DNA from: Escherichia phage phiEco32
DNA length: 64,000 nucleotides
Sequence record: NC_010324.1
Strand: one strand, 5' to 3'
Part shown: positions 1 through 64,000 of the stretch, piece by piece
How positions within the stretch are numbered: the first letter of the stretch is position 1
Layout of the letters: each line of letters opens with the position of its first letter
Notes under the pieces: generated by a model
Databases searched by the model: none
Told to the model about the DNA's origin: nothing
The model's input: only the letters and a program-made list of their open reading frames with translations
Position numbers and translations under genes: made by a program

Positions 1-1202
1 GAGGTGATGCTGGTTCTTCTGGTAGCAATGGGGTTGTATCAGATTCTGGTGCACCAAATATCACATACTCATCTCCTCATACAATGGTAACACTCGCCTC
101 TGCTTCGGGGCAGGTGGCAACTAATGGAGCAATCCAATCAATCACATCTACAGACGATGTGGCTCCAGTAGGGACTGGAGGTAAATATATATCCACAAAC
201 TTTGACGCATCGCGTTCCAGCGCTGTTTACGGTCGTTCTCTTTCTGAGGTAGTTCCTCGCAACTTTATTGGTGTTTGGACTATCCGTGCTCATGGAGGGT
301 TTACTGCTGCTAACACTTCTTGGTCTGTTATTAATAGTGATGCTTCAGAACAACCTACAGGTACACCAATTACTGGTGGGTTGGTTTCCTCTAAATATGT
401 AGTTGGAGGTGTTGATAAATACCGGTCCTCTATCCAGTTGCTAGGGTCTAATGAAGTTGATCTATCAACTAGAATTACCACCATAAATGATAGATATGCT
501 ATTGGGGCTGCAACTTGGGATTTTAAATTAGACGGTAAACTTCTTTTCAACAAGAGCCTGACTCCTAAGGGGACAGGGGAATCTCCGGGAAATACTTATT
601 TAACACTAGCTAACACTTGGATGAGTGCTGCATACAGTGGATACATAGGGTTTGTTGGTGGTGGGGTTGGGGTTTCTAATGGTGGTTGGAGAAACTTTAT
701 TTCTTTAGGCTCTCTAATCTTCCCAGACTCCAGTCACCCAACTGCTGTTATTTCTCAGGTTTATGACTATGACCTTTCTACAGGAAGCCAACCTAATGGA
801 GACATTGTCAGAAATACCTATTTCAGTGCTGAGAGCTACGATATTACCTTCGGGAACAACAGTGGGACTACTAATTACATCTTCAGTAAATCTCCAGTCT
901 CTGACGAACGACTCAAACATAGCATTAAGGAAGAAGGGACAGCCACAGCTCTTTCTAACCTAAATAAGATGGAGTATAAAACCTTTATCTATAATTATGA
1001 TGAGAAAGCAACTGTAAGGCGTGGGTTTATTGCCCAACAACTTGAAGCTATTGACCCTCAATATGTTAGGAAGTATAAAACCTTCAAAGGTACTGATACC
1101 CTAGCTTTAGATGAGAATGTGTTGCTTTTAGATGCAATTGCTGCTATTCAAGAGCTTACCAAAAAGGTTGAGGTTTTAGAAGCAAAATTGGCAGAGAAGT
1201 AA
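1..1202 (+). CDS. tail fibre/tailspike protein, C-terminal part (5' end lies outside window), with intramolecular-chaperone-like self-cleaving C-terminal domain
   Basis: Frame of ORF 84..1202 is open back to nt 3 with no stop, so the gene starts upstream of the window. C-terminal ~100 aa (VSDERLKHSIKEEGTA...YKTFIYNYDEKATVRRGFIAQQLEAIDPQYV) matches the pattern of fibre/endosialidase C-terminal chaperone domains. Confidence 0.6.
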   Translation, partial: GDAGSSGSNGVVSDSGAPNITYSSPHTMVTLASASGQVATNGAIQSITSTDDVAPVGTGGKYISTNFDASRSSAVYGRSLSEVVPRNFIGVWTIRAHGGFTAANTSWSVINSDASEQPTGTPITGGLVSSKYVVGGVDKYRSSIQLLGSNEVDLSTRITTINDRYAIGAATWDFKLDGKLLFNKSLTPKGTGESPGNTYLTLANTWMSAAYSGYIGFVGGGVGVSNGGWRNFISLGSLIFPDSSHPTAVISQVYDYDLSTGSQPNGDIVRNTYFSAESYDITFGNNSGTTNYIFSKSPVSDERLKHSIKEEGTATALSNLNKMEYKTFIYNYDEKATVRRGFIAQQLEAIDPQYVRKYKTFKGTDTLALDENVLLLDAIAAIQELTKKVEVLEAKLAEK

Positions 1203-1205
1203 TAT

Positions 1206-1223
1206 AAGCCCCTTCGGGGGCTT
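1206..1223 (+). terminator. GC hairpin with UUCG tetraloop after tail fibre gene (no U-tract; terminator or processing/stability element)
   Basis: aagcccc-ttcg-ggggctt, perfect 7-bp stem, 4 nt after the stop codon; downstream sequence is not T-rich. Confidence 0.3.
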
Positions 1224-1294
1224 TAGTAGTAAGTACCCTTAGTAAGTAATGAAACTAATATATCCCAAGAGGTTAATATATAGGAGACACTCAA

Positions 1295-1513
1295 ATGAAA
1301 ATGATGAAACAAGCTGCATACGGTTTAATATGTTTAGGTGCAGGCGTTGTGGTATCAACCGCAGTCCCTGTAGGCGCAGTTCATCCATTAGTAACTGTCC
1401 CTGCTCCAGTAGAGAAGCTCAGCTCTCAATGCAAGCAGAGAACAATTCAAAATAACCTAGTTGTTATTTGTCCTGATGCTGAATCTAACGCTCTGAGAAA
1501 GATACTACCTTAA
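1295..1513 (+). CDS. small membrane protein, holin candidate
   Basis: 72 aa; AGGAG 7 nt upstream of ATG; one hydrophobic segment (AAYGLICLGAGVVVSTAVPVGAV) then hydrophilic tail; sits immediately upstream of the lysozyme gene. Confidence 0.4.
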   Translation: MKMMKQAAYGLICLGAGVVVSTAVPVGAVHPLVTVPAPVEKLSSQCKQRTIQNNLVVICPDAESNALRKILP

Positions 1514-1542
1514 TTTAAAGGGACTACAAAAGGAGGTTAGAA

Positions 1543-2034
1543 ATGGATAACGTCGCATTGCCACCTGTACAACTAAACTTAAGCCCAGCTGGAATGGAAT
1601 TCATCATGAAGCATGAGGGTATGAGAACAAAGGCTTATAAAGATTCCGCAGGTATCTGGACTATATGTGTAGGGGCTACGCGCGATATGAATGGTTATCC
1701 GGTTAGACAAGGATTAACGTATTCTATAGAGGATTGTCTAGCTCTGCTAGATAGAGACACACAAGACTCTGTTCGTGCTACTCAGAAGAACATAAAGGTT
1801 CCTTTACTAGTTCATGAGTTTGATGCACTCACTTCTTTCAACTTCAATGTTGGCAGTGGGGCTTTGAGCACATCTAAGTTAAGGAAGGTTATCAATGGAG
1901 AAGTGAAAGGTGATGTATATTCCGAATTTCTTCGTTGGGATAAAATAACGGTCAAGGGAGAGAAGCAGAGAAGTCAGGGTCTTCATAATAGAAGGGTTGC
2001 AGAAGCTGATCTTTACACCGAAGGTAAATATTAA
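1543..2034 (+). CDS. lysozyme (GH24, T4/lambda-type muramidase), probable endolysin
   Basis: 163 aa; AAAGGAGG RBS; catalytic E-x8-D-x5-T arrangement in HEGMRTKAYKDSAGIWTICVGAT. Confidence 0.8.
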   Translation: MDNVALPPVQLNLSPAGMEFIMKHEGMRTKAYKDSAGIWTICVGATRDMNGYPVRQGLTYSIEDCLALLDRDTQDSVRATQKNIKVPLLVHEFDALTSFNFNVGSGALSTSKLRKVINGEVKGDVYSEFLRWDKITVKGEKQRSQGLHNRRVAEADLYTEGKY

Positions 2035-2046
2035 TGGAGGTGCCTT

Positions 2047-2850
2047 TTGGCTATCGAAACTAATGCGGTAGTTATTACCGACTTAAACCCACTCTATCCT
2101 AGAGACAGGGATTACATCTACGAAGGGGCGGCTCAAATCCGCCTCATTAAGCAAACGTTACAGAACACATTCCCCAATGTTACAGAACCGGTTGATATAG
2201 ATTCTGACACCTTTAAGATTATGTCAGAGAAGCTCAAGTTTACTGGTGATGCAATGGATGTTGGTGGTCTTATGATCAAGAACGTTACTCCGGGAACTGG
2301 TGACAAGGATGTTGTTACTAAAGGTCAGATGGAAGCGTTCATGAAGAACTGGATGGAGAATAAGCTCTATCGAATTGGTTCTTACTACATCACTGAAGAA
2401 GACATTAACCCCGGTGATTCAATCTCCTTAGGGTTTGGTTCTTGGGCTAAAGTGACTGGTGTCATTATGGGTACTGGTGTAGTAAACCCTGATGGCTCTG
2501 TTCCTAATGCTCAGAGAGTTGAGTTCCAAGCAGGTGGTACTGGTGGTCGTGTCTTCAATACTATTCGAACTGAGAACGTACCTTTGATGACTGTTAATGG
2601 CTCCAGCTTCTCTCTATCTAGTAATACTCACAGTCACAATATGGTATTTGGTCGTGGAGATGCTAGTGGTCATAACAGCTCACCAAACTGGTATAGTCCG
2701 GGTGGTGGTTACAGCCAGAGAACTGATAATGACACACATACTCATACAATCTCTGGTAGTGTAAGTCTTGGTCGTGATGATATCTCTCGTCAACCTATTA
2801 ACACTTTGCCACCATTCAGAGCAGCTCACATTTGGAGACGTATTAGCTAA
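2047..2850 (+). CDS. tail fibre-like / tail collar-like structural protein
   Basis: 267 aa; TTG start 5 nt after a strong GGAGGT SD; Gly-rich C-terminal half with HxH motifs (THSHNM, THTHTISGS) as in phage tail-collar/fibre proteins. Confidence 0.45.
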   Translation: MAIETNAVVITDLNPLYPRDRDYIYEGAAQIRLIKQTLQNTFPNVTEPVDIDSDTFKIMSEKLKFTGDAMDVGGLMIKNVTPGTGDKDVVTKGQMEAFMKNWMENKLYRIGSYYITEEDINPGDSISLGFGSWAKVTGVIMGTGVVNPDGSVPNAQRVEFQAGGTGGRVFNTIRTENVPLMTVNGSSFSLSSNTHSHNMVFGRGDASGHNSSPNWYSPGGGYSQRTDNDTHTHTISGSVSLGRDDISRQPINTLPPFRAAHIWRRIS

Positions 2851-2859
2851 GGAGGAATT

Positions 2860-5800
2860 ATGGCGCTGTATCCAATAAAGTCATTAGGTGCTGTAGGCGT
2901 TATCGCTGATCAGGCTCCGACAGACTTAGCTCCTAATGCTTTCACTAATGCTATAAATGCTCGATTTGTGGAGCAGAGAGTATTTAAGACGGGGGGCAAT
3001 GCCCCTCTTTCTTATGTAGATGAAGATAAGGATTTAACCCCTCTGTCTTTCATTTCTATGCCTTTCGATTATTATAGCGCAGGTAATAGCTTTCTTGTTG
3101 TAGGTACGGATAAGAAGTTATATAAACTGACAGATGAAAGCTTGACTGATATTAGCCGTAAGGTTGCTACAGTCACTAAAAAGGCTTCTGCCTCAATTAA
3201 GATTTATCCGGTTGTTTCTCAGATTGTTCCTAAAGAATCAACCATCTCAATGAACTTCAATCAGACCAAGAATCTAGAGGTTTCTCTTCTTCCTGCTGAT
3301 GCCAACAATACCGATCTTGTTTGGGAGGTTAGTAACTCATCTTATGGAAGTATTACAGTAGACCCTAGTGACTCTAAACTTGCTACTCTAACATCTTTTG
3401 AGAAAGAGGGTAATCTTGTAGTAACTATCTCTACTGCCAATGAATCCGTAGTGGCTCAGATTGCTGTTAATATCATAGATGGTGATTCAGGCATCTTCTT
3501 GAGTCAAGATACTGTTACAATTCGTAAGGGAGGGACTACTACTCTCACGGCTGTTACTGGCAAGACTCCTGTAACTTGGTCCAGCAGTAACGCTTCTATT
3601 GTATCCGTAACCCCTAACGCCAACTCTTTAACTGCTGTCATTACAGCGAATGGAGAAGGTAATGTAACAATCACTGCTGATAACGGGACTAAGACTGCTT
3701 CTTGTGAGATTGTTTCTATCCCTCAGATTGATAGTATCTCTTTAAGCCAGTCAGATGTTACTGTGAGTAGAGGTTCTCAGTACATCTTAACTGCTACCCT
3801 TTCTCCTGCTAACGCCCCTAATCAAAATATTACTTGGACCTCTTCTAATCCAAATATTGCAACAGTATCAGGGACTAGCACACAAGGGACGATCAACGCT
3901 CTACTTGCTGGTTTTACTGAGATTACAGCTACCACTGAAGAAGGCAACAGGATTGCTGTCTGTACTGTACGTGTAGATTTAGCTGGGAGGACAATGAGAA
4001 CAAGTGCTATGGCATTTGCCGCTCCTGTGTCAGAGTCAGTAGAAACTCAAGAGGAAGAAGTAGTAACTCCTCCTGAAAGTGAAGAGACGGTTTATTTTGC
4101 TGAGCCTACATCTGGTATTGATACATCAGGGATGTACGAAGGTAATAACTTCTACGATTACTCTAACGTGAATGACATTGAAGGTTTTGCAAGAGCTTCT
4201 TTACTGGCAACCCCTCTGTCATCTGTAACCTTAGATATTGTCAGCGCTTCTCTTGATGTTGGTGAAGAGATTGTCATTACAGCCACAGCTTCTCCAGAAG
4301 GTGAGTACTCTTATCAGTGGTCTGTTGATAAAACTGGTTATGTTTCTACAACCTCAGTTACTGGTAAATCTATCAAACTGGTTGCTCTTCGTAAAGGAGA
4401 GATTAACGTAACATGTACTGTCAGTCAGATGACTCAGAAGGATTACGATGCTTTTGATGACTACCCTTGGTATCACGCTGTTATCTCTAACTGTGCAGTT
4501 GCTACAACTCACTATGAAACTCCTCAGGTAAAAGAATTCGAATCAGAATACTTTGTAGACCTTCCGGGGTGGGGTGAGCAAACAGTTGTTGATAATGATG
4601 GAAACCCTTCAGTCAAGAAGTTTAACTGGAAATGTGAGAGAGTAAGATCTTTTAACAACCGTCTTTTTGCTCTGAATATGAGAGAGGCTAACGCTTCTGG
4701 TGTTACCACTAACTACCCTCTTCGTCTTCGTTGGTCTAACTTTGCCAACGAGAACAAGGCTCCTACACTGTGGGATGACTTTGCCTATGATCGAGTTGTG
4801 TCTTCGGACTTAGCTTCTAACATCGTAGGGCAGACTCAGGCTCTAGAGAATGGGTATGCTGGTTACATCGACTTAGCAGATTCTAATGGTAGCTTGATTG
4901 ATATCCTACCTCTTAAAGATTACTTGTTCGTTTATACAGAGTTTGAAACGTATATTGGTTCTCCGACTAATAACACGTACCAACCTCTAATGTTCAAGAA
5001 GCTCTTTAACGACTCTGGTATCCTTGCTCCCGAGTGTGTGGTTGAAGTAGAAGGTAGTCATTTCGTAGTTACTCAGAACGATGTAATCTTACACAACGGT
5101 GCAACCAAGAAGTCAATTGCATCTAACCGTGTTAAGAATATGTTGATTAATGAGGTGTGTCTGGTTAATCCTCTAGCAACTCGAGTACACTTGCATCAGG
5201 ATAAGAAAGAAGTTTGGGTTCTCTATGTAGGACCGGGGGAGCCAAAAGAAAGCTTCGCTTGTACTAAAGCTGCTGTATGGAACTACGAGTTTGATACTTG
5301 GTCTTTCCGTACTATCCCATATGCTCAGTGTATTGGTCTGGTTGATCCTCCTGTTTTAGAAAGAGGTCCAATCTGGTCTGACTTCCAAGAAATCACTTGG
5401 GATGACCCATCTATTAAAGAACTCGTTTGGAGAAAGGATGCAACAAACTTTAGACAGAGGGTTACGATAGTAGGTTCATTCTTGAAGGGATTCTATCAAG
5501 TGGATGTAGGTGCTCTTGATTATTTCTATGACAGGCTAAATGATGTTGTTATAGAGAAGCCTCTGGAAATGAGGTTGGAGAGGACTGGTATAGATTTTGA
5601 TAATGTGACTAATGAGTGGAATCAGAAGCATATTAACAGGTTCCGGCCTCAGACAACCGGTTCAGGTACTTACATATTTGAAGCTGGTGGTAGTCAATTC
5701 TCAAATGAATACGGACACCCACACACATCTAAGACATATACGATCGGTGTTGACAGGCACGTCTCGGTGAGACTGAACCATCCATACCTTTTCTATAATG

Positions 5801-5877
5801 TTATAGATAATGATGTTAACAGTAATGCTGCTATCAATGGTTTAACGATAGAGTTTGCTGTTGGCGGGCGGAGATAA
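2860..5877 (+). CDS. large virion-associated protein with tandem bacterial Ig-like (Big_2-type) domains
   Basis: 1005 aa; AAGGAGG RBS; at least three ~80-aa repeats with Ig-like signatures (VTWSSSNASIVSV...GNVTITA; ITWTSSNPNIATVSG...; LVWEVSNSSYGSITVD...). Confidence 0.6.
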   Translation: MALYPIKSLGAVGVIADQAPTDLAPNAFTNAINARFVEQRVFKTGGNAPLSYVDEDKDLTPLSFISMPFDYYSAGNSFLVVGTDKKLYKLTDESLTDISRKVATVTKKASASIKIYPVVSQIVPKESTISMNFNQTKNLEVSLLPADANNTDLVWEVSNSSYGSITVDPSDSKLATLTSFEKEGNLVVTISTANESVVAQIAVNIIDGDSGIFLSQDTVTIRKGGTTTLTAVTGKTPVTWSSSNASIVSVTPNANSLTAVITANGEGNVTITADNGTKTASCEIVSIPQIDSISLSQSDVTVSRGSQYILTATLSPANAPNQNITWTSSNPNIATVSGTSTQGTINALLAGFTEITATTEEGNRIAVCTVRVDLAGRTMRTSAMAFAAPVSESVETQEEEVVTPPESEETVYFAEPTSGIDTSGMYEGNNFYDYSNVNDIEGFARASLLATPLSSVTLDIVSASLDVGEEIVITATASPEGEYSYQWSVDKTGYVSTTSVTGKSIKLVALRKGEINVTCTVSQMTQKDYDAFDDYPWYHAVISNCAVATTHYETPQVKEFESEYFVDLPGWGEQTVVDNDGNPSVKKFNWKCERVRSFNNRLFALNMREANASGVTTNYPLRLRWSNFANENKAPTLWDDFAYDRVVSSDLASNIVGQTQALENGYAGYIDLADSNGSLIDILPLKDYLFVYTEFETYIGSPTNNTYQPLMFKKLFNDSGILAPECVVEVEGSHFVVTQNDVILHNGATKKSIASNRVKNMLINEVCLVNPLATRVHLHQDKKEVWVLYVGPGEPKESFACTKAAVWNYEFDTWSFRTIPYAQCIGLVDPPVLERGPIWSDFQEITWDDPSIKELVWRKDATNFRQRVTIVGSFLKGFYQVDVGALDYFYDRLNDVVIEKPLEMRLERTGIDFDNVTNEWNQKHINRFRPQTTGSGTYIFEAGGSQFSNEYGHPHTSKTYTIGVDRHVSVRLNHPYLFYNVIDNDVNSNAAINGLTIEFAVGGRR

Positions 5878-5881
5878 CAAC

Positions 5882-5910
5882 AAGGGGCTTCGTGCCCCTT
5901 TTATTGTTTT
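5882..5910 (+). terminator. rho-independent terminator
   Basis: aaggggc-ttcgt-gcccctt followed by ttattgtttt; lies between the stop at 5877 and the RBS of the next gene. Confidence 0.55.
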
Positions 5911-5920
5911 GGAGGAACTT

Positions 5921-6889
5921 ATGGGTGCAGGTGGTTTTCGTAAGAACACTGGTCGCAACAACACCACACTCCCGTACAACGTTGGGTTTCTCAATAATGT
6001 ACAGGACACAGAAACATATAACGTAGCCGTGTATGATGAATTACAAAAAGTTAGCACAGCTACTAACCAAATGTTCCAAGCTATAGATGAAATTCACGAA
6101 GAGATTGATGTTCGTATTAAAGCTCTTAATGCAATGAATCTACAATTTGATGAGCTTGAGAATAGAATTACTACAGAGATAGAAACAGCTATTGCAGATA
6201 TCCAAACCCAGATGGGGAACCTGTCCACTGAGGACATTTGGGATAACTCTGTTCAACCTCCTGTGAAGCTGGAAAGCACTGTATCTGGTTTTAAGACTAG
6301 CATCGAAGGTAACACAACTAAGATTCAGACAGTAGAAGGTATTGTTAACGATCAAGGTCAAGAGATTGCTCTTGTTCAGACAGAACTGCAAAATATCAAC
6401 GGAAGCCTTTCTCAGTATATGAAACTCTCTGAGTATGAAGCTACGTGGGGTGTTAACTCTACAGTCAACGGAAGATATGCTGGGGTCAAGTTAACTAACA
6501 ACGGAACAAACAGTCAATTTCAAGTAACAGCTAACAAATTTATTGTTGGTGATGGCAGCTCTGGGAATACTCCATTCGTATTTGAGGGTGGGCGAGCTAG
6601 GATGGAATTCGCTGATATAAAGAACGTCAATATCACAACAGCTCAGATTGCTAACGCTAGAATCCAATGGGCACAGATTGATAACGTATCTATCTCCAAT
6701 GCTCAGATTCAGAACTTATCAGCGGATAAGATTACTGCTGGTTCTATGTGGGGTTCTAACTGGAGACTTACTGTTGGTGGTGATTTTGTTATGGGAGGCA
6801 CAGGTGGGGCACAATTGTGGATGAATGGTAACAGAATAGACTTCTACGATGGAAGTGGTGCTCTAAGAATCAGGATAGGGAGTTGGTAA
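5921..6889 (+). CDS. tail fibre / host-specificity-like protein
   Basis: Start moved from track 5855 to ATG 5921 (GGAGGA 4 nt upstream; track start lies inside the terminator hairpin). N-terminal coiled coil; C-terminal repeats (ADIKNVNITTAQIANARIQWAQIDNVSISNAQIQNLSADKITAG) typical of fibre proteins. Confidence 0.5.
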   Translation: MGAGGFRKNTGRNNTTLPYNVGFLNNVQDTETYNVAVYDELQKVSTATNQMFQAIDEIHEEIDVRIKALNAMNLQFDELENRITTEIETAIADIQTQMGNLSTEDIWDNSVQPPVKLESTVSGFKTSIEGNTTKIQTVEGIVNDQGQEIALVQTELQNINGSLSQYMKLSEYEATWGVNSTVNGRYAGVKLTNNGTNSQFQVTANKFIVGDGSSGNTPFVFEGGRARMEFADIKNVNITTAQIANARIQWAQIDNVSISNAQIQNLSADKITAGSMWGSNWRLTVGGDFVMGGTGGAQLWMNGNRIDFYDGSGALRIRIGSW

Positions 6890-6890
6890 T

Positions 6891-7922
6891 ATGGCATATG
6901 GAATATGGACACAACCAGTAGGGCCGGGGCCAGCAACCCCCGCTCCTTTATTTATTGATAGTGGGAGTACTTTCCCTCAGTTCAAGAATAGTATAAGAGG
7001 GAGTTTTAACTTTAATGGAGCTGGGAGATCTTTCCCTATCAGTGGATGGGATGGCAGTGGTCAGATAGTTATTGTTCCTACTGGTTCTTTATGCTGGCAA
7101 TGGGAAGTCCCTCCTAACTTAGTTCCTGATGTTTATTGTGTGAATAATATCTACGTAGAAAACAACTCCTCTTTTAGGGTTACTTTGAATCAGAACCCCG
7201 GTAGTAATCCACTATTCGACTGTGGGTTCAACGTATACCAAATATGGCCTAGAGCAGATAGGAATTATGGAATTACCTTTTCCAATACAGCAGACTACTT
7301 CTCAATATCTGATAGTGGGGTCGTCGGTCAGTGTATTTGGGCTTGGCAGGGAACTATAGGTAATTCTCTTCAAATACCAAATATTGGTGGTTTTAATATG
7401 GCTAATGCTGTTGTGTTTGCTAACTGGTCTGACGGAGGGATTGGCTTATCTTACACATCTGATGACAGAATTATTCGCGTCTATCAGAACAGGCCTTATG
7501 TCAACGGAAATACTAATGAAGGAGGGTCTGTCTTTGCTAGGGTTGCCGTATTCTGTAACGGAGCCGGTGTTCCTGAGCATAATGGAGGTTTGAACATTTA
7601 CTCTCCGGGTACCACACAATGTGTCTTCTCTACTAACAGAACACCTTTCACTGTGGATACTTTTATAGGCTCAGGAGGTGGTAACACGGGAATGTCATAC
7701 CCTATGATACCTCTTACCTCTGGAATAGGTGCAATAAAAGGCCAAGGTAGTGGATGGAGATATCAGCAAATGAGATCTCACACCATGAGTGGTTCTACTA
7801 TAGGAACTGGCTATGGGAGGTATTTGTTTCAGTGGGATCAAAATTATGACCTAGGAGCTGATACTGTAGTTAATTTATCAGTTCCTGTAATAAATGCAGC
7901 TAAGGTTTTTGCTGGACTATAA
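6891..7922 (+). CDS. putative tail fibre distal / receptor-binding protein
   Basis: 343 aa; start overlaps the previous stop (TAATATG); Gly/Asn/Ser/Thr-rich beta-type composition; position in the tail module. Confidence 0.4.
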   Translation: MAYGIWTQPVGPGPATPAPLFIDSGSTFPQFKNSIRGSFNFNGAGRSFPISGWDGSGQIVIVPTGSLCWQWEVPPNLVPDVYCVNNIYVENNSSFRVTLNQNPGSNPLFDCGFNVYQIWPRADRNYGITFSNTADYFSISDSGVVGQCIWAWQGTIGNSLQIPNIGGFNMANAVVFANWSDGGIGLSYTSDDRIIRVYQNRPYVNGNTNEGGSVFARVAVFCNGAGVPEHNGGLNIYSPGTTQCVFSTNRTPFTVDTFIGSGGGNTGMSYPMIPLTSGIGAIKGQGSGWRYQQMRSHTMSGSTIGTGYGRYLFQWDQNYDLGADTVVNLSVPVINAAKVFAGL

Positions 7923-7934
7923 CAAGGAGATATT

Positions 7935-8717
7935 ATGGCAATTAAGATGGGTATTGAAGAATTAGACCCAATGGTTCAACAGGCTTCAAAGAAGTACGGG
8001 ATTCCTGCTGCTTTGATTCATGCTGTAATCCAAAGAGAGTCTAGTGGTCGTCCTACAGTGGCCTCTGGGACTGGTCCTGTAGGTTTAATGCAGATCAGTA
8101 AAGGGTTGGCTAAAGACTATGGTTACAAACTAGAAGACAGGCTTGACCCAGCAAAGAATATCGATATGGGTGCTCGTTATATTCGAGATAACTTAAAAGC
8201 TTTTAATGGTGATGTTAAGAAAGCAATGGTTGGTTACTCGGAAGGTATAGGCGGTGCTAAGCAGATGTTCGCTGGTAAAAGAGGGTTTACTCCTCAAGCC
8301 CTTGACTCAATGAATAACAAACACTTTCTCCCTTTCTATGGTGATGCAGCTTCTCAGATTGCTAATCCAATTGGGGCTTTACAAGCTGTTCAACCAGTCA
8401 ACCAGTTTAATCCAGACAATTTAGACAGAGAGAAGGCTGCACAAGCTCCAACTCAGGCAGAGATTGCTGCTTCTAAGACTGGTGCTTTAGGTGGCAATCC
8501 AGTAGAGTTTTACTCTGATGAAGCGCAAGAAGGTGAAGACCAGAAGCCTCAACAGAACTTCGGTAATGCAGTATTAGGGGTAGCTGCTATGCTTGCTGGT
8601 AAACCTCCTACTTCTCAAACAGTTCAGAGGGCAAGTGCACCACATGCAGCAGGTTCTCAGTACAGTCCACAAACACAAGCAGTGCTCAGACGTTTAGCTA
8701 GCATTGGTGTAAAGTAA
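7935..8717 (+). CDS. virion-associated lytic transglycosylase (SLT domain)
   Basis: 260 aa; AAGGAG RBS; SLT signature RESSGRP...GLMQISKGLAKDYGY with catalytic Glu. Confidence 0.75.
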   Translation: MAIKMGIEELDPMVQQASKKYGIPAALIHAVIQRESSGRPTVASGTGPVGLMQISKGLAKDYGYKLEDRLDPAKNIDMGARYIRDNLKAFNGDVKKAMVGYSEGIGGAKQMFAGKRGFTPQALDSMNNKHFLPFYGDAASQIANPIGALQAVQPVNQFNPDNLDREKAAQAPTQAEIAASKTGALGGNPVEFYSDEAQEGEDQKPQQNFGNAVLGVAAMLAGKPPTSQTVQRASAPHAAGSQYSPQTQAVLRRLASIGVK

Positions 8718-8736
8718 TAATCTTTAAGGAGGACTT

Positions 8737-9789
8737 ATGTCTTTATTTGGAAAATCAGCTTCTAGCAAAACCACAGTGGCTCCTTCCTCTCAGGTTGATG
8801 CCCTGCTGAAGCAGATTGTTGCTAATGCTCAGAATATGCAGAACAACGATCCGGGATTCATCTCCCAACAGCTGGCTGGGTTTAATGGCAACCAACAGGG
8901 TGCTCTGAATAACTTAGCAGCTTCTACGACTCAGAAGAAGTTAGCTGATATGTACACACCTCGTACACAGCAAGGGTTGGACCAACTAAACTCTCTTGCC
9001 CAGCAGTATCAGAATATTGTCAATGGTGGCGGTCTAACTGCTGATGGTGTTAATAACTTCAGTAAAGGATTGAATAACTCAGCTCTTGCTCAAGCGACTA
9101 GTAAGGCAGCTTCCAATGTATCTCTCGGAAATGGTTCTGATTCAGGTTCTCTCCGTAGAGCTGCTGCTCAAGGTGCTGCTCTGAACAGTGCTAATACAAA
9201 CTTAGCTCGTACTATCAGTGGCAAGAATATGGGAATCAGTGCTCTTCAACAAGACCAAAACTTCCAGAGGGGCTTACTTGGTGCTCAGTCAGGATTGGCT
9301 GGACAGAATCTCAATCTTGGTGCTCAAGGTGTTCAGGCAACTCAACAAGCTATCCAGAATCAACTCATGGCTGGTAACCTACAACAGCAACAAGCCCAAG
9401 CTCAAGCTGATATTAATTGGCAGAACGCTATTGGCTCTCAACAGTATGGGTGGAATCAGCTTAACAACCAACTTAATGTATTAAATAGTGTAAGCCCAAT
9501 GGCTGGGTACACGATTAAGAATGCTGCTCCGGGGGTTAATACTGGACAACAGCTCCTAGGTGCTGGTATCACTGGATTAGGTATTGCAGGTCGTATGGGT
9601 GCTTTCTCTCCTAATCAACAGACTCAGAATGCTTGGAGTTCCTATAACAACTCAGGTGGGCAATCTGGAATGGCTGGTCCTATGATTGGTGGTTCTAATC
9701 TTTCTCAACAGAAAGGTCAGTCTAACTGGTTATCCACAGCAGGTAGTAATATCTTAGGTGGTGTCTTAGGGGCATTTGGAGCAAACTAA
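8737..9789 (+). CDS. Q/N/G-rich virion protein (paralog of 9802..10770)
   Basis: 350 aa; AAGGAGG RBS; low-complexity Gln/Asn/Ala/Gly-rich; shares ...NWQNAIGSQQYGWNQLNNQL... block with the next gene. Confidence 0.5.
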   Translation: MSLFGKSASSKTTVAPSSQVDALLKQIVANAQNMQNNDPGFISQQLAGFNGNQQGALNNLAASTTQKKLADMYTPRTQQGLDQLNSLAQQYQNIVNGGGLTADGVNNFSKGLNNSALAQATSKAASNVSLGNGSDSGSLRRAAAQGAALNSANTNLARTISGKNMGISALQQDQNFQRGLLGAQSGLAGQNLNLGAQGVQATQQAIQNQLMAGNLQQQQAQAQADINWQNAIGSQQYGWNQLNNQLNVLNSVSPMAGYTIKNAAPGVNTGQQLLGAGITGLGIAGRMGAFSPNQQTQNAWSSYNNSGGQSGMAGPMIGGSNLSQQKGQSNWLSTAGSNILGGVLGAFGAN

Positions 9790-9801
9790 AGGAGATTTGA
9801 T

Positions 9802-10770
9802 ATGGGACTTTTCGGAGGCGGGGGTAGTAAAACTACTTCCCAAATGATTCGCCCTGAATACATTCAACAGTATATTGACCAGCTTAACCAGCAGATCGGT
9901 AATACTAGTTCAGGGGATTATGTTTATCGAGATAATGTAGGGTTTAATAATAATCAGACAGAGGCACTTAACAACCTAGCACAATCTGGCGCTTTGGGCA
10001 CTCTCTCACAGCAATACATGGATGCAGCAGGTCAAGGCTTGGGTTATCTAGATAATGCCTATAAAGGCTATCAGAGCCTCTCTGGACAAGGTGGGATTAC
10101 TGGAGAACAGATTGGTGCTCTCGCTGGTCAACTGTATGATGATGACGCTGTGCAAGCAGCCATTACAGCTAATAATGAACAGGTTCAACAGAACTTGGCA
10201 CGTAACGCTCTTCCTCAGTTAGCTCAACAGTTTGCTGGTCAACAAGGTTCAGGTGCTCGTATGGCTAAATCTTTTGCCCAAGGTGATGCTCTGAATCAGA
10301 TGCAAGGCCAAGCAACAGATATTACCAATAGTGCCTATAACTCGGCTATTAGCCAAGCTGAAAGCATCCTCTCTGGTAATCGACAGAATCAGGCAGCTGC
10401 TCTCTCTGGTCTTTCTAATATTGGTTCTAACCTTTCTAACCTAGGTCAGCAGGGTGCTAATTTGTCTCAACAGCAAATAATGAATCAATGGAATGCAGGG
10501 TTGCAGCAACAACAGCAACAACAGAATGAATATGATAATGCCTACCAGAATGCTCAGAACGCAGCTAATTGGGGATGGCAAGATATCAACAACCAACTCG
10601 GTGCAGCAGGTGTACTTAACGGTGCTCTCGGACAAACTACAACTACAAAACAATCTGGTGGTAGTGGTGGCTTCTTAGGTGGAGCTATGAGTGGTGCAGC
10701 AGCAGGCTCTGCATTTGGGCCTTGGGGTGCATTAGCTGGGGGTGTAATCGGTGGGTTGGCTAGTACTTAA
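9802..10770 (+). CDS. Q/N/G-rich virion protein (paralog of 8737..9789)
   Basis: 322 aa; AAAGGAG RBS; ...NAANWGWQDINNQLGAAG... block similar to the previous gene. Confidence 0.5.
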   Translation: MGLFGGGGSKTTSQMIRPEYIQQYIDQLNQQIGNTSSGDYVYRDNVGFNNNQTEALNNLAQSGALGTLSQQYMDAAGQGLGYLDNAYKGYQSLSGQGGITGEQIGALAGQLYDDDAVQAAITANNEQVQQNLARNALPQLAQQFAGQQGSGARMAKSFAQGDALNQMQGQATDITNSAYNSAISQAESILSGNRQNQAAALSGLSNIGSNLSNLGQQGANLSQQQIMNQWNAGLQQQQQQQNEYDNAYQNAQNAANWGWQDINNQLGAAGVLNGALGQTTTTKQSGGSGGFLGGAMSGAAAGSAFGPWGALAGGVIGGLAST

Positions 10771-10783
10771 TTAGGAGATAAAT

Positions 10784-12439
10784 ATGCAACAGACAACTTA
10801 CGCTCAGGTCAGAAGTCGTGACCCGAGAAATACTTTCTATGGTGTTAATCCGGGAGCGGCTTCGGCCTCTCCTTATATGGCTAGACCAACTCAGACAGCA
10901 GATATTTCTATGTACCAACGTCCTGCCGTACCTTCATCTCTTGCGGGTCTTGTCTCTCAGGCAGAAGAAGATCAGAATGCTATGGTTAATCCGGGATTTC
11001 AGCAGCGTCTTATGGAACAACAGAATCAAGGAACTCCTACCAGTCTTCAGGGTATTGATATTGGAGCACCGGCTCCTGTAGCGGCTAACCCCAATCTCTC
11101 CACTGATCAGGGTTTACAGGATGCTGGGCTTATGCCTAGTGACCCTCTTCCGGTAACACCTCCTCCTAAACCACTAGAAGCTGGTCCTATGGAGTTTACT
11201 CCTTCTCAGGTGGAACAGGCACAAGGTGTGATTAACACTCTTGCTCAAGGACAAGACACCGGTGATGGGATGACTGCTGCTACTCGTGCTAAAGATCAGG
11301 AACGTGTTAACAATGATATCTTGCAAGTTGCGAAAGCTAAAGATCCTTCAGAAGCTTGGAACAAACTACAGAAAGAACCATTCTATCAGAACTCTAGTTT
11401 CTACACAGGGTTGATGGGTGTAGGTCTTTCCATTATGTCAGGTAAGTCTCCTATCGAAGCTTTCCAGATTGGTCAGGGAATGGCTAATCAAGATGAGACT
11501 AAGAAGCAACTGGAAGCTAACCGTGATGCTCTGATTGAACAAGGTTTCTCTCAAGACTCAATCGCAGCTGCTATTGCTAACGGAGACCCATCTCTTCTGA
11601 AGATGAAAGCTGTAGACCCTGCTCAGAAAGAAGCTCTGTATGCTGCTCGTGAAGAACGTCAGAATGCTGAATGGGATAGACGTCAACAGATTCAAGAGCA
11701 GGCTATGCGTGAACGTGCCGAGGAAACTCGTCGTGCTGCTGAAAAAAGAACTGATATGAACTTTGAACGTCAGAAAGAGTTGATTGGCTATCGTGATAAA
11801 GTTAAGGCTGAACGTGCTGAACAGGTTGCTCAAAGTTTCAACTTCCCCACGAAAGAAATTCGTAACGCTCAGAATACAGCTGAAGGTACTATCGCTAAGC
11901 AGTGGGCAGAGAAAGGTGGCCTGTTTAATCAGTCTAATAAAGACTTGGACTTGGCTGATAAAGCTGTTAAGGACAAAGACTATCAGACGGCCCGTTCTGC
12001 TTACATGCAGGCTATCATGAACTCCGCAAGGGCTGAAATTGGTTCTACTCGTTCTCTCACTGAAGAAGATTTGGGGCATTTTGCAGAAGACCCATCAATC
12101 TTTATCCGTGTAGGTAACAAGTTTGCTCTGAAGTCTGGATGGCGTCCTACTGATGCTGCTCTTGCTTATGCTCGTAAACAGGCTAACGTCGGTCACACCT
12201 CTGCTATGAAAGGTGTTGCTGATGCTAAGAGAGATACTATCAACGCTTATATTGGTTCTGGTATGGATAAGAAGAGAGCTACTGCATTGGTTAACCGTGC
12301 AATCCCTTCTGGTGGTTTCTATGACCCTCTTGGTGCTTTCTCTGAAGAAGCAGAGGAGGCAGTTGGTGGTGCAGCAACTAATCCTAAACTGAACGGTGCT
12401 TTATCGGCTGTCGAAGACACTAGCTGGTTCACGCAATAA
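10784..12439 (+). CDS. internal virion / ejection protein candidate
   Basis: 551 aa; TAGGAG RBS; Pro-rich N-terminal region then charged coiled-coil-like segments; in the virion module. Confidence 0.45.
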   Translation: MQQTTYAQVRSRDPRNTFYGVNPGAASASPYMARPTQTADISMYQRPAVPSSLAGLVSQAEEDQNAMVNPGFQQRLMEQQNQGTPTSLQGIDIGAPAPVAANPNLSTDQGLQDAGLMPSDPLPVTPPPKPLEAGPMEFTPSQVEQAQGVINTLAQGQDTGDGMTAATRAKDQERVNNDILQVAKAKDPSEAWNKLQKEPFYQNSSFYTGLMGVGLSIMSGKSPIEAFQIGQGMANQDETKKQLEANRDALIEQGFSQDSIAAAIANGDPSLLKMKAVDPAQKEALYAAREERQNAEWDRRQQIQEQAMRERAEETRRAAEKRTDMNFERQKELIGYRDKVKAERAEQVAQSFNFPTKEIRNAQNTAEGTIAKQWAEKGGLFNQSNKDLDLADKAVKDKDYQTARSAYMQAIMNSARAEIGSTRSLTEEDLGHFAEDPSIFIRVGNKFALKSGWRPTDAALAYARKQANVGHTSAMKGVADAKRDTINAYIGSGMDKKRATALVNRAIPSGGFYDPLGAFSEEAEEAVGGAATNPKLNGALSAVEDTSWFTQ

Positions 12440-12459
12440 GACCTAAGTCCTGCCTTCTA

Positions 12460-12468
12460 TAATGTATA
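12460..12468 (+). promoter_or_regulatory. candidate phage promoter element TAATGTATA(TAG)
   Basis: Exact 9-mer 38 nt upstream of ATG 12507 in the only sizeable intergenic gap of the structural block; the same motif recurs at matching distance upstream of minus-strand genes (29383, 33308). Confidence 0.35.
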
Positions 12469-12506
12469 TAGGGGGTAGGACATTTTTATTTATAAAAGGA
12501 GACGTT

Positions 12507-15500
12507 ATGGCTAACATTAAACCGTGGGAAGAAGCTTCCAAAGCTCCTGCGTATCTGAATGCCTCTCCGGAGCAACAAGCTCAAATGAGAGAACAATATA
12601 AGGCAGCAGGTGGCTCTATTCCTGAGGAACAACCAGTAGCACAACCACAACAAGAAGAACGTGGTGCTATAGGCGAGTTTGCTCAAGGTGTGTCAAATGC
12701 TCTTCAATCTGGTGGTGCAAATATTGCAGCTAGTGCTGCTAAAGGTATTGGTGGTTTAGTTGAGATCGGTGAGAATCTAGCTGGAGCACAGACTAGTTAT
12801 GGTAAGCGTATCCAAGAGAACTCTCAGAACCTTCTGAAAGAACGTATGGATAAGATTGAGGATGGGATTGGCAAAACTGTTGGTCAGTATGCTGGCGTTG
12901 CTGGTGATATTGGTATGACTGTTGCTAACCCATTGGCTGCTGCTGCTATCATCGCAGGTCGTGAGACAGGTCGTGCATATGCAGACCAAACCCCTGAAGA
13001 GGGAGAAGATAAGTCTATTCTAGATGCAGCCTTAGTTGGTGGTGCTAACTATGCGGCCCAGAGAATCCTTCCGGGTGCTGTCGGTACAGCTGAGTCCACA
13101 CTTGGACGTATTGGTCAGAACGTTGCCAGTAACGCAGTGGCTGGTGCTAAAGGTGGTGCTCTTGTTGGTGCTGCTGAAGTTCAGAACAAGTATGGGGATG
13201 ACAATGATCTAGCTAAGACATTGGAAGGTGTTATCGAAGAGGGGGCTATGGGTGCTGCATTTGGTGGCGCAGTTGGTGGGGTTCATGGTTTGATTAGCCG
13301 TCCGGATTCTGTTGTTTTCAAGAATACTCCAGAGTATGCGAAGACTGATATTGCTGCTGATGACGAACTGATTCGTAGTGCTAAGAATGTTGATGAACTG
13401 AAAGAGGCTTACTCTAAAGCTGAAACTGCTAACGCTGCTTCTGCTCTGAACCTTCTCGATGAGAATGGGTTCCGTATTACAGATGCTGTTGCTGTAGATT
13501 CTCCTGCTGCTCAGCGTATTCTTAACACTGACCAAGCTCGTGCTGAGAAAGCTGCTTCTGTTCAGAAAGAACACTCCAACATTCCGGGCCTTAATCCTTT
13601 AGCTTCTCCTGCTAAGACTCGTGGTAAAGCTTTCGCTGATAATGAGCACAACCAGAAACAGGCTGTTGCTATGAAGGATGCGATGGCTGACTATACCAAG
13701 GATAACACTAAAGCTCTTACAGATGTTTTAGATAACCTAGATCGTGAATTAACCTCTCTCCGAGCTTCTGGTGATTTTACTGGTAGTCCGATTGATATTA
13801 AGAATCGCACACAAGCTGACCGTGACTTCATTGATGCTTACAAGACTTTCTACAATGAAGCAAATCGATTCAAAGCTCGTGAAGGTGAAGACTTCAATAA
13901 CTTTGTAGAGAAAGCTGCTGAACTACAGAAGATGGCTGATAATGTTTCTCCAGAGATGAAGAAAGCTATTGGTGGTCTGAAGAAACTGAAGGGTATGCCT
14001 GAAGGTTTTAATCCTATTCAAGATGCTTACACTCTGAACAATACAGCTAAGTTCATGAGCAACCAAGATCGTGGTTGGACTTCCCTGACTGATGATGGGT
14101 TCCGTGAGGCCTCTTCTCCTAGTCTGGTAATGAACACTCTCGGTGCTGCTAAATATGCTCTGAATCGCTTCTCTTCTCAGCGTGCCCGTTCTCAACGTGT
14201 TAAGCAACAAGAGTCTAATAGTGAAGCTATCCGCTCTCTGGCTCGTGGTGATTTGGAAGTTGCTCGTGCTAAATCTACTGCTGATGAAGCTCGTGCTAAA
14301 ATGGAAGAAGAACCAGTTGTTGATGACATTAAATTTAAGACGCAAAATGACGTGGAAACCGAACCGGTTCGGGAGCCTTCTTCTAGTACTGTGACGGAAG
14401 AAAATCTTCCTTCTTCTGCTCCTCAAGAATCTCCTCTTACAGCTCGTGATTTAGTTGCGCAAAGACGTGCTATCCGTCAGGCTGAACAGCGTCGCGCTGA
14501 AGAAGAGGCAGCTGCTGCTCAAGAAGCTCCGGTTGAACAGGCTCCTCAGGCTGAACCTCTCCCTGCTCGTAATCCTCTAGAGGAACGTCGTGCAATGGAA
14601 CAGCAACGTGCTCAAGAAGAGGCTACACAGGCTCCAGAACCAACCGTAGAGGAACCAACAGTCAAAGCTGAGCCATTACCTGCTCGTGCTCCTAAAGCTC
14701 CTAAGGAAGCTGTACAGGACGTTAAACCGGCAAGTGGTGTAGAACGTTTAGCTGCTATGTCTAGTGCTGCTCGTCAGGCTACCAAAGATCGTGCAGAACG
14801 TTTTGCTCGTTCTCTGTACTCTAAGGCTGCTAAAGCTAAAGCCACTGCTGAAAACTTCTTGGCTTATAAAGGTGATCCTAAGGAATTGATGCGTCGTATT
14901 CGTCAGGAAGATAATGCTATCAACACTGAACGTCATGAAGAAATGGCTCGTAACCAGCTGGCTTCTCAGCAAGGTATTGCTACTGCTAAGAACAACACTG
15001 TACGAACTAATTTTGCTGAATGGGTTAAGGAACGTGGTCTGCCAGAAGACATTGCTACTAAGGCATTACGTGCTGAAGAGAAAGGTTTAGGTGGGAACGT
15101 AACTAACTTGGATAGTCTGAAACGTCGTGCTGAAAGGTTGTATCAGAAGCAGCGTGAGGATGAGTTTGATAGATTATATCAACAAGCTCTAGAAGAGAAC
15201 AAAGCTTTCGATAAGAAAGATGCTCCTAAACTGGTTGACCAGAAGAAAGAGCTTCAGTCTGAGATTGATGCTTTGATTGATTCAGAACCTTTACGTCCTG
15301 CTCAGAAAGATGCTATGCGTAAGCTGATGAATGACTTTGTAGATGGGAAGTTTAAATCTTCAGAGAAGGCTGGTAGGGAAGAGGCTTTGGAAGTTGGTCA
15401 GATGAAGGATATTTGGGATGGGTTTATTAACACCTACAACAGAGAAGTGAATGCCTTCAACAAAGCTAACAAGAACTCTCAGTACGAAGCTGCTGCTAAG

Positions 15501-16928
15501 CACTTACAGGCTCGTGAAGAACGTCTTGCTACCCTCAGGAAAAAGGCTCAGGCTCGTTCAGATGCTAAGGCTGCTGTTGAGAATGAACGTAAAACTCTAG
15601 AGGCTATTGCAGCTCAGAAGAGTGAGATTGAGAAGATGATGGAAGGTTTACCTAAACCTGTCCGTGAGGCTCAGGAATCTCGTACATTGAAACAGTTAGC
15701 TGCTCACCATGACAAGAACTCTCCAGTTCCTCCAGAGAAGTTCCGTAGTTATATCGAACGTATCCATAACGCCGAGTCAGATTACCTTGATCGTCAGCGT
15801 CGTTTAACTGATGCAGAGGAAGATGCTCGTCAGGCCAAGTGGAACAAGATGTATGAGCAAGCGGAAGAGATGAACCGTAAGTTTGATGTGGACAAGAGAG
15901 TTAAGCGCAGTGAAGAGCTTAAAGCGGCCCAAGAGCGTGAGAATGACCTTATGGCAGTACAACGTCAACGTGATGACATTCATCGCCGCCTGATGCGTAC
16001 TATGGAAGATAAGGGCATATCTAGAGAGGATGCTGAAGCATTTGCTGGTTCCTATATGGATAACCGTTATGCACTTCTTGAGAAGCCTATGACTCCTACT
16101 GAACATCAGAATGCTCGTTCTCGTATCGAAGCTGATGTTGAGAAGTTTGCTAAGAAATACGAATCAATGACTCCTATCGAGAAAGAGATTGTTAAGGTTA
16201 CTGGAGATACTGAAGGTAAGCTTGATAACTTGGATGCGGATACTAGGAAGGCTATTGAGGAGGCTCAGAAGGTTGACTCTGATATCAAGAAACTGCAAGA
16301 GGAAGAGTTGGAGATGGAGAAGATTCGTTCTGCTCTGCCTGATGATGAAAAATCTCAAGCAAATTCTGATATCTTGGAAAGCATTAAACAACAGGAAGAA
16401 GTCTTTGCTGATAAAGTAGAGAAAGCTTTCTTGAGTGGGAAAAGCTTGGATGAGTTGGCTAGTGTGGCTGAAGTTTTAGACAGGGTTCATGGTGCAGATA
16501 AGGCTGGTAACAACCGTCGCTTTGTACGTGCATTGCAGACTGCTGCTGAAAACAAGAAGAAGTATGGTGATAATCCAGTAGCTTGGTTTAGTGCTGATGA
16601 TTACTCTGCCATTGCTAAACTTGGTGCTTCTTCCGCAGGTGGTAACAAATCCAGAGCACTGGAGAAGATCTTTGGTTCTACAGCTGAACAGGCTAAGAGT
16701 AAGTTGCTTGGTAGGGATGATGTAGCGAAGATGAGACGTGTGATTGAAGAGAACCCTGATATCAAGATTCCTTCTTACAAGACAACAAATCGTACTGAGT
16801 ACTTGCAGTTCTTGGAGAAGTTTAATGACGAAGGGAAGCCTAAGATTAAACGTGGCTCATTGTCAGAGAAGCTTGAACGCAGTAAGCGTCAATCGAGACT
16901 CCGTGTAAGAGTTCGACCTAAGGAGTGA
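12507..16928 (+). CDS. very large internal virion protein (~1,473 aa), coiled-coil rich
   Basis: Start moved from 12462 to ATG 12507 (AAGGAG 4-5 nt upstream). Ala/Glu/Lys/Arg-rich with long predicted helical regions, typical of podovirus ejection proteins. Confidence 0.55.
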   Translation: MANIKPWEEASKAPAYLNASPEQQAQMREQYKAAGGSIPEEQPVAQPQQEERGAIGEFAQGVSNALQSGGANIAASAAKGIGGLVEIGENLAGAQTSYGKRIQENSQNLLKERMDKIEDGIGKTVGQYAGVAGDIGMTVANPLAAAAIIAGRETGRAYADQTPEEGEDKSILDAALVGGANYAAQRILPGAVGTAESTLGRIGQNVASNAVAGAKGGALVGAAEVQNKYGDDNDLAKTLEGVIEEGAMGAAFGGAVGGVHGLISRPDSVVFKNTPEYAKTDIAADDELIRSAKNVDELKEAYSKAETANAASALNLLDENGFRITDAVAVDSPAAQRILNTDQARAEKAASVQKEHSNIPGLNPLASPAKTRGKAFADNEHNQKQAVAMKDAMADYTKDNTKALTDVLDNLDRELTSLRASGDFTGSPIDIKNRTQADRDFIDAYKTFYNEANRFKAREGEDFNNFVEKAAELQKMADNVSPEMKKAIGGLKKLKGMPEGFNPIQDAYTLNNTAKFMSNQDRGWTSLTDDGFREASSPSLVMNTLGAAKYALNRFSSQRARSQRVKQQESNSEAIRSLARGDLEVARAKSTADEARAKMEEEPVVDDIKFKTQNDVETEPVREPSSSTVTEENLPSSAPQESPLTARDLVAQRRAIRQAEQRRAEEEAAAAQEAPVEQAPQAEPLPARNPLEERRAMEQQRAQEEATQAPEPTVEEPTVKAEPLPARAPKAPKEAVQDVKPASGVERLAAMSSAARQATKDRAERFARSLYSKAAKAKATAENFLAYKGDPKELMRRIRQEDNAINTERHEEMARNQLASQQGIATAKNNTVRTNFAEWVKERGLPEDIATKALRAEEKGLGGNVTNLDSLKRRAERLYQKQREDEFDRLYQQALEENKAFDKKDAPKLVDQKKELQSEIDALIDSEPLRPAQKDAMRKLMNDFVDGKFKSSEKAGREEALEVGQMKDIWDGFINTYNREVNAFNKANKNSQYEAAAKHLQAREERLATLRKKAQARSDAKAAVENERKTLEAIAAQKSEIEKMMEGLPKPVREAQESRTLKQLAAHHDKNSPVPPEKFRSYIERIHNAESDYLDRQRRLTDAEEDARQAKWNKMYEQAEEMNRKFDVDKRVKRSEELKAAQERENDLMAVQRQRDDIHRRLMRTMEDKGISREDAEAFAGSYMDNRYALLEKPMTPTEHQNARSRIEADVEKFAKKYESMTPIEKEIVKVTGDTEGKLDNLDADTRKAIEEAQKVDSDIKKLQEEELEMEKIRSALPDDEKSQANSDILESIKQQEEVFADKVEKAFLSGKSLDELASVAEVLDRVHGADKAGNNRRFVRALQTAAENKKKYGDNPVAWFSADDYSAIAKLGASSAGGNKSRALEKIFGSTAEQAKSKLLGRDDVAKMRRVIEENPDIKIPSYKTTNRTEYLQFLEKFNDEGKPKIKRGSLSEKLERSKRQSRLRVRVRPKE

Positions 16929-16930
16929 TA

Positions 16931-16970
16931 AAAGAAAAGCCCCAACCGAAAGGAAGGGGCTTTATTTGTT
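16931..16970. terminator. bidirectional rho-independent terminator at the convergence point of the two transcription blocks
   Basis: aagcccc-(12-nt loop)-ggggctt with T-runs on both sides (tttatttgtttc on plus; ttttctttt on minus). Confidence 0.5.
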
Positions 16971-17287
16971 TCTAAGTTTTAAAAACCATCAAATTCGTCA
17001 TACATCCCAATTCTCTTCAGAAGTCTGGATGTTCATCTTCAAAGCATCCTGAGATGCCTCCATAGAACCAATCCGATTTACTTCCAAGGATAACAACTTC
17101 TTCATTCATATACCCTCCTAGATTGTGTTTATAAAATTAGTAAGTTTCTCTTCACTTTCATCAAAATCTTTTCCAGCTGCTTCCATCTCCCAAGTATCGG
17201 CATTGTCAATAAAGCTCTGAGCTTCTAATAGATCGTGGATTAAGTCGAAGAGTTTATTTTTATCTGCTTGTGTGATCATGTCAGTTC

Positions 17288-17545
17288 CTAGATTAAATCG
17301 TAATACTGAATAATGTCAGAGAGTTTGAACTCTCGAATCTCATCTTTCTCTATATCTATCGCTGTCATAATCCAACAAGGTTTGCCACCGTTATGAAAAC
17401 GGGAGCTAGCAACGGAGGTTCGGAGTGGAATAACGGACCGGTCAGCAACCTCGCCTCTCCAATTGCGATAGCGAAAGCGAAGCACTTGTTGCGTAGATTT
17501 TTGATCATCACTCATTTCCTTTTTTGAATTGTTTTCTTGCATCAT
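17288..17545 (-). CDS. hypothetical protein
   Basis: 85-aa ORF, first minus-strand gene after the convergence terminator; no recognisable motif. Confidence 0.35.
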   Translation of the reverse strand: MMQENNSKKEMSDDQKSTQQVLRFRYRNWRGEVADRSVIPLRTSVASSRFHNGGKPCWIMTAIDIEKDEIREFKLSDIIQYYDLI

Positions 17546-17912
17546 TTTCCATCTTAGTTTTTAGTTTATGACAAGGGTCTTTACACAGAACCTGAAAACC
17601 TTCTTTCTCACACAGAGCACGAGAGATGATTTCGTCCCAAGTTGCTTCATGATCAAGAGGAACTATAGGATCTATGTGGTCAATAGCCATATCCTTTACA
17701 GGGTGGTCAGAACCACACATGGCACACTTAAAGTGCATTGCCAGTCTGCCTGTCTTTGGATTAATCTTCTGCTCTGTCTTGGCGTCTGCTAGTGCATCGA
17801 ACATGGGCTTCCACTTTCTAGTCAGAGAACGAATCCCTGACTTGATGAAAGAGTTATAACGAGCTTCAGTCCACTGATTACTGCATCTTGTTTTATTAGC
17901 CTTCATTTGCAT
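17508..17912 (-). CDS. HNH endonuclease
   Basis: Track ORF 17508..18032 trimmed to internal ATG (MQMKANKTRCS) because the upstream 40 codons overlap the neighbouring gene. Motif KCAMCGS...HPVKDMAIDHIDPIV...LCKDPCHKLK. Confidence 0.55.
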   Translation of the reverse strand: MQMKANKTRCSNQWTEARYNSFIKSGIRSLTRKWKPMFDALADAKTEQKINPKTGRLAMHFKCAMCGSDHPVKDMAIDHIDPIVPLDHEATWDEIISRALCEKEGFQVLCKDPCHKLKTKMENDARKQFKKGNE

Positions 17913-18348
17913 ACTCTCCGTGAAGCTTCTGTCTTTCTTCTCTAAGAGCTTCTGCGGCAGACTCCAGTGAGTCAAAAACTCCCAGTGAGTACCTCCTTTT
18001 ATTAGCAGAAATTCTTGCTCTCCATTTACCATTAGGCTCTTGGGTTATTCCTTTATATCCGGAAGTGTTATTGTTGTTAATTTTTCTATTGTAGGCATTT
18101 TCTAAAGGTGTTACTAGCCTGAGATTATCCCGTCTATTGTTTTGTCTATCGCAATCTATGTGATCTACAATCTTTCCAGAAATATCCAAACCTTCCATTA
18201 GAAAAACCAATCTATGCAACAGGTACTTCTTCCTGTCGATAAAAGCAAAAAGATACCCATCTCGGTCTACCTTAACTCTAAGTCCAGTAAATTCTCCTGT
18301 ACTTGGGTCATACTCAAAAGAGCATCTAGTCTTCTCAGACTTCGCCAT
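17896..18348 (-). CDS. HNH homing-type endonuclease with AP2 DNA-binding domain
   Basis: 150 aa; HNH_3-type motif VDHIDCDRQNNRRDNLRLVTPLEN then AP2-like YKGITQEPNGKWRARISANKRRYSLGVFDSLESAAEA. Confidence 0.75.
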   Translation of the reverse strand: MAKSEKTRCSFEYDPSTGEFTGLRVKVDRDGYLFAFIDRKKYLLHRLVFLMEGLDISGKIVDHIDCDRQNNRRDNLRLVTPLENAYNRKINNNNTSGYKGITQEPNGKWRARISANKRRYSLGVFDSLESAAEALREERQKLHGEYANEG

Positions 18349-18527
18349 AATCAGCTTCTTCCCAAACTCGTTTGTTTACACGATGACTCACTTTACCCTC
18401 ACGAGGAATACGACCAGTTCGCTGATCAAACAGTTGATGTTTAATCTTTTGGTCTTTACGAGATTCACGATTGGAGGAGTTTTCATCATATGAACGATAA
18501 TCAAATTTACCCATTATAATATCCTTA

Positions 18528-19355
18528 TTACCAAGATTTATCTAACCATGTCCAGTCGAACAGGTCTTCCGGAGTCTGACCAACAAAGAGAAGCCGAGCA
18601 TTCTCAAGCATCTTCTCTTCATCTTCAGTATCGAACTTCTTATAATATTCCATTCGTACTATATGATACATGGTCCACTTGTCTGTAACACCAGCCAACA
18701 ACTTAGCTGCTGCTTTCTTCCCTATTCCTTGACGTCGAAGCTGAAGCTTACCTCCCCACATAACTTCTTTACGTTCTCCACATCCGGGGATATTATCTGT
18801 ACCATCTCCAACCAGCATCTGATAGAAGAAATTTTGCCATGAAACTAAATCAGACACGTAGTGAGGAGGAACCTCTTTCTGTCTTTCTCCACAAGCCCAA
18901 CGATAATGCCATCCGGGAGTTATCAACAAATCTTTGTCTCTAGTACAGATGATAGTATTCTTATCTCTGCGTTGCCTTTCGGCTAGTGCATCATCAGCCT
19001 CTCTCCCAAATACGTCTATGTATTCATATTTACCTTTAATGTAATCACCAACATTTTGCCAGTGAAAAGGTCTTTCTCCGGGAGGTCTATTTGCTTTGTA
19101 GTCTTGCTGTTTAGCAACATCAAAACGGAAGTTACCACCTTCGCTGAAGTAGAACACAACCTTGCTACAACCTGATCGAGCTATGATTGTATCAATCTTA
19201 TACTGAAGTCGTTCAATCATGAAATTGTAATCAACTGGAACACGTCCTGTGTCAAGGAAGGGATGCTCCTGAGTAAGAGCACCCACTTCATACCGAAGAA
19301 CGTCAGCGTCCACTATAGCAACTTCAGGGAGCTTAACTTCTTCCATAAATATCAT
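18528..19355 (-). CDS. 5'-3' exonuclease / flap endonuclease (FEN, RNase H-like)
   Basis: Motifs AIVDADVL, TRDKDLL and GDGTDNIPGCG (metal-binding carboxylate clusters of the PolI 5'-nuclease family). Start ambiguous (ATG 19355 or 19346; track used TTG 19370); overlaps the upstream gene end. Confidence 0.7.
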   Translation of the reverse strand: MIFMEEVKLPEVAIVDADVLRYEVGALTQEHPFLDTGRVPVDYNFMIERLQYKIDTIIARSGCSKVVFYFSEGGNFRFDVAKQQDYKANRPPGERPFHWQNVGDYIKGKYEYIDVFGREADDALAERQRRDKNTIICTRDKDLLITPGWHYRWACGERQKEVPPHYVSDLVSWQNFFYQMLVGDGTDNIPGCGERKEVMWGGKLQLRRQGIGKKAAAKLLAGVTDKWTMYHIVRMEYYKKFDTEDEEKMLENARLLFVGQTPEDLFDWTWLDKSW

Positions 19356-20222
19356 CCTGAGCTTGAGCAATAATCCAATCTAGATCTGATACTGCTGATT
19401 CAATAGTTGAGTCATTAAACAGTAGATATGTTTTTCTCTGTTCGCCTTCAATATATGAGCGAGAGTCTCCATCAAAAGAGCAACCATCTCTAAGAACTTG
19501 GACAACTTGGACATGGAAATTCTTTTCTAGTTCTCGTACCTCTGCATCAAAACCTCCGTCAGTAAACACGACAATATCATCCTGACCTAGCCCTTCTTGT
19601 TTGATACTTTTTACAGCAAGATTCCCCATATGATTGTTTCCAAACATAGGTTTTAAGAAGTCTTCACTTGTAGAAATCATCAAATCTCTTACAGACTTCC
19701 CTCCCCATTCTGGTCTAGGTTTTTCTTTCCATTCACGATCTTCATAGCGTGCTAGAAAGTTTTCTAGAGGTATTCCTAGTGCAGCAGCAGCTACTCTGTA
19801 CATTGGCTCCTTGAAGGATTTGGTTGAATATCCATGGTGGTATGAATGGGCATTGACCCAAGCATTGGCTATCGTATCTTTACCACAACCCGGAGGCCCA
19901 TTAAGAATTACTACTAAAGGCTTATAGTGGGAACCTCCCACCATATTGGTCAGTGCTGGATTGCCTTGAGATTCCATTTCTAATTGCTCCGTGTGGTCAT
20001 GTGAGTAGTCTATTGGAGAAGTTTTGTTACCAGTAACTTTAGGTAAAATCGCTCTAGTTGTTTCTACGTATTTACCGCCATCAATATTGATTTGAAACTC
20101 TACAAGCTCATTCTGTAACTCATATCCTGATAAGTTGGATAGCTCCTCCAACTCATCTCTGACGAAATTTAAATGTTTGATTTTAATTGCAAGAGCTTTC
20201 TTTAAAGCTTTTACCTCTTCAT

Positions 20223-20232
<10 letters not shown>
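19333..20232 (-). CDS. P-loop kinase, dNMP-kinase-like (T4 gp1-like) with N-terminal coiled-coil extension
   Basis: Walker A VVILNGPPGCGKDT; downstream DIVVFTDGGFD resembles the T4 dNMP-kinase layout. Assignment by motif only. Confidence 0.45.
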
Positions 20233-21718
<1,486 letters not shown>

Positions 21719-21719
<1 letters not shown>

Positions 21720-21979
21720 TATTCTATTCCACGTTCTTTCAGAGCTTCTAGCAATCCATTGTGATTGGCAGCACATTCTGTGTACTGGTCCTGATACCAC
21801 TCCAACGTAGTGGCTAGTGCTTTTCCTTGAGCACTTTCTAAAAGAGGCAGGTCAACCCTACATTCAGCTTTTAGGTTTGTTGGTAAGGGCATTGATTGCC
21901 TGCTGTTGTCGCTCATTGAACAAGCTGACATACTCATCACTAGCGCAGACATTATAAAAAACTGGTTTAGTTTTCTCAT
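21719..21979 (-). CDS. o-spanin candidate (outer-membrane lipoprotein) starting inside the i-spanin gene
   Basis: Track ORF 21719..22078 trimmed to MRKLNQFFIMSALVMSMSAC: signal peptide with lipobox-like MSAC, ~60-aa mature part with Cys and Pro; begins in the +1 frame within the 3' part of 21864..22238. Confidence 0.4.
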
Positions 21980-22238
21980 AATGCATCTCTTTATAAACGG
22001 TTTCCGTGTTCTTCTTCCAGTTAGATAAACCGGTAAGAACCCTCTGAGCAACTTCATCAGCTGCTCTATTTCTTTCAATCTCTAACTCTTGTTGATGTTT
22101 CTCTTTATCCAGATTACTGCTGTCTGTTTGATATTCGTTAAACTTCATACCACCAAAGAATACAAGAGCTGAGAAAACGATAAACCCTAAGTTATCACTT
22201 AACGTGTTTTGCATGTTGTCTCCAACGAAAAAAGCCAC
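21864..22238 (-). CDS. i-spanin candidate (N-terminal TMD plus coiled coil)
   Basis: 124 aa; single N-terminal TMD (LGFIVFSALVFFGGM) then charged helical periplasmic part (EKHQQELEIERNRAADEVAQRV...); lipoprotein ORF overlaps out of frame, as in Rz/Rz1 pairs. Confidence 0.4.
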   Translation of the reverse strand: MAFFVGDNMQNTLSDNLGFIVFSALVFFGGMKFNEYQTDSSNLDKEKHQQELEIERNRAADEVAQRVLTGLSNWKKNTETVYKEMHYEKTKPVFYNVCASDEYVSLFNERQQQAINALTNKPKS

Positions 22239-22250
22239 CCGGAGGTGGCT
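22224..22250 (-). terminator. rho-independent terminator (minus strand)
   Basis: On minus strand agccacc-uccg-ggtggcu followed by uuuuuucg; lies between the SSB stop and the spanin start. Confidence 0.55.
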
Positions 22251-22271
22251 AAGCTATAACAAGGAGAGTTA

Positions 22272-23018
22272 TTAGAATGGGCTATCGTTGTCGTCTTCGT
22301 AAGTAGAAGCAGGCTCTTTATCAATCGTAGGGATTGAAGGAGTAGCTTCTTTCTGCTCTGTTTCAGAAGCACGAGTAATTTCACGACCAGCCAGAGGCAT
22401 GTTCTTAGCGTCATTAGCTTGAGTAAGCAGGTTGCGCTGGAACGGGAACATCAGTTGATATGATGCTACGTTCTCATCGGTTTCAGCATACGGTTCGAAG
22501 AATACCAGAGGACTACGAGCTTCACCAACTGCTGCACGATATTTGGTTGGGATTGGAGAAATGGTCTTGATGGAGTTTTTAACTTCACCAGCTTTGTTAG
22601 TGTAAGAGTTAACCAGAATGTTAACAGGCTGGCCTAACAGAACATCCTTGAACCAAGACAGATCGCCTTTCAGTGCTTGAATACTTGGGTCAATCATCTT
22701 GCAAAGATCAAGAATACCAGAGTTCTTAGCTCGTGGGTTTACATCATAGCTCTTGAACTGGCAAGCCGGACGTGGTTCTAATGCCTTACCATCGGAATCT
22801 TTACCAGTAGCATCAACACCAATCAGCTCGAAAGCCAAATCCATACGGAAAGCCGGATTCTTAGGAGTCACTGCTTTGGTCTTCGGGTCAATCCAAGGGT
22901 CACGATTGTGAACACCCAAACCTACTACACGAACGATACGTGCTTCGTACTCACCATCAGGGATTACATCGTAGTTGGATTTACGGGAAGCAGTTGCGAT
23001 AGTTGGAATCATAGACAT
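22272..23018 (-). CDS. single-stranded DNA-binding protein candidate (T7 gp2.5-like)
   Basis: 248 aa; acidic C-terminal tail ending ...YEDDNDSPF (acidic tail with terminal Phe is the hallmark of gp2.5-type SSBs); preceded by a 400-bp promoter-like intergenic region. Confidence 0.45.
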   Translation of the reverse strand: MSMIPTIATASRKSNYDVIPDGEYEARIVRVVGLGVHNRDPWIDPKTKAVTPKNPAFRMDLAFELIGVDATGKDSDGKALEPRPACQFKSYDVNPRAKNSGILDLCKMIDPSIQALKGDLSWFKDVLLGQPVNILVNSYTNKAGEVKNSIKTISPIPTKYRAAVGEARSPLVFFEPYAETDENVASYQLMFPFQRNLLTQANDAKNMPLAGREITRASETEQKEATPSIPTIDKEPASTYEDDNDSPF

Positions 23019-23077
23019 ATTTTAATTTCCTTATTTAATTTGAAAGATTGTTGCTCTCTTTGAGCGGTTATGTATAG

Positions 23078-23086
23078 TATACATTA
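23078..23086 (-). promoter_or_regulatory. candidate phage promoter element TAATGTATA (minus strand)
   Basis: Exact 9-mer on the minus strand ~60 nt upstream of the SSB start codon. Confidence 0.3.
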
Positions 23087-23149
23087 CGCTTATACCGATA
23101 AGAGTACTATATAATATAAGTATCTTTGGTAGTAGATATATCACACTAG

Positions 23150-23158
23150 TAATGTATA
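23150..23158 (+). promoter_or_regulatory. TAATGTATA element in plus orientation inside the 23.0-23.4 kb intergenic region
   Basis: Exact 9-mer (TAATGTATATAT) pointing away from the SSB gene; no plus-strand ORF downstream; could drive an antisense or small RNA. Confidence 0.25.
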
Positions 23159-23594
23159 TATTGTATAGCTGATAAAGTTATTGCAGGCTTGTATATTGGG
23201 CAATTCATAGAATCCCTTGCAAGTACCGAAGGGCAGGAGCCACCTGCGAGATAAAAATAGAGAATTAAGGAATCCTTGATTTAGGTTGTAGGGACTCCTA
23301 GGGACTTTGATTCTCTATTTAAAAGAATAATAATTACTTATTACCTAAATAATTAACTAACTTACTTAAACCAAATTCAATTAGAATAGATAAAAAGATT
23401 ATTCCTAAGAAAGCTAAGAAGTAAATAATATAAGTTACCATTCAAGTAAACCTTTAAAGTTAGTTTGTTCTACTATCCTCTGATAACGAAGATTAGAATC
23501 AGCTTGTTTCTTTAACATCTCATTATATTGATCTCTGATAGAGTCTTTATAAACTACAGGTTCTTTAAATACTGAGATCTTCTTTTTCTCAGAG

Positions 23595-23810
23595 TTAGAT
23601 AGTACATCCATCACAGGTAAGATCTCCGAGAAGGGACAGTGATAACAAACGAGACTGCTCATCGCTATACAGTTGATCAATCTCTTCTTTAAGTTTTGCC
23701 AACTCAATGAAATTGATAAGTTGACCATGTTCAAGACAGTCTGTTTTTAGTATAAATAAAACTTCAGCGTCTGTTGAATCTTCACTTGAATATTTATCAA
23801 TGTATTCCAT
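23595..23810 (-). CDS. hypothetical small acidic protein
   Basis: 71 aa; AGGAG RBS 5 nt upstream of ATG. Confidence 0.4.
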   Translation of the reverse strand: MEYIDKYSSEDSTDAEVLFILKTDCLEHGQLINFIELAKLKEEIDQLYSDEQSRLLSLSLLGDLTCDGCTI

Positions 23811-24302
23811 TTTTACTCCTATTAATTATGACCAAGATTTAACTTTTACTTCGACGTATGTTTTAACTTCACCTTTCAAGACTTCCTGAGAAGCATTTGC
23901 ACTTTCCTCAGAGTGATGTACAACGGTGATCTCTTTCTTTCCAATCTTATAAGTGTGAATCCAAATCATACTTCTTCCTCATATTCCCAATTTCTTTCAT
24001 AATACCCAGAGTTGTAGTTTAGGGCGCACTTCTCGGCCTCTTCTATGTCGTCAGTGTTTAGGATATTTACCCATCCTCCAACTTCATCAAAACCTTCTTC
24101 TACTTCGTTAAACCATACACTATACTTTTTCATCGAGAAGTTCTTCCCCAATCTTTTACATAGCATCGACCGTTAACCCACTTTGTCTCTGACTTAAATT
24201 CCTGAGACAATCTCACTTCACAGTCTTCTCTACTGGCATCTCCTCCGATATCAATCAGATACAGGAATAGAGCTATACCTAAAGCCCAAAGAATTATCTT
24301 CT

Positions 24303-24695
24303 TCATCGAATCACCAAAGGCTCTTCAGAGTACACAGGAGCGGCTATTTCTACAGGAGGTGCTGCCCTAAGGTCATTAAGTCTTACGCCCTTCAGCATAC
24401 CGTCTAGGTGGTCCTTTTTGGGGATTCCAACAGGGAAGTCGTCAATCCAAATATCGACGAAGAAACCTAGCTGTCGACAGACCTCATCCTTCTGCACACC
24501 ATTACAAAAGATAATAGGAATCTGCAAACACTCTGCATCAATCTTAATGTCGTGATTATCGTACCCATTAGGCTCTGCAAAGCGATAAGTTACAAAGCGT
24601 ACATCGTAGCCCTTTTCTTGCATTAATGCCACCACAGAGCGCCACAGCTTTTTATCTGAGGTGTAAGTGTCATCGTAATCTAAGCCAATATTCAT
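24303..24695 (-). CDS. HAD-superfamily phosphatase-like protein (possible 5'(3')-deoxyribonucleotidase)
   Basis: 130 aa; N-terminal MNIGLDYDDTYT contains the DxDxT motif I of HAD phosphatases. Confidence 0.4.
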   Translation of the reverse strand: MNIGLDYDDTYTSDKKLWRSVVALMQEKGYDVRFVTYRFAEPNGYDNHDIKIDAECLQIPIIFCNGVQKDEVCRQLGFFVDIWIDDFPVGIPKKDHLDGMLKGVRLNDLRAAPPVEIAAPVYSEEPLVIR

Positions 24696-24829
24696 TCCCC
24701 TAGCTCCTCATGTTCGTGACCACAAATAGGGCATTTATATAAATGGACAGGTGTTTCGAAGATCTCTGACCATTGCGTATCTATCCTTTTGGATACCGAG
24801 CCACATTTATCACATTCAGATTCTAACAT
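24694..24829 (-). CDS. small zinc-ribbon protein (45 aa, below ORF-track threshold)
   Basis: Hand-called: MLESECDKCGSVSKRIDTQWSEIFETPVHLYKCPICGHEHEELGE; CxxC...CxxC; AAGGA RBS; stop overlaps the downstream start (ATGA). Confidence 0.35.
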
Positions 24830-24842
24830 TTCTAAATCCTTT

Positions 24843-24870
24843 AGACAAGAAAAGCCGCCCGAAGGCAGCT
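24843..24870 (-). terminator. rho-independent terminator (minus strand)
   Basis: On minus strand agcugcc-uucg-ggcggcu (G-U pair only on this strand) followed by uuuucuug. Confidence 0.5.
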
Positions 24871-25062
24871 TCTTATTTAACCGTTCACTTTAGCTTCAAG
24901 TGTTTCATTTTCAATACTCAAGTCAATCACTACACCAGTAAGCTCAACGACTGCTTGGCGAAGGGCATCTTTACCCATAGAGTGTACTTGAGATAAGAAG
25001 AAAGCTTTACCTTCTTCAGTGGATAGGGTTTCTTTTAATTCAGAAGCAGTCATTGATATTCC

Positions 25063-25257
25063 TTATGTTATGTTATAAATTCGCATGATTGTACCACCAT
25101 TGGCTTCAATAGCAGCAACCATTTGGTTTCGTTCTTCATCCGTGTAAACTAACACACTTCTAAACTCACCTGTTGCATCAGTATAAAGGATGTTATATTT
25201 TGGAGGCGGTTTACGGTAAATACCTTCCATCACTCTTTCTCCTCTCGTTCTTTCCAC
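25063..25257 (-). CDS. hypothetical protein
   Basis: 64-aa ORF in a tightly packed minus-strand gene run. Confidence 0.3.
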   Translation of the reverse strand: MERTRGERVMEGIYRKPPPKYNILYTDATGEFRSVLVYTDEERNQMVAAIEANGGTIMRIYNIT

Positions 25258-25413
25258 AGTTCGGCTAGCTCTAGATAGAACTCAGCCTCATCAGGACGAC
25301 CTTGTTCATTACAGATGGCGCTCTGACGATAACACCAATCCGATGGCATCTCTTCCACTTCAATCTCCTTGTTACGAACCAATCAATAAGAATAGTTCAT
25401 TCGTCTTATTTAT

Positions 25414-25608
25414 TCACTCTACCAATGCAGGTACTTCTATCCTTTTAACTGTGAATGTCTTGTTTGGAAACTTTCGAACTAGCTCTGCTGCTTTGGTTAT
25501 TGCTAAGTTCTCTGTCTCAAAGATACACAGTTGACCATTTAATGCTACGAGAGTGGAGCCACCGCTGAAGACGGCCCAAGATTCATAATAACCACGAACA
25601 CTCATCAC
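25414..25608 (-). CDS. hypothetical protein
   Basis: 64-aa ORF; start overlaps the stop of the upstream gene. Confidence 0.35.
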   Translation of the reverse strand: MMSVRGYYESWAVFSGGSTLVALNGQLCIFETENLAITKAAELVRKFPNKTFTVKRIEVPALVE

Positions 25609-25973
25609 TCAACCTCAATACTGTATAGAGTTTTCAGTGTATCTTTAATCCAAGCCCGTCGTTTTGGATTCTTATGATGTGCCCCGTTTTCCCTATCTCT
25701 AAAATATTGATCACATCCGAATGGGTATGTTGGGTCCAAAAACTTTTCTTGATTAAACATATTCTTCATGTCGTCAATATCTAAATGCTTTGTGAAATAG
25801 TAATACCTCTTATAACAGCGAAAGTTGAAGCATAATCCGTGATCTTCACTAAACCATTTTGGATAAATTCCAGTCTTAGTTATTTCATAATATTGGAGGA
25901 GGAAATCCTCCATCCCCCTCTCTTTAGCTAAACATCTCAATGTTCTGTAGATGATATTGGTTTCTTTCATCAC
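25605..25973 (-). CDS. hypothetical protein
   Basis: 122 aa; immediately downstream of the DNA polymerase gene. Confidence 0.4.
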   Translation of the reverse strand: MMKETNIIYRTLRCLAKERGMEDFLLQYYEITKTGIYPKWFSEDHGLCFNFRCYKRYYYFTKHLDIDDMKNMFNQEKFLDPTYPFGCDQYFRDRENGAHHKNPKRRAWIKDTLKTLYSIEVE

Positions 25974-25978
25974 TCACC

Positions 25979-27823
25979 TTAGTGTGTATGCATCCAGTTA
26001 AGTCCAATCTGACAATCAGATGCCAGAGGACATTCCATGTTCAGATACTCGCCAGCTTTCTTAACACAAAGCTCAGTGTGCTCTTTGAGTTTCTGTACAT
26101 CATTACGGTTTACTGAGAATTGACCTTCATCGTGCATATCAATTACCTTAGCACAACGAACCTTATCTTTCTCAATCCACTTGTTAAGGAACATCATAGC
26201 ATATTTCATAACAACAGCACCAGCACATTGCAGGAGTGTGTTAAGGGCTTTATGAACCATAACCTTACCAGTGGCATCCCGTCTCATTGTAATCTTACGA
26301 CCATCAACTCCAATCAAGTATCCTTGAGCAGCTTTCTCTGTCATACGATCGATGAGGATTGCAATACATGGGTTCTCTGCTAAGAAACGTGCTCGCATCA
26401 CTGAACCTTCGTCAGCCCCACCACCTACAATTGAACCAAGCTTAGCATCGCCAGCACCGTAGTTGAATGCATAGATAAATGTCTTAGCGTTGTCACGAGT
26501 AGGAAGACCAGCAAGTTTCTGGTTGTGGGAGTGGATATCACCTTCAAGGAGAATATCACGATACATAATAGCAGAAGCTAAACCACGTTCTGCCAGAGCT
26601 TTCTTAGCTGGGTTGTTCTCTTCAATTGCCTCAGCAAGCATATCCCTACACTCTTTAATGAGGTAGTGAGCGAGCATACGAAGTTCCAGTCCAGAACCAT
26701 CATACCCTAAGAATACTTCTTTACCAGCGGGTATGTAATATTTGTAAGCGCCTACAGGTTTGTCTTTCTTCCCCGGCTTACCTTTCTCGTAAATTACGTT
26801 AGTACCTTTTCGTATATAACAACCATCAGGAACAACGTTAGTAATAACGAAAGGACGAGAGTGATCACTGTCTGAGTTATAGTCAGACTCAAACAGACTG
26901 CGACACTCGTGACCAAACAAACCACGGGAGGGAATATTAACCACGATACGATGTTTGAATCGAAAAGTTGGCGTAGCGCAGCTGTTAGCTTCTGCCGAAA
27001 GTTTACCATCTTCGCGTTCCTTTGCTATGAGTCCACTGATAAGACCTAGCCTGTGAGCCGCTACAACGCGTCTCTTAAGCAAACTTCCAACACTCCCTAG
27101 TTCACCCCCTAGCCCTTCTTCAAGAGTCTCCTCGAGGTTTGTAGGAGCTGTAGGCCACTTGTTTGATGTGGCTAATGCTTTCTTAATCTCATCAAACGTT
27201 ACAGGATTACGGCGATTAGGGTTCAATCCCAAACCAAACACGTAAGCTTTCATGTAGTTCTTAGTTTTAAACCTGAAGTGCTTTTCTAAGAACTTCTTAA
27301 TATCAGCGTCAACCATCTCGGCTGTCTGCTTTTGCTTAGCATTGCCTCGCATCCAAGCAGTATACCATGCTTGGTATGTTCCATACTTTCTCATATCTTT
27401 CTTAATTTCGAAAGTATTCCAAGGCTTCTTAGATACGTTAAACTCTGGAGGAAGAAAGCCCTCATCCATAAGAGCTTCTTTAACTCGTGCATCCTTCGAT
27501 GGGTCAAAGTCTACATATTCGACACAGGTGAAAGCTCCACCAATGTCTTCTCTCTTCAGTCCAACCCTATCACAATAAGCTTGAGGCCACTTCTGCAAAG
27601 CCCCTGACTTCTTAAATGGCTTCATGTAAGTAGAGCCATCTAATCTCATCTTAGGTAAGAGAGGAATCAACTCTCTGTCAATATTAACAATAATCTCTTT
27701 AAGGAGGTGAACATACCACCGAGCATTTCTTCGGTTGAAACTCACTCCGTGCTTTGCTTGCTTAGAGATTATATCAGCGACAGTCATCTCTGTCAAAAAT
27801 GGAAGAGCGTCCGGGTTGCTCAC
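25979..27823 (-). CDS. family-A DNA polymerase, polymerase domain only
   Basis: 614 aa; motif A LGYDGSGLELRMLAHY, motif B KTFIYAFNYGAGDAKLG, motif C VIDMHDEGQF; no exonuclease motifs in this ORF. Confidence 0.85.
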   Translation of the reverse strand: MSNPDALPFLTEMTVADIISKQAKHGVSFNRRNARWYVHLLKEIIVNIDRELIPLLPKMRLDGSTYMKPFKKSGALQKWPQAYCDRVGLKREDIGGAFTCVEYVDFDPSKDARVKEALMDEGFLPPEFNVSKKPWNTFEIKKDMRKYGTYQAWYTAWMRGNAKQKQTAEMVDADIKKFLEKHFRFKTKNYMKAYVFGLGLNPNRRNPVTFDEIKKALATSNKWPTAPTNLEETLEEGLGGELGSVGSLLKRRVVAAHRLGLISGLIAKEREDGKLSAEANSCATPTFRFKHRIVVNIPSRGLFGHECRSLFESDYNSDSDHSRPFVITNVVPDGCYIRKGTNVIYEKGKPGKKDKPVGAYKYYIPAGKEVFLGYDGSGLELRMLAHYLIKECRDMLAEAIEENNPAKKALAERGLASAIMYRDILLEGDIHSHNQKLAGLPTRDNAKTFIYAFNYGAGDAKLGSIVGGGADEGSVMRARFLAENPCIAILIDRMTEKAAQGYLIGVDGRKITMRRDATGKVMVHKALNTLLQCAGAVVMKYAMMFLNKWIEKDKVRCAKVIDMHDEGQFSVNRNDVQKLKEHTELCVKKAGEYLNMECPLASDCQIGLNWMHTH

Positions 27824-27839
27824 TTTATACTCCTTTAAA

Positions 27840-28253
27840 TTATTGGTAAAGTAAATCTGTAAATGCTTGGTTATCTTCTACTACATCCAAGGATGTGGAA
27901 TCAACAGCATATGTTCTCATTGCTGCATTTGTTTGTGCCCAAGTAGGTGGAGAATAAGAAGACCTAACCTCACGAGGCTGCTCTCTGACTAGATGGGCCA
28001 CAACTCTCTGATTAGCAACTTCTTCTCTTTCTCTAATAGCTCTCTGGATATAGGCCAGCTTCATGCCCCAAGCTTCTTCAAACTCTTGAGGATGCTTATC
28101 ACTGATAACCACATACTGACGTTCAGGAATACCAGAGCGAATCTCTGATAATAATTCATGGAACAAATCTAGTTCATGTTCAGTGAGATTCATTTCAATA
28201 TCATCCCACTTGAGAACTAAGAAACGGTTTTGGTGTCTAGCTGGTAATGGCAT
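27840..28253 (-). CDS. hypothetical protein
   Basis: 137 aa; GAGGTGGAG RBS lies in the 3' end of an upstream 52-aa ORF. Confidence 0.4.
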   Translation of the reverse strand: MPLPARHQNRFLVLKWDDIEMNLTEHELDLFHELLSEIRSGIPERQYVVISDKHPQEFEEAWGMKLAYIQRAIREREEVANQRVVAHLVREQPREVRSSYSPPTWAQTNAAMRTYAVDSTSLDVVEDNQAFTDLLYQ

Positions 28254-28416
28254 CCTACTCCACCTCTACTTCAATGTAAGTTCTCTCGCCAACATCGTCT
28301 TTTAAGACCCATGACTTGGCATCTTCTTCCGACTTAAAAGCTTTCACAACGCTGTATCCGCCTTCCCATTCATCACCGAACCAGCGCTGTCCTACGTAAA
28401 TGTATTCTTTCATCAC

Positions 28417-28701
28417 TCAACCTTTCGGGAATGGCATTAAAAACTCTACAGCAGATTTGATTTCGTTATTGATTCGTGAATCACGGTAAGAGATAAACTT
28501 ACCTTTGCTGTCACGTAACATCACATGGGTTCTGGCTGTTTTGTGAGGAAGCAAAGTGATACTGGTTGGTATAGTATCAATTCCTACAGAGCATGAATTA
28601 ATAGTCTTACTCTCTACTAGCAGATAAGACCAAGTACGCGGTTTCTGCTCCGGACGGTTGGGGTATGTGTCTCGAATCTGTACCATAGCTAACTTATTCA
28701 T
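28417..28701 (-). CDS. hypothetical protein, tandem paralog A
   Basis: 94 aa; C-terminus ...RDSKGKFISYRDSRINNEIKSAVEFLMPFPKG parallels the neighbouring gene. Confidence 0.45.
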   Translation of the reverse strand: MNKLAMVQIRDTYPNRPEQKPRTWSYLLVESKTINSCSVGIDTIPTSITLLPHKTARTHVMLRDSKGKFISYRDSRINNEIKSAVEFLMPFPKG

Positions 28702-28702
28702 A

Positions 28703-28960
28703 TTAAACTCCTTTAGGGAATGGGATGAGGTTTTCTACTGCAACACGATATTCTTTCTCTACATCTTTATTCTTATAAGAAATGAATTTCCCATCAGCTC
28801 CACGGAGGATTATATTAGTACGAGCTGTTTTTGCATTATGACCAATCTGGTTTGCAATTAGGCTGATGTTGTGTTTGACATCATGGTTATTAGTGAATTT
28901 CCACTTAGCCAGACGGTTAGTCCAAACATCGATGATAGTTACGGTTTTTACAATAGACAT
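28703..28960 (-). CDS. hypothetical protein, tandem paralog B
   Basis: 85 aa; C-terminus ...RGADGKFISYKNKDVEKEYRVAVENLIPFPKG. Confidence 0.45.
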   Translation of the reverse strand: MSIVKTVTIIDVWTNRLAKWKFTNNHDVKHNISLIANQIGHNAKTARTNIILRGADGKFISYKNKDVEKEYRVAVENLIPFPKGV

Positions 28961-28992
28961 AGTTATTACCTAAGAAGTTTAATTTGGTTTAT

Positions 28993-29023
28993 ATAAAAGA
29001 AAAGGCCACCCTATTGGGTAGCC
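28993..29023 (-). terminator. rho-independent terminator (minus strand)
   Basis: On minus strand ggcuaccc-aaua-ggguggcc followed by uuuucuuuuauau. Confidence 0.5.
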
Positions 29024-29028
29024 TCATG

Positions 29029-29346
29029 TTACGATGAGCTTAAAGCTCCTTTGCGTGCTCCAGCTGCTTTTCCAGCTCGATCACCACTTTTGCCGCCGTT
29101 TGAACGGTTTGAGCTGACTGACTCAACACGTAAGTTGCTTGACGCATTAGAGCCTCCAGACTTGACAGCTCGTTTGTGTCCAACGTCTTTACCTCTGACA
29201 GCAGCTTTTCCATCGCGCTTTTCAACGATGCGACGTGCACGGTGGCGCTGAGCATCTCCGCTCTTGCTCCCAACGCCTGTTTCACCACGGGCAATTGCGG
29301 TACGTCTTTCTTGTGCATAATCCCTCTTTCCTACATGGTCTGCCAT
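29029..29346 (-). CDS. small basic Gly/Arg/Lys/Ser-rich protein
   Basis: 105 aa; strong AAGGAG RBS 5 nt upstream; TAATGTATA element 36 nt upstream of ATG; locally GC-rich. Confidence 0.45.
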   Translation of the reverse strand: MADHVGKRDYAQERRTAIARGETGVGSKSGDAQRHRARRIVEKRDGKAAVRGKDVGHKRAVKSGGSNASSNLRVESVSSNRSNGGKSGDRAGKAAGARKGALSSS

Positions 29347-29382
29347 TTAGAACTCCTTAATATATCAGTGTACACTAAGGAG

Positions 29383-29391
29383 TATACATTA
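29383..29391 (-). promoter_or_regulatory. candidate phage promoter element TAATGTATA (minus strand)
   Basis: Exact 9-mer on the minus strand 36 nt upstream of ATG 29346; same spacing as the plus-strand copy at 12460. Confidence 0.35.
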
Positions 29392-29581
29392 TGGATACTA
29401 TTAAAACTCTGCTAAGTATTTAATATCAGAGGCATATACCTCATCAAAGGAAATAGGCTCTCCGTTGTAGAGGAGTTCTATTTTCAGTATACCAGAGCAT
29501 TTGGTGTCTTTGGAATCAACCCTGATAGAGAGTTTGTCAACTATCTGAGCTTTAATCTCTTCTATCATTAACTCTTGAATA

Positions 29582-29767
29582 TTACTCACTCCACCCTCCC
29601 GGTGGTACAAAATCATCATGAACGTCAATGATAGTAGGTTCTCCATCATACATGCAGGTGTCTTCATTGAACTCTTCACACTCAAAACATGCTCGTTCGA
29701 TATTTTTGTAGAAGTCAATGGTTGCTGAACCATCACCACAATCTCGAATAACTAAAGCGACTTTCAT
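29582..29767 (-). CDS. hypothetical small Cys-containing protein
   Basis: 61 aa (CGDG...CFECEEFNEDTC); directly downstream of phoH. Confidence 0.35.
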   Translation of the reverse strand: MKVALVIRDCGDGSATIDFYKNIERACFECEEFNEDTCMYDGEPTIIDVHDDFVPPGGWSE

Positions 29768-30507
29768 TTATCTTGTTCCTTTTCCATAGCTTTAACAATA
29801 GCTTTACAGAAACCAGAACGAACAATGTCATCCGATTCGCCGTCTACAATCTCAGCGAACTCATACAGATCATGTTCATCAATAAAGTTAGTAGCCCAAG
29901 TAAGACCACTCTCACGACCACGCATATCATGCTGGTTTGTATCACCCATACAGAACAATTGAGAGGTTTCTCCCAATCGAGTCATGATGGAGAAGGCTTC
30001 ATCTTTAGTGGTGTTCTGGAACTCATCCACGATAACAATGGCATCATTGAAGGAACGACCACGGAGATATTCCAGAGGTACGAATTCGATGTTACCGTTT
30101 CCGATTTGGCATTCATAGAACCCTTTACCATATCGCTGAGTAATAACATCAATGATAGGCATCAGGTAAGGTTCAAACTTCTCGCGCATTCCTCCCGGAA
30201 GTAACCCAAGGGAATTGCCCATGCCAACCGAAGGGCGACTCAGAATGATCTTCTGAATCTTACCGCTTTTCAGTGCATCAATAACTGTGGAAGTGATTAC
30301 AAAGGTCTTACCACAGCCCGCAGGAGCGTCTGTGAACACAACTTGTTTAGTCTTAATAGCATTGAGTAGCTCAGACTGAAACTGGTTCTGAGGGACTACA
30401 GGCTTTGCTAAAACCACCTCTTCATACTCTCGCTTACCTTTACGAGTAACAAGTGCTTCCCGACGAAGGTCTTTCCGTGATTCTTTCCGTGATTGACGAC
30501 GACTCAT
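29764..30507 (-). CDS. phoH: PhoH-like ATPase
   Basis: 247 aa; Walker A FTDAPAGCGKTF and Walker B-like IVIVDEFQN. Confidence 0.8.
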   Translation of the reverse strand: MSRRQSRKESRKDLRREALVTRKGKREYEEVVLAKPVVPQNQFQSELLNAIKTKQVVFTDAPAGCGKTFVITSTVIDALKSGKIQKIILSRPSVGMGNSLGLLPGGMREKFEPYLMPIIDVITQRYGKGFYECQIGNGNIEFVPLEYLRGRSFNDAIVIVDEFQNTTKDEAFSIMTRLGETSQLFCMGDTNQHDMRGRESGLTWATNFIDEHDLYEFAEIVDGESDDIVRSGFCKAIVKAMEKEQDK

Positions 30508-30689
30508 TTACGCTCTCCAATTTCTTCGTAATGACACTCAGTAGTTAAGCAATCTTTACAGATTGCTGTATAAACCCTGACGTTAGTAAATCGTTTGTTC
30601 TTCCCTTTGGTTGGAGAGCCTTTAGCAAGCTCTCTGATAACCTTGTTACTTAAATGAAGGTTTGTTCCTTCACATCTAGAGCACTTCAT
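30504..30689 (-). CDS. small zinc-ribbon protein
   Basis: 61 aa; CSRC...CKDC. Confidence 0.4.
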   Translation of the reverse strand: MKCSRCEGTNLHLSNKVIRELAKGSPTKGKNKRFTNVRVYTAICKDCLTTECHYEEIGERK

Positions 30690-31005
30690 GGTTCATATCT
30701 TTATGAATCCTGTAAACAGCTGTCGCCATACAAGCAACAGCCTCATTATGTGGGAGGTGCATTCCTGTAGAACCATCCCAATCTTTGAACTCAGCGTCAA
30801 AGACTCCGGTAGGCTCTGGATACAGAGCTTGCAGCTCCACTAGATCATTAGCAACTTGTTGCCATTTATCATCAGACCAGATAGGGTCATCCAACCAGTA
30901 ATACAAATAGGAATGGATGATCAATTGCCTTCTATGCCGATTGATTACTTCAGCGGGACTTATCTCACTTCCATTTGAAGTCCTAAATGTATTACTGTCA
31001 ATCAT
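30676..31005 (-). CDS. stand-alone protein resembling NAD-dependent DNA ligase domain Ia
   Basis: 109 aa; HSYLYYWLDDPIWSDDKWQQVANDLVELQALYPEP parallels the LigA N-terminal pattern H-YLY---D-P-I-D--YD-L---L-ELE--HPE. Confidence 0.4.
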   Translation of the reverse strand: MIDSNTFRTSNGSEISPAEVINRHRRQLIIHSYLYYWLDDPIWSDDKWQQVANDLVELQALYPEPTGVFDAEFKDWDGSTGMHLPHNEAVACMATAVYRIHKDMNHEVL

Positions 31006-31220
31006 TTCACAACCTTAAATTTGAATGTTGTTGGGTGATAATAGTGCAACCTGTTAATGGTGTGCTTTGTTTCAAGGTATATCCTGCAAGAGTGACACAT
31101 GACATGAGTCAAACCGGTTACAGGATTAAACTTAAAGTTGGCGATAGGCTTCTCTTTCTTACAGAAGCTGCACACTTTATGTGTCATTAGTTCTCCAAAG
31201 TTTTCTTCAGAGCTGCCCAT
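31002..31220 (-). CDS. small zinc-ribbon protein
   Basis: 72 aa; CSFC...CHSC. Confidence 0.4.
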   Translation of the reverse strand: MGSSEENFGELMTHKVCSFCKKEKPIANFKFNPVTGLTHVMCHSCRIYLETKHTINRLHYYHPTTFKFKVVK

Positions 31221-40497: not shown

Positions 40498-40722
40498 TTA
40501 GATACCTTTAAGTTTAAGAATTTCGTTACGAGTTTTTTGAATCTGAGCTTCAATTTCGAAGTAGTCGTTGAACGCGTCGTTCTCTACTTCATCGGATGGT
40601 GCATCAATCAGACCGAAAGCGAACGGATACAGCTTTCGCTGCTCCGTTACCAATTCGATATGAACTCCTATATAATATTGTAGGAGAGTAATCTTCGGTT
40701 TCTTAGGAACCAGATTTGACAT
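40498..40722 (-). CDS. hypothetical small acidic protein
   Basis: 74 aa; 2 nt after the ATP-grasp start. Confidence 0.35.
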   Translation of the reverse strand: MSNLVPKKPKITLLQYYIGVHIELVTEQRKLYPFAFGLIDAPSDEVENDAFNDYFEIEAQIQKTRNEILKLKGI

Positions 40723-40936
40723 GAGGTTCTACCTTAATGCCTTTGATTTTTACATAATCAGCAAGTACGTTGTTGATCACCGTTGGGAAAGGAACCTCAA
40801 CCTGTGTTTCAAGTACTTGACCAATACCAGCTTGCATCCACTTTTGGATTGCACGAAGGTTATCACATCCTGTGCTCGTCATCGGGATACGTCGAGTAGT
40901 TACAACGTTATCCAGCATCATCTTACGAATTTCCAT
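40703..40936 (-). CDS. hypothetical protein
   Basis: 77 aa; ATG follows the upstream stop by 2 nt. Confidence 0.4.
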   Translation of the reverse strand: MEIRKMMLDNVVTTRRIPMTSTGCDNLRAIQKWMQAGIGQVLETQVEVPFPTVINNVLADYVKIKGIKVEPHVKSGS

Positions 40937-40938
40937 AC

Positions 40939-42969
40939 TTAACCTCTATTCAATGAACATTTAGGAGAATTACAATAAACTTGATTCATAGAACCAAGCG
41001 TACAACTTTCAGCATCGCGCCACGGAATCTGCTTAAAACACTCTGAGCAGTACCCGAGGGTTGACCACATTGCTTTGGTGAAGTCAGTGCTTCGGTTTCC
41101 GTCGAAGCTGACGACAGTTTTGCGGAGAGCTGTTCGTGATTCAGGAAACACACCTGCTTTCTCAGCAGGTTCCTCCTTTTTTGGCTTAGTCGAGATTGCA
41201 AAAATACTGTTGCTACGTTTCTCAACATAAGCATCAACAACATCCTCCAGAGTGATGCCTGTCTGTTTCGCTGAGGAAGGTAATACAGTCATACGACCGA
41301 TCATATCTTCAGTTACACGTAAAGCGAATTCAGGACGACGGGCGTTTGTTGTATCTGTTGCTTTAATCCAGACATAACCATCTTTGATCGTAGCATTAGA
41401 TACTTTCTTCTTTACTTCTACAGCGCAGACTTTACAGATATCTTCACCACGAAGACGACTAAGTTCATCATCGAACTCATTCTCTGTTTTAACTTCACCG
41501 CAGATTTCACAAACACCAATAGGAGTTTCCTCCTCTTCTTCCTCTTTAGGTTTAGTCAAACCTTCCAGACATTCAGGATGCCAATAGCACTGATATGCGA
41601 AGACTGCTTTAGGTGCATCCTTCCAATCAATGTGCTTATCACAACCACCACAATCACCATGAGAGTGCGCTTCCCAGAATTTACGAGTGATAGTAACACC
41701 ATTCTTGTTGACGAAACTATCATTCATATCAAAAGGGATATCATCATCGAAGTCAGCAGTAGTTGACTCAGGCTCCTTTTTCTCCAGAGATGGGTCAACA
41801 AAACGACCTGCTGTGATCACTAAACGGACCATAGCATTGACTTCGGAGATGCAGGATACTGTCCCACGGTAAACAATTTTAGGGTCTTTCAGTGCATCCT
41901 GATAAGCCTTAATGTCTACGTTATGAACATCACCTTCGATATACTCTTGAGACTTCTCATCGTAGATATAGCCAATCATCTTACCACGAGAAGGAACAGC
42001 ACCAGCAGTTGCATAAGGAACAAACTCATGCGGAGTGATTTCCACAGTCATATCGCGGCGAATATCAATGTTTCGATCGCTTGCGATTTTGTTTTGACTT
42101 ACCACTGCGTTTCTTCGACGAACGTCTGCCGCTGTCACTCCCGGCTTCGTGTCGTAAGGATTGCTTGTATTGCTTTTTGAGGAACTTTGATAGTTGCTTT
42201 GGCTGTAGTTGTTCGAGTAATAACTGGCCCAACGATTGACTACCGTAAAAACCGGAAGCTCGTGGGCGACCTCTTCAACCAGAGTCATACTATTGTTTGA
42301 CATATCAAAGATATATTCTGTACCAACTTTACATTCAAAATGCTCATCAATACGGTTCTTGTGAGATCTAGAACGCTTCAGAATCCACATCAACATATCT
42401 TCTTCAGAAGCACCAAACCAATCCCTGTTACAACGTGCGAGGTGGAATGGACGCTCTTCGTTACGGATGATATGAAGACGGTTATCAGAAGCATCATGCC
42501 AGATTAAGGTGAAAGCACCATCCAGCTTTTGAATAGTCTCTGCTGCACCAATAGTGTTAATAGAGTGGCAGATGTTCTCACTGTCTACCTCGAAGTTTTT
42601 GCTGTCAGGTAACAGATCTTGGTCCATCAAGGTTCCGTTATGAACCAGAGTGATGTTACCATGTTGGAAAGGATGGGCGTTCTTGGCGTTAACTGCACCT
42701 TTCGTTGCATGACGGCTGTGACCAACAATCCATGAAGGCGCTACAGTGTACGCTGTTTCGCCAGTGGTATGCTTCTTGTACTCATCTTGTAGGATGAATG
42801 CGAAAGAAGGAAGAGCTTCTTTATAAGTGAAGACTTCCTTAGTGCTTTTACGCTGACCAAAGATACCGGAGGAATGTTGTCCTCGGAATACTCCAGCATA
42901 AAAGAGTTGGTTGAATACGTCTAAATCAGTGCTTGACAGATTACCGCCAGCTAATACGATGCCACAAAT
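40939..42969 (-). CDS. class-II (Ntn) glutamine amidotransferase domain fused to a Cys-rich zinc-ribbon C-terminal region; non-canonical ATT start
   Basis: Track ORF (start 42630) extended 339 nt upstream in frame to ATT 42969 (TAG stop two codons further up). N-terminus MCGIVLAGGNLSSTDLDVFNQLFYAGVFRGQHSSGIF matches PurF/GlmS/AsnB (MCGIV...RG-D-AGI). AGGTGG SD 8 nt upstream. C-terminal half has HGDCGGCDKH, CEICG...CKVC, CSECF...CNSPKC. Confidence 0.7.
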   Translation of the reverse strand: MCGIVLAGGNLSSTDLDVFNQLFYAGVFRGQHSSGIFGQRKSTKEVFTYKEALPSFAFILQDEYKKHTTGETAYTVAPSWIVGHSRHATKGAVNAKNAHPFQHGNITLVHNGTLMDQDLLPDSKNFEVDSENICHSINTIGAAETIQKLDGAFTLIWHDASDNRLHIIRNEERPFHLARCNRDWFGASEEDMLMWILKRSRSHKNRIDEHFECKVGTEYIFDMSNNSMTLVEEVAHELPVFTVVNRWASYYSNNYSQSNYQSSSKSNTSNPYDTKPGVTAADVRRRNAVVSQNKIASDRNIDIRRDMTVEITPHEFVPYATAGAVPSRGKMIGYIYDEKSQEYIEGDVHNVDIKAYQDALKDPKIVYRGTVSCISEVNAMVRLVITAGRFVDPSLEKKEPESTTADFDDDIPFDMNDSFVNKNGVTITRKFWEAHSHGDCGGCDKHIDWKDAPKAVFAYQCYWHPECLEGLTKPKEEEEEETPIGVCEICGEVKTENEFDDELSRLRGEDICKVCAVEVKKKVSNATIKDGYVWIKATDTTNARRPEFALRVTEDMIGRMTVLPSSAKQTGITLEDVVDAYVEKRSNSIFAISTKPKKEEPAEKAGVFPESRTALRKTVVSFDGNRSTDFTKAMWSTLGYCSECFKQIPWRDAESCTLGSMNQVYCNSPKCSLNRG

Positions 42970-43048
42970 TTTCTAATCCACCTGAAGGGTAAACCCTTTC
43001 ATCTAATTAACCTTTAAATTGTGCCCCTTTATCAGAGGCACCCATTGA

Positions 43049-44152
43049 TTACAGCGCTTGCTCTAACTGATTTTCCAGATGGTCTGGAATGTACCCTGTG
43101 ATATTGCTATCACTGTGACCTGACTCGCGTAGTAAGTCAAAAATAGCACGGATACGCTGTTCTGGAGCGTGTCTTACTTGAGATAGGTCTGCTGTACGAA
43201 GCATAACCAGAATCTCTTGGTACAAATTGTTAGCGTTCCCTCGGACATATCCAAGGAATCCATAGAAGTCTGACATATGACGTAAGTCAACAAGAACATC
43301 TCCGTTGGAGTTAGTTCTACGTAAACGAATACGACCAGACTGTTCTACTTCATGAGAACGGCAATACAAAACATCACGGGCCATACAATACCCTGAATGC
43401 AAATCAGATTCATCCAGATTGTAATCTAGAGGAAGATAAGGAAGCATTGGGGCGAATCGTACAGTATTTAAGTGCTCAATAAACTGATCATTGCTCATAT
43501 CTGCATTATCTAGAGCCAGCTTCTTCAACATCAAGAAGCGGTTAACCAGATTGAGAAGTTGACCACGTTTCCACTTAGGCTCACTGATACGGAACTCAAT
43601 TGAACCGTATTGGGCAAGTGGCAGAAGGTTCAGGGATGTGTACTTATCCCATGAACGAACCAGACGGTTGAAGAACTCTTCATCGTCGTAGTTAAATGCG
43701 TCAGAGGCATTCATTACCTGTGCTTGTACCACTGCAAAAGCAGGGCAGAAGTTGCTACGGTAACGATGGTAGCCTGAACACTTGAACAACATCTTTTCAT
43801 AGAAGGTCCAAGCGAGAATGGTTTTCTTGAGGATATTACTATCAGCATCCCTCATATCCATATGAACGTGAGTAGAGCAACGCCAAGTCCCCTCAGCGTG
43901 CGATTCAGCTACTGCTTCACTCAGGTTGTTGATAGCGTCTAACAACTCCTGTCCGTTGTAAGGCCGTGAACATACCATTTCACAACCATTACGCAGGGAA
44001 CCATCCTCTGTACAATCCCACATATCTGCTTCGATATGATCGGAACCTTCGAGTTCAAGTTCAATACCGACACCGCACTGAAGTGCAATTGAACTATGCG
44101 CCTCAGTTAAATGACCTTCTCGATATCCAAAAGTTTGCGCTACAGTTGTCAT
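43049..44152 (-). CDS. glutamine-synthetase-fold carboxylate-amine ligase (amidoligase-like)
   Basis: 367 aa; metal/ATP-site-like motifs QCGVGIELELEG and WRCSTHVHMDM; neighbours a GATase-like and an AIG2/GGCT-like gene. Confidence 0.5.
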   Translation of the reverse strand: MTTVAQTFGYREGHLTEAHSSIALQCGVGIELELEGSDHIEADMWDCTEDGSLRNGCEMVCSRPYNGQELLDAINNLSEAVAESHAEGTWRCSTHVHMDMRDADSNILKKTILAWTFYEKMLFKCSGYHRYRSNFCPAFAVVQAQVMNASDAFNYDDEEFFNRLVRSWDKYTSLNLLPLAQYGSIEFRISEPKWKRGQLLNLVNRFLMLKKLALDNADMSNDQFIEHLNTVRFAPMLPYLPLDYNLDESDLHSGYCMARDVLYCRSHEVEQSGRIRLRRTNSNGDVLVDLRHMSDFYGFLGYVRGNANNLYQEILVMLRTADLSQVRHAPEQRIRAIFDLLRESGHSDSNITGYIPDHLENQLEQAL

Positions 44153-44766
44153 AACGAATCCACCAACGTAATATTATAATTGCTAAGGTTTTCAGAGATG
44201 TGATGAAAATGCTCCAGAAGTCGCATCGGTTGTTGACCGTAAGAGTCACGAGGCGCTTCCAGATCTACCTGACCTACCAGTGCACCTTTATAATGCACTT
44301 TACCATCTGTAGGATTGATGTAAATATAACGAGTAACCAATCCATCAAATTCAGGATTGAACAGACTGTAAACCATTTCACCAGAGATCGAACGACCAAT
44401 TCCCGGAGCGTTTCGAATCTTGTTACCCATCAAACCCTTCGCTCTCTGGCGAACAGGGTTGATATGAGTCCAGCTTACAGTATTACCGTTGTGAAACAGA
44501 TAACCAACGTCAGGTGATTCAAGAATCAAGGTTGGGTCGAACACTGGAATATTCATCGTAGTGTTTCGGAGATTCCCATGCTCGTTCTTGTACCACTGCT
44601 CTACAACAAAATACAGAGCCTGTTCTGCTTCATGCGAGAAGTCATCGCTGCGGAAGTTACCGCTCTGCTCAACACCAATCACAAAACACGGAAGGTTGAT
44701 ATTGCCTGCTCGTTTAGCAATCCATGTACCATTATAGTAATGAGAAAAATCAGCTACTAAGCTCAC
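44149..44766 (-). CDS. hypothetical protein (operon member)
   Basis: 205 aa; stop overlaps the amidoligase start by 4 nt. Confidence 0.45.
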   Translation of the reverse strand: MSLVADFSHYYNGTWIAKRAGNINLPCFVIGVEQSGNFRSDDFSHEAEQALYFVVEQWYKNEHGNLRNTTMNIPVFDPTLILESPDVGYLFHNGNTVSWTHINPVRQRAKGLMGNKIRNAPGIGRSISGEMVYSLFNPEFDGLVTRYIYINPTDGKVHYKGALVGQVDLEAPRDSYGQQPMRLLEHFHHISENLSNYNITLVDSL

Positions 44767-44775
44767 GATAACCTC

Positions 44776-45582
44776 TTATGCTACCTGAAGGAGTTTGATC
44801 TGCTGGTCAGCTTCTTTAACGTTGTTCCCGTTAATGATTTCATGAAGCTTCTCAATCGGAAGGCGAGAGTGCAATGCCATCAGAGTGGACATATCACACT
44901 GCTGAACAACCTTGTCAACCTGATCGTAAACAAACTTACGGTTTTCACGATCACTAATCCAGAAGTTAGACAGAGAACGGTATTCAATACCATAGTCTTT
45001 ATAACGGATTGCAGATGCTTTACCGTAGAGTTCTTTACGGCGAGTATCTTTGTCCATAATTACTGCTGGAAGAGACAGGAAGTAGTCACACAACACACCC
45101 AGCATCATCTGAGTTTGCAGAGTGATATCCAAAGCACCAACTACGCCAAGATGTACGTGACCACCGGCAGTACGAAGTCCCTTATTCTGAGAAGTCGGGG
45201 ATGGGTTTTTCTGACCAGTGAAGGCGTTGAAATCAGGAGTGCACCCGAAGATGAACGCTGATTCATTAAAGGTCTTCATCTCTTCTTCAGTGAAGATGTG
45301 AGAGCTAACACCCGGAGCTGTTTCCATGTCCAGTTTGTTCAGGACATTATTGGTGAGATCAATACCACGTTGCATGTTATCGTTAAACGCTTCAAAACCG
45401 CTCTGTGGGTCGATATCAAACTCAGCCAATACATTGTCCTCTTGAAGACGAACATCCTTAGCCAGAGTGATCTTATCGTCCTTAGAACAGCCTAATAGAC
45501 CAGCTACAGAGGTGATGATACCGTTGCTAGTACGAACGAACATTTCAGGGTCAGAGCCGATGAGGAATTTGCGCTTAGTCAT
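44776..45582 (-). CDS. hypothetical protein; possible second GS-like ligase
   Basis: 268 aa; FLIGSDPEMF and TAGGHVHLG loosely parallel the GxExE / HVH motifs of 43049..44152. Confidence 0.4.
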   Translation of the reverse strand: MTKRKFLIGSDPEMFVRTSNGIITSVAGLLGCSKDDKITLAKDVRLQEDNVLAEFDIDPQSGFEAFNDNMQRGIDLTNNVLNKLDMETAPGVSSHIFTEEEMKTFNESAFIFGCTPDFNAFTGQKNPSPTSQNKGLRTAGGHVHLGVVGALDITLQTQMMLGVLCDYFLSLPAVIMDKDTRRKELYGKASAIRYKDYGIEYRSLSNFWISDRENRKFVYDQVDKVVQQCDMSTLMALHSRLPIEKLHEIINGNNVKEADQQIKLLQVA

Positions 45583-46546
45583 TGTAATACTCCACTAGTT
45601 CAGAAAAGAGAGATGAGATTGTGTTACCAACTTCTTCAAGAGTAAGACCGGAATCTGCTCCAGTTCTTTGAATCAGTCGGGATGTAAAGTTTTGTACTGT
45701 AATGTTTCCCAACTTGTCGTCTATTGATTCACGTTTGTGACCATAACAGTTGGACCAGAGTCTTAACCACTCTGACATTGTTTCATACTCGTCCGGGTCT
45801 TGATCTTTAGCACGAGCAAATCTTCGTAAGGCATCTTGGTTATGGTTACGAACATAACCATTCTCGTTGTCGCCAACACCGAAGGGGTTTTGAACCCATA
45901 CTTGCTTCGTGTATTCATCAGAGTCTACAACCAAAGGAAGGAATGCTGCTGCTGACATATTGTTGTTAATAACAATAGAGGTGCTTTCGCTACTCCCATT
46001 AGCTCTTCCTCGTTGAGACCATCCACCGAAGAAGTCACGACCCAACCCAGCTAACACTAGAGCGATGCCGATGCGTTTACGCTTCAGCCACTCTTCCCTG
46101 TCTTCAATTCCTTCTGCTAGGAAATCCATTCCACGATATTGCCCTTCCAGAATACTACGAAAGAGCATAAGTCCTGTGAAGATCTGATCTGCTGGATGCT
46201 CACGAAGGTTGACAGCAACACTGTTCGCTGAAGTGATCGTAAATACGTCACGATAGCAAGACATGGAGTTCATAATGTCTGCTGTTTCAACCAAGTTCTT
46301 TTCAATATCAGATGCAACATGACCGTGAAAAGAGTGAGTCCAGTAATTCAACATCTCCAGTTGCAAGTTGATATCACGGTTGAAGCGTTTATGACGCCCC
46401 TCTTCCATTGCATAGTCGCCATTAATGTCATTTATGACTTGACCTTGCATGTAGTTGTGAATACCGAAGCACCCACGACCTAAGAACTTCTGTTCCCCTA
46501 AATCCTGTTGAAGATTAAGAGGTACGATCGTTGTGGAGATTGACAT
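45575..46546 (-). CDS. hypothetical protein (operon member)
   Basis: 323 aa; overlaps the downstream start by 8 nt. Confidence 0.45.
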   Translation of the reverse strand: MSISTTIVPLNLQQDLGEQKFLGRGCFGIHNYMQGQVINDINGDYAMEEGRHKRFNRDINLQLEMLNYWTHSFHGHVASDIEKNLVETADIMNSMSCYRDVFTITSANSVAVNLREHPADQIFTGLMLFRSILEGQYRGMDFLAEGIEDREEWLKRKRIGIALVLAGLGRDFFGGWSQRGRANGSSESTSIVINNNMSAAAFLPLVVDSDEYTKQVWVQNPFGVGDNENGYVRNHNQDALRRFARAKDQDPDEYETMSEWLRLWSNCYGHKRESIDDKLGNITVQNFTSRLIQRTGADSGLTLEEVGNTISSLFSELVEYYND

Positions 46547-46556
46547 AACTAACCTT

Positions 46557-47756
46557 TTATTTTCCTAAAAATAATCCGCTCATAATACCATCCCACTCAG
46601 AGGACGGAATCACTGAATACTCCGAACTTTGGTCCAGAGTTCCGCTACTGAATCGCTGAACAATATTATAAATATTGAACATATCTTTAGTCTCAGCGCG
46701 ATAAGCGTAGACTAATCTGTCAGCTGTTCTTTCATCTTTAGATACCCGACGAGCAAAGGTAACCAGAAGGTTGTCACCTTTGAGTATTTCTGACTCATCT
46801 TTTACTAGATCAGGGTGCATAACCGGCAAGAACATTGAGTTGTTCACTCGTAACTCTGCTGTTTCATCATTCTCATAATGAATCCACTTAAAGTCTTCAT
46901 CACGGAAATGACCACACCCATCTCTATATGACTGTTGACGCCAAGGAACTTGAAATGCTTCAGCGTATTTATCAGCCATGCCGACTGTAAATAGTGACGC
47001 TGGGAAAATACAAGCATCCCAATCATTACCAACCAGAGTTGCTTTCGTTTCCCCTAAGAGGTTAGTGTAAGTGCTAACCATTCGTGAGTAAACATAAGCC
47101 TGAAGGATTGTCCAGCCCTCAACCAACCATTTATGAAGGAAGGTTTCAACTTGACTCTCCTCATCTTCACAATAGAAGGTTCGGTCTAACATTAAATAGA
47201 ACAGACAACGATCAGCAGGAATGTTCTCAGTTGCTACCCCCATAAAACCTTTATCGTGCCAGCGTAAACAGGAGGGACGACCTTTGTCCACAAATGCTTC
47301 CATAGCTTCCAGTACAGCACGAGGTGTGGTTCGATGTTCAGGGTTTTTGTCGTTCCAACGTTCAATGTTATTCTTGGGAGGTGTGTCTTCATCTTCATAC
47401 GAACACCAACTTAAAGCTTCAGCTACATGCTTTTCATCACGCCAACGTCTAAAACCTAACATCTTCATATGAGTTCCAGAGTTCCAGATATGCTTGATTT
47501 TACACATATCCATCTCTCGGCTTAACCGGAACTCTTCTCCATCAGCACTACGAACGTTAGCTTCTTCATGCCACACTCGAACGTGCATATTCCACCCATG
47601 AGTTGCCTCATAAGTGTTAGGTTCAAAATATTCATCATACTCTTCATCGTCTTCATCAACGCCGCCATTATAGTTGCGAAGTTGAAGGAATCCATAACAA
47701 GGAGGACTAACCGTTAAAACATTACCTTCAGTATCTTCTAATGTTACTGGAAACAT
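46557..47756 (-). CDS. hypothetical protein (operon member; possible thiol enzyme)
   Basis: 399 aa; conserved-looking Cys/His positions (SPPCYGF, ATHGWNMHVRVWHEE). Confidence 0.45.
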   Translation of the reverse strand: MFPVTLEDTEGNVLTVSPPCYGFLQLRNYNGGVDEDDEEYDEYFEPNTYEATHGWNMHVRVWHEEANVRSADGEEFRLSREMDMCKIKHIWNSGTHMKMLGFRRWRDEKHVAEALSWCSYEDEDTPPKNNIERWNDKNPEHRTTPRAVLEAMEAFVDKGRPSCLRWHDKGFMGVATENIPADRCLFYLMLDRTFYCEDEESQVETFLHKWLVEGWTILQAYVYSRMVSTYTNLLGETKATLVGNDWDACIFPASLFTVGMADKYAEAFQVPWRQQSYRDGCGHFRDEDFKWIHYENDETAELRVNNSMFLPVMHPDLVKDESEILKGDNLLVTFARRVSKDERTADRLVYAYRAETKDMFNIYNIVQRFSSGTLDQSSEYSVIPSSEWDGIMSGLFLGK

Positions 47757-47767
47757 TATACCAACCT

Positions 47768-48130
47768 CTATTGGTTTTTAATCAACTCAATCGATTTACG
47801 GATATAAAGAATATCTCGGAAGTTTCGATAGTTGTTCATAAATTGATGCTTCTGGAACTCAGCTTCTTCCAGAGCTTTCTTTGCTTCTGCGTAGTTTTTA
47901 CGGGCAAGATGTACAACCCGCTCTGGTAACACGTTTGCACGATGGATTAGATACTTATGAGCTTTCATGTTACTTTGCTCACGAGCAATCTTACCTTTAG
48001 CAACCTTGATACCATTTGCAATCCAAGCAAGTTCTTGCTCAAGCTCATCGTTGGACATTCCACCGAGGTTTGATGCAACCTTGTTCAGAGTTTCAATATT
48101 AACGTTGCCCTTGATGGGACGTGTATTCAT
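47768..48130 (-). CDS. hypothetical helical protein
   Basis: 120 aa; AGGAG RBS 5 nt upstream; first gene of the run that continues through the ligase cluster. Confidence 0.45.
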   Translation of the reverse strand: MNTRPIKGNVNIETLNKVASNLGGMSNDELEQELAWIANGIKVAKGKIAREQSNMKAHKYLIHRANVLPERVVHLARKNYAEAKKALEEAEFQKHQFMNNYRNFRDILYIRKSIELIKNQ

Positions 48131-48301
48131 ACTTACTCCTGTTGTTTACACTCGTCAATAACCCACTGATAAGTGGATTGCCCAGAAAAGAAACACTGAA
48201 TAAATCCAGATGTTCTCTGCGTTACCAGTGCTAGTGCACAAATCACTACCGCTGCTGCTAGCAGTTTTAAATCTAATTTAGACATATTTCCTCTCGTTGG
48301 A

Positions 48302-48329
48302 TTTAAAAAAGGACTCTCCGAAAAGAGTC
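48302..48329 (-). terminator. rho-independent terminator or attenuator (minus strand)
   Basis: On minus strand gacucu-uuucgg-agaguc followed by cuuuuuuaaa. Confidence 0.45.
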
Positions 48330-48520
48330 AAGCTTTAAATACAAAAAGATATTACCCAATATCTGTGGATAACCTGCTCTTAAAATATCTATCCGACGGA
48401 TGTTCGAGGAGTGTTCCTCTCCCTAGCATCGGCCCCATACGGGAAATATATTAAGATTAGGTTAGTTGAGTCAGAATAACTCACATAGCCCTCCGAAGAA
48501 GGCTATAGGCGTTACTACAA

Positions 48521-48736
48521 CTAAAAATCACTTGATTTTACAAAATCATCACTAAGGATTTCGTCAATTTCTTTGTTAGTCAAATCTTTCCTGAACCAAC
48601 AACAAGGTACATCCACCCATTGACCAGAGTTATTTTCTACAGAGCATCTATTGCCTGTCTTACTCTTGCACTTATAGGTCTTACCTTTGTCTAGACGATA
48701 GTGTATTCTATAAACGATCGACACAAGTGTTATCAT
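48521..48736 (-). CDS. hypothetical small protein
   Basis: 71 aa, basic with Cys pairs; followed by the conserved CTCACATAGCCCTC hairpin. Confidence 0.4.
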   Translation of the reverse strand: MITLVSIVYRIHYRLDKGKTYKCKSKTGNRCSVENNSGQWVDVPCCWFRKDLTNKEIDEILSDDFVKSSDF

Positions 48737-49200
48737 TACTCTACCCTAACTGAAGGACAGTATTTCTCTTTCTTGCTACGATACATCACAACAATCCAGT
48801 TTGAATCACGACGCTCTTTCTTACGTCGTTTCTTTTCAGCACGAGTTTCATATGTGCTAGTTCGGTGGTCACGGTATATTCCACGAAGTTCATAAAATGC
48901 CCAACCACCACCAAACACTACACCAGCCAAAGCAGCCAAAGATAAGGCACCAAGAGCAGGGGCAGTGAACCATGTCCACCAATTGAATGACAAAAAATTC
49001 TCATGTCCAAGGAAAGAGCCACCAATCATGGACAGTGCAGCGTATACAACCCCTAACAGCAGCGTCAGTGCAATGAAGTGCATCACTGTACGCCAGAAGT
49101 ATTCGCAAAAGTTAGTCATATTATCCCAATGAGAGTTGGGTAAACCTGACATGGTTTTGTTGAACTTATGCAACCATCCGTTCTTGTTAATCTTGATCAT
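48736..49200 (-). CDS. membrane protein (two TMDs)
   Basis: 154 aa; hydrophobic segments FIALTLLLGVVYAALSMIGG and FTAPALGALSLAALAGVVFGGGW. Confidence 0.5.
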   Translation of the reverse strand: MIKINKNGWLHKFNKTMSGLPNSHWDNMTNFCEYFWRTVMHFIALTLLLGVVYAALSMIGGSFLGHENFLSFNWWTWFTAPALGALSLAALAGVVFGGGWAFYELRGIYRDHRTSTYETRAEKKRRKKERRDSNWIVVMYRSKKEKYCPSVRVE

Positions 49201-49433
49201 TACTCACCTTTCTTGGCACGATCTTTGGCAGTTTTGCCAGTGCGGATGCGATGAGAAACGTTAACCAGAGTGCCACCATCAACTACGGTAACGCTCTTGT
49301 TTTTAGCCAGATCGAACACAGTTTTCTCCGTGCCACCCAAGCGAATTTGCTTAGGTTCGCTGAAGGTTTGGGTTGATTTAGATTGGAACTGAAACGGTTG
49401 ACGGATTGCATCAATTGCACTTACTTTAGACAT
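49200..49433 (-). CDS. hypothetical protein
   Basis: 77 aa; start overlaps the upstream stop. Confidence 0.4.
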   Translation of the reverse strand: MSKVSAIDAIRQPFQFQSKSTQTFSEPKQIRLGGTEKTVFDLAKNKSVTVVDGGTLVNVSHRIRTGKTAKDRAKKGE

Positions 49434-49664
49434 AGTGGAAATTCCTTAAAAAGTTATGGCTGCGTAGAGGGAATTCCCTACGCAAATTGGGCCGCCTAAA
49501 AAGAGGCGTCATAGTACTAAAAGGAGGAGAGAAGAGGGCTTATTTAGCTACCTTTTTCTGTCCGTTTACGAACCAGATAATTGAACCATCAGGCTGTCGT
49601 TGACCGAAGCCTTTCTGGTTAATCATATCGTCATAAGAATATGCTTTACGTCTCATTTGTTTTC

Positions 49665-49919
49665 CTACGAAGTTAAGATGATTTCAGCCTTAATAAACTT
49701 CTCACCAACAACCATATCACCAGAGATGACACGTAGTTCTCCAGTGCCTAGGTTAACAGCTCCAGCAGGTTGACAACCCCTGCTTTTAGCTGTCATCATA
49801 TAAACCTTTTGATTCTGGCACTCTTGGAGAGTGAACACATCTGACATATTTAGATCTCTGACACGGAGGATTTTTTCCTCTTTGTCTTTAACTTTAATGT
49901 TAATAATGCTCATATGCAC
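49665..49919 (-). CDS. small protein of expanded paralog family (member D)
   Basis: 84 aa; DLNMSDVFTL...GAVNLGTGELRV fits the family pattern. Confidence 0.5.
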   Translation of the reverse strand: MHMSIINIKVKDKEEKILRVRDLNMSDVFTLQECQNQKVYMMTAKSRGCQPAGAVNLGTGELRVISGDMVVGEKFIKAEIILTS

Positions 49920-50164
49920 TACTCCTGAACCACTGACATACGAATCATTTCTACCTGATCGTCAAGACCTTTAACAGATAACATACCTGTGGAAAGGTTT
50001 ACCACAGGAACCCAACCACTGGCTATACGGATGTTACCAGAAGCATTTTCAACCCTCATGTAATATTGAGGAGAAGCACTTCCGTTCTGAACCACGAAAG
50101 GATTTCCAGGAATAATTGTTTCCAACTTTACCGTATTATCCTTTTTCTTTGGGATGATTTTCAT
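49919..50164 (-). CDS. small protein of expanded paralog family (member C)
   Basis: 81 aa; MKIIPKKKDNTVKLETIIPGNPFVV...VVNLSTGML. Confidence 0.5.
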   Translation of the reverse strand: MKIIPKKKDNTVKLETIIPGNPFVVQNGSASPQYYMRVENASGNIRIASGWVPVVNLSTGMLSVKGLDDQVEMIRMSVVQE

Positions 50165-50412
50165 TATGTGTTATCCACCAAAAGTTCTGCCGACACAGGA
50201 ATAACTCGACAATAAATAGAAGGTGCTGTTACATTGCCATCAGACAGACGAAGAGTGATTGATCTGTCAGAGTTGATAGTAACGTTTGGACTTGCAGACA
50301 CAGACCCTTTGACATACAGGGTTGCATTGTCAGGAAACTTAAACACAGCTCCGCTGGGAAGTGAGTTGAGATCAACTGTAGTCACTTCTTCTTTCTTGTG
50401 AGTAATCTTCAT
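50164..50412 (-). CDS. small protein of expanded paralog family (member B)
   Basis: Start set to internal ATG (MKITHKKEE...), 1 nt after the upstream stop; DLNSLPSGAVFKF. Confidence 0.5.
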   Translation of the reverse strand: MKITHKKEEVTTVDLNSLPSGAVFKFPDNATLYVKGSVSASPNVTINSDRSITLRLSDGNVTAPSIYCRVIPVSAELLVDNT

Positions 50413-50413
50413 A

Positions 50414-50644
50414 TTATTTACCCTGAATAATAAGTTTAGATTCGAACAGATCAACAGTATTGGACAAAGGGACCGGAAAGAAAATATCTTTAGGGTTCCG
50501 AACACACATTGCAGAATGTTCCCCTGTTTTTATCCAGAATTTAGGGACTACATCGTCACCAGTAAAACGGAAAACATCTCCATTCTCCAAGTCAGAGAAA
50601 GTCTTGGAGGGTGTTTTGCTTTTTGGTACTAGCTCAAAATTCAT
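50414..50644 (-). CDS. small protein of expanded paralog family (member A)
   Basis: 76 aa; FSDLENGDVFRF...FWIKTGEHSAMCVRNP. Confidence 0.5.
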   Translation of the reverse strand: MNFELVPKSKTPSKTFSDLENGDVFRFTGDDVVPKFWIKTGEHSAMCVRNPKDIFFPVPLSNTVDLFESKLIIQGK

Positions 50645-50652
50645 CTTGATTC

Positions 50653-50976
50653 CTATTTAAGTTTGAGGCTAATGTTAAGGTGCATACATGCCCTGTTCTG
50701 TACAGCAGCATAACTCCTACCGAGCATGTCAGCCATTCTCTGAATAGACATGAACCCAGCATTACGGATAAGGAACTGATCGTCTTCTTCAGACCAGACT
50801 CTTCTTTGACGCTTACGTTTTATCTGGAAATTAGAACAGGCTCTGCTAATAACTGATTTATTAGTTTCCATGATATCTGCAACTGTTTCTAAAGAGTAGT
50901 TATTAACCAAGACTTCTAGTTGTTTTACTACTTCAGGAGTCCATCTGATTCTTTCAGGTTTCATTTTACCACCCAT
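50653..50976 (-). CDS. DNA-binding protein with two helix-turn-helix (Myb/SANT-like) repeats
   Basis: 107 aa; two repeats W-x-EE...NR (WTPEVVKQLEVLVNNYSLETVADIMETNKSVISRA; WSEEDDQFLIRNAGFMSIQRMADMLGRSYAAVQNRA). Confidence 0.45.
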   Translation of the reverse strand: MGGKMKPERIRWTPEVVKQLEVLVNNYSLETVADIMETNKSVISRACSNFQIKRKRQRRVWSEEDDQFLIRNAGFMSIQRMADMLGRSYAAVQNRACMHLNISLKLK

Positions 50977-51187
50977 GCCGACTTTTGACTAATACACCAT
51001 CAATTATTAGATAGTGTGAATGGTTAATCATATCCGAAGACAAGTCTCCGTGAGAGCTATTCCATTTAAGGAAATTCATATTTTCCCAATCAGTGTAGTG
51101 CTTTTTGGCTTCTTCCTCTACCTGACTAAGAGTTACCCTTCTGAAAGGATAAGGACTATGCTTTATAAGCGTCTCACATTTTGTCAT
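50966..51187 (-). CDS. hypothetical protein
   Basis: 73 aa; GGAGG RBS; preceded by a 290-bp intergenic region with a sigma70-like TTGAAT-17-TTATAT arrangement on the minus strand. Confidence 0.4.
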   Translation of the reverse strand: MTKCETLIKHSPYPFRRVTLSQVEEEAKKHYTDWENMNFLKWNSSHGDLSSDMINHSHYLIIDGVLVKSRHGW

Positions 51188-51604
51188 ACACCCTCCAATT
51201 AAACATTTATATAAGACTTGCTTAGATAAAGATTCAATAAATAGGGGGAGGGGGCGAATCCTCCCTTATCCTATTAATTAATATTGCATGTAAGACCTAA
51301 CAATCGGTTGCCTTTGTAGGAATAAGCGTAAAGCCAATCCAGCACTAAACTCCCGCCCCCTTAGTGGGCTGGGTTATTAAAGGGTAACGCCCTTATGGGC
51401 TAGTTACATGAATGTTAGTTTGATAGGAGATCTGAAGTCCTATCTCAAAGGACTCTCGTAAGAATCCTTCACGATATTACTTATTCATCTCTCGTCGGCT
51501 ATCTCTCCAAGCCAGCCAAGTGTAGGTTTTCAATTCTTCAAAGTCTTCTGGAGAGAATAGATAATCTTTGAAGGTGTTTCCAAACCACTCTAAAAATTCT
51601 TTAG

Positions 51605-51865
51605 TCATGAGTCCTCATACTTTTTGTTAGGAAGGATGAAATCCCAAAGAGCAGCCCATGCTACGAGTGCTATAAACAGTACAGCAATAATAGGCCACAA
51701 GAAAACCATAGCTGCTATCTTTCCTAGGTCTGGCTCACCATCCCAACCTCGGAAACACTGATTACCTTTAACATCTATAATCTTAATCAGAACACCTGAT
51801 ACTACTGATCCTATCAGATAGGCTATTAACACACTAACAAGACTGGTCACAAGGTTGATCTCCAC
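51605..51865 (-). CDS. small membrane protein (two TMDs)
   Basis: 86 aa; GTG start; LVSVLIAYLIGSVVSGVLI and AAMVFLWPIIAVLFIALVAWAALW. Confidence 0.4.
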   Translation of the reverse strand: MEINLVTSLVSVLIAYLIGSVVSGVLIKIIDVKGNQCFRGWDGEPDLGKIAAMVFLWPIIAVLFIALVAWAALWDFILPNKKYEDS

Positions 51866-52016
51866 ATGTTTTACAGATCACTGGTGAGTAACTACAGGCA
51901 GGATATACTGACACCCCATCAAACGTCTCACATCCACAATCAGGACATGTACCGTTGGATTCCATGTCATAATCGTCATCTATTTCACCACCGCCAAAAC
52001 AACTCATACAGGCTCC

Positions 52017-52238
52017 TTAGTAAACTAAACCTGTAGCCTTTGCATCAGGCTGAGGGACTACTTTTGCGCTAGGGCGATAACCATCCACTGAACCGTTCCA
52101 AAGATTGACACAGGTGATATATCCATCGTTTATGATGTCTGTTTTAATCCAGAAGTGTTTATCATGACCAAAAACACTTCCGTTTGGAAGGCTGGACAGC
52201 TCAACGGTTTTAAGTGACTGCTTAGAGTCTAGTTTCAT
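52017..52238 (-). CDS. small protein of expanded paralog family (member E)
   Basis: Start set to internal ATG (MKLDSKQS...); LSSLPNGSVFGHDKHFWIKTDIINDGYITCVNLWNGSV. Confidence 0.5.
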   Translation of the reverse strand: MKLDSKQSLKTVELSSLPNGSVFGHDKHFWIKTDIINDGYITCVNLWNGSVDGYRPSAKVVPQPDAKATGLVY

Positions 52239-52245
52239 AATAACC

Positions 52246-52494
52246 TCAATTATCGTAGCATGTATCCCAATACATGTAGTTAACGTATGTTCTCGGTTTG
52301 AGTCCATATATAATGAAGTGTGTCTTCTTAATCCTTTCCTTCAGCGTGTAATAAAGGCCATCACTGAAGTTACCAATCTTTACTTGGAAGCGTAAGGAGC
52401 GAGCATCCATTCGAAGCATAGAGATTAGCTGTACCCTACTACCTCCAGCCATCTCTTCAAGAAGCTTCTTTGTATTCCAATAATGAGCTGTCAT
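52246..52494 (-). CDS. hypothetical protein
   Basis: 82 aa; 1 nt after the upstream stop. Confidence 0.4.
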   Translation of the reverse strand: MTAHYWNTKKLLEEMAGGSRVQLISMLRMDARSLRFQVKIGNFSDGLYYTLKERIKKTHFIIYGLKPRTYVNYMYWDTCYDN

Positions 52495-52495
52495 A

Positions 52496-52777
52496 TTACC
52501 ACTCCTTACCGGTTGTTGTTACAGAACCACCACACCACTGTGCATCTGACAAGGTTTTAGTTTCCTCATCTACTGCTGCACCATTCAGGCATGAGATACC
52601 ACTATAACGCATATCAATTTCACCAGAAGGAACCTTCTCACCCTTATGCCAGCGAGAAACACAAACACCTTCCACTGCTACTGCACACCATCCATCAGGA
52701 CGGCTCTGTACGCAGCCTGTAAGGGCCACACAGACAAGGAAGATACAGATTAAGGATATTACACCACCCCAACTCAT
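52496..52777 (-). CDS. lipoprotein (signal peptide plus lipobox LTGC)
   Basis: 93 aa; MSWGGVISLICIFLVCVALTGC; mature part Cys-rich; first gene downstream of the tRNA. Confidence 0.55.
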   Translation of the reverse strand: MSWGGVISLICIFLVCVALTGCVQSRPDGWCAVAVEGVCVSRWHKGEKVPSGEIDMRYSGISCLNGAAVDEETKTLSDAQWCGGSVTTTGKEW

Positions 52778-52796
52778 ATCTACCTCCTATTTGATT

Positions 52797-52873
52797 TGGC
52801 GCACCCTACAGGATTCGAACCTGTAACCGACGGATTAGAAATCCGATGTTCTGTCCAATTGAACTAAGGGCGC
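52797..52873 (-). tRNA. tRNA-Arg (anticodon UCU), CCA encoded
   Basis: Minus-strand cloverleaf: acceptor GCGCCCT/AGGGTGC (one G-U), D-arm GTTC-AATTGGACA-GAAC, anticodon loop UUUCUAA, T-arm ACAGG-TTCGAAT-CCTGT, discriminator G then CCA. Acceptor and T-arm match E. coli argU from memory. Confidence 0.85.
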
Positions 52874-53053
52874 AGGATTATTTAGATCATGTCTCGCTTG
52901 GTGATATGACCACATGTTTTACACTGCACGATGTAGCGTAAACCTTTATGTTTCGTACCACCATAATCATCAGTGATCTTTAGTGTATACTTTTCAAGGA
53001 TTGTCCAATCATGCAGATGCAGTAGACGTTTAAACCACTTGAACATATTAACC

Positions 53054-53305
53054 TCAAGCACAAGCAGGGAGAGTGATGATTTTATACTTGCCTTCAAACT
53101 CTCCAAATAAACCCAAGAATGTAGGACTGTAAGTACCAGTGCAAACAAACTCATCAAATAATTCGTTATAGCTAGGCTTAATCTTCCAAGCCCATACATA
53201 ACCCATCTTGTCAATTGCAATGTAACGAGTGTTCAGAGGAACAGTCATCATTACACCGTCAACTTCAATCACTTTAGTGATTGGTGCAGCTTGGAAGTTT
53301 TTCAT
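53054..53305 (-). CDS. hypothetical protein
   Basis: Start set to internal ATG (MKNFQAAPI...) just after the upstream stop. Confidence 0.4.
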   Translation of the reverse strand: MKNFQAAPITKVIEVDGVMMTVPLNTRYIAIDKMGYVWAWKIKPSYNELFDEFVCTGTYSPTFLGLFGEFEGKYKIITLPACA

Positions 53306-53526
53306 CCTACTCTCCTGACGTTTAGGGTAGCTTGGTAAAATTTGACAGGACAACTTCTGTCAAACGTAAATCTTGTTTCAGGGTTATTTATACAGATAGC
53401 ATGTCTGTGCATAACCTTCATATATAAAGGAGGTTTTGTATCCCCATCTATCTCTAGAGAGAACACATCACCATTACGTAGACTACCAAAAGTATTATCC
53501 CTAGGCTCAGAGCGAACGATAATCAT
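53302..53526 (-). CDS. small protein of expanded paralog family (member F)
   Basis: 74 aa; FGSLRNGDVFSL...AICINNPETRF. Confidence 0.5.
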   Translation of the reverse strand: MIIVRSEPRDNTFGSLRNGDVFSLEIDGDTKPPLYMKVMHRHAICINNPETRFTFDRSCPVKFYQATLNVRRVG

Positions 53527-53699
53527 ACTTTACCTTTGATAAAAATATCATTACCACAGACACAGCATGAACGAACAACAGTAGCGCCACGCTGAACGAT
53601 ACGAACCTCTTCCTTAACCAGATTAATACGAGCACCACAGCAAGGAGAGTTGACATAAGAGTAACCAGCTTGTGTATTCTTGATTGTTTGCTTAGACAT
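53523..53699 (-). CDS. small zinc-ribbon-like protein (58 aa, below ORF-track threshold)
   Basis: Hand-called: MSKQTIKNTQAGYSYVNSPCCGARINLVKEEVRIVQRGATVVRSCCVCGNDIFIKGKV; AGAGGAA RBS; stop overlaps the next start (ATGA). Confidence 0.4.
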   Translation of the reverse strand: MSKQTIKNTQAGYSYVNSPCCGARINLVKEEVRIVQRGATVVRSCCVCGNDIFIKGKV

Positions 53700-53744
53700 T
53701 TGAGCTTCCTCTTGTTAGTTTAAGTAAGAGCTGTCCCTTAATTA

Positions 53745-53772
53745 AAACAACAAAGGCCGCCCGAAGGCAGCC
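53745..53772 (-). terminator. rho-independent terminator (minus strand)
   Basis: On minus strand ggcugcc-uucg-ggcggcc followed by uuuguuguuuu; directly after the stop of 53778..54029. Confidence 0.5.
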
Positions 53773-53777
53773 TCTCT

Positions 53778-54029
53778 TTATTGACTAACACCACGAATCA
53801 GATGATTCTGTAGCATCTCGTCTTCTGCATTATACAGGAACGCAAACATCAACTCCTTAGCCACATCTCTTGAGCAATTAAGACACTTAGAGATTTGCGT
53901 TAGTTGCATGTTGCGTTCTGTGTGTTCCATCAAGGCAATGCGAATGATCTCTCGCATACCTATCACATGGGTTGTCTTAACCGGCATAGGTCCAATTGCC
54001 TTGCTTATTACGGATGGCTGACATTGCAT
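53778..54029 (-). CDS. hypothetical protein (possible HTH)
   Basis: 83 aa; true start probably an internal Met (MPVKTT or MREII). Confidence 0.35.
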   Translation of the reverse strand: MQCQPSVISKAIGPMPVKTTHVIGMREIIRIALMEHTERNMQLTQISKCLNCSRDVAKELMFAFLYNAEDEMLQNHLIRGVSQ

Positions 54030-54475
54030 GAATCCAGAAGCCTTCCAGTTTCAGAGCACCATTAGCTACTGCATCCATACGTTCAGGGCGGTTCATACGT
54101 TTGGTTGATACTTTCATACATATCTCTCTTTGTTAGTGGAGGCATTATTGCCAGTTGATATAAGGGATAGCCCTAGTCAGTAGACTAATCCTGACCGCGT
54201 ACTCATCGCCGACCTTCTCTGCCTAAGAGTTCAGGTTCTAGAGCTATCTCTTATTCCAACTGGTGAAGACCTCCTACCCCTAGGAGATCTCCCAAATCCC
54301 AAACCAATACGTACCCCTACGTAGTGGAAAGTCTACCGAAATTGCACAGGTTTTAGTCTAACACCGGATGTTTGAGCAAGCTCTCCCTAGCGGTGCGGCA
54401 TATGCCTGATTGATATAGTTAACGAGGAACACCCTCACATAGCCCTCTGATAAACACAAGGGCTATAAGTCGGTG

Positions 54476-54694
54476 TTACTTTTGGGATAAACACAGATCG
54501 GGACGTGGCATAACAGTGGTTGATAGACCGAAGACTTCAACAGAACCACTATTCAGGTTAGCGGCCTTGCACAAACCATCAGGAGTTTTATCTTCTAACA
54601 TTAGCCAGAAACGTCTATCGTAGGAGAAAACATCACCACTTTTAACATCTTCTGCATTTGCATATTTAGGATAATCAACTACTTTAATTTCCAT
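54476..54694 (-). CDS. small protein of expanded paralog family (member G)
   Basis: 72 aa; AEDVKSGDVFSYDRRFWLML...CKAANLNSGSVEVF. Confidence 0.5.
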   Translation of the reverse strand: MEIKVVDYPKYANAEDVKSGDVFSYDRRFWLMLEDKTPDGLCKAANLNSGSVEVFGLSTTVMPRPDLCLSQK

Positions 54695-54952
54695 CTACTT
54701 ACCTTTATTAGTAATTACTACATCAGGGATAAGGATTACAGGAAGACTTGAATCAAGCTTCATAACCTGATTAGTTCTTAAACCAAGTACAACTGTTCCA
54801 GAATCTCTCCTGTCTGATTCTGTTACGTGTGGAGTGAATAAACTAACAACTAAATAGTGATCGACACGCGTAGCTTTAACTTGGAACACATCCCCAAGCT
54901 TTAAATCACCCACTGTGAGATCTGCGTCTTTCATCTCAAGATCAATCTTCAT
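54695..54952 (-). CDS. small protein of expanded paralog family (member H)
   Basis: 85 aa; VGDLKLGDVFQV...VVLGLRTNQVM. Confidence 0.5.
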   Translation of the reverse strand: MKIDLEMKDADLTVGDLKLGDVFQVKATRVDHYLVVSLFTPHVTESDRRDSGTVVLGLRTNQVMKLDSSLPVILIPDVVITNKGK

Positions 54953-55202
54953 CTTTAGCCCCTATATTGGTTATTTGGAGATCACTGCGTACTTGGCAGA
55001 CTTCATCCCGTTTAAAAGGCATAAGCTTTCCAGTTACCACATCAACACAGTTCACATAGTTATCTGCGTATAGTGTGTCGGTTCTAATATAAAGAGAGTC
55101 TTTACGCTCAAATAGAACGCCCGGCTTCATGTTGTTTAAGCGAAGCATTGTATGGTCGGATTTAATATTAACTTTCACTGTTAATCCCCTGCTGTTTAGC
55201 AA
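54942..55202 (-). CDS. small protein of expanded paralog family (member I)
   Basis: 86 aa; NMKPGVLFERKDSLYIRT...CVDVVTGKLM. Confidence 0.45.
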   Translation of the reverse strand: MLNSRGLTVKVNIKSDHTMLRLNNMKPGVLFERKDSLYIRTDTLYADNYVNCVDVVTGKLMPFKRDEVCQVRSDLQITNIGAKDED

Positions 55203-55464
55203 TAGCTACTCGCAAGTCTTCATTAGCACGAGCAAGGCGCAACACTTCGTGGTTGAGGTTCTGAAGACGTTTGTTTCTGTCCTCTACTTGCATAATAAGA
55301 TCGTTGAGTGTTACTTTAACTTTCTCATTATACATCTCATCCACTCGGACTAGAGATCTATACATTCTCTCCCAGCTTGCTGCTTTGTTTCTGAGAACAA
55401 TAAACCCTATAACGCTGATAGTTAAACAGAGTACAAAAAGGAATTTATATACTTCTAAAGTCAT
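55168..55464 (-). CDS. membrane-anchored coiled-coil protein
   Basis: 98 aa; N-terminal TMD FLFVLCLTISVIGFIVL then helical charged region. Confidence 0.4.
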   Translation of the reverse strand: MTLEVYKFLFVLCLTISVIGFIVLRNKAASWERMYRSLVRVDEMYNEKVKVTLNDLIMQVEDRNKRLQNLNHEVLRLARANEDLRVAIAKQQGINSES

Positions 55465-55663
55465 ATTATTTACCCTTTATCAGAGATTAAAAGTAATATT
55501 ATTTAAGTAAGTTAAATTTAGTAAACTTATTTTCTAAGAAATTTTCAAAGGGTCTATATACAGAGCATTACCCATAGTCCCAGAATACTACCATCTTTTT
55601 CAATAAATTTACTAAGTGGTTGGTTTATAAAGGAATTTAGTTTGTCAAATCTGGCACTAGTGA

Positions 55664-56053
55664 TTATTCCCTAGAGCTATTATCGAACACTAAATCACCA
55701 CAATACATAGGATTGGCATACCATTTTGGCACCCCTTCGCTCTTACTCTGAAAGTAAGTCCCACTGTACAGCGGAACGTAATTCTTCTTAAGGGCACGTT
55801 TAGCAAGTCGCTCGCTTTCTCCAATGGCTTGCTTAGTCATCGGATTTTTATCACGAATCAGCTTTACATAACGTTTATAAGGTTTCTCCTGTTTTAATAG
55901 TACCGGAATCCACTCAAACTGGTTCTTTTGTCTTATCACCTGTTCAGCGGTCAGTTTTCGTTGGGCCATTCTATTTATCACGGTATCCGCAACTAAAGCC
56001 TTACATGCGGTTGGCTGATTCCCTGCCTCATAATAAATAGTCAATGTCAACAT
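55664..56053 (-). CDS. cell-wall hydrolase, SleB/CwlJ-like (Hydrolase_2-type)
   Basis: 129 aa; TIYYEAGNQPTACKALVADTVINRM parallels the SleB signature IYGEARGE...VA-VI-NR. Confidence 0.45.
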   Translation of the reverse strand: MLTLTIYYEAGNQPTACKALVADTVINRMAQRKLTAEQVIRQKNQFEWIPVLLKQEKPYKRYVKLIRDKNPMTKQAIGESERLAKRALKKNYVPLYSGTYFQSKSEGVPKWYANPMYCGDLVFDNSSRE

Positions 56054-56125
56054 TAGCTGTGCCGTTGTTATCAGAACTTGCTACCTCCTGTTTTGTTGTT
56101 TCAATAAACACCCTCGAAAAGATGC

Positions 56126-56155
56126 TTATAGAAACACCCCTCCCTTTCGGGAGAG
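56126..56155 (-). terminator. terminator hairpin downstream of the YadA-like gene (minus strand)
   Basis: On minus strand ccucuccc-gaaa-gggagggg (one G-U) followed by uguuucua...cuuuuc. Confidence 0.4.
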
Positions 56156-56163
56156 GCACTATC

Positions 56164-56844
56164 TTACCACTCGTAACTTACACCAGCGCCCAGAACAGCG
56201 TCACTCTCTGAAGTCATTGCCACTGATGCTTTAGTTACTACGTTTTCATTGAAACGAGCACTAACACCAATAGCAAGAGCAGATTCACCATCGTAAGCAC
56301 CTACCCCAGCACCAACAGAGAAAGCAGATCCTTGACTTACTTGCGGGATGTTAGCCATTGCAGCCACGCCAGAAATACCAGCAGAGGCATGATCACGGTT
56401 ACGGTCTACTTGTTTTTGCAAAGAAGCAAAACGTTTGTTGGTGGATTGTTCCAGAGCTTTGATGGATTTGGCGTTAGCATTAACGGCAGACATATCTGCA
56501 TCTTTACCATTTTTACCATTTAATCCGTCAACGCCATTCAAACCTGCTGCACCAGTTAGGCCAGTTTCGCCTTTCTTACCATCTGCACCAGAATCGCCTT
56601 TTTCACCTTGAGCGCCATCTTTACCATCAATGCCGTCTTTACCATCAATGCCATTAGCGCCAGTGTCGCCTTTCTCTCCCTGATCACCTTTTTCACCTTT
56701 AAACCAATCTCCGATACCGCAACCATTGGTAGATTGACCTACACCACAACCTCCATTGCCATTGCCATTGTTTCCACTTTTAGCAAAAACAGGCGATGCC
56801 ATTACGGACAGAGCTAGGATTGATGATAATACAATTGCTTTCAT
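56164..56844 (-). CDS. YadA-like trimeric autotransporter-type protein with collagen-like Gly-X-Y repeats
   Basis: Start set to internal ATG (MKAIVLSSILALSVMASPVFA signal peptide). About 20 Gly-X-Y triplets (GEKGDQGEKGDTGANGIDGKDGIDGKDG...). C-terminal ~70 aa (AGISGVAAMANIPQ...AIGVSARFNENVVTKASVAMTSESDAVLGAGVSYEW) matches a YadA-type anchor. Confidence 0.6.
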   Translation of the reverse strand: MKAIVLSSILALSVMASPVFAKSGNNGNGNGGCGVGQSTNGCGIGDWFKGEKGDQGEKGDTGANGIDGKDGIDGKDGAQGEKGDSGADGKKGETGLTGAAGLNGVDGLNGKNGKDADMSAVNANAKSIKALEQSTNKRFASLQKQVDRNRDHASAGISGVAAMANIPQVSQGSAFSVGAGVGAYDGESALAIGVSARFNENVVTKASVAMTSESDAVLGAGVSYEW

Positions 56845-57062
56845 TTCATAGATTCCTATACAGTAGACATAAAAAAGCCCCAGCCGTAGCCGGGGCAAAC
56901 CTGAAAGCAACACATGACCGTTGCTATAAACACACTCGCAAATGCACTTACAGCAACGCAAAAAAGCCGCTCAAAGGCGGCTATGCGGAAGCTTCAAATG
57001 GGGAGAGGGCACGACGCTACAGAAAGAGCGTCACAGTACTAAAAGAGGGGGCTATATTCCTA

Positions 57063-57506
57063 CTACTTAACCCTTGCCTCTTTGATGGGGTCAATGTATT
57101 TCTCAACGCCCCACTTGTGTTTACTATCTGCGTAGAAAACATCAGGTGCACACTGGCTTGTCTTAGGGAAAGCCTGAGGGTCTTTCGTGCTACCCTTAAA
57201 CTTCTGTTTACCACGGGTGCGACCATTACAGAAGATTTCTAACTTCTTCTCTTCTTCTGTTTTAGCGCCCCCGCTCTGTAACAAAGAACGTTTATGATCA
57301 GCTAACAACAACGCATCAGCACGATGGACACGATGGCCTACACGTTTTGCCACACTGGAAGGAACAAGGGATTCAGCCTCAGCCTTTGCAGCACGACGTT
57401 TTAAACTACGCTTACTAACGTGATTAGTTGCCTTCGGTTTCTCTTTCTCTAGTTCAGAGATAGCAAAACAACGCCCGCCCTTCATGCTGATTTTAGATTT
57501 AGCCAC
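57063..57506 (-). CDS. hypothetical basic protein
   Basis: 147 aa, Lys/Arg-rich; followed by a hairpin and the conserved AGTACTAAAAGAGG element. Confidence 0.4.
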   Translation of the reverse strand: MAKSKISMKGGRCFAISELEKEKPKATNHVSKRSLKRRAAKAEAESLVPSSVAKRVGHRVHRADALLLADHKRSLLQSGGAKTEEEKKLEIFCNGRTRGKQKFKGSTKDPQAFPKTSQCAPDVFYADSKHKWGVEKYIDPIKEARVK

Positions 57507-57575
57507 AATCTTATTCCTTTTAGTGATAAGTTATATCGGGCAAGCCCATCAAGTCGATAGGCTTGAACAAATAAC

Positions 57576-57785
57576 TTAATCGAGTAAACTAAATGACTTC
57601 CAACTACGTATTAATATTTCGCCGTCATCCATCCTTACTGATATTTTAAGTAATTTCTTATTGCAACTGCTAACCGTTACGATCGCACCAGTAACACACT
57701 TACCCTTATTATTGTAAAGGTACATTGCACGACGGCCTAACAGACGAGATGGCGCTTTCTTAAATTCTGAAATGTTAGTGATCAT
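57576..57785 (-). CDS. hypothetical small protein (possible distant family member)
   Basis: 69 aa; similar size and beta-rich composition to the 49.6-55.2 kb family, but the shared motif is not clear. Confidence 0.3.
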   Translation of the reverse strand: MITNISEFKKAPSRLLGRRAMYLYNNKGKCVTGAIVTVSSCNKKLLKISVRMDDGEILIRSWKSFSLLD

Positions 57786-58002
57786 AATGCTTGATACCTT
57801 TGAATGTGTTCAATACGGGTTGATTGAGCAAATGACGCTTTAACAGCCATTTTCCTAACTTCTTCTTTACGCTGGTTAGTGTGTACAGTATCCCAATGAT
57901 TGTTATCACGTTGGCGCTGTAATATCTTACTACATTTTCGATGGTTTCCCGTGCTGCGATGTTTCTCACAAATAGGACACTTGCCAAAATTGCTACTGAA
58001 TA

Positions 58003-58230
58003 TCATTTTCTCAATCCCAACTTTCTTAAGATACGGCCTAACGTTGTTTCTTGCGTGATAATATAGCTGATCGCTTCACGTTCCAACGTTTCGATCTTCA
58101 TTGGCGACGGATACCATTCACCGGTAATAACACATTTACATTCAACGCCATACTTTTTAGATAGGCGGTAATGTTGACCGTTGACAAGATTCCTATAAAT
58201 CGTGGTATGCGTAATTAACATGATCATCAC
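58003..58230 (-). CDS. hypothetical protein
   Basis: 75 aa ORF in the GC-richer segment. Confidence 0.35.
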   Translation of the reverse strand: MMIMLITHTTIYRNLVNGQHYRLSKKYGVECKCVITGEWYPSPMKIETLEREAISYIITQETTLGRILRKLGLRK

Positions 58231-58332
58231 CTTTGATTAAATTCTTTGATTAATGCACTGAATCAATGCACTGATAAAAGAAAAGGCGCTACCCGTTAAG
58301 ATAGCGCCTTATGTTTATTCAAATTGTCTTAC

Positions 58333-59232
58333 TTATGCCGCCTGACGTGCCGCCATAATTTCAGCCGCTTTACGCAATACTTCTTCCTCTTCTGCTTTCG
58401 CCGCTTGTTCGGTACGGGTAGCAACCGTTGAAGAGATACGACCGCGCAGGCTTTCTAACTTCTCCTGCATAGTTGCAATGGTCTTTTCCATTTCATCAGC
58501 GTATGAATCGAGTGATTCTAATTCCTTGCTTGATGCGTTCATCAGATAATCATCTGAGATCGCTACCGTCGAGGCCGTGACTTTCTTGATGAGTGAATCA
58601 AAGGACTTTTTAACCTTCCCAACTTCTTCACTCAGGGCGATAGTGTTATCGCTAGTTGCGCCGTTGCGCTCATCAGCCAGTAATTTGGCTTCAATACGGA
58701 TTGCATTCAAGCGTTCAACTAAAGCGTAAATATCCTGATTAAAATCTTCCTTGTTTTTCGCCGGAATTTGCAGGTGTGCCGCCACGTTGTCATTACAACC
58801 CTTGTAAAAGTTAGGGTTATCGACTTCAATTTCACGGCCTAAAGCAAAGTTTTCGAAAGCGTTTGACCAGCGAGCGCGGTTTTGTTCCATTTTGGCCTTA
58901 ATTTGCGCTTCTTTCGCGTCTTCTTTAGCTTTCGCCTCACCTTCCAGATTAATCCACTTTTTACGACCATTTGCCGCATCGGTGTTAAACTTGATAGGAG
59001 TTAAGAAAGTAATTGCAGTGGCAATCACATCCATATCACGAAAACGTTCAGTTAACAAGAAGTCAACCGCCGTCTGCAATACGTCCAGCTTTTTACCGTT
59101 ACTGCGGAAGTGCTGTAAGTGCCCTAACAGGAAGTTAGAAACATCTTGTTTGATCGCCGCGTTATTGCTACGAATGTTGTTAGCCAGTGCGTTAAAACCA
59201 GATTCGTTAACCAGAGTAAAGATTTTAGCCAT
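58333..59232 (-). CDS. hypothetical coiled-coil protein
   Basis: Start set to ATG 59232 (MAKIFTL...) with AAGGTGA SD 5 nt upstream; GC content visibly higher than the phage average. Confidence 0.5.
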   Translation of the reverse strand: MAKIFTLVNESGFNALANNIRSNNAAIKQDVSNFLLGHLQHFRSNGKKLDVLQTAVDFLLTERFRDMDVIATAITFLTPIKFNTDAANGRKKWINLEGEAKAKEDAKEAQIKAKMEQNRARWSNAFENFALGREIEVDNPNFYKGCNDNVAAHLQIPAKNKEDFNQDIYALVERLNAIRIEAKLLADERNGATSDNTIALSEEVGKVKKSFDSLIKKVTASTVAISDDYLMNASSKELESLDSYADEMEKTIATMQEKLESLRGRISSTVATRTEQAAKAEEEEVLRKAAEIMAARQAA

Positions 59233-60052
59233 GATATTCACCTTTCAATTGTAAGGGCGCTATTGCCCCGCTCTCTATGAGCTTGTTTAAGTCACTATTA
59301 ACTTAACTATAACCACTCGTTGTTAAGTAGTTATAGGTAAGCGGGGCGGTCTTATCAGGAGTTAACCTTGCCGCCCCCTTATCCGTGATGTTTCATCTGG
59401 TATCTTTAATTAGTCGCTATAAACGAAGCCGACCTGATAGCGATGATCAATCATCACAATAAGGCAGTGCGTCCGACTCTAATTAGTTACGTTTATTGTA
59501 ACCGTCGGCAATATCGTCTACTTTGCTTTCGCTCTCGCCTATCCTTTTGTATCAACTCTCAATCACTAGCCATCGCCCACAACGGGATGCTATTGTGAAA
59601 GAGTCATTGACCGTCTAATGTTCTGACGTTTTATATCTTTCGGCAAGTTTACTACATAAACCGACTATGTACTTTCATCTTGTGATGAATCTCAAGCCGT
59701 TCACATCGTAAACGTTCACACTAAACCTTATTGTTAAATAGCAATTTGCCACTTTTTAACCACTCCCCGCCGCCCTCAATTGGGCGTTAATTCTTCGGGC
59801 TTGCCTACCCTGATTAACTTCTTTCACTGTAGCGCCTTGTTAGCGATGGCCGCCGCTACCCTTAACCGTGGGCGATTAGCTTAAGCCTTTGCGTGCACTC
59901 AATGAATCCGTTTATCAGTGGTGACGTTTCCAGTAAGGGAATGTAAAACTGTTTACCCTGATAATTTAGGGAGTCTTACGCCGTTTTATCTGGTATGCTT
60001 TCCGATGGTTATTATCATCAAGCATATTCAACCGATATAGGAGAATGTTTAA

Positions 60053-60720
60053 ATTATTAAAGAGCGGTAAATCTATCAGTGTGCTTTCTCACACTATGCA
60101 ACTGTTAGCCGTTGTTACGCTTTCCTTAAGCGGTGATTTGCTTAAGTGTGCTCATTATGAATCATGCTGTTTTAGCTGTCAACCACTTTTTTAATCTTTT
60201 TCGTCGTTCCCGCTGTTGGGAGGATATATCAATCAGCTATGTTTGATTGAAGATTAAGCGGCAAGGCTTAAACTTATGATTCATATTTTTAAAGAGCGGT
60301 TACTACATTCACAGCTTAACACATCGTGTTAGCTTGTCAAACTCTTTTTTATCATCTTCTTTTATTCCGTTCCCTTATCTCGCTTGAATCTATGCGAAAA
60401 GGCAAGATGATAAGTCTGATTTGTCTTTTAGGAATCTAGTGCACTTTCAAGCATCGACCATTTGAAAGTATCGAACAAATGAGGCTTATTTTGTTGCTCA
60501 TCGTCCGCCTGTTTCACGTATGAATCAGGAATCAATTCTAGCGGTCAACTAAGCGCCTTATAGTAATGACGTTACCGCCACCTGTAAGACAAATCATATT
60601 TTTAAAGAGCGGGATGTTTTGATTCATCGCTGAATGAGTGCTCATTATGTATCAGGCTTTTTCCGGTGTCAATACTCTTTTTTAAGTATTTTCACTTTCT
60701 AGCCTGATTTTTAAAGAGCG
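60053..60720. repeat. four dispersed copies of a 14-15-nt repeat (A)TTTTTAAAGAGCG(G) within an ORF-free region
   Basis: Copies at about 60053-60067 (variant ttattaaagagcgg), 60285-60299, 60598-60612 and 60707-60720; two are preceded by tgattcat/aaatcat; irregular spacing (232, 313, 109 nt). Confidence 0.5.
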
Positions 60721-61176
60721 TAGCACTTCGTTGTGCGTCCTACCGTCGGTATTCCTACCGCTCCCCGTTGAAGCCTTTTACCGTGATGCTAATCACCTAT
60801 CAGGGAATCTTGTTGCTTGTTGCTTACTGCTTACTACGGGATTCATATTACTATACAGGAAAACCCTGTCAATACCCTTTTTTCAAACTATTTTACATCT
60901 CATTGTTTTATAAAGGAATTTATTTTAGGGATGATAGGAACTACAAAGAAATCAGGATATAGAGGAACGGGTGCGCGTGATACATCACAAGAAACGGCTT
61001 GTAAAGCAATAATAAGCGTCCTAAAACGCATCACAACGAGCTAAAAGGGAGTAAGGTATACAATCACCTTAGAAAAGAAAAAAGCCTCTTAATGAGGCTT
61101 ACAGGAAGGATTTAAAGCATCAGATAGATTATGACCATAGGCATGACCACGGCACAATACAGGAGAAAGATTAAGC

Positions 61177-61542
61177 CTATGGATTTACACATTGACCGTT
61201 ACCGGATGCCATTTCATTCATGGACTCATCAAAGAGCGTTAACGATGAGCGCATCAAGTGATCGACCGTGATTTGTTTACCAGTGGATTCATTTACCAGT
61301 TGAACAGTTTTATCATATGATTGCACATGATCGAAATCATTTACATGCAAAATAATAACTTTAGGTGACTTTTTACCGGTTTCATAGTTTTCTACAAGAT
61401 AAGTACATTGCAAGCCGTCAACCGTAGCAGGGGAAAATGTTGCAGCCTTAACGCTACCCATAGCCGATAGCAGGACACCTAACAGAAGAACGACCAGAAA
61501 GAAGCCTACAACCGTTTTAACGACGAATTTAATAAACCACAT
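61177..61542 (-). CDS. secreted/membrane protein (N-terminal signal-anchor)
   Basis: 121 aa; MWFIKFVVKTVVGFFLVVLLLGVLLSAMGSVKA. Confidence 0.45.
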   Translation of the reverse strand: MWFIKFVVKTVVGFFLVVLLLGVLLSAMGSVKAATFSPATVDGLQCTYLVENYETGKKSPKVIILHVNDFDHVQSYDKTVQLVNESTGKQITVDHLMRSSLTLFDESMNEMASGNGQCVNP

Positions 61543-61634
61543 AGCAATAAACCTTTAGTTAGAGAATATAAGAATAGAGCATATCAGCGACGAATAACGC
61601 CACTGTAATAACGAACAAGCAACGCCAAAAATAA

Positions 61635-61916
61635 TCATTCTTCTTCATTGATACCCTCGCCAAAAAATGCTACGCTGATCTGTTCCACTTCTTCCAGCGA
61701 TAGGAGAATCCCACGTTGCGCCAAATACTTCCCAACTGTTATATAATCCTGCACCAGACAAACAACGGGAAAGCGGATATTTTGTATCTCACCTTTAGAA
61801 AGAAAAGATAAATAACCAGCGTCGATTGATTCATCAAAGGACAATGTAACGCCACCGTAATTATGCGTATCAATTAACGCAATAGTTTCATTTCCCATAA
61901 CGTTTCCAATCCTCAT
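61635..61916 (-). CDS. hypothetical protein
   Basis: 93-aa ORF in the co-directional run at the right end of the window. Confidence 0.4.
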   Translation of the reverse strand: MRIGNVMGNETIALIDTHNYGGVTLSFDESIDAGYLSFLSKGEIQNIRFPVVCLVQDYITVGKYLAQRGILLSLEEVEQISVAFFGEGINEEE

Positions 61917-62118
61917 AGTGATTAACTAGTGCCTGATAATCGTCAGATGATAACTCACCGCCTAAATAGGCAACGGTTATGCGTGCTTTGTATTCTGACA
62001 AACTGCATAGCGCGGGAGCGGATAACCTGCTTTCGCCATAACATCCTAGCACTTCAACGATACAACCGTTTAAAGATACTGATTTATTAATCACGATATG
62101 GTTAGCCATTAATATCAT
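61888..62118 (-). CDS. hypothetical protein
   Basis: 76 aa; overlaps neighbours at both ends. Confidence 0.35.
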   Translation of the reverse strand: MILMANHIVINKSVSLNGCIVEVLGCYGESRLSAPALCSLSEYKARITVAYLGGELSSDDYQALVNHYEDWKRYGK

Positions 62119-62365
62119 CCTTAATTAGTCCATGATTGAGCAGGTTAGCCAGTGATAGGCCACCGTCAAAATAAACAGAACGGAAATCATCGCGGTCAAT
62201 TTCGATTCCGACAGCAGATAGCCAATTTTTAGCCTGTTCAAAATCCATAGTACAGAAAGCAACAACAGGCAACGTTAACTGACCGTGACGCATGTTAAAC
62301 GTGATAGCGGTATCGCCAACAAAACAAGAAAAGCCATTAGATAATCTAACTTCTTTGATAGCCAT
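62102..62365 (-). CDS. hypothetical protein
   Basis: 87-aa ORF. Confidence 0.4.
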   Translation of the reverse strand: MAIKEVRLSNGFSCFVGDTAITFNMRHGQLTLPVVAFCTMDFEQAKNWLSAVGIEIDRDDFRSVYFDGGLSLANLLNHGLIKDDING

Positions 62366-62389
62366 TTTTACACTCCCAAAATAGGTTAT

Positions 62390-63262
62390 TTACTTACCAG
62401 CCTTAATACAGTTGGCTAAATTAACGTGAACGGTATAAACAGCGTTATCAGCGTTATTATAAACGGTAGTGGCGATCATCGACTCATTAACCGGACCATA
62501 ACTCACTAGGTTGGTTACAGCTTTAACGTCTTCGTAACGTTGTACAGTGCCAAATGTCACCATATCCGCATCGTTATCAGTACGCTTGAGAACTAGATCA
62601 CTGTTAGGCTGATTGTCTAGTGTCTTAGACTGAAAGAGAACGCCATCATTAGTTACGTTGCTAAACTTCATTTTTAGCACGATATTATTGCTGTCACTAT
62701 CTGCACCGTTGCAAATCATCCAACCTTTATTGATGGAACTAGAGAAGACACTAGCGGCATCAGTTGCAGGAGTAGGACTAGCGATAGCCTTATCAGAAAG
62801 AGATGTGACCAGTGCACTAACACCAATAGCTGCAACCAGTGCATAACTTGCCAGATTAACAGACTTCATAATCTTACTTGCAACAGTAGGCTTGATTGGC
62901 TGTTTCTTGTTTTTCTTGTTCCATGCTTCAACCATGACAGACAAGCGGGATAATTCAGCTTTCACATCGCGGCATGACTCAGGCCAATCTTTCTGATTCC
63001 AGCTATCTAGATTCGCCTGAATGTAACAGTTGATAGCGTCCTGCATATCGGTAAAACCGTTCTCTTTGAACGTGCTTTCATCTTCACACTGTAAGGCGTT
63101 CGCAGTAGAGTTAATGATCAAGCAAGCCAACATGATTGAGTTTTTGAATCCTTTACGTGCACTTTCGTTTTCCATCCACGCATCAGGACTACCAACGGTT
63201 AAGCCTAAAGAGGAAAGGCTTTCGTTTGCTTTGTTCAAGTGGTTAATTGCTACTTTAGACAT
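62390..63262 (-). CDS. hypothetical protein with central hydrophobic segment
   Basis: 290 aa; preceded by >700 bp of AT-rich non-coding DNA; central TMD-like LASYALVAAIGVSALVTSL. Confidence 0.5.
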   Translation of the reverse strand: MSKVAINHLNKANESLSSLGLTVGSPDAWMENESARKGFKNSIMLACLIINSTANALQCEDESTFKENGFTDMQDAINCYIQANLDSWNQKDWPESCRDVKAELSRLSVMVEAWNKKNKKQPIKPTVASKIMKSVNLASYALVAAIGVSALVTSLSDKAIASPTPATDAASVFSSSINKGWMICNGADSDSNNIVLKMKFSNVTNDGVLFQSKTLDNQPNSDLVLKRTDNDADMVTFGTVQRYEDVKAVTNLVSYGPVNESMIATTVYNNADNAVYTVHVNLANCIKAGK

Positions 63263-64000
63263 TTGATATTCCTTATGGTTGATGAAAACTACAAACTACA
63301 ATCGCAACTATATAATAAAGGAAAAGGCTGTCAACCATTTATTTTCTAACTTTCTTGCATCCTACTGAAAACTAAAGGAATTTAATTTACTAAACTTTCC
63401 ATATTCAGGGGGATTAACTTACTAACTATTGTTACTTTATAACACTAACGATAACACTACGGGTAGCAGACCAACAGACCAGGACAAACGGGGATACAAC
63501 AACCGCAGGACAGACCACGGGGAAACATGCAAGATAGTGCGGTAATAATATACCACTTAAATAATTAGTTAACTATTAATAGCATTACTCAAACATCAAA
63601 GACCATTCGCTACGCTCATGTACGCTGAAAAAGAAAGTATTAAAAGAAACAATTAAAAGAAATACAATCATCCACTTAATTAATACATATATCATTATTG
63701 CACTCATAATCATTGCTATTGAAACTATTATCAACGTAACTATGGGGGATGTGGGCTATTACTTATGGGTATTATTAACCCTCTTATGGTAGTGCCTGTA
63801 CAGTGCTAGCCTTTCTCTCACTCTTTAAAGGGGAACTAAATAAACGGGTAGCTAATGAATAGGATGGTATACACGGGGAAATAATTACGGGGAGTAGGCA
63901 CGGGGAAAGGTGGAACGTTGAAAGGGAAGGTAAAGGCATTCCCATATGAGCTTTTTTAAATGAGGACTCCCCCTTTTTAGGAAACGCGCGGCGAGCGGCT

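Follow-up and report, generated by a model that had tools for sequence, protein, structure and literature searches.

Nine small paralogous proteins with a predicted SH3-like barrel fold in the early region of Escherichia phage phiEco32

The early-class region of Escherichia phage phiEco32 carries nine genes for small proteins that, judged by profile comparison, belong to one paralogous family with a predicted SH3-like barrel fold. Our joint reading, to which we give a probability of about one half, is that the nine paralogs are small single-domain, non-enzymatic barrels of this type, expressed early and acting as binders of host or phage macromolecules.

Nine related genes in an early-class region

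The window, a 64-kb stretch of sequence record NC_010324.1, comes from a phiEco32-like podophage (Kuravirus) that is 91–94% identical to ES17 and SU10, and maps onto positions 13.2–77.3 kb of SU10. The complete SU10 genome likewise has nine copies, all inside 63.8–69.4 kb. CDS 69–125 of SU10 and the right-arm genes of YF01 have been classed as early by homology to phiEco32 (PMC4281155, PMC9965538, PMC8948821); by the same homology, the nine genes are in a region assigned to the early class, as a preliminary description of this DNA had it.

All nine ORFs listed in that description were located, each on the minus strand and with its stop at the coordinate by which it is named here. A profile search of the whole window for a tenth member found none, so that its "at least nine" becomes exactly nine. 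Starts were chosen from profile register, a Shine-Dalgarno (SD)-like motif and the annotation of relatives. The small size given earlier (70–86 aa) holds, with a range of 72–85 aa for the corrected models; three of the mechanically called ORFs (113, 96, and 86 aa) exceed the corrected genes in length.

The paralogs are only 17–40% identical to one another, and pairwise phmmer comparisons are significant for just four pairs: 50414–53302 (1e-7), 52017–54476 (2e-8), 52017–54942 (5e-4), and 52017–50164 (3e-3). Pairwise alignment bears out the relationship for these pairs; it is the profile tests that carry homology for all nine. When HMMs were built from eight members and run against the 635 stop-to-stop ORFs of the window, the ninth ranked first each time (E 3.9e-8 to 1.4e-4), with the top unrelated ORF at E 0.1–2. 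An HMM made from 19 remote metagenomic relatives, without a blastp hit to any Kuravirus ORF, also recovered all nine (E 4.8e-13 to 4.5e-6; next ORF 0.54), although these relatives had been chosen via a profile containing the nine, so that this test is not fully independent, as the leave-one-out test is. Cross-hits among PHROG families connect the nine proteins as well. On the strength of these searches the ORFs are homologous, and the single family of one small fold proposed in the preliminary description stands.

In the following, bracketed values are, in order, the E-values with the remote-only and leave-one-out HMMs and dN/dS among orthologs. The gene at 54942–55178 (78 aa, PHROG 16423; 2.2e-11, 1.4e-5, 0.19) has a GTG start (VKVNIK...) and belongs to a core subfamily found in all six Kuraviruses compared. 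The start of the next, at 54695–54952 (85 aa, PHROG 9955; 3.2e-9, 1.7e-5, 0.21), overlaps this upstream member by 11 nt; it is also of a core subfamily and has a long beta2-beta3 loop. It is abutted, with a gap of 0, by 54476–54694 (72 aa, PHROG 6570; 1.2e-9, 7.6e-7, 0.06), found in five of the six Kuraviruses. The member at 53302–53526 (74 aa, PHROG 10911; 4.5e-6, 9.8e-6, 0.06) is from a variable subfamily present in three of six, and that at 52017–52238 (73 aa, PHROG 6570; 4.5e-12, 3.9e-8, 0.17), from a core subfamily, is the most central member of the family. A four-gene tandem cluster begins with 50414–50644 (76 aa, PHROG 10911; 6.1e-9 and 6.3e-7 with the two HMMs), of a variable subfamily in two of six genomes, followed by 50164–50412 (82 aa, PHROG 7832; 2e-11, 1.4e-4, 0.25), of a variable subfamily in four of six, whose start is an internal ATG within the 113-aa mechanical ORF. 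The third gene, 49919–50164 (81 aa, PHROG 7431; 4.8e-13, 1.1e-4, 0.26), is joined to its upstream neighbor by a TAATG stop/start overlap, and the last, 49665–49913 (82 aa, PHROG 12612; 2.9e-12, 1.3e-4, 0.26), has an ATG after AGGAG; both are of core subfamilies. Spacings between consecutive family genes in the two clusters are -11, 0, +1, -1, and +5 nt, in keeping with the abutting or overlapping arrangement first described.

The suspicion that such ORFs are non-functional, with motifs arising by chance or from repeated non-coding DNA, finds some encouragement in the SU10 lysate proteome, where six other early products were detected and no peptide of this family was. It is already refuted by the evolutionary evidence, and we consider it next to impossible. 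Among 13 subfamilies in six Kuraviruses, ortholog dN/dS is 0.06–0.35 with dS up to 1.1, reading frames are kept in all six genomes, and an SD-like motif lies 9–15 nt upstream of every one of the nine starts. Profile E-values down to 1e-13, some 1,470 related clusters and a confident fold prediction point the same way. By these measures the nine genes are coding and under purifying selection. That selection is gene-wide and has no arms-race signature, though loops vary more than strands. The "diversifying duplication" suggested earlier is unsupported, because the paralogs are old and purifying selection acts on the orthologs in every subfamily.

Distribution and database standing

An exhaustive profile search returned 1,467 clusters (at 50% identity), mostly of 67–87 aa. 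To judge from these matches, the family is not Kuravirus-specific and is widespread in virulent phages, where it is encoded among small early or accessory genes (the Kuravirus early region, LUZ24 gp7, phage-like metagenomic contigs). Members recognizable at the sequence level include gp21 of coliphage N4 (E 2.4e-17 with the full profile, 1.6e-6 with an HMM of the nine only), gp7 of Pseudomonas phage LUZ24 (E 1.9e-10), which has been handled as an early protein (PMC4635203), and gp110, gp112, gp131, and gp133 of Salmonella phage 7-11 (E 5e-13 to 3e-5). All are of the same size and found among early or middle small genes, but in one to four copies rather than nine: four in 7-11, one or two in LUZ24, and one found in 20 kb of the N4 genome. 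The unusual point is the copy number, which is raised to 8–10 in the six Kuravirus genomes compared (nine each in the phiEco32 window, SU10, and ES17, ten in NJ01, eight each in Paul and Bas91); a related metagenomic contig has at least nine. Five of the 13 Kuravirus subfamilies are core and eight are variable, their presence at fixed slots changing from genome to genome as a mosaic. Two-domain fusion proteins of 139–162 aa occur elsewhere, each domain matching independently at E 1e-8 to 1e-14.

Most subfamilies have nearer relatives among non-Kuravirus metagenomic proteins than in other Kuravirus subfamilies. Together with the low identity between paralogs, the purifying selection and the presence of members in N4, LUZ24, and 7-11, this makes the set look old, or partly assembled by exchange, rather than the product of a recent in-situ burst.

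The family was not recognized in the preliminary description, and searches of curated libraries agree. For the 130 sequences of the main alignment (the nine proteins and 121 relatives), Pfam gave no match at E <= 0.01, and for the nine themselves nothing at E <= 1 except two chance-level hits. NCBIfam gave no relevant match, and neither it nor Pfam places the proteins by sequence in a curated SH3, KOW, Tudor, or Sm family. There was no match among PDB sequences, none at E <= 0.01 in PADLOC-DB for 19 members searched, and no sequence similarity to characterised phage anti-defence proteins with solved structures.

The same proteins are held in PHROGs 6570, 7832, 7431, 8365, 16423, 9955, 12612, 10911, and 34455, all labelled "unknown function". 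Each of the nine proteins has a strong match (E 1e-29 to 1e-48) to one of the eight other than 34455, plus weak matches to others. Remote relatives match many of them at once, with phrog_6570 hit by 122 of the 130, phrog_7832 by 112 and phrog_7431 by 86, which ties the separate PHROGs together. Whereas PHROGs treats them as unrelated families with no recorded function, fold or copy-number pattern, the present evidence unites them into one superfamily with a common predicted fold.

Predicted fold, conserved core and variable parts

The conserved core, taken from alignments and the hmmalign consensus, is L-x-x-G-D-V-F / Y-M-K / (C)V-N-L-x-x-G / V. All nine proteins consist of a single domain within the family range of about 67–87 aa and carry the core motifs and the late conserved V. 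The motif blocks noted from the sequence earlier correspond to this core, with the third (VNLxxG) degenerate in 50414, 53302, 54695, and 50164.

Structure prediction, proposed as a check in the preliminary description, was done with AlphaFold and gave a confident model (AF2 pLDDT 81, then 85, reaching about 95 in the core; 85.3 for the 52017 sequence). It predicts an SH3-like barrel of five strands, partly open and matching solved SH3-like barrels. Matches in BFVD (E 1e-5 to 1e-3) are to uncharacterized small proteins of N4, PaP3, T4-like, and Vibrio phages. The closest folds are domain I of EF-P, eIF5A, the C-terminal domain of ribosomal protein L2, Spt5 KOW, and integrase C-terminal domains; in the model, the likeness to EF-P domain I, Tudor, and KOW is at the level of fold only. 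No sequence relationship is detectable to the RNA polymerase-binding domains of CarD and UvrD (CTD), the KOW domains of Spt5/NusG, the SH3-like domain of DtxR, or the antitoxin VapX. Tudor, KOW, and SH3-like modules and VapX usually occur within larger proteins or toxin-antitoxin pairs, whereas the family members here are free-standing, multicopy phage early proteins.

The invariant Leu, Gly-Asp, Phe, Tyr-Met-Lys, Val-Asn-Leu, Gly, and Val residues appear to lie in strands and tight turns, where they would form the scaffold, and they probably include no conserved polar constellation of the kind typical of a catalytic site. Indels are concentrated at profile positions 26/27 and 35/36 and at the C-terminus. 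The beta2-beta3 hairpin is the main site, with 0–15 inserted residues and the lowest conservation, and between orthologs the loops show about double the variability of the strands. Orthologs differ least in the C-terminal tail (0.076), which between paralogs is not conserved. In length and sequence, variation seems to be concentrated in the turn between beta1 and beta2, the hairpin loop between beta2 and beta3, and a subfamily-specific C-terminal tail kept among orthologs.

Possible roles in infection

Since the scaffold is conserved and lacks a catalytic constellation, with variation concentrated in loops and tail, the paralogs are taken as binders. Expressed from the early arm of the Kuravirus genome, transcribed by host RNA polymerase, each would use its variable turn, loop or tail to dock, shortly after infection, onto a host (or phage) macromolecule of its own, and so redirect or neutralise it; the core set might serve host takeover and the variable set strain-specific counter-defence. 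The tandem, translationally coupled genes here and the two-domain fusions elsewhere suggest that neighboring paralogs may act as pairs or hetero-oligomers.

A putative role in host interaction or anti-defence is favored by the mosaic presence of eight of the 13 subfamilies. The Gordonclarkvirinae have been reported to withstand restriction-modification and other defence systems unusually well, with no known inhibitor (PMC11990801). A more specific and distinctly tentative version of the binder reading is that the fixed core, with its variable beta1-beta2 and beta2-beta3 loops and subfamily tails, gives the Gordonclarkvirinae an arsenal of 8–10 proteins, some in tandem pairs, each directed against, and neutralising, its own host defence or hub protein. 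If true, this would explain that broad resistance. The only member assayed, LUZ24 Gp7, did not impair the growth of P. aeruginosa (PMC4635203), which argues against a growth-inhibiting shut-off toxin and lends no positive support to any role. The lack of family peptides in the SU10 lysate proteome and the gene-wide purifying selection likewise speak against the binder reading. In other viruses, multigene families have demonstrated roles in antagonizing host immunity, as with the anti-CRISPR gene clusters of phages and the multigene families of ASFV and poxviruses. The phiEco32 set resembles them in that a single small fold recurs in several diverged copies, grouped within an early or accessory region, with a conserved core set beside a variable one; it differs in that its orthologs are under purifying selection and that any antagonism of host immunity is putative.

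Rather than targeting the host, the proteins might serve the phage itself, for example as adaptors or chaperones in its replication, its assembly, or the switch of its sigma factor. Such service would fit the five subfamilies present in all six Kuraviruses, each under purifying selection, as well as the harmlessness of the LUZ24 protein to the host when expressed alone (PMC4635203). Phages with members of the family (LUZ24, 7-11, and the phiEco32-like phages) also have a conserved replication and amidoligase module in common. Service to the phage is an unlikely explanation, however, for proteins of whose 13 subfamilies eight prove dispensable when close relatives are compared, whose copy number varies between 1 and about 10 in phages of similar core machinery, and whose genes lie among unannotated small early genes rather than beside those for replication or assembly.

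Much the same doubt attaches to a role in nucleic-acid binding, with the proteins as small barrels of the Sm, KOW, Tudor, or Sso7d-like kind; the odds are low but real. They would bind phage or host RNA or DNA early in infection, either regulating transcription, translation, or RNA stability or serving these as chaperones. The top fold matches are RNA-, ribosome-, or translation-associated, which counts against the binder reading and for this one. SprT-type proteases act on DNA-protein adducts, and a SprT-like protease of Tenacibaculum carries five weak repeats of the domain, at just 8–22 bits each. Some paralogs are basic (pI 8.7–9.2), but over the range of the nine (pI 4.9–9.2) most are neutral or acidic, and the family median is 5.3; given these values, the family is probably not nucleic-acid binding in general. 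Beyond the structural Tyr-x-Lys there is no conserved basic or aromatic surface motif, and KOW, Sm, and cold-shock Pfam models gave no match.

Mimicry of EF-P domain I or the eIF5A N-terminal domain, binding the ribosome or the EF-P modification enzymes so as to bias translation during infection, is very improbable. By eye, the proteins share with EF-P a similar order of strands and a similar NL-x-TG turn. The likeness to EF-P is one of fold rather than membership. None of the 130 members matches EFP_N (PF08207), and aligning the family profile with domain I of E. coli EF-P by hhalign gave a probability of 0.14% (E 0.43), a weak test, as the template was a single sequence. The OB-fold domains II and III of EF-P are absent, the family proteins ending after the barrel at 72–85 aa, and the counterpart of the loop with the modified Lys/Arg (KPGKG in E. 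coli) is the beta2-beta3 hairpin, here the segment with the most indels and the least conservation.

Homology and coding status of the nine small proteins

The nine small ORFs listed in the preliminary description are all present on the minus strand of the window. Three (54942, 54695, and 54476) form a tandem cluster at 54476-55178, four (50414, 50164, 49919, and 49665) another at 49665-50644, and 53302 and 52017 are singletons. Starts were picked by profile register, SD-like motifs, and annotation in relatives, so that three of the mechanically called ORFs exceed the real genes. Product lengths, in order from 54942 to 49665, are 78, 85, 72, 74, 73, 76, 82, 81, and 82 aa, and a purine-rich SD-like element is found 9–15 nt upstream of each of the nine starts. 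The abutting or overlapping arrangement noted earlier holds in both clusters, with intergenic gaps of -11, 0, +1, -1, and +5 nt.

Compared two at a time, the proteins give support for four pairs only. Homology is settled by profile methods. When an HMM was built from eight members, the ninth came out first each time among 635 stop-to-stop ORFs, with E-values between 3.9e-8 and 1.4e-4 (best unrelated ORF, 0.1–2). All nine are likewise recovered by an HMM trained solely on 19 distant metagenomic relatives that lack a blastp match to any Kuravirus ORF (E 4.8e-13 to 4.5e-6; next ORF, 0.54), a supportive rather than fully independent result since these relatives were chosen by a profile including the nine. 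The observation of a nine-copy family is thus correct and statistically solid. Profile searches of the 64-kb window found no tenth member; the complete genome of SU10 also has nine, all within 63.8–69.4 kb.

Across six Kuravirus genomes (the window, SU10, ES17, NJ01, Paul, and Bas91), 13 orthologous subfamilies can be distinguished. Ortholog dN/dS is 0.06–0.35, with dS up to 1.1 (Nei-Gojobori), and the genes are therefore under clear purifying selection at the protein level. In the SU10 lysate proteome, where six other early products were detected, no product of the family was found.

From 49 to 56 kb, the window is 91–94% identical to the Kuravirus phages ES17, SU10, MN03, NJ01, Paul, and Bas91, which belong to the Gordonclarkvirinae, the subfamily of phiEco32-like C3 podophages. 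By blastn the window corresponds to SU10 13.2–77.3 kb, so it includes the whole of the leftward-transcribed middle and early arm. Published work assigns these right-arm genes to the early class, with transcription by the sigma-70 RNA polymerase of the host, and most of their products are hypothetical proteins with a presumed role in host takeover (PMC4281155; PMC9965538; PMC8948821). Intrinsic-terminator-like hairpins are enriched between 48000 and 60000 (22 observed vs. 8.1 +/- 2.7 in shuffles), and strong ones on the minus strand at 53775-53752, 56896-56877, and 58310-58283 suggest that the early arm is split into several transcription units. Sigma-70-like promoter matches in the same interval are not enriched (16 vs. 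27 expected).

Extent of the family and its predicted fold

A protein search with the nine-sequence profile, limited by its word index, reached no further than Kuravirus orthologs (62% identity or more). When 1.84 billion cluster representatives were searched exhaustively with a profile, 1,467 proteins matched at E <= 1e-3, and of the 150 matches listed almost all are 67–87 aa long. The matches include a few two-domain tandem fusions, each half of which scores alone (E 1e-8 to 1e-14). Remote members are found on phage-like contigs of 37–99 kb, in arrays of tiny unannotated genes. Gp21 of coliphage N4 is a member (E 2.4e-17 with the full profile, 1.6e-6 with the HMM from the nine alone), as are gp7 of Pseudomonas phage LUZ24 (E 1.9e-10) and the products of four genes in Salmonella phage 7-11. 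In PaP3, T4-like, and Vibrio phages, small uncharacterized proteins are relatives by predicted structure. Among GenBank phages, tblastn with the 52017 protein gave matches in the Gordonclarkvirinae only, and with one remote member none; tblastn is too insensitive for this small-protein family. No family member occurs in the first 50 kb of phiR1-RT, a Yersinia phage that has been put through a toxicity screen.

The family had gone unrecognized in the preliminary description, and no convincing Pfam or NCBIfam model was found for 130 aligned members. Pfam assigned no family to the nine or to the 130 relatives, NCBIfam gave scattered chance-level matches only, no PADLOC model matched, and a profile search of PDB sequences yielded nothing below E 0.49. 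Kuravirus members are filed under nine separate PHROGs, all of unknown function, and the nine window proteins under eight. Remote members match many of these at once, so the PHROGs form one superfamily. Nine "hypothetical proteins" from eight unrelated PHROGs come together here as a single domain family, new and definable, within a well-known fold class. It has a confident predicted fold, some 1,470 sequence clusters, and representatives in two model phages (N4 and LUZ24), is unusually expanded in one phage subfamily, and is a candidate for curation as a domain family of its own.

Several longer candidates were also considered. P0142 and P0163 were rejected, their matches being spurious short-strand ones; Pfam identifies RCC1 repeats in the former and fn3 repeats in the latter. 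P0121 (3,353 aa, 20 short matched stretches) looks spurious in the same way. P0214, a 478-aa protein from a Tenacibaculum MAG, has a SprT-like metalloprotease domain followed by five tandem repeats of ~55 aa that match the family profile weakly (8–22 bits each), and P0130 (515 aa) has about six still weaker repeats. Neither was counted as a certain member, the per-repeat scores being too weak, and both may represent cellular proteins in which a relative of the phage domain is repeated. A 99.5-kb Logan contig with two adjacent family members (L006, from ERR14023037) carries at 496-2256 (minus strand) a called 586-aa gene with 11 in-frame stops under genetic code 11, which suggests a reassigned stop codon in that metagenomic phage.

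That the nine share one small fold is supported by an AlphaFold2 model run with the 130-sequence alignment (pLDDT 85.3, core ~95), in which a short strand and turn are followed by five strands. The conserved positions (Met1, Lys/Ile 2-3, Leu17, Gly20-Asp21, Phe23, Tyr30-Met31-Lys32, Val44-Asn45-Leu46, Gly49, and Val60) fall in strands and tight turns, and the family alignment contains no set of conserved polar residues suggesting catalysis. Homology to EF-P at the sequence level was rejected, with an hhalign probability of 0.14% between the family profile and domain I of E. coli EF-P. In EF-P the modified residue is on a hairpin, while the same hairpin is the least conserved and most indel-prone part of the phage proteins. 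Given both points, the predicted fold is filed here as an SH3-like small beta-barrel and not as a relative of EF-P.

Insertions cluster after profile positions 26 (up to 8 residues) and 35 (up to 15 residues) and at the C-terminus, and loops are about twice as variable as strands among orthologs. The C-terminal tail varies between subfamilies, yet within any one of them no segment is better conserved. The nine proteins have isoelectric points of 4.9 to 9.2, and the median for the family is 5.3. Taken together, the conserved core and the variable loops, tails, insertions, and charge fit a rigid scaffold whose binding surfaces are specific to each subfamily.

Copy number and evolution

Five of the 13 subfamilies, those of 54942, 54695, 52017, 49919, and 49665, are core, being found in all six Kuravirus genomes; the other eight are variable and are exchanged at the same map slots. 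This division provides a short, ordered list of candidates for functional work. Each of the six genomes has 8–10 copies, and a related 77-kb metagenomic contig (L011) has at least nine. There is one copy in the 20 kb of N4 examined, one or two in each of the other metagenomic loci, and one, possibly two, in LUZ24. The possible second, at 5100-5330 (plus strand) between gp13 and gp14, is an unannotated 77-codon stop-to-stop ORF with a weak match to the C-terminal half of the profile (E 0.004–0.008), and may be a degenerate or unannotated member. LUZ24, 7-11, and the Kuraviruses have in common an amidoligase/glutamine amidotransferase/RimK-like module, from which the family is probably ancestral to this wider group, with its greatest expansion in the Gordonclarkvirinae.

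The preliminary description was borne out as to one uncurated family with one fold in the early region, but not as to diversifying duplication. The dN/dS values across related phages indicate purifying selection, and in blastp comparisons most of the Kuravirus subfamilies match non-Kuravirus proteins better than they match one another. The latter argues for old paralogs with some exchange, not a recent diversifying burst. A few pairs do resemble local duplicates by blastp (c9/c10, 50164/c8, 50414/53302, and 52017/54476, where c8–c10 are subfamilies absent from the window), and for proteins of ~70 residues all these blastp comparisons are indicative only.

Possible functions and neighboring genes

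The chief source of host-takeover and anti-defence factors in phages is the pool of small, functionally uncharacterized early proteins, most of which have not been placed in any family. The reading preferred here, at a probability of about one half, is that the family proteins would be early, non-enzymatic binders, each engaging a different host or phage macromolecule. If so, and if specificity is encoded in the loops, the scaffold could interest protein engineers. Neighboring paralogs may work together, by a Rosetta-stone style of reasoning from the translational coupling of the tandem genes and the occurrence elsewhere of genuine two-domain fusions.

Binding of nucleic acids, as a general role, is unlikely, the spread and median of the isoelectric points arguing against it, and service as adaptors internal to the phage is likewise doubtful. 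Mimicry of EF-P is very improbable in light of the hhalign result, and selection on the orthologs refutes the idea that the ORFs are not genes, which can be given practically no weight. A host shut-off toxin is also disfavored: when 13 early proteins of LUZ24 were produced in P. aeruginosa, gp4, gp6, gp9, and gp11 impaired growth, whereas the others, Gp7 (YP_001671880, 77 aa) among them, did not (PMC4635203). For the variable members, an anti-defence role is attractive but unproven. Its appeal comes from the Gordonclarkvirinae, which the BASEL study reports to withstand restriction-modification and the other defence systems tested to a remarkable degree, with no known DNA modification or inhibitors (PMC11990801). 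This lineage of greatest family expansion is also genetically accessible (BASEL isolates, E. coli K-12). The Kuravirus and Gordonclarkvirinae passages of the BASEL paper (PMC11990801) do not mention the paralogs, nor do the SU10, YF01, and 7-11 papers, and literature searches on Kuravirus paralogs, anti-defence roles, and N4 gp21 function found nothing relevant. The family is worth curating, and the functions given for it here are candidate ones.

Other genes are interspersed with or adjoin the family. Two very small, Cys-rich ORFs on the minus strand, 53523-53699 (58 aa) and 51834-52007 (57 aa), lie among its members and have paired or clustered, zinc-ribbon-like cysteines and no Pfam match. 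A 98-aa ORF at 55168-55464 (minus strand), adjoining a family cluster, bears the label "DNA helicase" in several related genomes; Pfam gives no match and 98 aa is much too small for a helicase, which makes the label look like a propagated error. A tRNA-Arg (anticodon TCT) annotated in related Kuraviruses is at 52797-52873 (minus strand), just upstream of a gene of the Phage_lipoprotein family (PF24052, 52496-52777) and two genes upstream of 52017. The minus-strand gene at 56164-56847, within the early region, is trimeric-autotransporter-like, with collagen Gly-X-Y repeats (PF01391, E 4e-9), a YadA-like membrane anchor (PF03895, E 3e-19), and, by eye, an N-terminal signal-peptide-like stretch. 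The blastn alignment to SU10 is interrupted here (window 56094-56868 vs. SU10 70190-70196), making this gene an insertion (moron) relative to SU10.

Follow-up and report, generated by a model that had tools for sequence, protein, structure and literature searches.

Trimeric autotransporters (TAAs, type Vc) such as YadA of Yersinia, Hia of Haemophilus and AtaA of Acinetobacter share a signal peptide, a helical stalk that leads into a membrane anchor with four strands per chain, and a terminal aromatic residue. The Eib immunoglobulin-binding proteins of E. coli are TAAs encoded on lambdoid prophages, which carry a YadA anchor and alter the surface of their host. Uninterrupted Gly-X-Y rods with polymorphic repeat numbers are carried on the cell surface by Scl1 and Scl2 of Streptococcus, Lcl of Legionella and BclA of Bacillus. 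Among phage genes, lambda lom and bor, T5 llp, and T4 imm and sp are accessory genes with envelope products, bounded by terminators and inserted between conserved genes, and the exclusion genes of T4 and T5 have an early position. Lytic phages are usually thought to change the host surface only by receptor destruction or through small lipoproteins, such as Llp of T5.

The 226-residue protein described here is encoded by a virulent phage and, judging from profile and model matches, is very probably a real TAA and a minimal type Vc autotransporter. It has the layout of YadA, Hia and AtaA, but is far smaller, has no head, neck or Hep_Hag repeats, carries as its passenger a proline-free collagen-like rod with a 28-residue Cys-loop tip, and is encoded by a virulent phage rather than by a bacterial chromosome or virulence plasmid. 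It is, like Eib, a phage-borne TAA with a YadA anchor. In contrast, lysogens express the Eib genes from temperate prophages; Eib passengers are Ig-binding coiled coils that lack collagen repeats, and the phage gene has no DNA similarity to any of 5,426 complete E. coli genomes (blastn). EibG is mentioned in one paper (PMC4352079). The rod resembles those of Scl1/Scl2, Lcl and BclA in being uninterrupted, on a surface protein and variable in repeat number; those rods contain proline, however, and are held by LPXTG or in the exosporium, whereas the phage rod has no proline and ends in a beta-barrel anchor. With lom/bor, llp and imm/sp the gene shares its terminator-bounded insertion between conserved genes and a predicted envelope product, and with the T4 and T5 exclusion genes its early position, but there is no sequence or fold relation to them and no promoter was found for the phage gene.

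The gene family is already known and annotated in related phages, and the gene analyzed here is a further member. Homologues are labelled ‘YadA-like protein’ (EcP-vB/EcM-vB1), ‘adhesin’ (MN03), ‘agglutinating adhesin’ (Salmonella phages FSL SP-058/076) or yadA homologue (phiEco32). Papers of 2013 (PMC3728262) and 2023 (PMC10654107) mention the family; the literature searched contained only annotation-level mentions and speculation, and no functional study of any phage homologue was found in it.

Table 1. Features of the cassette and of its upstream flank. Coordinates are positions in the window, which is the whole 64,000-nucleotide stretch of DNA that was analyzed.
Feature	Coordinates	Strand	Details
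Second upstream terminator hairpin, then T6	56965..56982	-	-13.9 kcal/mol, z -2.7; directly 3′ of the stop of the preceding early gene (57063-57506)
Upstream intrinsic-terminator hairpin, 8 bp then T6	56877..56896	-	-18.6 kcal/mol, z -3.1; kept in cassette-less phages
Cassette, 773 bp (leader, gene, downstream terminator)	56095..56867	.	Exact stretch missing in SU10 and Bas91, with ~5 nt in its place
Leader common to HTH cargo, ATGyCTAyTGTATAGGAAT	56845..56867	-	AGGA at 56857-56854
CDS, trimeric-autotransporter-like protein, 226 aa	56164..56844	-	ORF reading; Pfam YadA_anchor and Collagen matches
Signal peptide, aa 1-21, MKAIVLSSILALSVMASPVFA, predicted cleavage before Lys22	56782..56844	-	Read from sequence
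Small Gly/Asn-rich tip, aa 22-49, cysteines C33 and C42	56698..56781	-	Cys pair conserved among homologues
Collagen-like stalk, 22 uninterrupted Gly-X-Y triplets, aa 50-115, proline-free	56500..56697	-	Pfam Collagen E 4e-9
Helical (coiled-coil-like) stalk, aa 116-166, opening with conserved junction GKDADM..VNAN	56347..56499	-	AF2 monomer helix 112-164
YadA-type membrane anchor, aa 167-226, four beta strands, ends GAGVSYEW	56167..56346	-	Pfam PF03895; AF2; Foldseek
Downstream hairpin of cassette, GAAA loop, weak/broken U tract (UGUUUCUAU)	56139..56156	-	-17.5 kcal/mol, z -3.4

The 226-codon reading frame opens at an ATG at 56844 on the minus strand, 9 nt downstream of an AGGA, and closes with a stop codon at 56166-56164 (Table 1). 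This ATG encodes the same start methionine as in the homologues. A longer frame of 265 residues from a TTG at 56961 is spurious, because it reads across two terminator hairpins and because homologues begin at the Met of ATG 56844. The signal peptide was called heuristically, from the pattern of MK, a hydrophobic core and VFA before a lysine, together with a simple hydropathy script; by eye and by script, MKAIVLSSILALSVMASPVFA followed by KSG shows lysine in the n-region, then a hydrophobic core, with V-F-A at positions -3 to -1. The same n/h/c pattern is found in 111 of 118 homologues, and the remaining seven are truncated start calls. The signal peptide that an earlier note had read in this DNA is thus upheld, and its estimate of about 20 Gly-X-Y triplets comes to 22, uninterrupted.

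That note had also taken the C-terminal domain for a TAA membrane anchor, which profile and fold comparisons bear out. The Pfam YadA_anchor profile matches over its full length (positions 1-60 of 60; E 3.4e-19), and its 69.1 bits are far over the cut-off of 22.7 bits, a significant match of the kind whose absence the note had held to count against the idea. A sequence search of the PDB gave matches both to the YadA anchor, with 2lme at 2e-8, and to Hia (2gr8). The AF2 monomer model places strands at 175-184, 187-197, 202-211 and 216-224 after the long helix, with pLDDT of about 54-77 in the helix and 62-77 for the helix plus four-strand part. Overall pLDDT is 51 and the model is poor outside the C-terminal half, so no structural conclusion on tip or rod is drawn from it. 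The top five Foldseek matches in the PDB are all TAA anchors (Hia 3emo, 2gr7 and 2gr8, AtaA 9vnj and YadA 2lme), with E from 1.7e-7 to 6e-4 and target TM-scores of 0.67-0.86. Heptad spacing of M118, V121, A125, I128, F139, L142, V146 and N149 can be seen by eye in the helix, and the C-terminal aromatic residue, a beta-signal for BAM, is present as the final Trp that all 118 homologues share. The Pfam scan reported only Collagen and YadA_anchor; YadA head, neck, Hep_Hag and stalk repeats were all absent from its results. With a collagen-like rod for its passenger and none of the known TAA modules, the protein is an architectural variant of the TAA class.

The Pfam Collagen profile (PF01391) scores 36.5 bits in the rod, over a cut-off of 27.2 bits, and weak NCBIfam and PDB matches to collagen-like surface proteins run through the repeat region. 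K, D, E, N and T are frequent at X and Y. The absence of proline means that triple-helix formation is not assured; charge pairs and the flanking trimerizing segments could act as stabilizers, and if a triple helix does form the 22-triplet rod would be ~19 nm long. An 18-nt unit encoding GIDGKD is repeated twice within the stalk (56614-56654). Kuravirus alleles carry 2, 4 or 8 copies of this unit, the allele of SkaterBoy having 8 copies and 36 triplets, and otherwise range over 12-39 triplets, as against the 22 of the window’s allele. Near-identical Kuravirus alleles come with two tip types, and the window’s allele differs from the others only in tip type and repeat number; N4-like phages have a bigger tip.

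Homologues occur in Kuravirus, N4-like phages, a 90-kb Yersinia phage, 45-kb phages, jumbo phages and Ackermannviridae. Each of the 118 examined has a single uninterrupted Gly-X-Y run, of 12-57 triplets, and 106 have exactly two cysteines, both in the N-terminal tip. Positions D115-M118, N149, A153 and G156 are invariant or nearly so, N149 being invariant. A metagenomic protein of 226 residues (P0001) is 99% identical to the window’s protein, and for the Kuravirus copies identity over the parts that align is 85-100%. Plasmid TAAs match in the anchor only, with 54.5% identity for three YadA-domain proteins and 35% for the adhesin Saa. The neighbourhoods of the homologues are non-structural in all five unrelated lytic phage lineages checked (Kuravirus and four others): the gene lies between an RNAP subunit gene and a dUTPase gene in the N4-like FSL SP-058, near helicase and TerC/TelA genes on a 72-kb contig, between nrdD and nrdG in the 90-kb Yersinia phage P778, and immediately after DNA polymerase A in 45-kb phages.

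The window belongs to a virulent Kuravirus (phiEco32/SU10-like) that is 98.5% identical to SkaterBoy_Bas90 and other Kuravirus genomes, and comparison within this genus defines the unit in which the gene moves. The cassette is an exact 773-bp indel that starts just past the T tract of the upstream terminator; flanks are 97-99% identical among relatives, and the corresponding slot in SU10 lies between SU10_0116 and SU10_0117. The cassette fills the slot in 14 records (12 phages), an HTH gene takes its place in six records (four phages), and about 78 of the 98 records have neither. About 12 of roughly 85 Kuravirus phages are therefore carriers, and about four fifths of the sequenced relatives are without the cassette. 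The alternative cargo is an XRE-type, antitoxin-like HTH gene, and the slots that hold it retain the leader, a mutated version of the final 21 nt of the TAA ORF, and the downstream terminator, whose hairpin is kept but mutated; the 21-nt 3′ relic stands behind the HTH gene in SGF2 and 172-1. A candidate remnant in cassette-less phages, the 44-residue ‘tail protein’ Bas91_0115, was rejected as a spurious upstream frame that runs through the terminators and across the empty slot. The insertion thus lies between conserved genes, is present or absent in close relatives and has its own terminator (hairpin 56156-56139, with an imperfect U tract), as in moron-type accessory cassettes. The BASEL collection includes SkaterBoy (Bas90) with the cassette and Bas91 without it, their flanks being nearly identical, which makes the system directly testable.

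The earlier note’s proposal of a horizontally acquired module gains from this exact presence/absence pattern and from the alternative cargo, whereas its GC argument fails. The note had described the gene and its neighbours up to about 59.2 kb as visibly GC-richer than the rest. In 1-kb windows, however, the 57-60 kb region is average (0.423-0.430), and 10-15 kb reaches 0.45-0.475. The gene itself has a GC content of 0.456 against 0.421 for the window and ranks 7th of 67 ORFs, but its amino-acid composition alone predicts 0.475, and its GC3 of 0.279 is the lowest of the 67; the excess is due to Gly and Ala codons, and GC was rejected as a sign of foreign origin. GC is slightly raised in the two ORFs next to the gene (0.464 and 0.446), but these are core genes that all relatives share and lie outside the mobile piece. 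Nor is the gene a recent capture from the host, as the blastn search of E. coli genomes described above found no DNA homologue.

Such patchy spread, together with the replacement of the ORF by another gene in four phages and the decaying relic that was left, would suit selfish or decaying cargo without a current phage function, or a ‘virulence AMG’ relevant only to bacterial pathogenicity, for which the literature offers speculation (PMC3728262, PMC10654107). Both readings are very improbable. Every one of the 12 Kuravirus copies is intact, 8 of 13 tblastn matches show 99-100% identity over the C-terminal 149 residues, and the hallmarks of the protein are kept in more than 100 homologues at 40-60% identity in several lineages, which implies purifying selection; the lack of any DNA homologue among the E. 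coli genomes likewise speaks against cargo picked up recently from the host. Conversion of the host to virulence is implausible as a selective benefit for a virulent phage, whose host dies within a single cycle. Since most Kuraviruses do without the gene, any benefit that it brings would be conditional.

The earlier statement that the gene sits between hairpin terminators holds, with three stable hairpins (z -2.7 to -3.4), and seven terminator-like sites occur in 2.3 kb as compared with 2.1 ± 1.5 in shuffled sequence. The gene belongs to the early cluster, well away from the structural genes and on the strand opposite to the late genes, 3-4 kb downstream of three near-consensus sigma-70 promoters; TTGACA-17-CATAAT promoter-like sites end at 60154 and 60644, and a third ends at 60845. 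In SU10, CDS 69-125 are early genes and three sigma-70 promoters lie between CDS 120 and 121 (PMC4281155). Synteny with SU10 and phiEco32 (PMC4281155) places the gene among the early genes, and from this position it would be expressed early in infection. Two strong terminators separate the early promoters from the gene. A scan of 56845 to 57062 found no sigma-70 promoter, and none was convincing by eye. Within the leader, TACTGTATA (56865-56857) matches the element tAATGTAtA of the phage sigma factor gp36 (consensus from PMC8948821) with one mismatch, at a conserved position; a scan with this motif gave 20 matches against 20.4 expected, which is chance level and lends no support to a gp36 middle/late promoter in the leader. 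The candidate recurrent leader signal TGTATAGGAAT was likewise set aside, not being enriched within the window.

Taken together, the best explanation, which we hold with moderate confidence on the strength of sequence and model comparisons, is a type Vc autotransporter fibre that is shown on the infected cell and alters its surface. By analogy with established TAAs (YadA, Hia, Eib), the protein would be exported by Sec, three chains would be assembled by BAM into a 12-strand barrel, and the passenger would thread outward from C- to N-terminus, an order in which the helix, we propose, nucleates the collagen-like rod; the tip cysteines would be oxidized outside the cytoplasm. Given the early-cluster position of the gene, the fibre would arise while infection is under way, on the outer membrane of the infected cell, where such a coat may alter what can reach or stick to the cell. 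If so, an outer-membrane fibre made in the lytic cycle would be a different form of control over access to the infected cell, and may also govern where the burst happens.

GenBank and PHROG labels (‘tail protein’, ‘tail fibers protein’, ‘receptor binding protein’) point instead to a virion fibre or tail protein. In favour of this reading, the match to PHROG 26246 ‘tail protein’ reaches 1e-102, several tail-fibre PHROGs match via the Gly-X-Y region, collagen-like repeats exist in true phage fibres, and ‘YadA domain’ structural proteins have been found in cyanophage virions (PMC9146016). The PHROG label is, however, a propagated annotation, and the tail-fibre PHROG matches span only the low-complexity Gly-X-Y part. 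Virions assemble in the cytoplasm, but a cleavable signal peptide directs the protein away from it and a BAM-dependent beta-barrel anchor cannot fold in it, and the conserved Cys pair suits an oxidizing compartment. A tail fibre would be encoded in a structural module and have no export signal, whereas this gene has such a signal and lies in the early cluster on the opposite strand, and outside the structural operon in four other lineages. About 80% of Kuraviruses are without the gene, including the structurally studied SU10, which was analyzed by MS and forms complete virions without it. A place in the virion is thus extremely improbable, and the fibre is likely to belong to infected cells and not to virions. 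Of the two roles that had been offered earlier, a change of the infected cell surface fits the signal peptide, anchor, Cys pair, early cluster and non-structural context, and a virion fibre does not.

What display on the infected cell would achieve is a matter for tentative judgement. Our leading guess, well short of an even chance, is that the fibre reduces phage adsorption to infected cells and debris, by exclusion or masking. The same molecule, displayed in the same way, could instead be an adhesin or auto-aggregation factor through which infected cells stick to neighbours or surfaces and burst beside new hosts or within an aggregate. To our knowledge, all TAAs characterized so far, among them YadA, Saa, Eib and UpaG, act as adhesins or autoagglutinins, and the aggregation promoted by collagen-like surface proteins such as Lcl of Legionella depends on repeat number. 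The variable tip, with two types in Kuravirus and a larger one in N4-like phages, the variation of stalk length by the 18-nt repeat, as in adhesins that reach past LPS, and the anchor match to the plasmid adhesin Saa are all in keeping with adhesion. On the other hand, a Gly-rich tip of 28 residues would make a very small binding head, the cells clustered by a homotypic aggregator would chiefly be ones already infected, and fast turnover in an accessory hot spot, alongside an antitoxin-like HTH gene, has more the look of arms-race cargo. Adhesion or auto-aggregation is a tentative alternative in its turn, and is rated nearly as likely as exclusion or masking. PADLOC returned no defence-system match.

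A broader and rather doubtful extension of display on the infected cell is that these proteins form a dedicated, phage-specific class of mini-autotransporters in unrelated virulent lineages, with tunable proline-free stalks and encoded in terminator-bounded early-hot-spot cassettes, which would coat the cell within minutes via host Sec/BAM and either block competing or sibling phages or tether cells to fresh hosts. Members of the family turn up in many coliphages that are candidates for therapy and in Salmonella phages, under the labels ‘tail fibre’, ‘adhesin’ or ‘virulence gene’, so its correct reading matters for annotation and for judging the safety of phage products. For protein engineering, a collagen rod whose nucleation comes from a coiled coil together with a beta barrel would also be a natural scaffold.

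Judged by its relatives, the window (GC 0.421) is that of a phiEco32/SU10-like virulent podophage, because megablast with 55600-57600 as query returned 98 phage records, nearly all Escherichia or Shigella phages, and SU10, SGF2, 172-1 and MN03 are classified in their records as Gordonclarkvirinae; Kuravirus. The best matches, at 98.4-98.5% identity over the whole query, were SkaterBoy_Bas90, phiEc_1, EK5 and Ec3-ASingh. With the YadA-like adhesin, the earlier note correctly picked out a gene family that is known and annotated but functionally uncharacterised, since a yadA homologue of phiEco32 and FSL SP-058/076 was noted in 2013 as not near tail genes (PMC3728262), a 2023 survey listed YadA_anchor as the commonest 'virulence AMG' among N4-like viruses (PMC10654107), database entries for near-identical genes read 'YadA-like protein' or 'adhesin', and a literature search found no functional study of the family. 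Added here are the anatomy of the cassette (three slot states and a relic), a repeat-length polymorphism, a family-wide export signature, a consistently non-structural context and a rebuttal of the GC argument.

The identity of the product as a type Vc (trimeric) autotransporter is well supported. Pfam YadA_anchor matched at E 3.4e-19 over all 60 profile positions, above its curated cut-off, and a PDB sequence search matched the YadA anchor 2lme (2e-8) and Hia. A monomer structure predicted with AF2 from 118 aligned sequences was poor overall (pLDDT 51) and contained a helix (112-164) and four strands (175-224) at pLDDT 62-77; its five top Foldseek PDB matches were all trimeric autotransporter adhesin (TAA) anchors (Hia 3emo/2gr7/2gr8, AtaA 9vnj and YadA 2lme; rmsd 1.7-2.8 A). 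The anchor proposed from sequence thus stands, as do the signal peptide, which has a Sec-type pattern, and the roughly 20 Gly-X-Y triplets, which number 22 on counting and match Pfam Collagen (E 4e-9, above the curated cut-off). A longer frame called by the ORF finder from TTG 56961 was rejected, as it crosses two terminator hairpins and homologues start at the ATG-56844 methionine.

Positions of features in the window and in related phages (L005 and L006 are our handles for SGF2 and 172-1)
Feature	Position	Strand	Remarks
Autotransporter CDS, 226 aa	ATG 56844 to stop 56164	-	ORF analysis
Signal peptide, Sec-type	N-terminus		MKAIVLSSILALSVMASPVFA|KSG; sequence
Tip, Gly/Asn-rich	after signal peptide		cysteines C33 and C42; sequence
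Gly-X-Y triplets, 22	aa 50-115		uninterrupted, proline-free; sequence
Junction GKDADM..VNAN	after rod		conserved; sequence
Helical segment	between junction and C-terminal part		sequence
Protein end GAGVSYEW	C-terminus		sequence
Upstream hairpin	56896-56877	-	-18.6 kcal/mol; tail T6
Second upstream hairpin	56982-56965	-	-13.9 kcal/mol; tail T6
Downstream hairpin	56156-56139	-	-17.5 kcal/mol; U tract imperfect
Sigma-70 promoter-like sites, near-consensus	60672-60644, 60182-60154, 60872-60845	-	promoter scan
HTH gene (XRE/HTH_37), 105 aa	172-1 (L006) 2068-2385		
HTH gene (XRE/HTH_37), 105 aa	SGF2 (L005) ~2087-2380		annotation absent
FSL SP-058 (N4-like) homologue	between RNAP subunit gene and dUTPase		
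Related 72-kb contig	near helicase and TerC/TelA genes		
Yersinia phage P778 (90 kb) homologue	between nrdD and nrdG		
Erwinia phage RF1 and 45-kb contigs	immediately behind the DNA polymerase A gene		strand opposite tail genes

A search of 5.8 billion proteins (E <= 1e-5) gave 1,111 matches, and nearly all of the best 120 of these, on which architecture was read, combine Collagen and YadA_anchor domains, many on 70-72-kb contigs. Among the 118 of these 120 that were aligned, the terminal Trp is invariant (118/118), exactly two cysteines occur in 106, and the signal-peptide pattern is present in 111, the remaining 7 being visibly truncated start calls. Each has one Gly-X-Y run of 12-57 triplets. 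Kuravirus alleles whose C-terminal halves are near-identical have one or other of two tip types and rods of 12, 18, 22, 27, 28, 33, 36, 37 or 39 triplets. The 18-nt GIDGKD unit is present in 2 copies in the window (56614-56654), 8 in SkaterBoy and 4 in EcP-vB, with rods of 22, 36 and 37 triplets in otherwise near-identical alleles, and this length variation looks like the product of slippage. Anchors of the same type were found by tblastn in 62 phage records, including jumbo phages and one Ackermannviridae member, with hosts that include Salmonella, Aeromonas, Yersinia, Pantoea, Erwinia, Cronobacter and Citrobacter.

In every case examined, the gene lies in a replication or early region, outside the structural genes. 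Phage virions assemble in the cytoplasm; the signal peptide, predicted BAM-dependent barrel and conserved cysteine pair point to export, and the cassette gene is missing from most Kuraviruses, among them SU10, the particle proteins of which have been analysed. Where GenBank and PHROG speak of a 'tail protein' or 'tail fibre', the name is most readily explained as propagated annotation that stems from the Gly-X-Y repeats. Two GenBank 'tail proteins' contain a spurious frame upstream: Bas90_0117 of SkaterBoy_Bas90 (305 aa, L001 4565-5482) has an upstream TTG start and runs through both terminators, and Bas91_0115 of LorandFenyves_Bas91 (44 aa, L002 4472-4606) consists of that frame alone, over an empty slot. 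The window's 265-aa TTG ORF (upstream part 56845-56961) is the same artefact.

The acquired module suggested earlier is borne out as a mobile cassette by an exact 773-bp indel, three slot states and a relic, and not by GC. The alignments of SU10 and LorandFenyves_Bas91 with the window break off after 56094 and resume at 56868, with ~5 nt in place of the 773 bp; the upstream edge lies immediately past the T tract of the terminator at 56896-56877, and the downstream hairpin is part of the cassette itself. All three flanking hairpins first noticed by inspection are real and stable by computed energy. In SGF2, 172-1, SR02 and pEC-N1203-2Af.1 the slot is occupied by an XRE-type HTH gene, the product of which (PF13744, 9.5e-17; HipB-like matches weak) is possibly a regulator or antitoxin mimic. 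The HTH versions share the leader ATGyCTAyTGTATAGGAAT with the autotransporter cassette, and after their stop the final 21 nt of the autotransporter ORF survive in mutated form (GGTGTAAGTTACAAATAGTAA vs GGTGTAAGTTACGAGTGGTAA); the terminator is kept as well. Together these remains indicate that the HTH gene displaced a pre-existing autotransporter ORF. Among the 98 records the slot holds the autotransporter in 14 (12 phages), the HTH gene in 6 (4 phages) and neither in ~78. The stretch between the two upstream terminators (56897-56948) is another small variable slot, where 172-1 has a different 138-nt segment (L006 2436-2573) with a 40-aa ORF that gave no match in a Pfam search.

No DNA match to the autotransporter gene was found across 5,426 complete E. 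coli genomes, and plasmid-borne TAAs matched in the anchor only (three unnamed YadA-domain proteins at 54.5% identity, the named adhesin Saa at 35%). Raised GC is no evidence for a foreign origin, because the gene's GC (0.456, rank 7 among 67 ORFs) is below the 0.475 predicted from its amino-acid composition and the window's codon usage, none of the other ORFs has a GC3 as low as its 0.279, and 57-60 kb is average in 1-kb windows. Its commonest codons are GGT, GCT and AAA. The earlier remark on GC holds only for two core early genes, 58333-59241 (-) and 57063-57506 (-), which exceed their amino-acid predictions by +0.03 and +0.02; their products belong to PHROGs 13018 and 11641, with function not assigned.

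Early genes are CDS 69-125 in SU10, as in phiEco32, and the SU10 spacer CDS 120/121 carries three sigma-70 promoters (PMC4281155); the late structural cluster is opposite in direction to early and middle genes (PMC8948821). The slot corresponds to the interval between SU10_0116 and SU10_0117. Three near-consensus sites (TTGACA-17-CATAAT twice, TTGACA-16-TAATAT) in an ORF-poor ~2 kb spacer (59250-61200) are presumably the early promoters known from SU10 and phiEco32. Since the gene shares this early-gene position and lies 3.3-4 kb downstream of these promoters, it is probably expressed early, although two tandem terminators intervene and no promoter of its own is identifiable, the scan giving no sigma-70 match in the 218-nt upstream spacer. 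A possible promoter element for the phage sigma factor gp36 at 56865-56857 (TACTGTATA, one mismatch from tAATGTAtA) is of a kind no commoner than chance, with 20 such matches against 20.4 expected. Elsewhere, four matches to the gp36 element TAATGTATA, two of them exact, lie on both strands within 100 bp (23068-23167), and the lowest-GC kilobase of the window is 23000-24000 (GC 0.315). A terminator-like hairpin with a 12-bp stem (58310-58283) follows the first early gene.

By established TAA biology, the chain would be exported by Sec, and three chains would form one barrel assembled by BAM. The passenger would exit from C- to N-terminus, and the helix could set the three-chain register and zip up the collagen-like rod. 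The predicted fibre has a rod of ~19 nm and a helix of ~8 nm, and it may be speculated that the six tip cysteines per trimer form a knot. A putative role in shielding or exclusion is put forward tentatively; it would agree with the place of the gene among early genes, with a slot whose content turns over as if in an arms race, and with so small a tip. Adhesion or aggregation, a putative role that we consider only slightly less likely, would suit the variable tip and tunable length, and all known TAAs have such activity. A gene without function is improbable given the conservation of the family, and a 'virulence AMG' is likewise of low probability, as virulent phages bring about no host conversion.

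Directly downstream in the early cluster lies a gene for a SleB-like cell-wall hydrolase (55664-56053, minus strand; Pfam Hydrolase_2, 1.7e-7), which is kept in Kuraviruses with or without the cassette; the early cluster is an odd site for a muralytic gene, remote from the late lysis genes.

Follow-up and report, generated by a model that had tools for sequence, protein, structure and literature searches.

The spacer between the homologues of SU10 genes 120 and 121 is devoid of genes in ~99 related phages, which poses the question what this stretch of DNA is for. In Escherichia phage phiEco32 (NC_010324.1) it occupies positions 59233-61176 of the window, by which we mean the whole 64,000-nt stretch analysed here, and is 94.5% identical to SU10 72570-74506 (spacer CDS120/CDS121). 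We propose that in this Kuravirus the gene-free block, read leftward from the minus strand, serves as the main region from which early transcription is controlled, and that the early transcripts would be made Rho-resistant in the manner of rRNA while carrying a large structured RNA. To this explanation as a whole we assign a probability of roughly 0.7. What it says about BoxA function is modelled on E. coli rrn operons, lambda nut sites, suhB and CRISPR leaders.

Both genes flanking the block are on the minus strand. Position 59232, which the initial annotation took for the end of a gene, is thus the start of one: the ATG of a 299-aa gene lies there, and the ORF list extends its start to a GTG at 59241. 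The next minus-strand gene beyond the block spans 61177-61542. The following features mark the two borders:

61082-61100, minus strand: intrinsic terminator from the terminator scan (stem-loop AAGCCTCATTAAGAGGCTT, then TTTTCTTTTC), closing the right-end mini-operon (homologues of SU10 121-125)
59230-59246, minus strand: AAGGTGA (Shine-Dalgarno) and the ATG with which the long early operon opens; its first gene encodes 299 aa and belongs to PHROG 13018, a family without assigned function

The terminator is also annotated in SU10 and is kept in relatives with variants in loop and stem. In SU10, the block sits ~3-5 kb from the right genome end, behind a small promoter-terminator operon.

The description of the block as an ORF desert is borne out. 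Between the flanking genes only three ORFs reach 60 aa; they overlap each other at 60731-61044 on the plus strand and start with TTG. Neither these nor six other small ORFs of the block (nine in total) match a PHROG family. On the transcribed strand of the conserved leader described below, the longest ORF has ~25 aa in most relatives, and small ORFs are truncated, frame-shifted or have lost their start codon across relatives. A protein-coding or small-gene reading was rejected because the ORFs are broken in relatives and have no PHROG match.

Promoters and boxA elements

All the dispersed repeats and the hairpin described initially were found again and, read on the transcribed minus strand, the repeats resolve into parts of promoters and boxA elements. 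The four copies of (A)TTTTTAAAGAGCGG (60049-60067, 60281-60299, 60594-60612 and 60703-60721; two identical over 19 nt, two variants) become CCGCTCTTTAAAAAT on this strand, and all four match the BoxA consensus GYTCTTTAANA. The two copies of GTGCTCATTATG(A/T)ATCA are part of a 54-nt repeat (60148-60201 and 60638-60691), in which GTGCTCATTATG is the minus-strand CATAAT -10 box of two promoters, P2 and P4. TGTCAA..CTTTTTT corresponds to the A-tract and TTGACA box of four tandem sigma-70 promoters, and the inverted repeat agcttaacac-atc-gtgttagct at 60314-60335 forms the spacer of promoter P3. The motif tgattcat occurs nine times in the window (4.07 expected), with four of these copies inside 60157-60627. 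In the direction of transcription, the elements are:

60845-60886, minus strand: promoter P1; A-tract TTGAAAAAAGGGTA, TTGACA 60872-60867, 16-nt spacer, TAATAT 60850-60845; score 10/12
60709-60719, minus strand: boxA-1, ACGCTCTTTAAAAATCA; perfect consensus, ~+120 from the predicted P1 start
60644-60686, minus strand: promoter P2; A-tract CTTAAAAAAGAGTA, TTGACA, 17-nt spacer, CATAAT; score 11/12
60600-60610, minus strand: boxA-2, CCGCTCTTTAAAAATAT; perfect consensus, ~+28 from the predicted P2 start
60313-60354, minus strand: promoter P3; A-tract, TTGACA 60340-60335, 16-nt palindromic spacer, TAAGCT 60318-60313; score 9/12
60287-60297, minus strand: boxA-3, CCGCTCTTTAAAAATAT; perfect consensus, ~+10 from the predicted P3 start
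60154-60196, minus strand: promoter P4; A-tract GATTAAAAAAGTGG, TTGACA, 17-nt spacer, CATAAT; score 11/12
60077-60096, minus strand: hairpin TAGTGTGAGAAAGCACACTG just upstream of boxA-4, in the position of boxB in rrn leaders
60055-60065, minus strand: boxA-4, CCGCTCTTTAATAATTTAAAC; perfect consensus, invariant block in 21 sequences
59268-59276, minus strand: anti-boxA AGAGAGCGG, complementary to every boxA copy

The four promoters are near-consensus, with the layouts TTGACA-17-CATAAT (twice), TTGACA-16-TAATAT and TTGACA-16-TAAGCT. The number of promoter hits in 58800-61700 is not above that in shuffled sequences (8 vs 6.1); the top three hits in this interval are all on the minus strand and have a perfect TTGACA. 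Judged from sequence, transcription would start near 60838 (P1), 60637 (P2), 60306 (P3) and 60147 (P4). P3 is the weakest of the four; EK010 and four of the six SU7-like phages carry TAGAAT (11/12) as its -10 box. P4 is found in every relative scanned. A-tracts of the AAAAA(A)G type precede all four promoters and end 2-3 nt before TTGACA (AAAAAAGAG, AAAAAAGGG, AAAAAAGTG), as they do in relatives. The proximal subsite of UP elements has the consensus AAAAAARNR and lies directly upstream of the -35 box; judged by this consensus, the A-tracts are UP-like elements. A cluster of strong promoters or regulator sites had been among the functions suggested for the block, and a promoter cluster is what it holds. 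Three of its members were already predicted as sigma-70 early promoters in this spacer in the SU10 paper, 'like phiEco32': P2, whose -10 box is the second GTGCTCATTATG copy, corresponds to the SU10 promoter at 73996, P3 to that at 73668 and P4 to that at 73511. P1 is absent from the SU10 promoter table.

The gamma-proteobacterial BoxA consensus is GYTCTTTAANA (PMC5725501). Known boxA sequences include UGCUCUUUA in rrn and CGCUCUUA in lambda, the nutL boxA-spacer reads cgcucuuaaaaauuaa, and the rrnB leader of MG1655, as read from the genome, contains GCTCTTTAACAATTTA. The 64 kb of the window hold five matches to the consensus against 0.54 expected, a number reached in none of 100 shuffles. Four of them, at 60055, 60287, 60600 and 60709, are perfect minus-strand matches within 670 bp, so placed that one boxA lies downstream of each promoter, on the transcribed strand and upstream of a 915-nt untranslated leader. 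The only other near-matches in the window (at most two mismatches to CGCTCTTTAAAAA) are at 5412 (minus strand, perfect consensus) and at 57272 (plus strand, two mismatches); thus, the right-end operon, which has a short leader, has no boxA.

This arrangement is conserved. Promoters alternate with three to five boxA copies in 21 of 21 relatives, including those whose modules cannot otherwise be aligned. PJNS034 has two modules in which a GYTCTTTAANA sequence follows a sigma-70 promoter. The boxA-3 position has a perfect consensus in all 21 relatives scanned, with varying flanking bases, and in every case 825-834 nt separate the last boxA from the gene-120 ATG. In most relatives boxA-4 reads TTTAACAATTTA, identical in 16 of 16 positions to the E. 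coli rrnB boxA and spacer GCTCTTTAACAATTTA. The 3' spacer of boxA-4 is AAUAAUUUA in phiEco32 and ACAAUUUA in most relatives, the latter identical to rrn; boxA-1, -2 and -3 are followed by AAAAAUCA or AAAAAUAU, which lack the AUU triplet, reportedly important for the binding of NusA. Promoter and boxA are separated by a variable distance (~+10 to ~+120). An imperfect hairpin, TCATTCAGCGATGAATCA, precedes boxA-2, and the hairpin ahead of boxA-4 is helix 3 of the consensus fold, with compensatory changes in three of its seven pairs. A GU-rich boxC and a fixed boxB partner, which rrn can do without, are missing at the boxA copies. Since the last boxA would serve all transcripts, the upstream copies need an added argument, namely early protection of each transcript.

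In the consensus fold, boxA-4 pairs with the anti-boxA AGAGAGCGG 800 nt downstream (helix 4), a pairing that covariation cannot test because both sides are invariant. The alternative is a local hairpin, GCUC-AUAGA-GAGC. If real, the long-range pairing would be in competition with NusB/NusE for boxA-4. As the RNA is being made, boxA emerges well ahead of this putative partner.

Conservation and fold of the leader RNA

All four promoters feed an RNA with the following parts, the helices being numbered as in the consensus fold:

59233-60147, minus strand: structured untranslated leader RNA, ~915 nt, from the predicted P4 start up to the ATG of the 299-aa gene
59755-60053, minus strand: leader domain I, helices 5-16; multi-branched, ~300 nt
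59456-59734, minus strand: leader domain II, helices 18-28; multi-branched, ~280 nt, with a closing 10-bp helix ACAAUAAGGU/GCCUUAUUGU
59256-59455, minus strand: 3' hairpin row, helices 29-36

In 21 relatives, the stretch between the P4 -10 box and the ATG measures 914-930 nt, and the mean pairwise identity of the leader (86.5%) exceeds that of the adjacent gene (82.9%). Folded as a single sequence, the minus strand has a minimum free energy with z = -7.5, compared with z = -4.8 for the plus strand. In the alignment, the consensus fold reaches -242 kcal/mol against -104.6 +/- 5.5 for column-shuffled alignments (z = -25) and contains 80 compensatory pairs, where refolded column shuffles yield 13 (maximum 20). 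Counting pairs gives the same picture, with 77 pairs changed on both sides vs 32 +/- 3 in shuffles (0/500) and 4-10 in slid controls. The opposite strand has a far weaker consensus fold (-160, 49 pairs), and the leader pairs contain 532 G-U cells but 15 A-C cells. Together, the strand-specific fold and the excess of G-U over A-C are a signature of selection on RNA. The adjacent mRNA of the same phages served as a negative control and gave z = +0.4 with 14 compensatory pairs, equal to shuffles. Along the sequence, leader windows have z = -3.5 to -5.9 and the flanking genes mostly -2.5 to +1.5, with two coding windows also near -3.

The long-range helix that closes domain I begins directly 3' of boxA-4. 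Within domain II, helices 22, 23 and 25 have 6-7 compensatory pairs each. The 3' hairpin row includes GGGGCGG...CCGCCCC (59377-59343) and a 15-pair stem-loop (59342-59301); helices 32 and 34 have five compensatory pairs each, with G-U intermediates. As the 21 aligned relatives are close (at least 74% identical) and phylogenetically non-independent, the details of the fold are tentative, especially for the invariant long-range helices. The divergence floor of ~74% also held in wider searches: IMG/VR, queried by DNA pattern and neighbouring protein, returned only 3-4 close relatives, a single metagenome scan nine contigs that were all 87-94% identical, and tblastn with the neighbouring protein the same ~96 phages.

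The terminator scan detected no terminator-like site within the leader on the transcribed strand. Of the initial suggestion that the block encodes a set of small RNAs, the non-coding RNA remains, in the form of one long read-through leader of ~915 nt. The Rfam and tRNA search proposed in the initial annotation produced no family for the block. At the gathering threshold, Rfam 15 yielded only tRNA-Arg, and the leader matches no family; at permissive E-values the best hit in 59100-61300 has E >= 2.3, far below cut-offs. A tRNA/tmRNA scan likewise found only this known tRNA-Arg, which lies far from the block at 52800-52873. Against 5,426 E. coli genomes, the leader has no blastn match, so it is not a host copy or decoy detectable by this method.

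Proposed mechanism and competing explanations

We propose that host RNA polymerase would use the four promoters immediately after infection, beyond the terminator of the right-end operon. The nascent RNA from each promoter would carry a consensus BoxA that binds NusB/NusE and, together with NusA, NusG and SuhB, would turn the polymerase into a Rho-resistant, processive form. Nus-factor binding and Rho resistance at the predicted boxA copies are here transferred by analogy. BoxA would be needed since transcripts from any of the four promoters run for at least 915 nt without being translated, which makes them a natural Rho substrate, and BoxA is documented as protecting long untranslated transcripts from Rho. 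The leader itself is under selection, its two ~300-nt multi-branched domains and its hairpin row being kept by compensatory substitutions. Our preferred guess is that it is an rRNA-like, co-transcriptionally chaperoned RNA, which may stabilise or regulate the early mRNA or be released as a stable RNA. A bolder idea, which we hold to be doubtful, is that this large multi-domain phage RNA belongs to a class not described before and does more than serve as a 5' UTR. Such an RNA might borrow the host rrn antitermination and chaperone complex via boxA for its co-transcriptional folding, and could act as a stable RNA or RNP that sequesters a host factor, protects the early mRNA or gates translation of the early operon via boxA/anti-boxA. 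In that case, Kuravirus-like phages would offer a tractable E. coli model for a large non-coding RNA, and no virulent phage before them would have been shown to rely on N-independent BoxA antitermination; this might help to account for transcription of the long leftward early gene cluster by host polymerase.

Three other explanations of the block have to be weighed against this one. A replication origin, also raised in the initial annotation, would be organised such that the promoters drive a structured pre-primer RNA and the repeats bind an origin protein. ColE1 RNA II and transcription-activated origins such as those of T7 are models for this. An origin would fit the size of the block, its lack of genes and its repeats, hairpins and strong promoters, as well as a transcript with G-rich runs and a conserved fold as in pre-primer RNAs, and replication proteins are encoded by this phage group itself. 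Nevertheless, we found no support for an origin and consider it unlikely: the repeats lie 109-313 bp apart in a single orientation, match an independent RNA-signal consensus exactly and are accounted for as boxA and promoter parts, while the pattern of conservation is that of strand-specific RNA structure. Cumulative GC skew, uninformative in such phages, has no inflection at 59-61 kb and follows gene orientation only, switching near 17 kb. The GC content of 0.38-0.43 is like that of the surroundings, no AT-rich unwinding block or iteron array stood out on general inspection, and a Nus-modified complex would be unexpected at an R-loop primer site.

About as unlikely, in our view, is that a phage or host regulator recognises the CCGCTCTTTAAAAAT repeats as DNA, for instance as a roadblock that shuts the early promoters, and that they are not BoxA RNA. 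A copy just downstream of each promoter is in a typical operator position, and early transcription is indeed shut off during phiEco32 infection; however, the known shut-off factor, gp79, targets RNA polymerase and not DNA. Furthermore, the motif is not palindromic, its distance to the promoters is unfixed in a way that is unusual for operators, and all four copies are perfect 11-nt BoxA sequences, one of which extends in most relatives to the 16 nt of rrnB boxA and spacer. The earlier suggestion of a regulator-binding repeat would survive as far as a factor-binding signal is concerned, with the difference that it would act in the RNA and not in the DNA. We judge it similarly unlikely that the leader has no function as RNA and that the region is kept for DNA entry or hides very small genes. 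T5-like injection pause signals and T7-like spacers for transcription-driven entry are the cases to compare, and a position ~3-5 kb from the SU10 right end, behind a small operon, recalls first-step-transfer DNA; ten tiny CDSs are annotated in the block by one database record. Yet a role in DNA entry is at odds with compensatory changes that preserve Watson-Crick and G-U pairing in just one of the strands (532 G-U vs 15 A-C; -242 vs -160), and small genes are at odds with the broken ORFs and missing family matches.

Relation to known systems and significance

The proposed rRNA-style leader is close to the E. coli rrn leader, which combines tandem P1/P2 promoters and an UP element with the series boxB-boxA-boxC, a Nus/SuhB antitermination complex and a leader-trailer helix. 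In both, very strong sigma-70 promoters stand in tandem behind A-tracts, and both have a CUUUA-type boxA (that of most relatives equals rrnB over GCTCTTTAACAATTTA), a hairpin 5' of the boxA (boxA-4 in the phage), a long-range helix right after it and a long, untranslated and highly structured transcript. In contrast to the single leader boxA of rrn, the phage has four promoter/boxA modules, without boxC; no rRNA product but protein-coding early genes follow, and the leader is carried by a virulent phage. Beyond the short boxA signal, it has no sequence similarity to E. coli genomes. Like lambda nutL and nutR, the phage elements are an early-operon signal downstream of early promoters, with a boxA core CGCUCUU(U)A and an A-rich spacer that resembles nutL cgcucuuaaaaauuaa. 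In lambda, where antitermination depends on N, a protein of the N family binds a boxB hairpin that has a GNRA-like loop and lies a few nt 3' of boxA. Unlike in lambda nut, the phage elements are of a stronger consensus type (CUUUA) and have no boxB hairpin at a fixed distance 3' of boxA: by eye, the four copies share no such hairpin, and those hairpins that are present lie 5', as in rrn. Given the CUUUA-type boxA and the lack of a fixed 3' boxB, the phage boxA is probably N-independent, like that of rrn, and we do not file it as a nut site.

The BoxA elements of CRISPR arrays and the suhB 5' UTR (Stringer 2020; Baniulyte 2017) similarly stand at the head of a long untranslated transcript, where they counter Rho, and were detected with the same consensus as used here. 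They are chromosomal and single-copy, whereas those of the phage are multiplied, coupled to promoters and precede a folded RNA instead of a repeat array. We found no literature, within the library that could be searched, that links boxA to phiEco32 or to lytic phages, and neither the boxA elements nor the structured leader seems to have been described before.

Clustered strong host-type promoters near a genome end are also found in T7 (A1-A2-A3) and T5, where very strong early promoters fire immediately after infection. To our knowledge, neither BoxA nor a conserved structured leader of 0.9 kb is associated with them, and in the phage block the first gene is ~900 nt away. Large structured RNAs associated with phages include GOLLD and ROOL. 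With these the leader shares a length of several hundred nt, a multi-domain fold with covariation and the phage context; it has no Rfam match to either and is a read-through leader, not a gene with its own terminator. The put element of HK022, which is cis-acting, ~70 nt long and needs no Nus factors, likewise lies just downstream of early promoters. Salmonella phage 7-11, a distant relative, has an analogous leader of 1.1 kb. By nhmmer it shows no homology to the Kuravirus leader, and 7-11 has no boxA consensus, so BoxA is not a universal solution in the wider group.

If the proposed reading is true, a virulent coliphage uses the BoxA/Nus system of host rRNA transcription without a lambda-N-like arrangement. 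This predicts that early expression depends on nusB, nusE and suhB, and becomes Rho-sensitive once boxA is mutated. It would also bear on the means by which host polymerase gets through tens of kilobases of early genes in phages like phiEco32, a problem described as undefined for 7-11 by the authors who studied that phage. Large structured non-coding RNAs are rare and mostly come without a genetic system. Here, an RNA of ~900 nt with unusually strong covariation and no Rfam family occurs in phages that grow on E. coli K-12, where it would be open to direct dissection. Finally, our reading would explain a ~2-kb 'hole' in ~99 records of Kuravirus, Suseptimavirus and Nieuwekanaalvirus, many of them therapy candidates. 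The gene-free spacer is blank in most such records, and a few carry spurious tiny CDSs there.

Genomic setting and coding content

In this gene-free block (59242-61176), a phiEco32-like phage has its cluster of early promoters, as known in outline. Its sequence indicates that the cluster carries rrn-type BoxA antitermination signals, followed by a conserved, structured leader RNA of 0.9 kb, both apparently undescribed so far. Over its 1,935 bases, the block is 94.5% identical to positions 72570-74506 of phage vB_EcoP_SU10, the spacer separating CDS120 and CDS121. About 99 phage records match it at 74-94% identity, all of them phiEco32-like podophages of E. coli and Shigella within the subfamily Gordonclarkvirinae (Kuravirus, Suseptimavirus, Nieuwekanaalvirus). 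Since the genes flanking the gap are all on the minus strand, the block is read on that strand, towards the left. Its downstream part (the first 1,172 bases) is conserved and collinear in every relative, unlike the upstream half (60414-61176), which is mosaic and partly unalignable between clades across the comparison loci L001-L031.

The ORF desert described in the initial annotation is real. Between the ATG of the 299-aa gene and the stop of the 121-aa gene, positions 59233 to 61176 are free of genes; ORFs of at least 60 aa number only three there, which overlap one another, begin with TTG and lie on the opposite strand (60731-61044). In most of the annotated relatives that we fetched, the equivalent gap of 1.9-2.1 kb is annotated without genes; a few records annotate one small ORF, and one annotates ten. 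These ten tiny 'hypothetical proteins' (29-49 aa, both strands) in phage CHD5UKE1 (MZ234028; L002 1702-3292) look like over-annotation, because the same ORFs show no conservation across the relatives. Nine small ORFs from the gap matched no phage protein family; where they lie in the conserved part, relatives have them truncated, frame-shifted or without a start codon. In most relatives, the transcribed strand has no ORF longer than ~25 aa; outside phages Bas88 and TH43, the longest is 23-44 aa in most cases. An 89-aa ORF on this strand of the leader occurs only in these two phages (L014 and L015). Across the 64-kb window, Rfam and ARAGORN searches gave a tRNA-Arg (anticodon TCT; 52797-52873, minus strand) as sole match.

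The 121-aa gene adjoining the gap (61177-61542, minus strand) has a long N-terminal hydrophobic segment (MWFIKFVVKTVVGFFLVVLLLGVLL...). It is labelled 'terminase' in PHROG 13168 and several GenBank records, which is probably a propagated misannotation.

Promoters and BoxA elements

Four sigma-70 promoters are predicted in the gap, P1 being the outermost and P4 the nearest to the first gene.

Predicted early promoters
60872-60845, minus strand: P1, TTGACA-16-TAATAT, found by scan
60672-60644, minus strand: P2, TTGACA-17-CATAAT, found by scan (11/12)
60340-60313, minus strand: P3, TTGACA-16-TAAGCT, the fourth site
60182-60154, minus strand: P4, TTGACA-17-CATAAT, found by scan (11/12)

Every repeat listed in the initial annotation is present in the block. 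The four copies of TGTCAA(N2-3)CTTTTTT read, in reverse complement, as an A-tract followed by TTGACA, while GTGCTCATTATG gives a CATAAT -10 box with GAGCAC after it. The inverted repeat near 60315 is the spacer of P3. The authors of the SU10 study predicted sigma-70 early promoters in the CDS120-CDS121 spacer, 'like phiEco32'. Three of our four promoters match theirs, P1 being absent from the SU10 table. In outline, the promoter part was known before this analysis. The initial annotation is confirmed in its observation and right in part in its interpretation. Neither the spacing of the repeats nor composition nor skew supports a replication origin, which on sequence evidence is an unlikely reading.

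On the transcribed strand, the most conspicuous repeat, (A)TTTTTAAAGAGCGG, becomes CCGCTCTTTAAAAAT, and its sequence identifies it as a BoxA element. The published gamma-proteobacterial BoxA consensus is GYTCTTTAANA (PMC5725501); the boxA sequence is UGCUCUUUA in rrn and CGCUCUUA in lambda, with cgcucuuaaaaauuaa as the nutL boxA and spacer. Reading the E. coli MG1655 rrnB leader directly, we found cactGCTCTTTAACAATTTAtcag. Perfect consensus matches are far above chance in the window (5 against 0.54 expected). Four of the five (60055, 60287, 60600 and 60709) are minus-strand sites, each downstream of one promoter (at ~+83, +10, +28 and +120, respectively, counted from start sites inferred 7 nt past the -10 boxes). 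As an explanation of the motif, a DNA operator is less economical than BoxA, which it matches exactly.

The copy nearest the leader (boxA-4, 60055) is identical over 16 nt to the rrnB boxA and spacer in most relatives, and lies within an invariant alignment block. Promoter and boxA modules alternate across the gap in all 21 relatives scanned, always on a single strand. Even between close relatives, modules have been gained, lost or replaced, leaving three to five boxA copies. Despite this mosaic upstream half, the last boxA is found 825-834 nt from the ATG in 21 of 21. Besides the four copies, the window's only near-matches are a perfect one at 5412 and, on the opposite strand, one with two mismatches at 57272; the right-end operon, whose leader is short, therefore lacks boxA. 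The literature searched contained no paper linking boxA to phiEco32 or to lytic phages.

The fifth perfect match (GTTCTTTAATA; 5412-5422, minus strand) is distant from the early region, lies on the strand opposite to the local positive GC skew and is probably due to chance. An exact AATGTA core of the promoter element of the phage sigma factor (gp36) is located at 60304-60309 (minus strand), between the P3 -10 box and boxA-3 (GAATGTAGTA), where the SU10 authors marked 'alt -10?'. Given both, the two holoenzymes might share P3, and transcription by the gp36 form would then begin right at the boxA. SU7-like phages do not keep the core. The near-palindrome TGATTCAT/ATGAATCA occurs nine times in the window against 4.07 expected, including four copies within 470 bp (60157-60627) on both strands. 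One copy falls within the spacer and -10 box of P4, another directly follows boxA-3 and a third lies in the hairpin preceding boxA-2. It could be the binding site of a dimeric regulator.

A conserved leader RNA

The predicted leader runs from the P4 start to the ATG of the 299-aa gene (60147-59233, minus strand). Measured from where the P4 -10 box ends to this ATG, the stretch is 914-930 nt long in 21 distinct sequences (74-96% identity). Compared with the window, SU7-like phages retain 84-94% identity in the leader, whereas the adjacent gene falls to 66-87%.

Folded as a single sequence, the minus-strand RNA has an MFE of -285.9 kcal/mol (z = -7.5), compared with -254.9 (z = -4.8) for the plus strand. 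RNAalifold on the 21-sequence alignment predicts 241 pairs in 37 helices, with 99.2% paired cells and 532 G-U against 15 A-C cells. Both sides have changed in 77 pairs. This number dropped to 32 +/- 3 when partner letters were shuffled (0/500 attained 77), and to 4-10 when partners were slid by 1-3 columns. Shuffling columns and refolding yielded -104.6 +/- 5.5 kcal/mol and 13 compensatory pairs (maximum 20), against -242 and 80 for the real alignment (z = -25). The mRNA of the adjacent 299-aa gene from the same phages scored -80.0 against -82.9 +/- 6.9 (z = +0.4), with 14 compensatory pairs against 14.2 in its shuffles; the opposite strand of the leader reached just -160, with 49 compensatory pairs. 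From the controls and the strand asymmetry it follows that selection acts on an RNA transcribed from the minus strand. A DNA-entry signal or hidden small genes would leave these strand-specific compensatory changes unexplained.

Elements of the consensus fold
60053-59755, minus strand: domain of ~300 nt, whose closing helix starts right after boxA-4
59754-59736, minus strand: hairpin
59734-59456, minus strand: second domain of ~280 nt
3' of the second domain to the ribosome-binding site, minus strand: row of hairpins

The leader matched no Rfam family and, by blastn, none of 5,426 E. coli genomes. A scan of its transcribed strand found no terminator-like site, which makes it look like a read-through leader. 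The consensus fold pairs boxA-4 with AGAGAGCGG at 59276-59268, which is complementary to every boxA copy. Both partners are invariant in the alignment, and a local hairpin offers an alternative pairing. AGAGAGCGG as a candidate 'anti-boxA' is an attractive idea. The details of the long-range helices depend on limited sequence divergence.

Proposed role and comparable gaps in other phages

Untranslated transcripts are terminated by Rho. Here, 915 nt without translation separate the last promoter from the first start codon, and the distance is longer from the upstream promoters. Nus complexes nucleated by BoxA have been described to shield rRNA and long CRISPR transcripts from Rho, so the succession of promoter, boxA and long leader makes functional sense. 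BoxA in the early transcript would bind NusB/NusE and thereby confer Rho resistance. Compared with lambda nut, the arrangement is closer to the rrn type: boxA is of the CUUUA form, the hairpins lie 5' of boxA instead of 3' (one of them, helix 3 of the fold, has three compensatory pairs), and no boxB is shared at a fixed distance past boxA.

Salmonella phage 7-11 (NC_015938; L033/L034), a distant relative, has an analogous layout, with a gene-free leader of 1,144 nt (from 94 backwards over the record ends to 88866) between experimentally validated early promoters and the first gene, gp151. This leader shows neither a BoxA consensus nor, by nhmmer, any similarity to its Kuravirus counterpart; it folds with moderate stability (z = -3.55 on the transcribed and -1.49 on the other strand). 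The unclassified Escherichia phage PJNS034 (PP391266; 65.7 kb; L035 2881-3192) shares 190 bp of the variable promoter zone at 73% identity. Two promoter-plus-boxA modules lie within this phage's own 1.8-kb gene-free gap, which has leftward genes on one side and a rightward cluster including the terminase gene on the other. The promoter/boxA cassette may be mobile between phage lineages.

Follow-up and report, generated by a model that had tools for sequence, protein, structure and literature searches.

The analysed window is a stretch of 64,000 nucleotides of Escherichia phage phiEco32, a coliphage of the genus Kuravirus with a linear genome, taken as positions 13,555–77,554 of the genome; the left copy of the terminal repeat falls outside the window. 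Its last 738 nt (63263–64000) contain a predicted leftward promoter, a non-coding spacer and the direct terminal repeat (DTR), as well as two clusters of a short G-rich motif (Table 1).

The last gene of the window, phi32_128, is transcribed leftward. Its product forms a single-member cluster; no Pfam match was found for it, and its PHROG matches are only to families of unknown function. A near-consensus sigma-70 promoter is predicted upstream of this gene, which should drive the leftward early genes 128–125. The features expected of such a promoter, namely recognisable hexamers, a spacing of 16–18 nt, a position upstream of an early gene and conservation, are all present in the block, which is kept in every aligned relative sharing gene 128, including EP335 and Bas89. 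The element is homologous to the promoter of phage SU10 predicted at 76677 ‘upstream of CDS125’ (PMC4281155, Table S2). Taken together with a terminator-like hairpin downstream, the predicted promoter points to a short leftward early operon of genes 128–125; a matching operon layout in SU10 and phiEco32 is given in the SU10 paper (PMC4281155). The promoter motif of the phage sigma factor gp36, TAATGTATA, has its sole match at 63853, with one mismatch, which is the chance level for the window, and it was not retained.

Table 1. [quoted passage not shown]
Feature	Position	Strand	Details
Terminator-like hairpin	61100–61082		
Gene phi32_128	62390–63262	-	290 aa; identical to YP_001671873.1
Predicted sigma-70 early promoter of gene 128	63307–63334	-	TTGACA, 16 nt, TATAGT; 11/12 consensus positions
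Upstream motif cluster in the GC island	63457–63545	+	ACGGGTA 63459, ACGGGGA 63488, 63517; about 29 nt apart
Candidate second leftward promoter (low confidence)	63545–63572	-	TTAACT, 16 nt, TATTAT; 9/12 consensus positions
A-rich tandem repeat AAAAGAAACAATT	63629–63662	.	2.6 copies; Tandem Repeats Finder score 54
Conserved blocks ACTTAATTAATACATA and ATCATTATTGCACTCATAATCAT	63674–63713	.	mean identity to the window at least 0.95, 14 relatives
DTR left boundary GCT|AGCC	63805–63811	+	boundary between 63807 and 63808
Direct terminal repeat (DTR), right copy	63808–64000	.	193 bp; alignment to SU10/YF01
DTR-internal motif cluster	63844–63906	+	ACGGGTA 63844; ACGGGGA 63873, 63887, 63900
Most conserved DTR block ATGAGGACTCCCCCTTTTTA / TGAGGACTCCCCCTTTTT	63960–63979	.	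15-phage alignment
GC-rich terminal stretch GGAAACGCGCGGCGAGCGGCT	63980–64000	.	21 nt, 76% GC
Physical right end of phiEco32, from relatives’ ends and papers	64000		genome position 77,554

The spacer between the promoter and the repeat (63335–63807, about 470 nt) is conserved non-coding DNA. A preliminary description of the window had noted more than 700 bp without open reading frames upstream of the last gene, and this holds: the 738 nt contain only four ORFs of 38–53 aa, none of which is intact in more than two of the 15 aligned phages, the window included, and they were dropped as genes. The GC-rich end named in that description is likewise present, with a GC content of 47% in the last 193 nt and the highest value in the terminal stretch. 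The AT-rich leader that it had described is found in two parts, 63263–63456 (29% GC) and 63546–63807 (31% GC), but is not uniform, being interrupted by a GC island with 54% GC at 63457–63545. Scanning of positions 59000–64000 with Rfam yielded one sub-threshold chance match, located outside the region, and no family reaching its gathering score.

Ten short blocks in the interval from the promoter to the repeat are at least 95% conserved. The candidate second leftward promoter, proposed with low confidence, overlaps an extended -10-like element, TGGTATATT (63555–63547, minus strand), within the conserved block 63532–63566; its -10 part is conserved in 15 of 15 phages and its -35 part is not. 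Alternatively, this block could be part of the packaging signal. The A-rich tandem repeat may be intrinsically bent DNA, as we infer, and the adjoining block ACGCTGAAAAAGAAA (63622–63636) is among the most conserved non-coding blocks. The blocks ACTTAATTAATACATA and ATCATTATTGCACTCATAATCAT may belong to a pacB-like recognition region, and their motif CCACTTAAWTAAT recurs at 63553 (repeat family D6).

The direct terminal repeat and the right genome end

By alignment with related phages, the last 193 nt of the window are the right copy of the known direct terminal repeat of Kuravirus. This stretch can be aligned gap-free with the two terminal copies of SU10 and with those of YF01, which set its limits at the start, AGCCTTTCTCTC (63808), and at the stop, GCGGCGAGCGGCT (64000); position 64000 is aligned to the final base in the linear SU10 (77,327) and YF01 (78,626) records. 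In the YF01 record, exactly this 193-nt stretch carries the annotation ‘direct terminal repeat’, once at each end. The repeats of phiEco32 and SU10 have about 93% identity, equal length (193 nt) and equal boundaries, and the repeat is conserved across the alignment of 15 phages, the window included. The match of the phage Paul record to the window halts exactly at 63807, the final base of that record, which had been cut open at the left boundary of the repeat on the basis of PhageTerm; the boundary in the Paul record thus falls at the same base as the left boundary of the window. The identity, anatomy and conservation of the element can be regarded as established, and the 193-bp repeats of SU10, Paul and YF01 are the same element as that of phiEco32, with no difference in kind.

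Terminal repeats of 193 bp are present in the literature for phiEco32, SU10, Paul and YF01. The repeat of phiEco32 at both ends is stated in PMC9965538 and PMC4281155, and repeats of 192–193 bp were recognised in 30 phages of the phiEco32 group (PMC9965538). The genome of YF01 was sequenced with whole-genome nanopore reads (PMC9965538). For SU10, the genome of 77,327 bp was called ‘slightly shorter’ than that of phiEco32, and read coverage falls sharply at both repeat ends, indicating blunt ends (PMC4281155). Judged by the termini of the relatives and by these papers, position 64000 is most probably the physical end of virion DNA, and the equality of the two repeat copies in phiEco32 is taken from the same sources.

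The preliminary description had taken the G-rich repeats as a sign of a nearby genome terminus or packaging site, had supposed that the window may approach a physical end and had proposed a comparison with the termini of related phages; SU10, YF01 and Paul now bear this out to the base. An assembly junction, which was also considered there, or an arbitrary cut at the window edge is barely credible: many related records are circularly permuted and carry the same sequence in mid-record, but the base-exact agreement with three independently determined termini, those of SU10, YF01 and Paul, excludes an assembly artefact. About 95 matches to the region were found in records of Kuravirus, a group of podophages with prolate heads that resemble phiEco32, with identities of 66–90%, in a set that does not contain the phiEco32 record; no match exceeds about 90% because phiEco32 itself is absent from the compared collections.

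Assemblies that span the junction, namely Bas91, Bas89 and eight contigs from metagenomes or Logan, have the repeat flanked on one side by the last leftward early gene and on the other by the first rightward genes of the left end. Circular and metagenome assemblies contain a single repeat copy with the left-end genes directly after it and the gene of the large terminase about 2 kb further. Such an arrangement, one repeat copy followed by ordinary genes, looks like a collapsed concatemer junction, and the continuation of genes past the repeat therefore does not contradict a physical end at 64000. In the circularly assembled relatives, GGAAACGCGCGGCGAGCGGCT is continued in the concatemer by AGCCCC of the left unique region. 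An exact-match search of IMG/VR for a repeat-derived 16-mer yielded one genuine Kuravirus contig; two further loci were chance matches and were discarded.

The most conserved block of the repeat, 63960–63979, includes TGAGGACTCCCC, invariant in 15 of 15 phages. It carries an inverted near-copy of the ACGGGG-type motif (minus strand GGGGGAGT), pairs with 63882–63895 in the inverted repeat I13 and belongs to the pair CTTTTTTA, 10 nt, CCCTTTTTA. This block corresponds to the ‘highly conserved region ~130-170’ of the repeat in PMC9965538 and also to the CCCTTTTTTA repeat described in PMC4281155.

The left boundary of the repeat is CT|AGCC in 11 of 15 phages, and the right boundary has the same sequence in nine of the 12 phages with sequence past it. 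A cleavage-type sequence common to both boundaries is what is expected of a T7-type pacB/pacC signal. The hexamer CTAGCC occurs 17 times within the 64-kb window, and GCTAGCC/CTAGCC was accordingly rejected as a unique cut signal; the boundary sequence alone cannot specify the ends, so a separate recognition element is needed.

The ACGGGG array

Five plus-strand copies of ACGGGGA are present, two of them in the GC island and three in the repeat. The preliminary description had listed five copies, and they do exist on the same strand; its position 63488 is right, and its positions 63527, 63883, 63897 and 63910 are each 10 too high. The eighth base, given there as A or T, is G in the copy at 63887 and A or T in the other four. 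The longer duplicated unit CAGGACA..ACGGGGA was also recovered, at 63480–63494 and 63506–63523, with unequal internal spacing (families D13, D14 and D18). Sub-repeats CAGACCA and CAGGACA sit between the motif copies of the island. Degenerate ACGGGTA copies are found at 63459 and 63844, and more distant relatives have ACGGGG at the positions matching them. Inside the repeat, the motif occupies repeat positions 37, 66, 80 and 93, with spacings of 29, 14 and 13 nt.

The total number of ACGGGGA copies in the 64 kb, six against 3.0 expected, is not unusual, being reached in 7 of 100 shuffles. The clustering of five same-strand copies within 419 nt is unusual, since the biggest cluster of any 7-mer per 420 nt has three or four copies in 60 sequences of window length drawn from a first-order Markov model. 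Conservation of the five copies is 0.927 against 0.788 ± 0.071 for random 7-mer sets from the same compartments, a fraction of 0.013 of which reach this value, the aligned phages being related and not independent. Elsewhere in the window, three other 7-mer clusters with at least five copies are present.

Strand and position of ACGGGG were counted in 14 related loci spanning the junction, 61.9 kb in total. The motif occurs 92 times on the plus strand and once on the minus strand; as the loci are related, these numbers are not independent observations. Counted from the start of the repeat, the motif positions are about -320, about -290, +65, +79, +92 and about +322. The layout of the array is represented by two or three copies about 290–350 nt before the repeat and three or four inside it, with one more in the relatives about 130 nt after it. 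The upstream copies at about 320 and about 290 nt before the repeat are found in 11 of the 14 loci; in L012 they are about 40 nt closer to the repeat, and L007 and L025 have three upstream copies, further out. Of the 14 loci, 12 have the copies at +65, +79 and +92 in fixed position. The copy after the repeat lies within a small coding gene, and its conservation may be due to that gene.

Within the repeat, two ACGGGG cores (63873 and 63900) do not vary among the 15 phages, the core at 63887 is invariant within Kuravirus, and AAACGGG at 63843 is invariant in the 15-phage alignment. EP335 and Bas89, about 66% identical to the window here, retain the ACGGGG cores while the flanks have diverged; in the upstream island they have three full copies, with ACGGGG where the window has ACGGGT. 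Restriction to one strand and fixed positions amid diverging flanks indicate constraint despite the kinship of the loci. That the repeats are remnants of local duplication without function, in a region conserved for other reasons, is accordingly improbable. The total count of ACGGGGA in the window is not significant, the relatives are close and their conservation may be partly inherited, and two positions of the window are degenerate, all of which would suit such remnants; the persistence of the cores in EP335 and Bas89 while the flanks change, the alternation of ACGGGT and ACGGGG at some positions with the site retained, and the strand bias, even among related loci, speak against them.

The GC island and the AT-rich spacer might instead be a replication origin or priming zone, also named in the preliminary description, with the repeats as iteron-like or primase sites. 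The direct repeats do adjoin AT-rich DNA (29–31% GC), and GACCA sub-repeats are located at 63474 and 63510 (family D18), with TGGTC, which we take to be a T7-primase-type site, three times in 50 nt on the minus strand. T7 has secondary origins near its ends. The combination typical of iteron origins, regular repeats of about 17–22 bp with an initiator gene and an AT-rich element, was not found: the core has only 6–7 nt and irregular spacings (13, 14, 28–30 and 328 nt), unlike iterons, no initiator gene is adjacent, and no function is recognised for the neighbouring proteins. The terminal repeat holds half of the array, and GACCA is not kept in the copies there. An origin at this site is thus unlikely.

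A role of the repeats in transcription, either as sites at which a phage or host regulator would act on the right-end early promoters or as elements of a 5' leader starting from the candidate promoter at 63545–63572, has a similarly low probability. The extended -10-like element is conserved, the upstream copies would fall in such a leader, and two sigma-70 early promoters have been validated at the right end of phage 7-11 (PMC8948821). The SU10 paper, however, predicts one promoter only here (PMC4281155), and folding of the GC island as RNA does not exceed that of shuffles for either strand (z 0.21 and 0.29). The copies in the repeat are upstream of every candidate leftward promoter, and at the left genome end the same copies precede genes of the opposite orientation. 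This reading fits the upstream cluster only.

That the G-runs of the array form a G-quadruplex or another non-B structure at the end of the genome is very unlikely. Although the plus strand has 13 G-runs of at least three bases against three C-runs, and three GGGG tracts lie 13–14 nt apart inside the repeat, no four-run motif with loops of at most 12 nt is present on either strand, and the lone candidate needs an 18-nt loop. As single-stranded DNA, the repeat folds worse than shuffles (z +1.4 and +1.6 for the two strands). The readings as hairpin and as structured leader were dropped, as folding is no better than for shuffles. With no conserved ORF, no Rfam family and no fold beyond shuffles, the region is expected to act as duplex DNA rather than as folded strands.

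Packaging and comparison with known systems

The region as a whole is very probably the non-coding right terminal segment of phiEco32, consisting of promoter, spacer and DTR. We infer a cycle of the T7 type, in which replication would produce concatemers with one repeat copy per junction. The terminase would recognise the junction via sequence elements in and beside the repeat, for which the ACGGGG array and the invariant blocks would be the best candidates, as a pacB-like site bound by the small terminase. The terminase would then cut at both CT|AGCC sites, as pacC-like cleavage sites, and DNA synthesis would duplicate the repeat, leaving a copy at both ends of each packaged genome. The array and the blocks are preferred as candidates because they flank or fill the repeat, are directional and show no sign of a role as RNA, as single-stranded DNA structure or in coding. 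The more specific proposal, in which the terminase of Kuravirus would recognise the ACGGGG array as its directional element and the array would work with the CT|AGCC cuts in a pacB/pacC-like manner, is tentative and would sooner be wrong than right.

The T7/T3 junction and that of phiEco32 both have a short terminal repeat, defined ends and one copy per junction, and both call for a recognition element apart from the cut site. In phiEco32, conserved non-coding elements are located in the right-end unique DNA immediately before the repeat, and pacB of T3 and T7 occupies the equivalent place, in right-end unique DNA before the repeat. Short-repeat arrays (SRL and SRR), reportedly described by Dunn and Studier in 1983, flank the terminal repeat of T7. 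In contrast, no sequence similarity exists between T7/T3 and Kuravirus, the Kuravirus elements are candidates, and the array of phiEco32 is partly inside the repeat. Kuraviruses lack a single-subunit polymerase and transcribe with the host RNA polymerase and a phage sigma factor; therefore, the transcription requirement of the T3/T7 pacB type cannot be assumed for them. The division of labour in T7 is between the small terminase gp18, which recognises PacB, and gp19, which makes the cut at PacC (PMC9860248).

The array may also be compared, as a functional analogy, with the packaging sites of lambda and SPP1. In the R sites of lambda cosB and the pacL/pacR boxes of SPP1, too, several short direct repeats adjoin a cleavage site, and the surrounding DNA is AT-rich and may be bent. 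They differ from the array in sequence, in spacing and in the type of end, the ends being cohesive or headful in lambda and SPP1 and blunt direct repeats in phiEco32. The record of Salmonella phage 7-11, which is more distantly related, has neither a terminal repeat nor a motif in common with phiEco32, and the end architecture of phiEco32 is thus not generalisable to 7-11.

The small terminase of Kuravirus is putatively phi32_6 in phiEco32, assigned from HHpred similarity (PMC9965538), and gp004 in SU10. For these proteins no Pfam match was found, and PHROG matches are only to families of unknown function; a phmmer search of phi32_6 against PDB sequences yielded no match and no terminase. The putative small terminase of Kuravirus resembles TerS of phage PaP3 (PMC9965538). 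The PaP3 cos site bound by this TerS is GCCGGCCCCTTTCCGCGTTA, and the invariant repeat end CTCCCCCTTTTTAGGAAACGCGCGG loosely resembles its part CCCCTTTCCGCG; the resemblance is short and may be due to chance, and PaP3 is described as a cos phage.

Both the 193-bp terminal repeat and the early promoter region at the right end of phiEco32 are already known. To the published picture are added the orientation-specific ACGGGG array and the identical CT|AGCC at both boundaries, for which novelty is not claimed. The literature covered on Kuravirus termini, which leaves aside the original phiEco32 papers, mentions neither an ACGGGG array nor a shared CT|AGCC boundary, and a text search for ACGGGGA in the context of phage termini yielded nothing relevant.

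The end of this phage genome was recognisable from the repeat texture alone, without tools. If the array and the boundary sequences are packaging signals, circularly permuted assemblies of Kuravirus could be opened at the correct ends, and the design of packaging-competent plasmids or contained particles would become possible for these phages, which are candidates for therapy.

Spacer and small proteins of the right end

The 1.9-kb intergenic region between phi32_124 and phi32_125 (59242-61176) is without a sizeable ORF. Three leftward near-consensus sigma-70 promoters were predicted in this spacer, their -35 hexamers beginning at positions 60872, 60672 and 60182, and a terminator-like hairpin was found at 61100-61082. 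This arrangement agrees with the published layout of SU10, a related Kuravirus phage, and phiEco32, for which three promoters in the spacer were described. The sole reverse-oriented ACGGGGA of the window, at 60762, also lies there.

Two small minus-strand proteins, one of 121 aa (phi32_125) and the other of 87 aa (62102-62365), are labelled in relatives as 'terminase' and 'polymerase', respectively; the source of both labels is small PHROG families. No Pfam match was found for either protein, and the N-terminal segment of the 121-aa protein is hydrophobic, signal- or membrane-like. Both labels look unsupported.

Features of the window listed by position
Feature	Position	Strand	Description
ACTGGTG x5	2242-2539		same-strand 7-mer cluster
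TCTTCAT x6	47386-47650		same-strand 7-mer cluster
TTACCAT x5	56504-56639		same-strand 7-mer cluster
phi32_124	58333-59241		gene
phi32_125	61177-61542	-	gene

Matches to the phage sigma factor promoter motif

Three exact copies of TAATGTATA, the promoter motif of the phage sigma factor gp36, are present at 23078-23158, with both strands represented. They lie in a local GC minimum (23001-24000; 31.5% vs 42% window-wide) near the strand-skew switch, and probably correspond to the divergent middle/late promoter region already known. Within the terminal repeat, TAATGAATA at 63853-63861 (+) differs from TAATGTATA by one mismatch, a match at chance level for the window; some relatives have TAATGTATT at this position. 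In the left copy of the terminal repeat, TAATGAATA would fall upstream of the left-end genes.

Repeats and copy number of the motif array

The three 7-mer clusters listed in the table are probably repeats inside coding sequence. A perfect tandem repeat of AAACTAC (2.3 copies, 63286-63301) is located in the 5' untranslated region of gene 128, downstream of the -10 hexamer and ahead of the start codon, and is one unit shorter in YF01, another related Kuravirus phage.

Additional copies of the ACGGGG motif are present in some metagenomic relatives. In locus L024 (1701-1983), a duplication of about 100 nt upstream of the terminal repeat adds one ACGGGG. Locus L025 (858-1410) contains three motif copies upstream of the terminal repeat and four within it. 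Accordingly, the copy number of the ACGGGG array differs among lineages.
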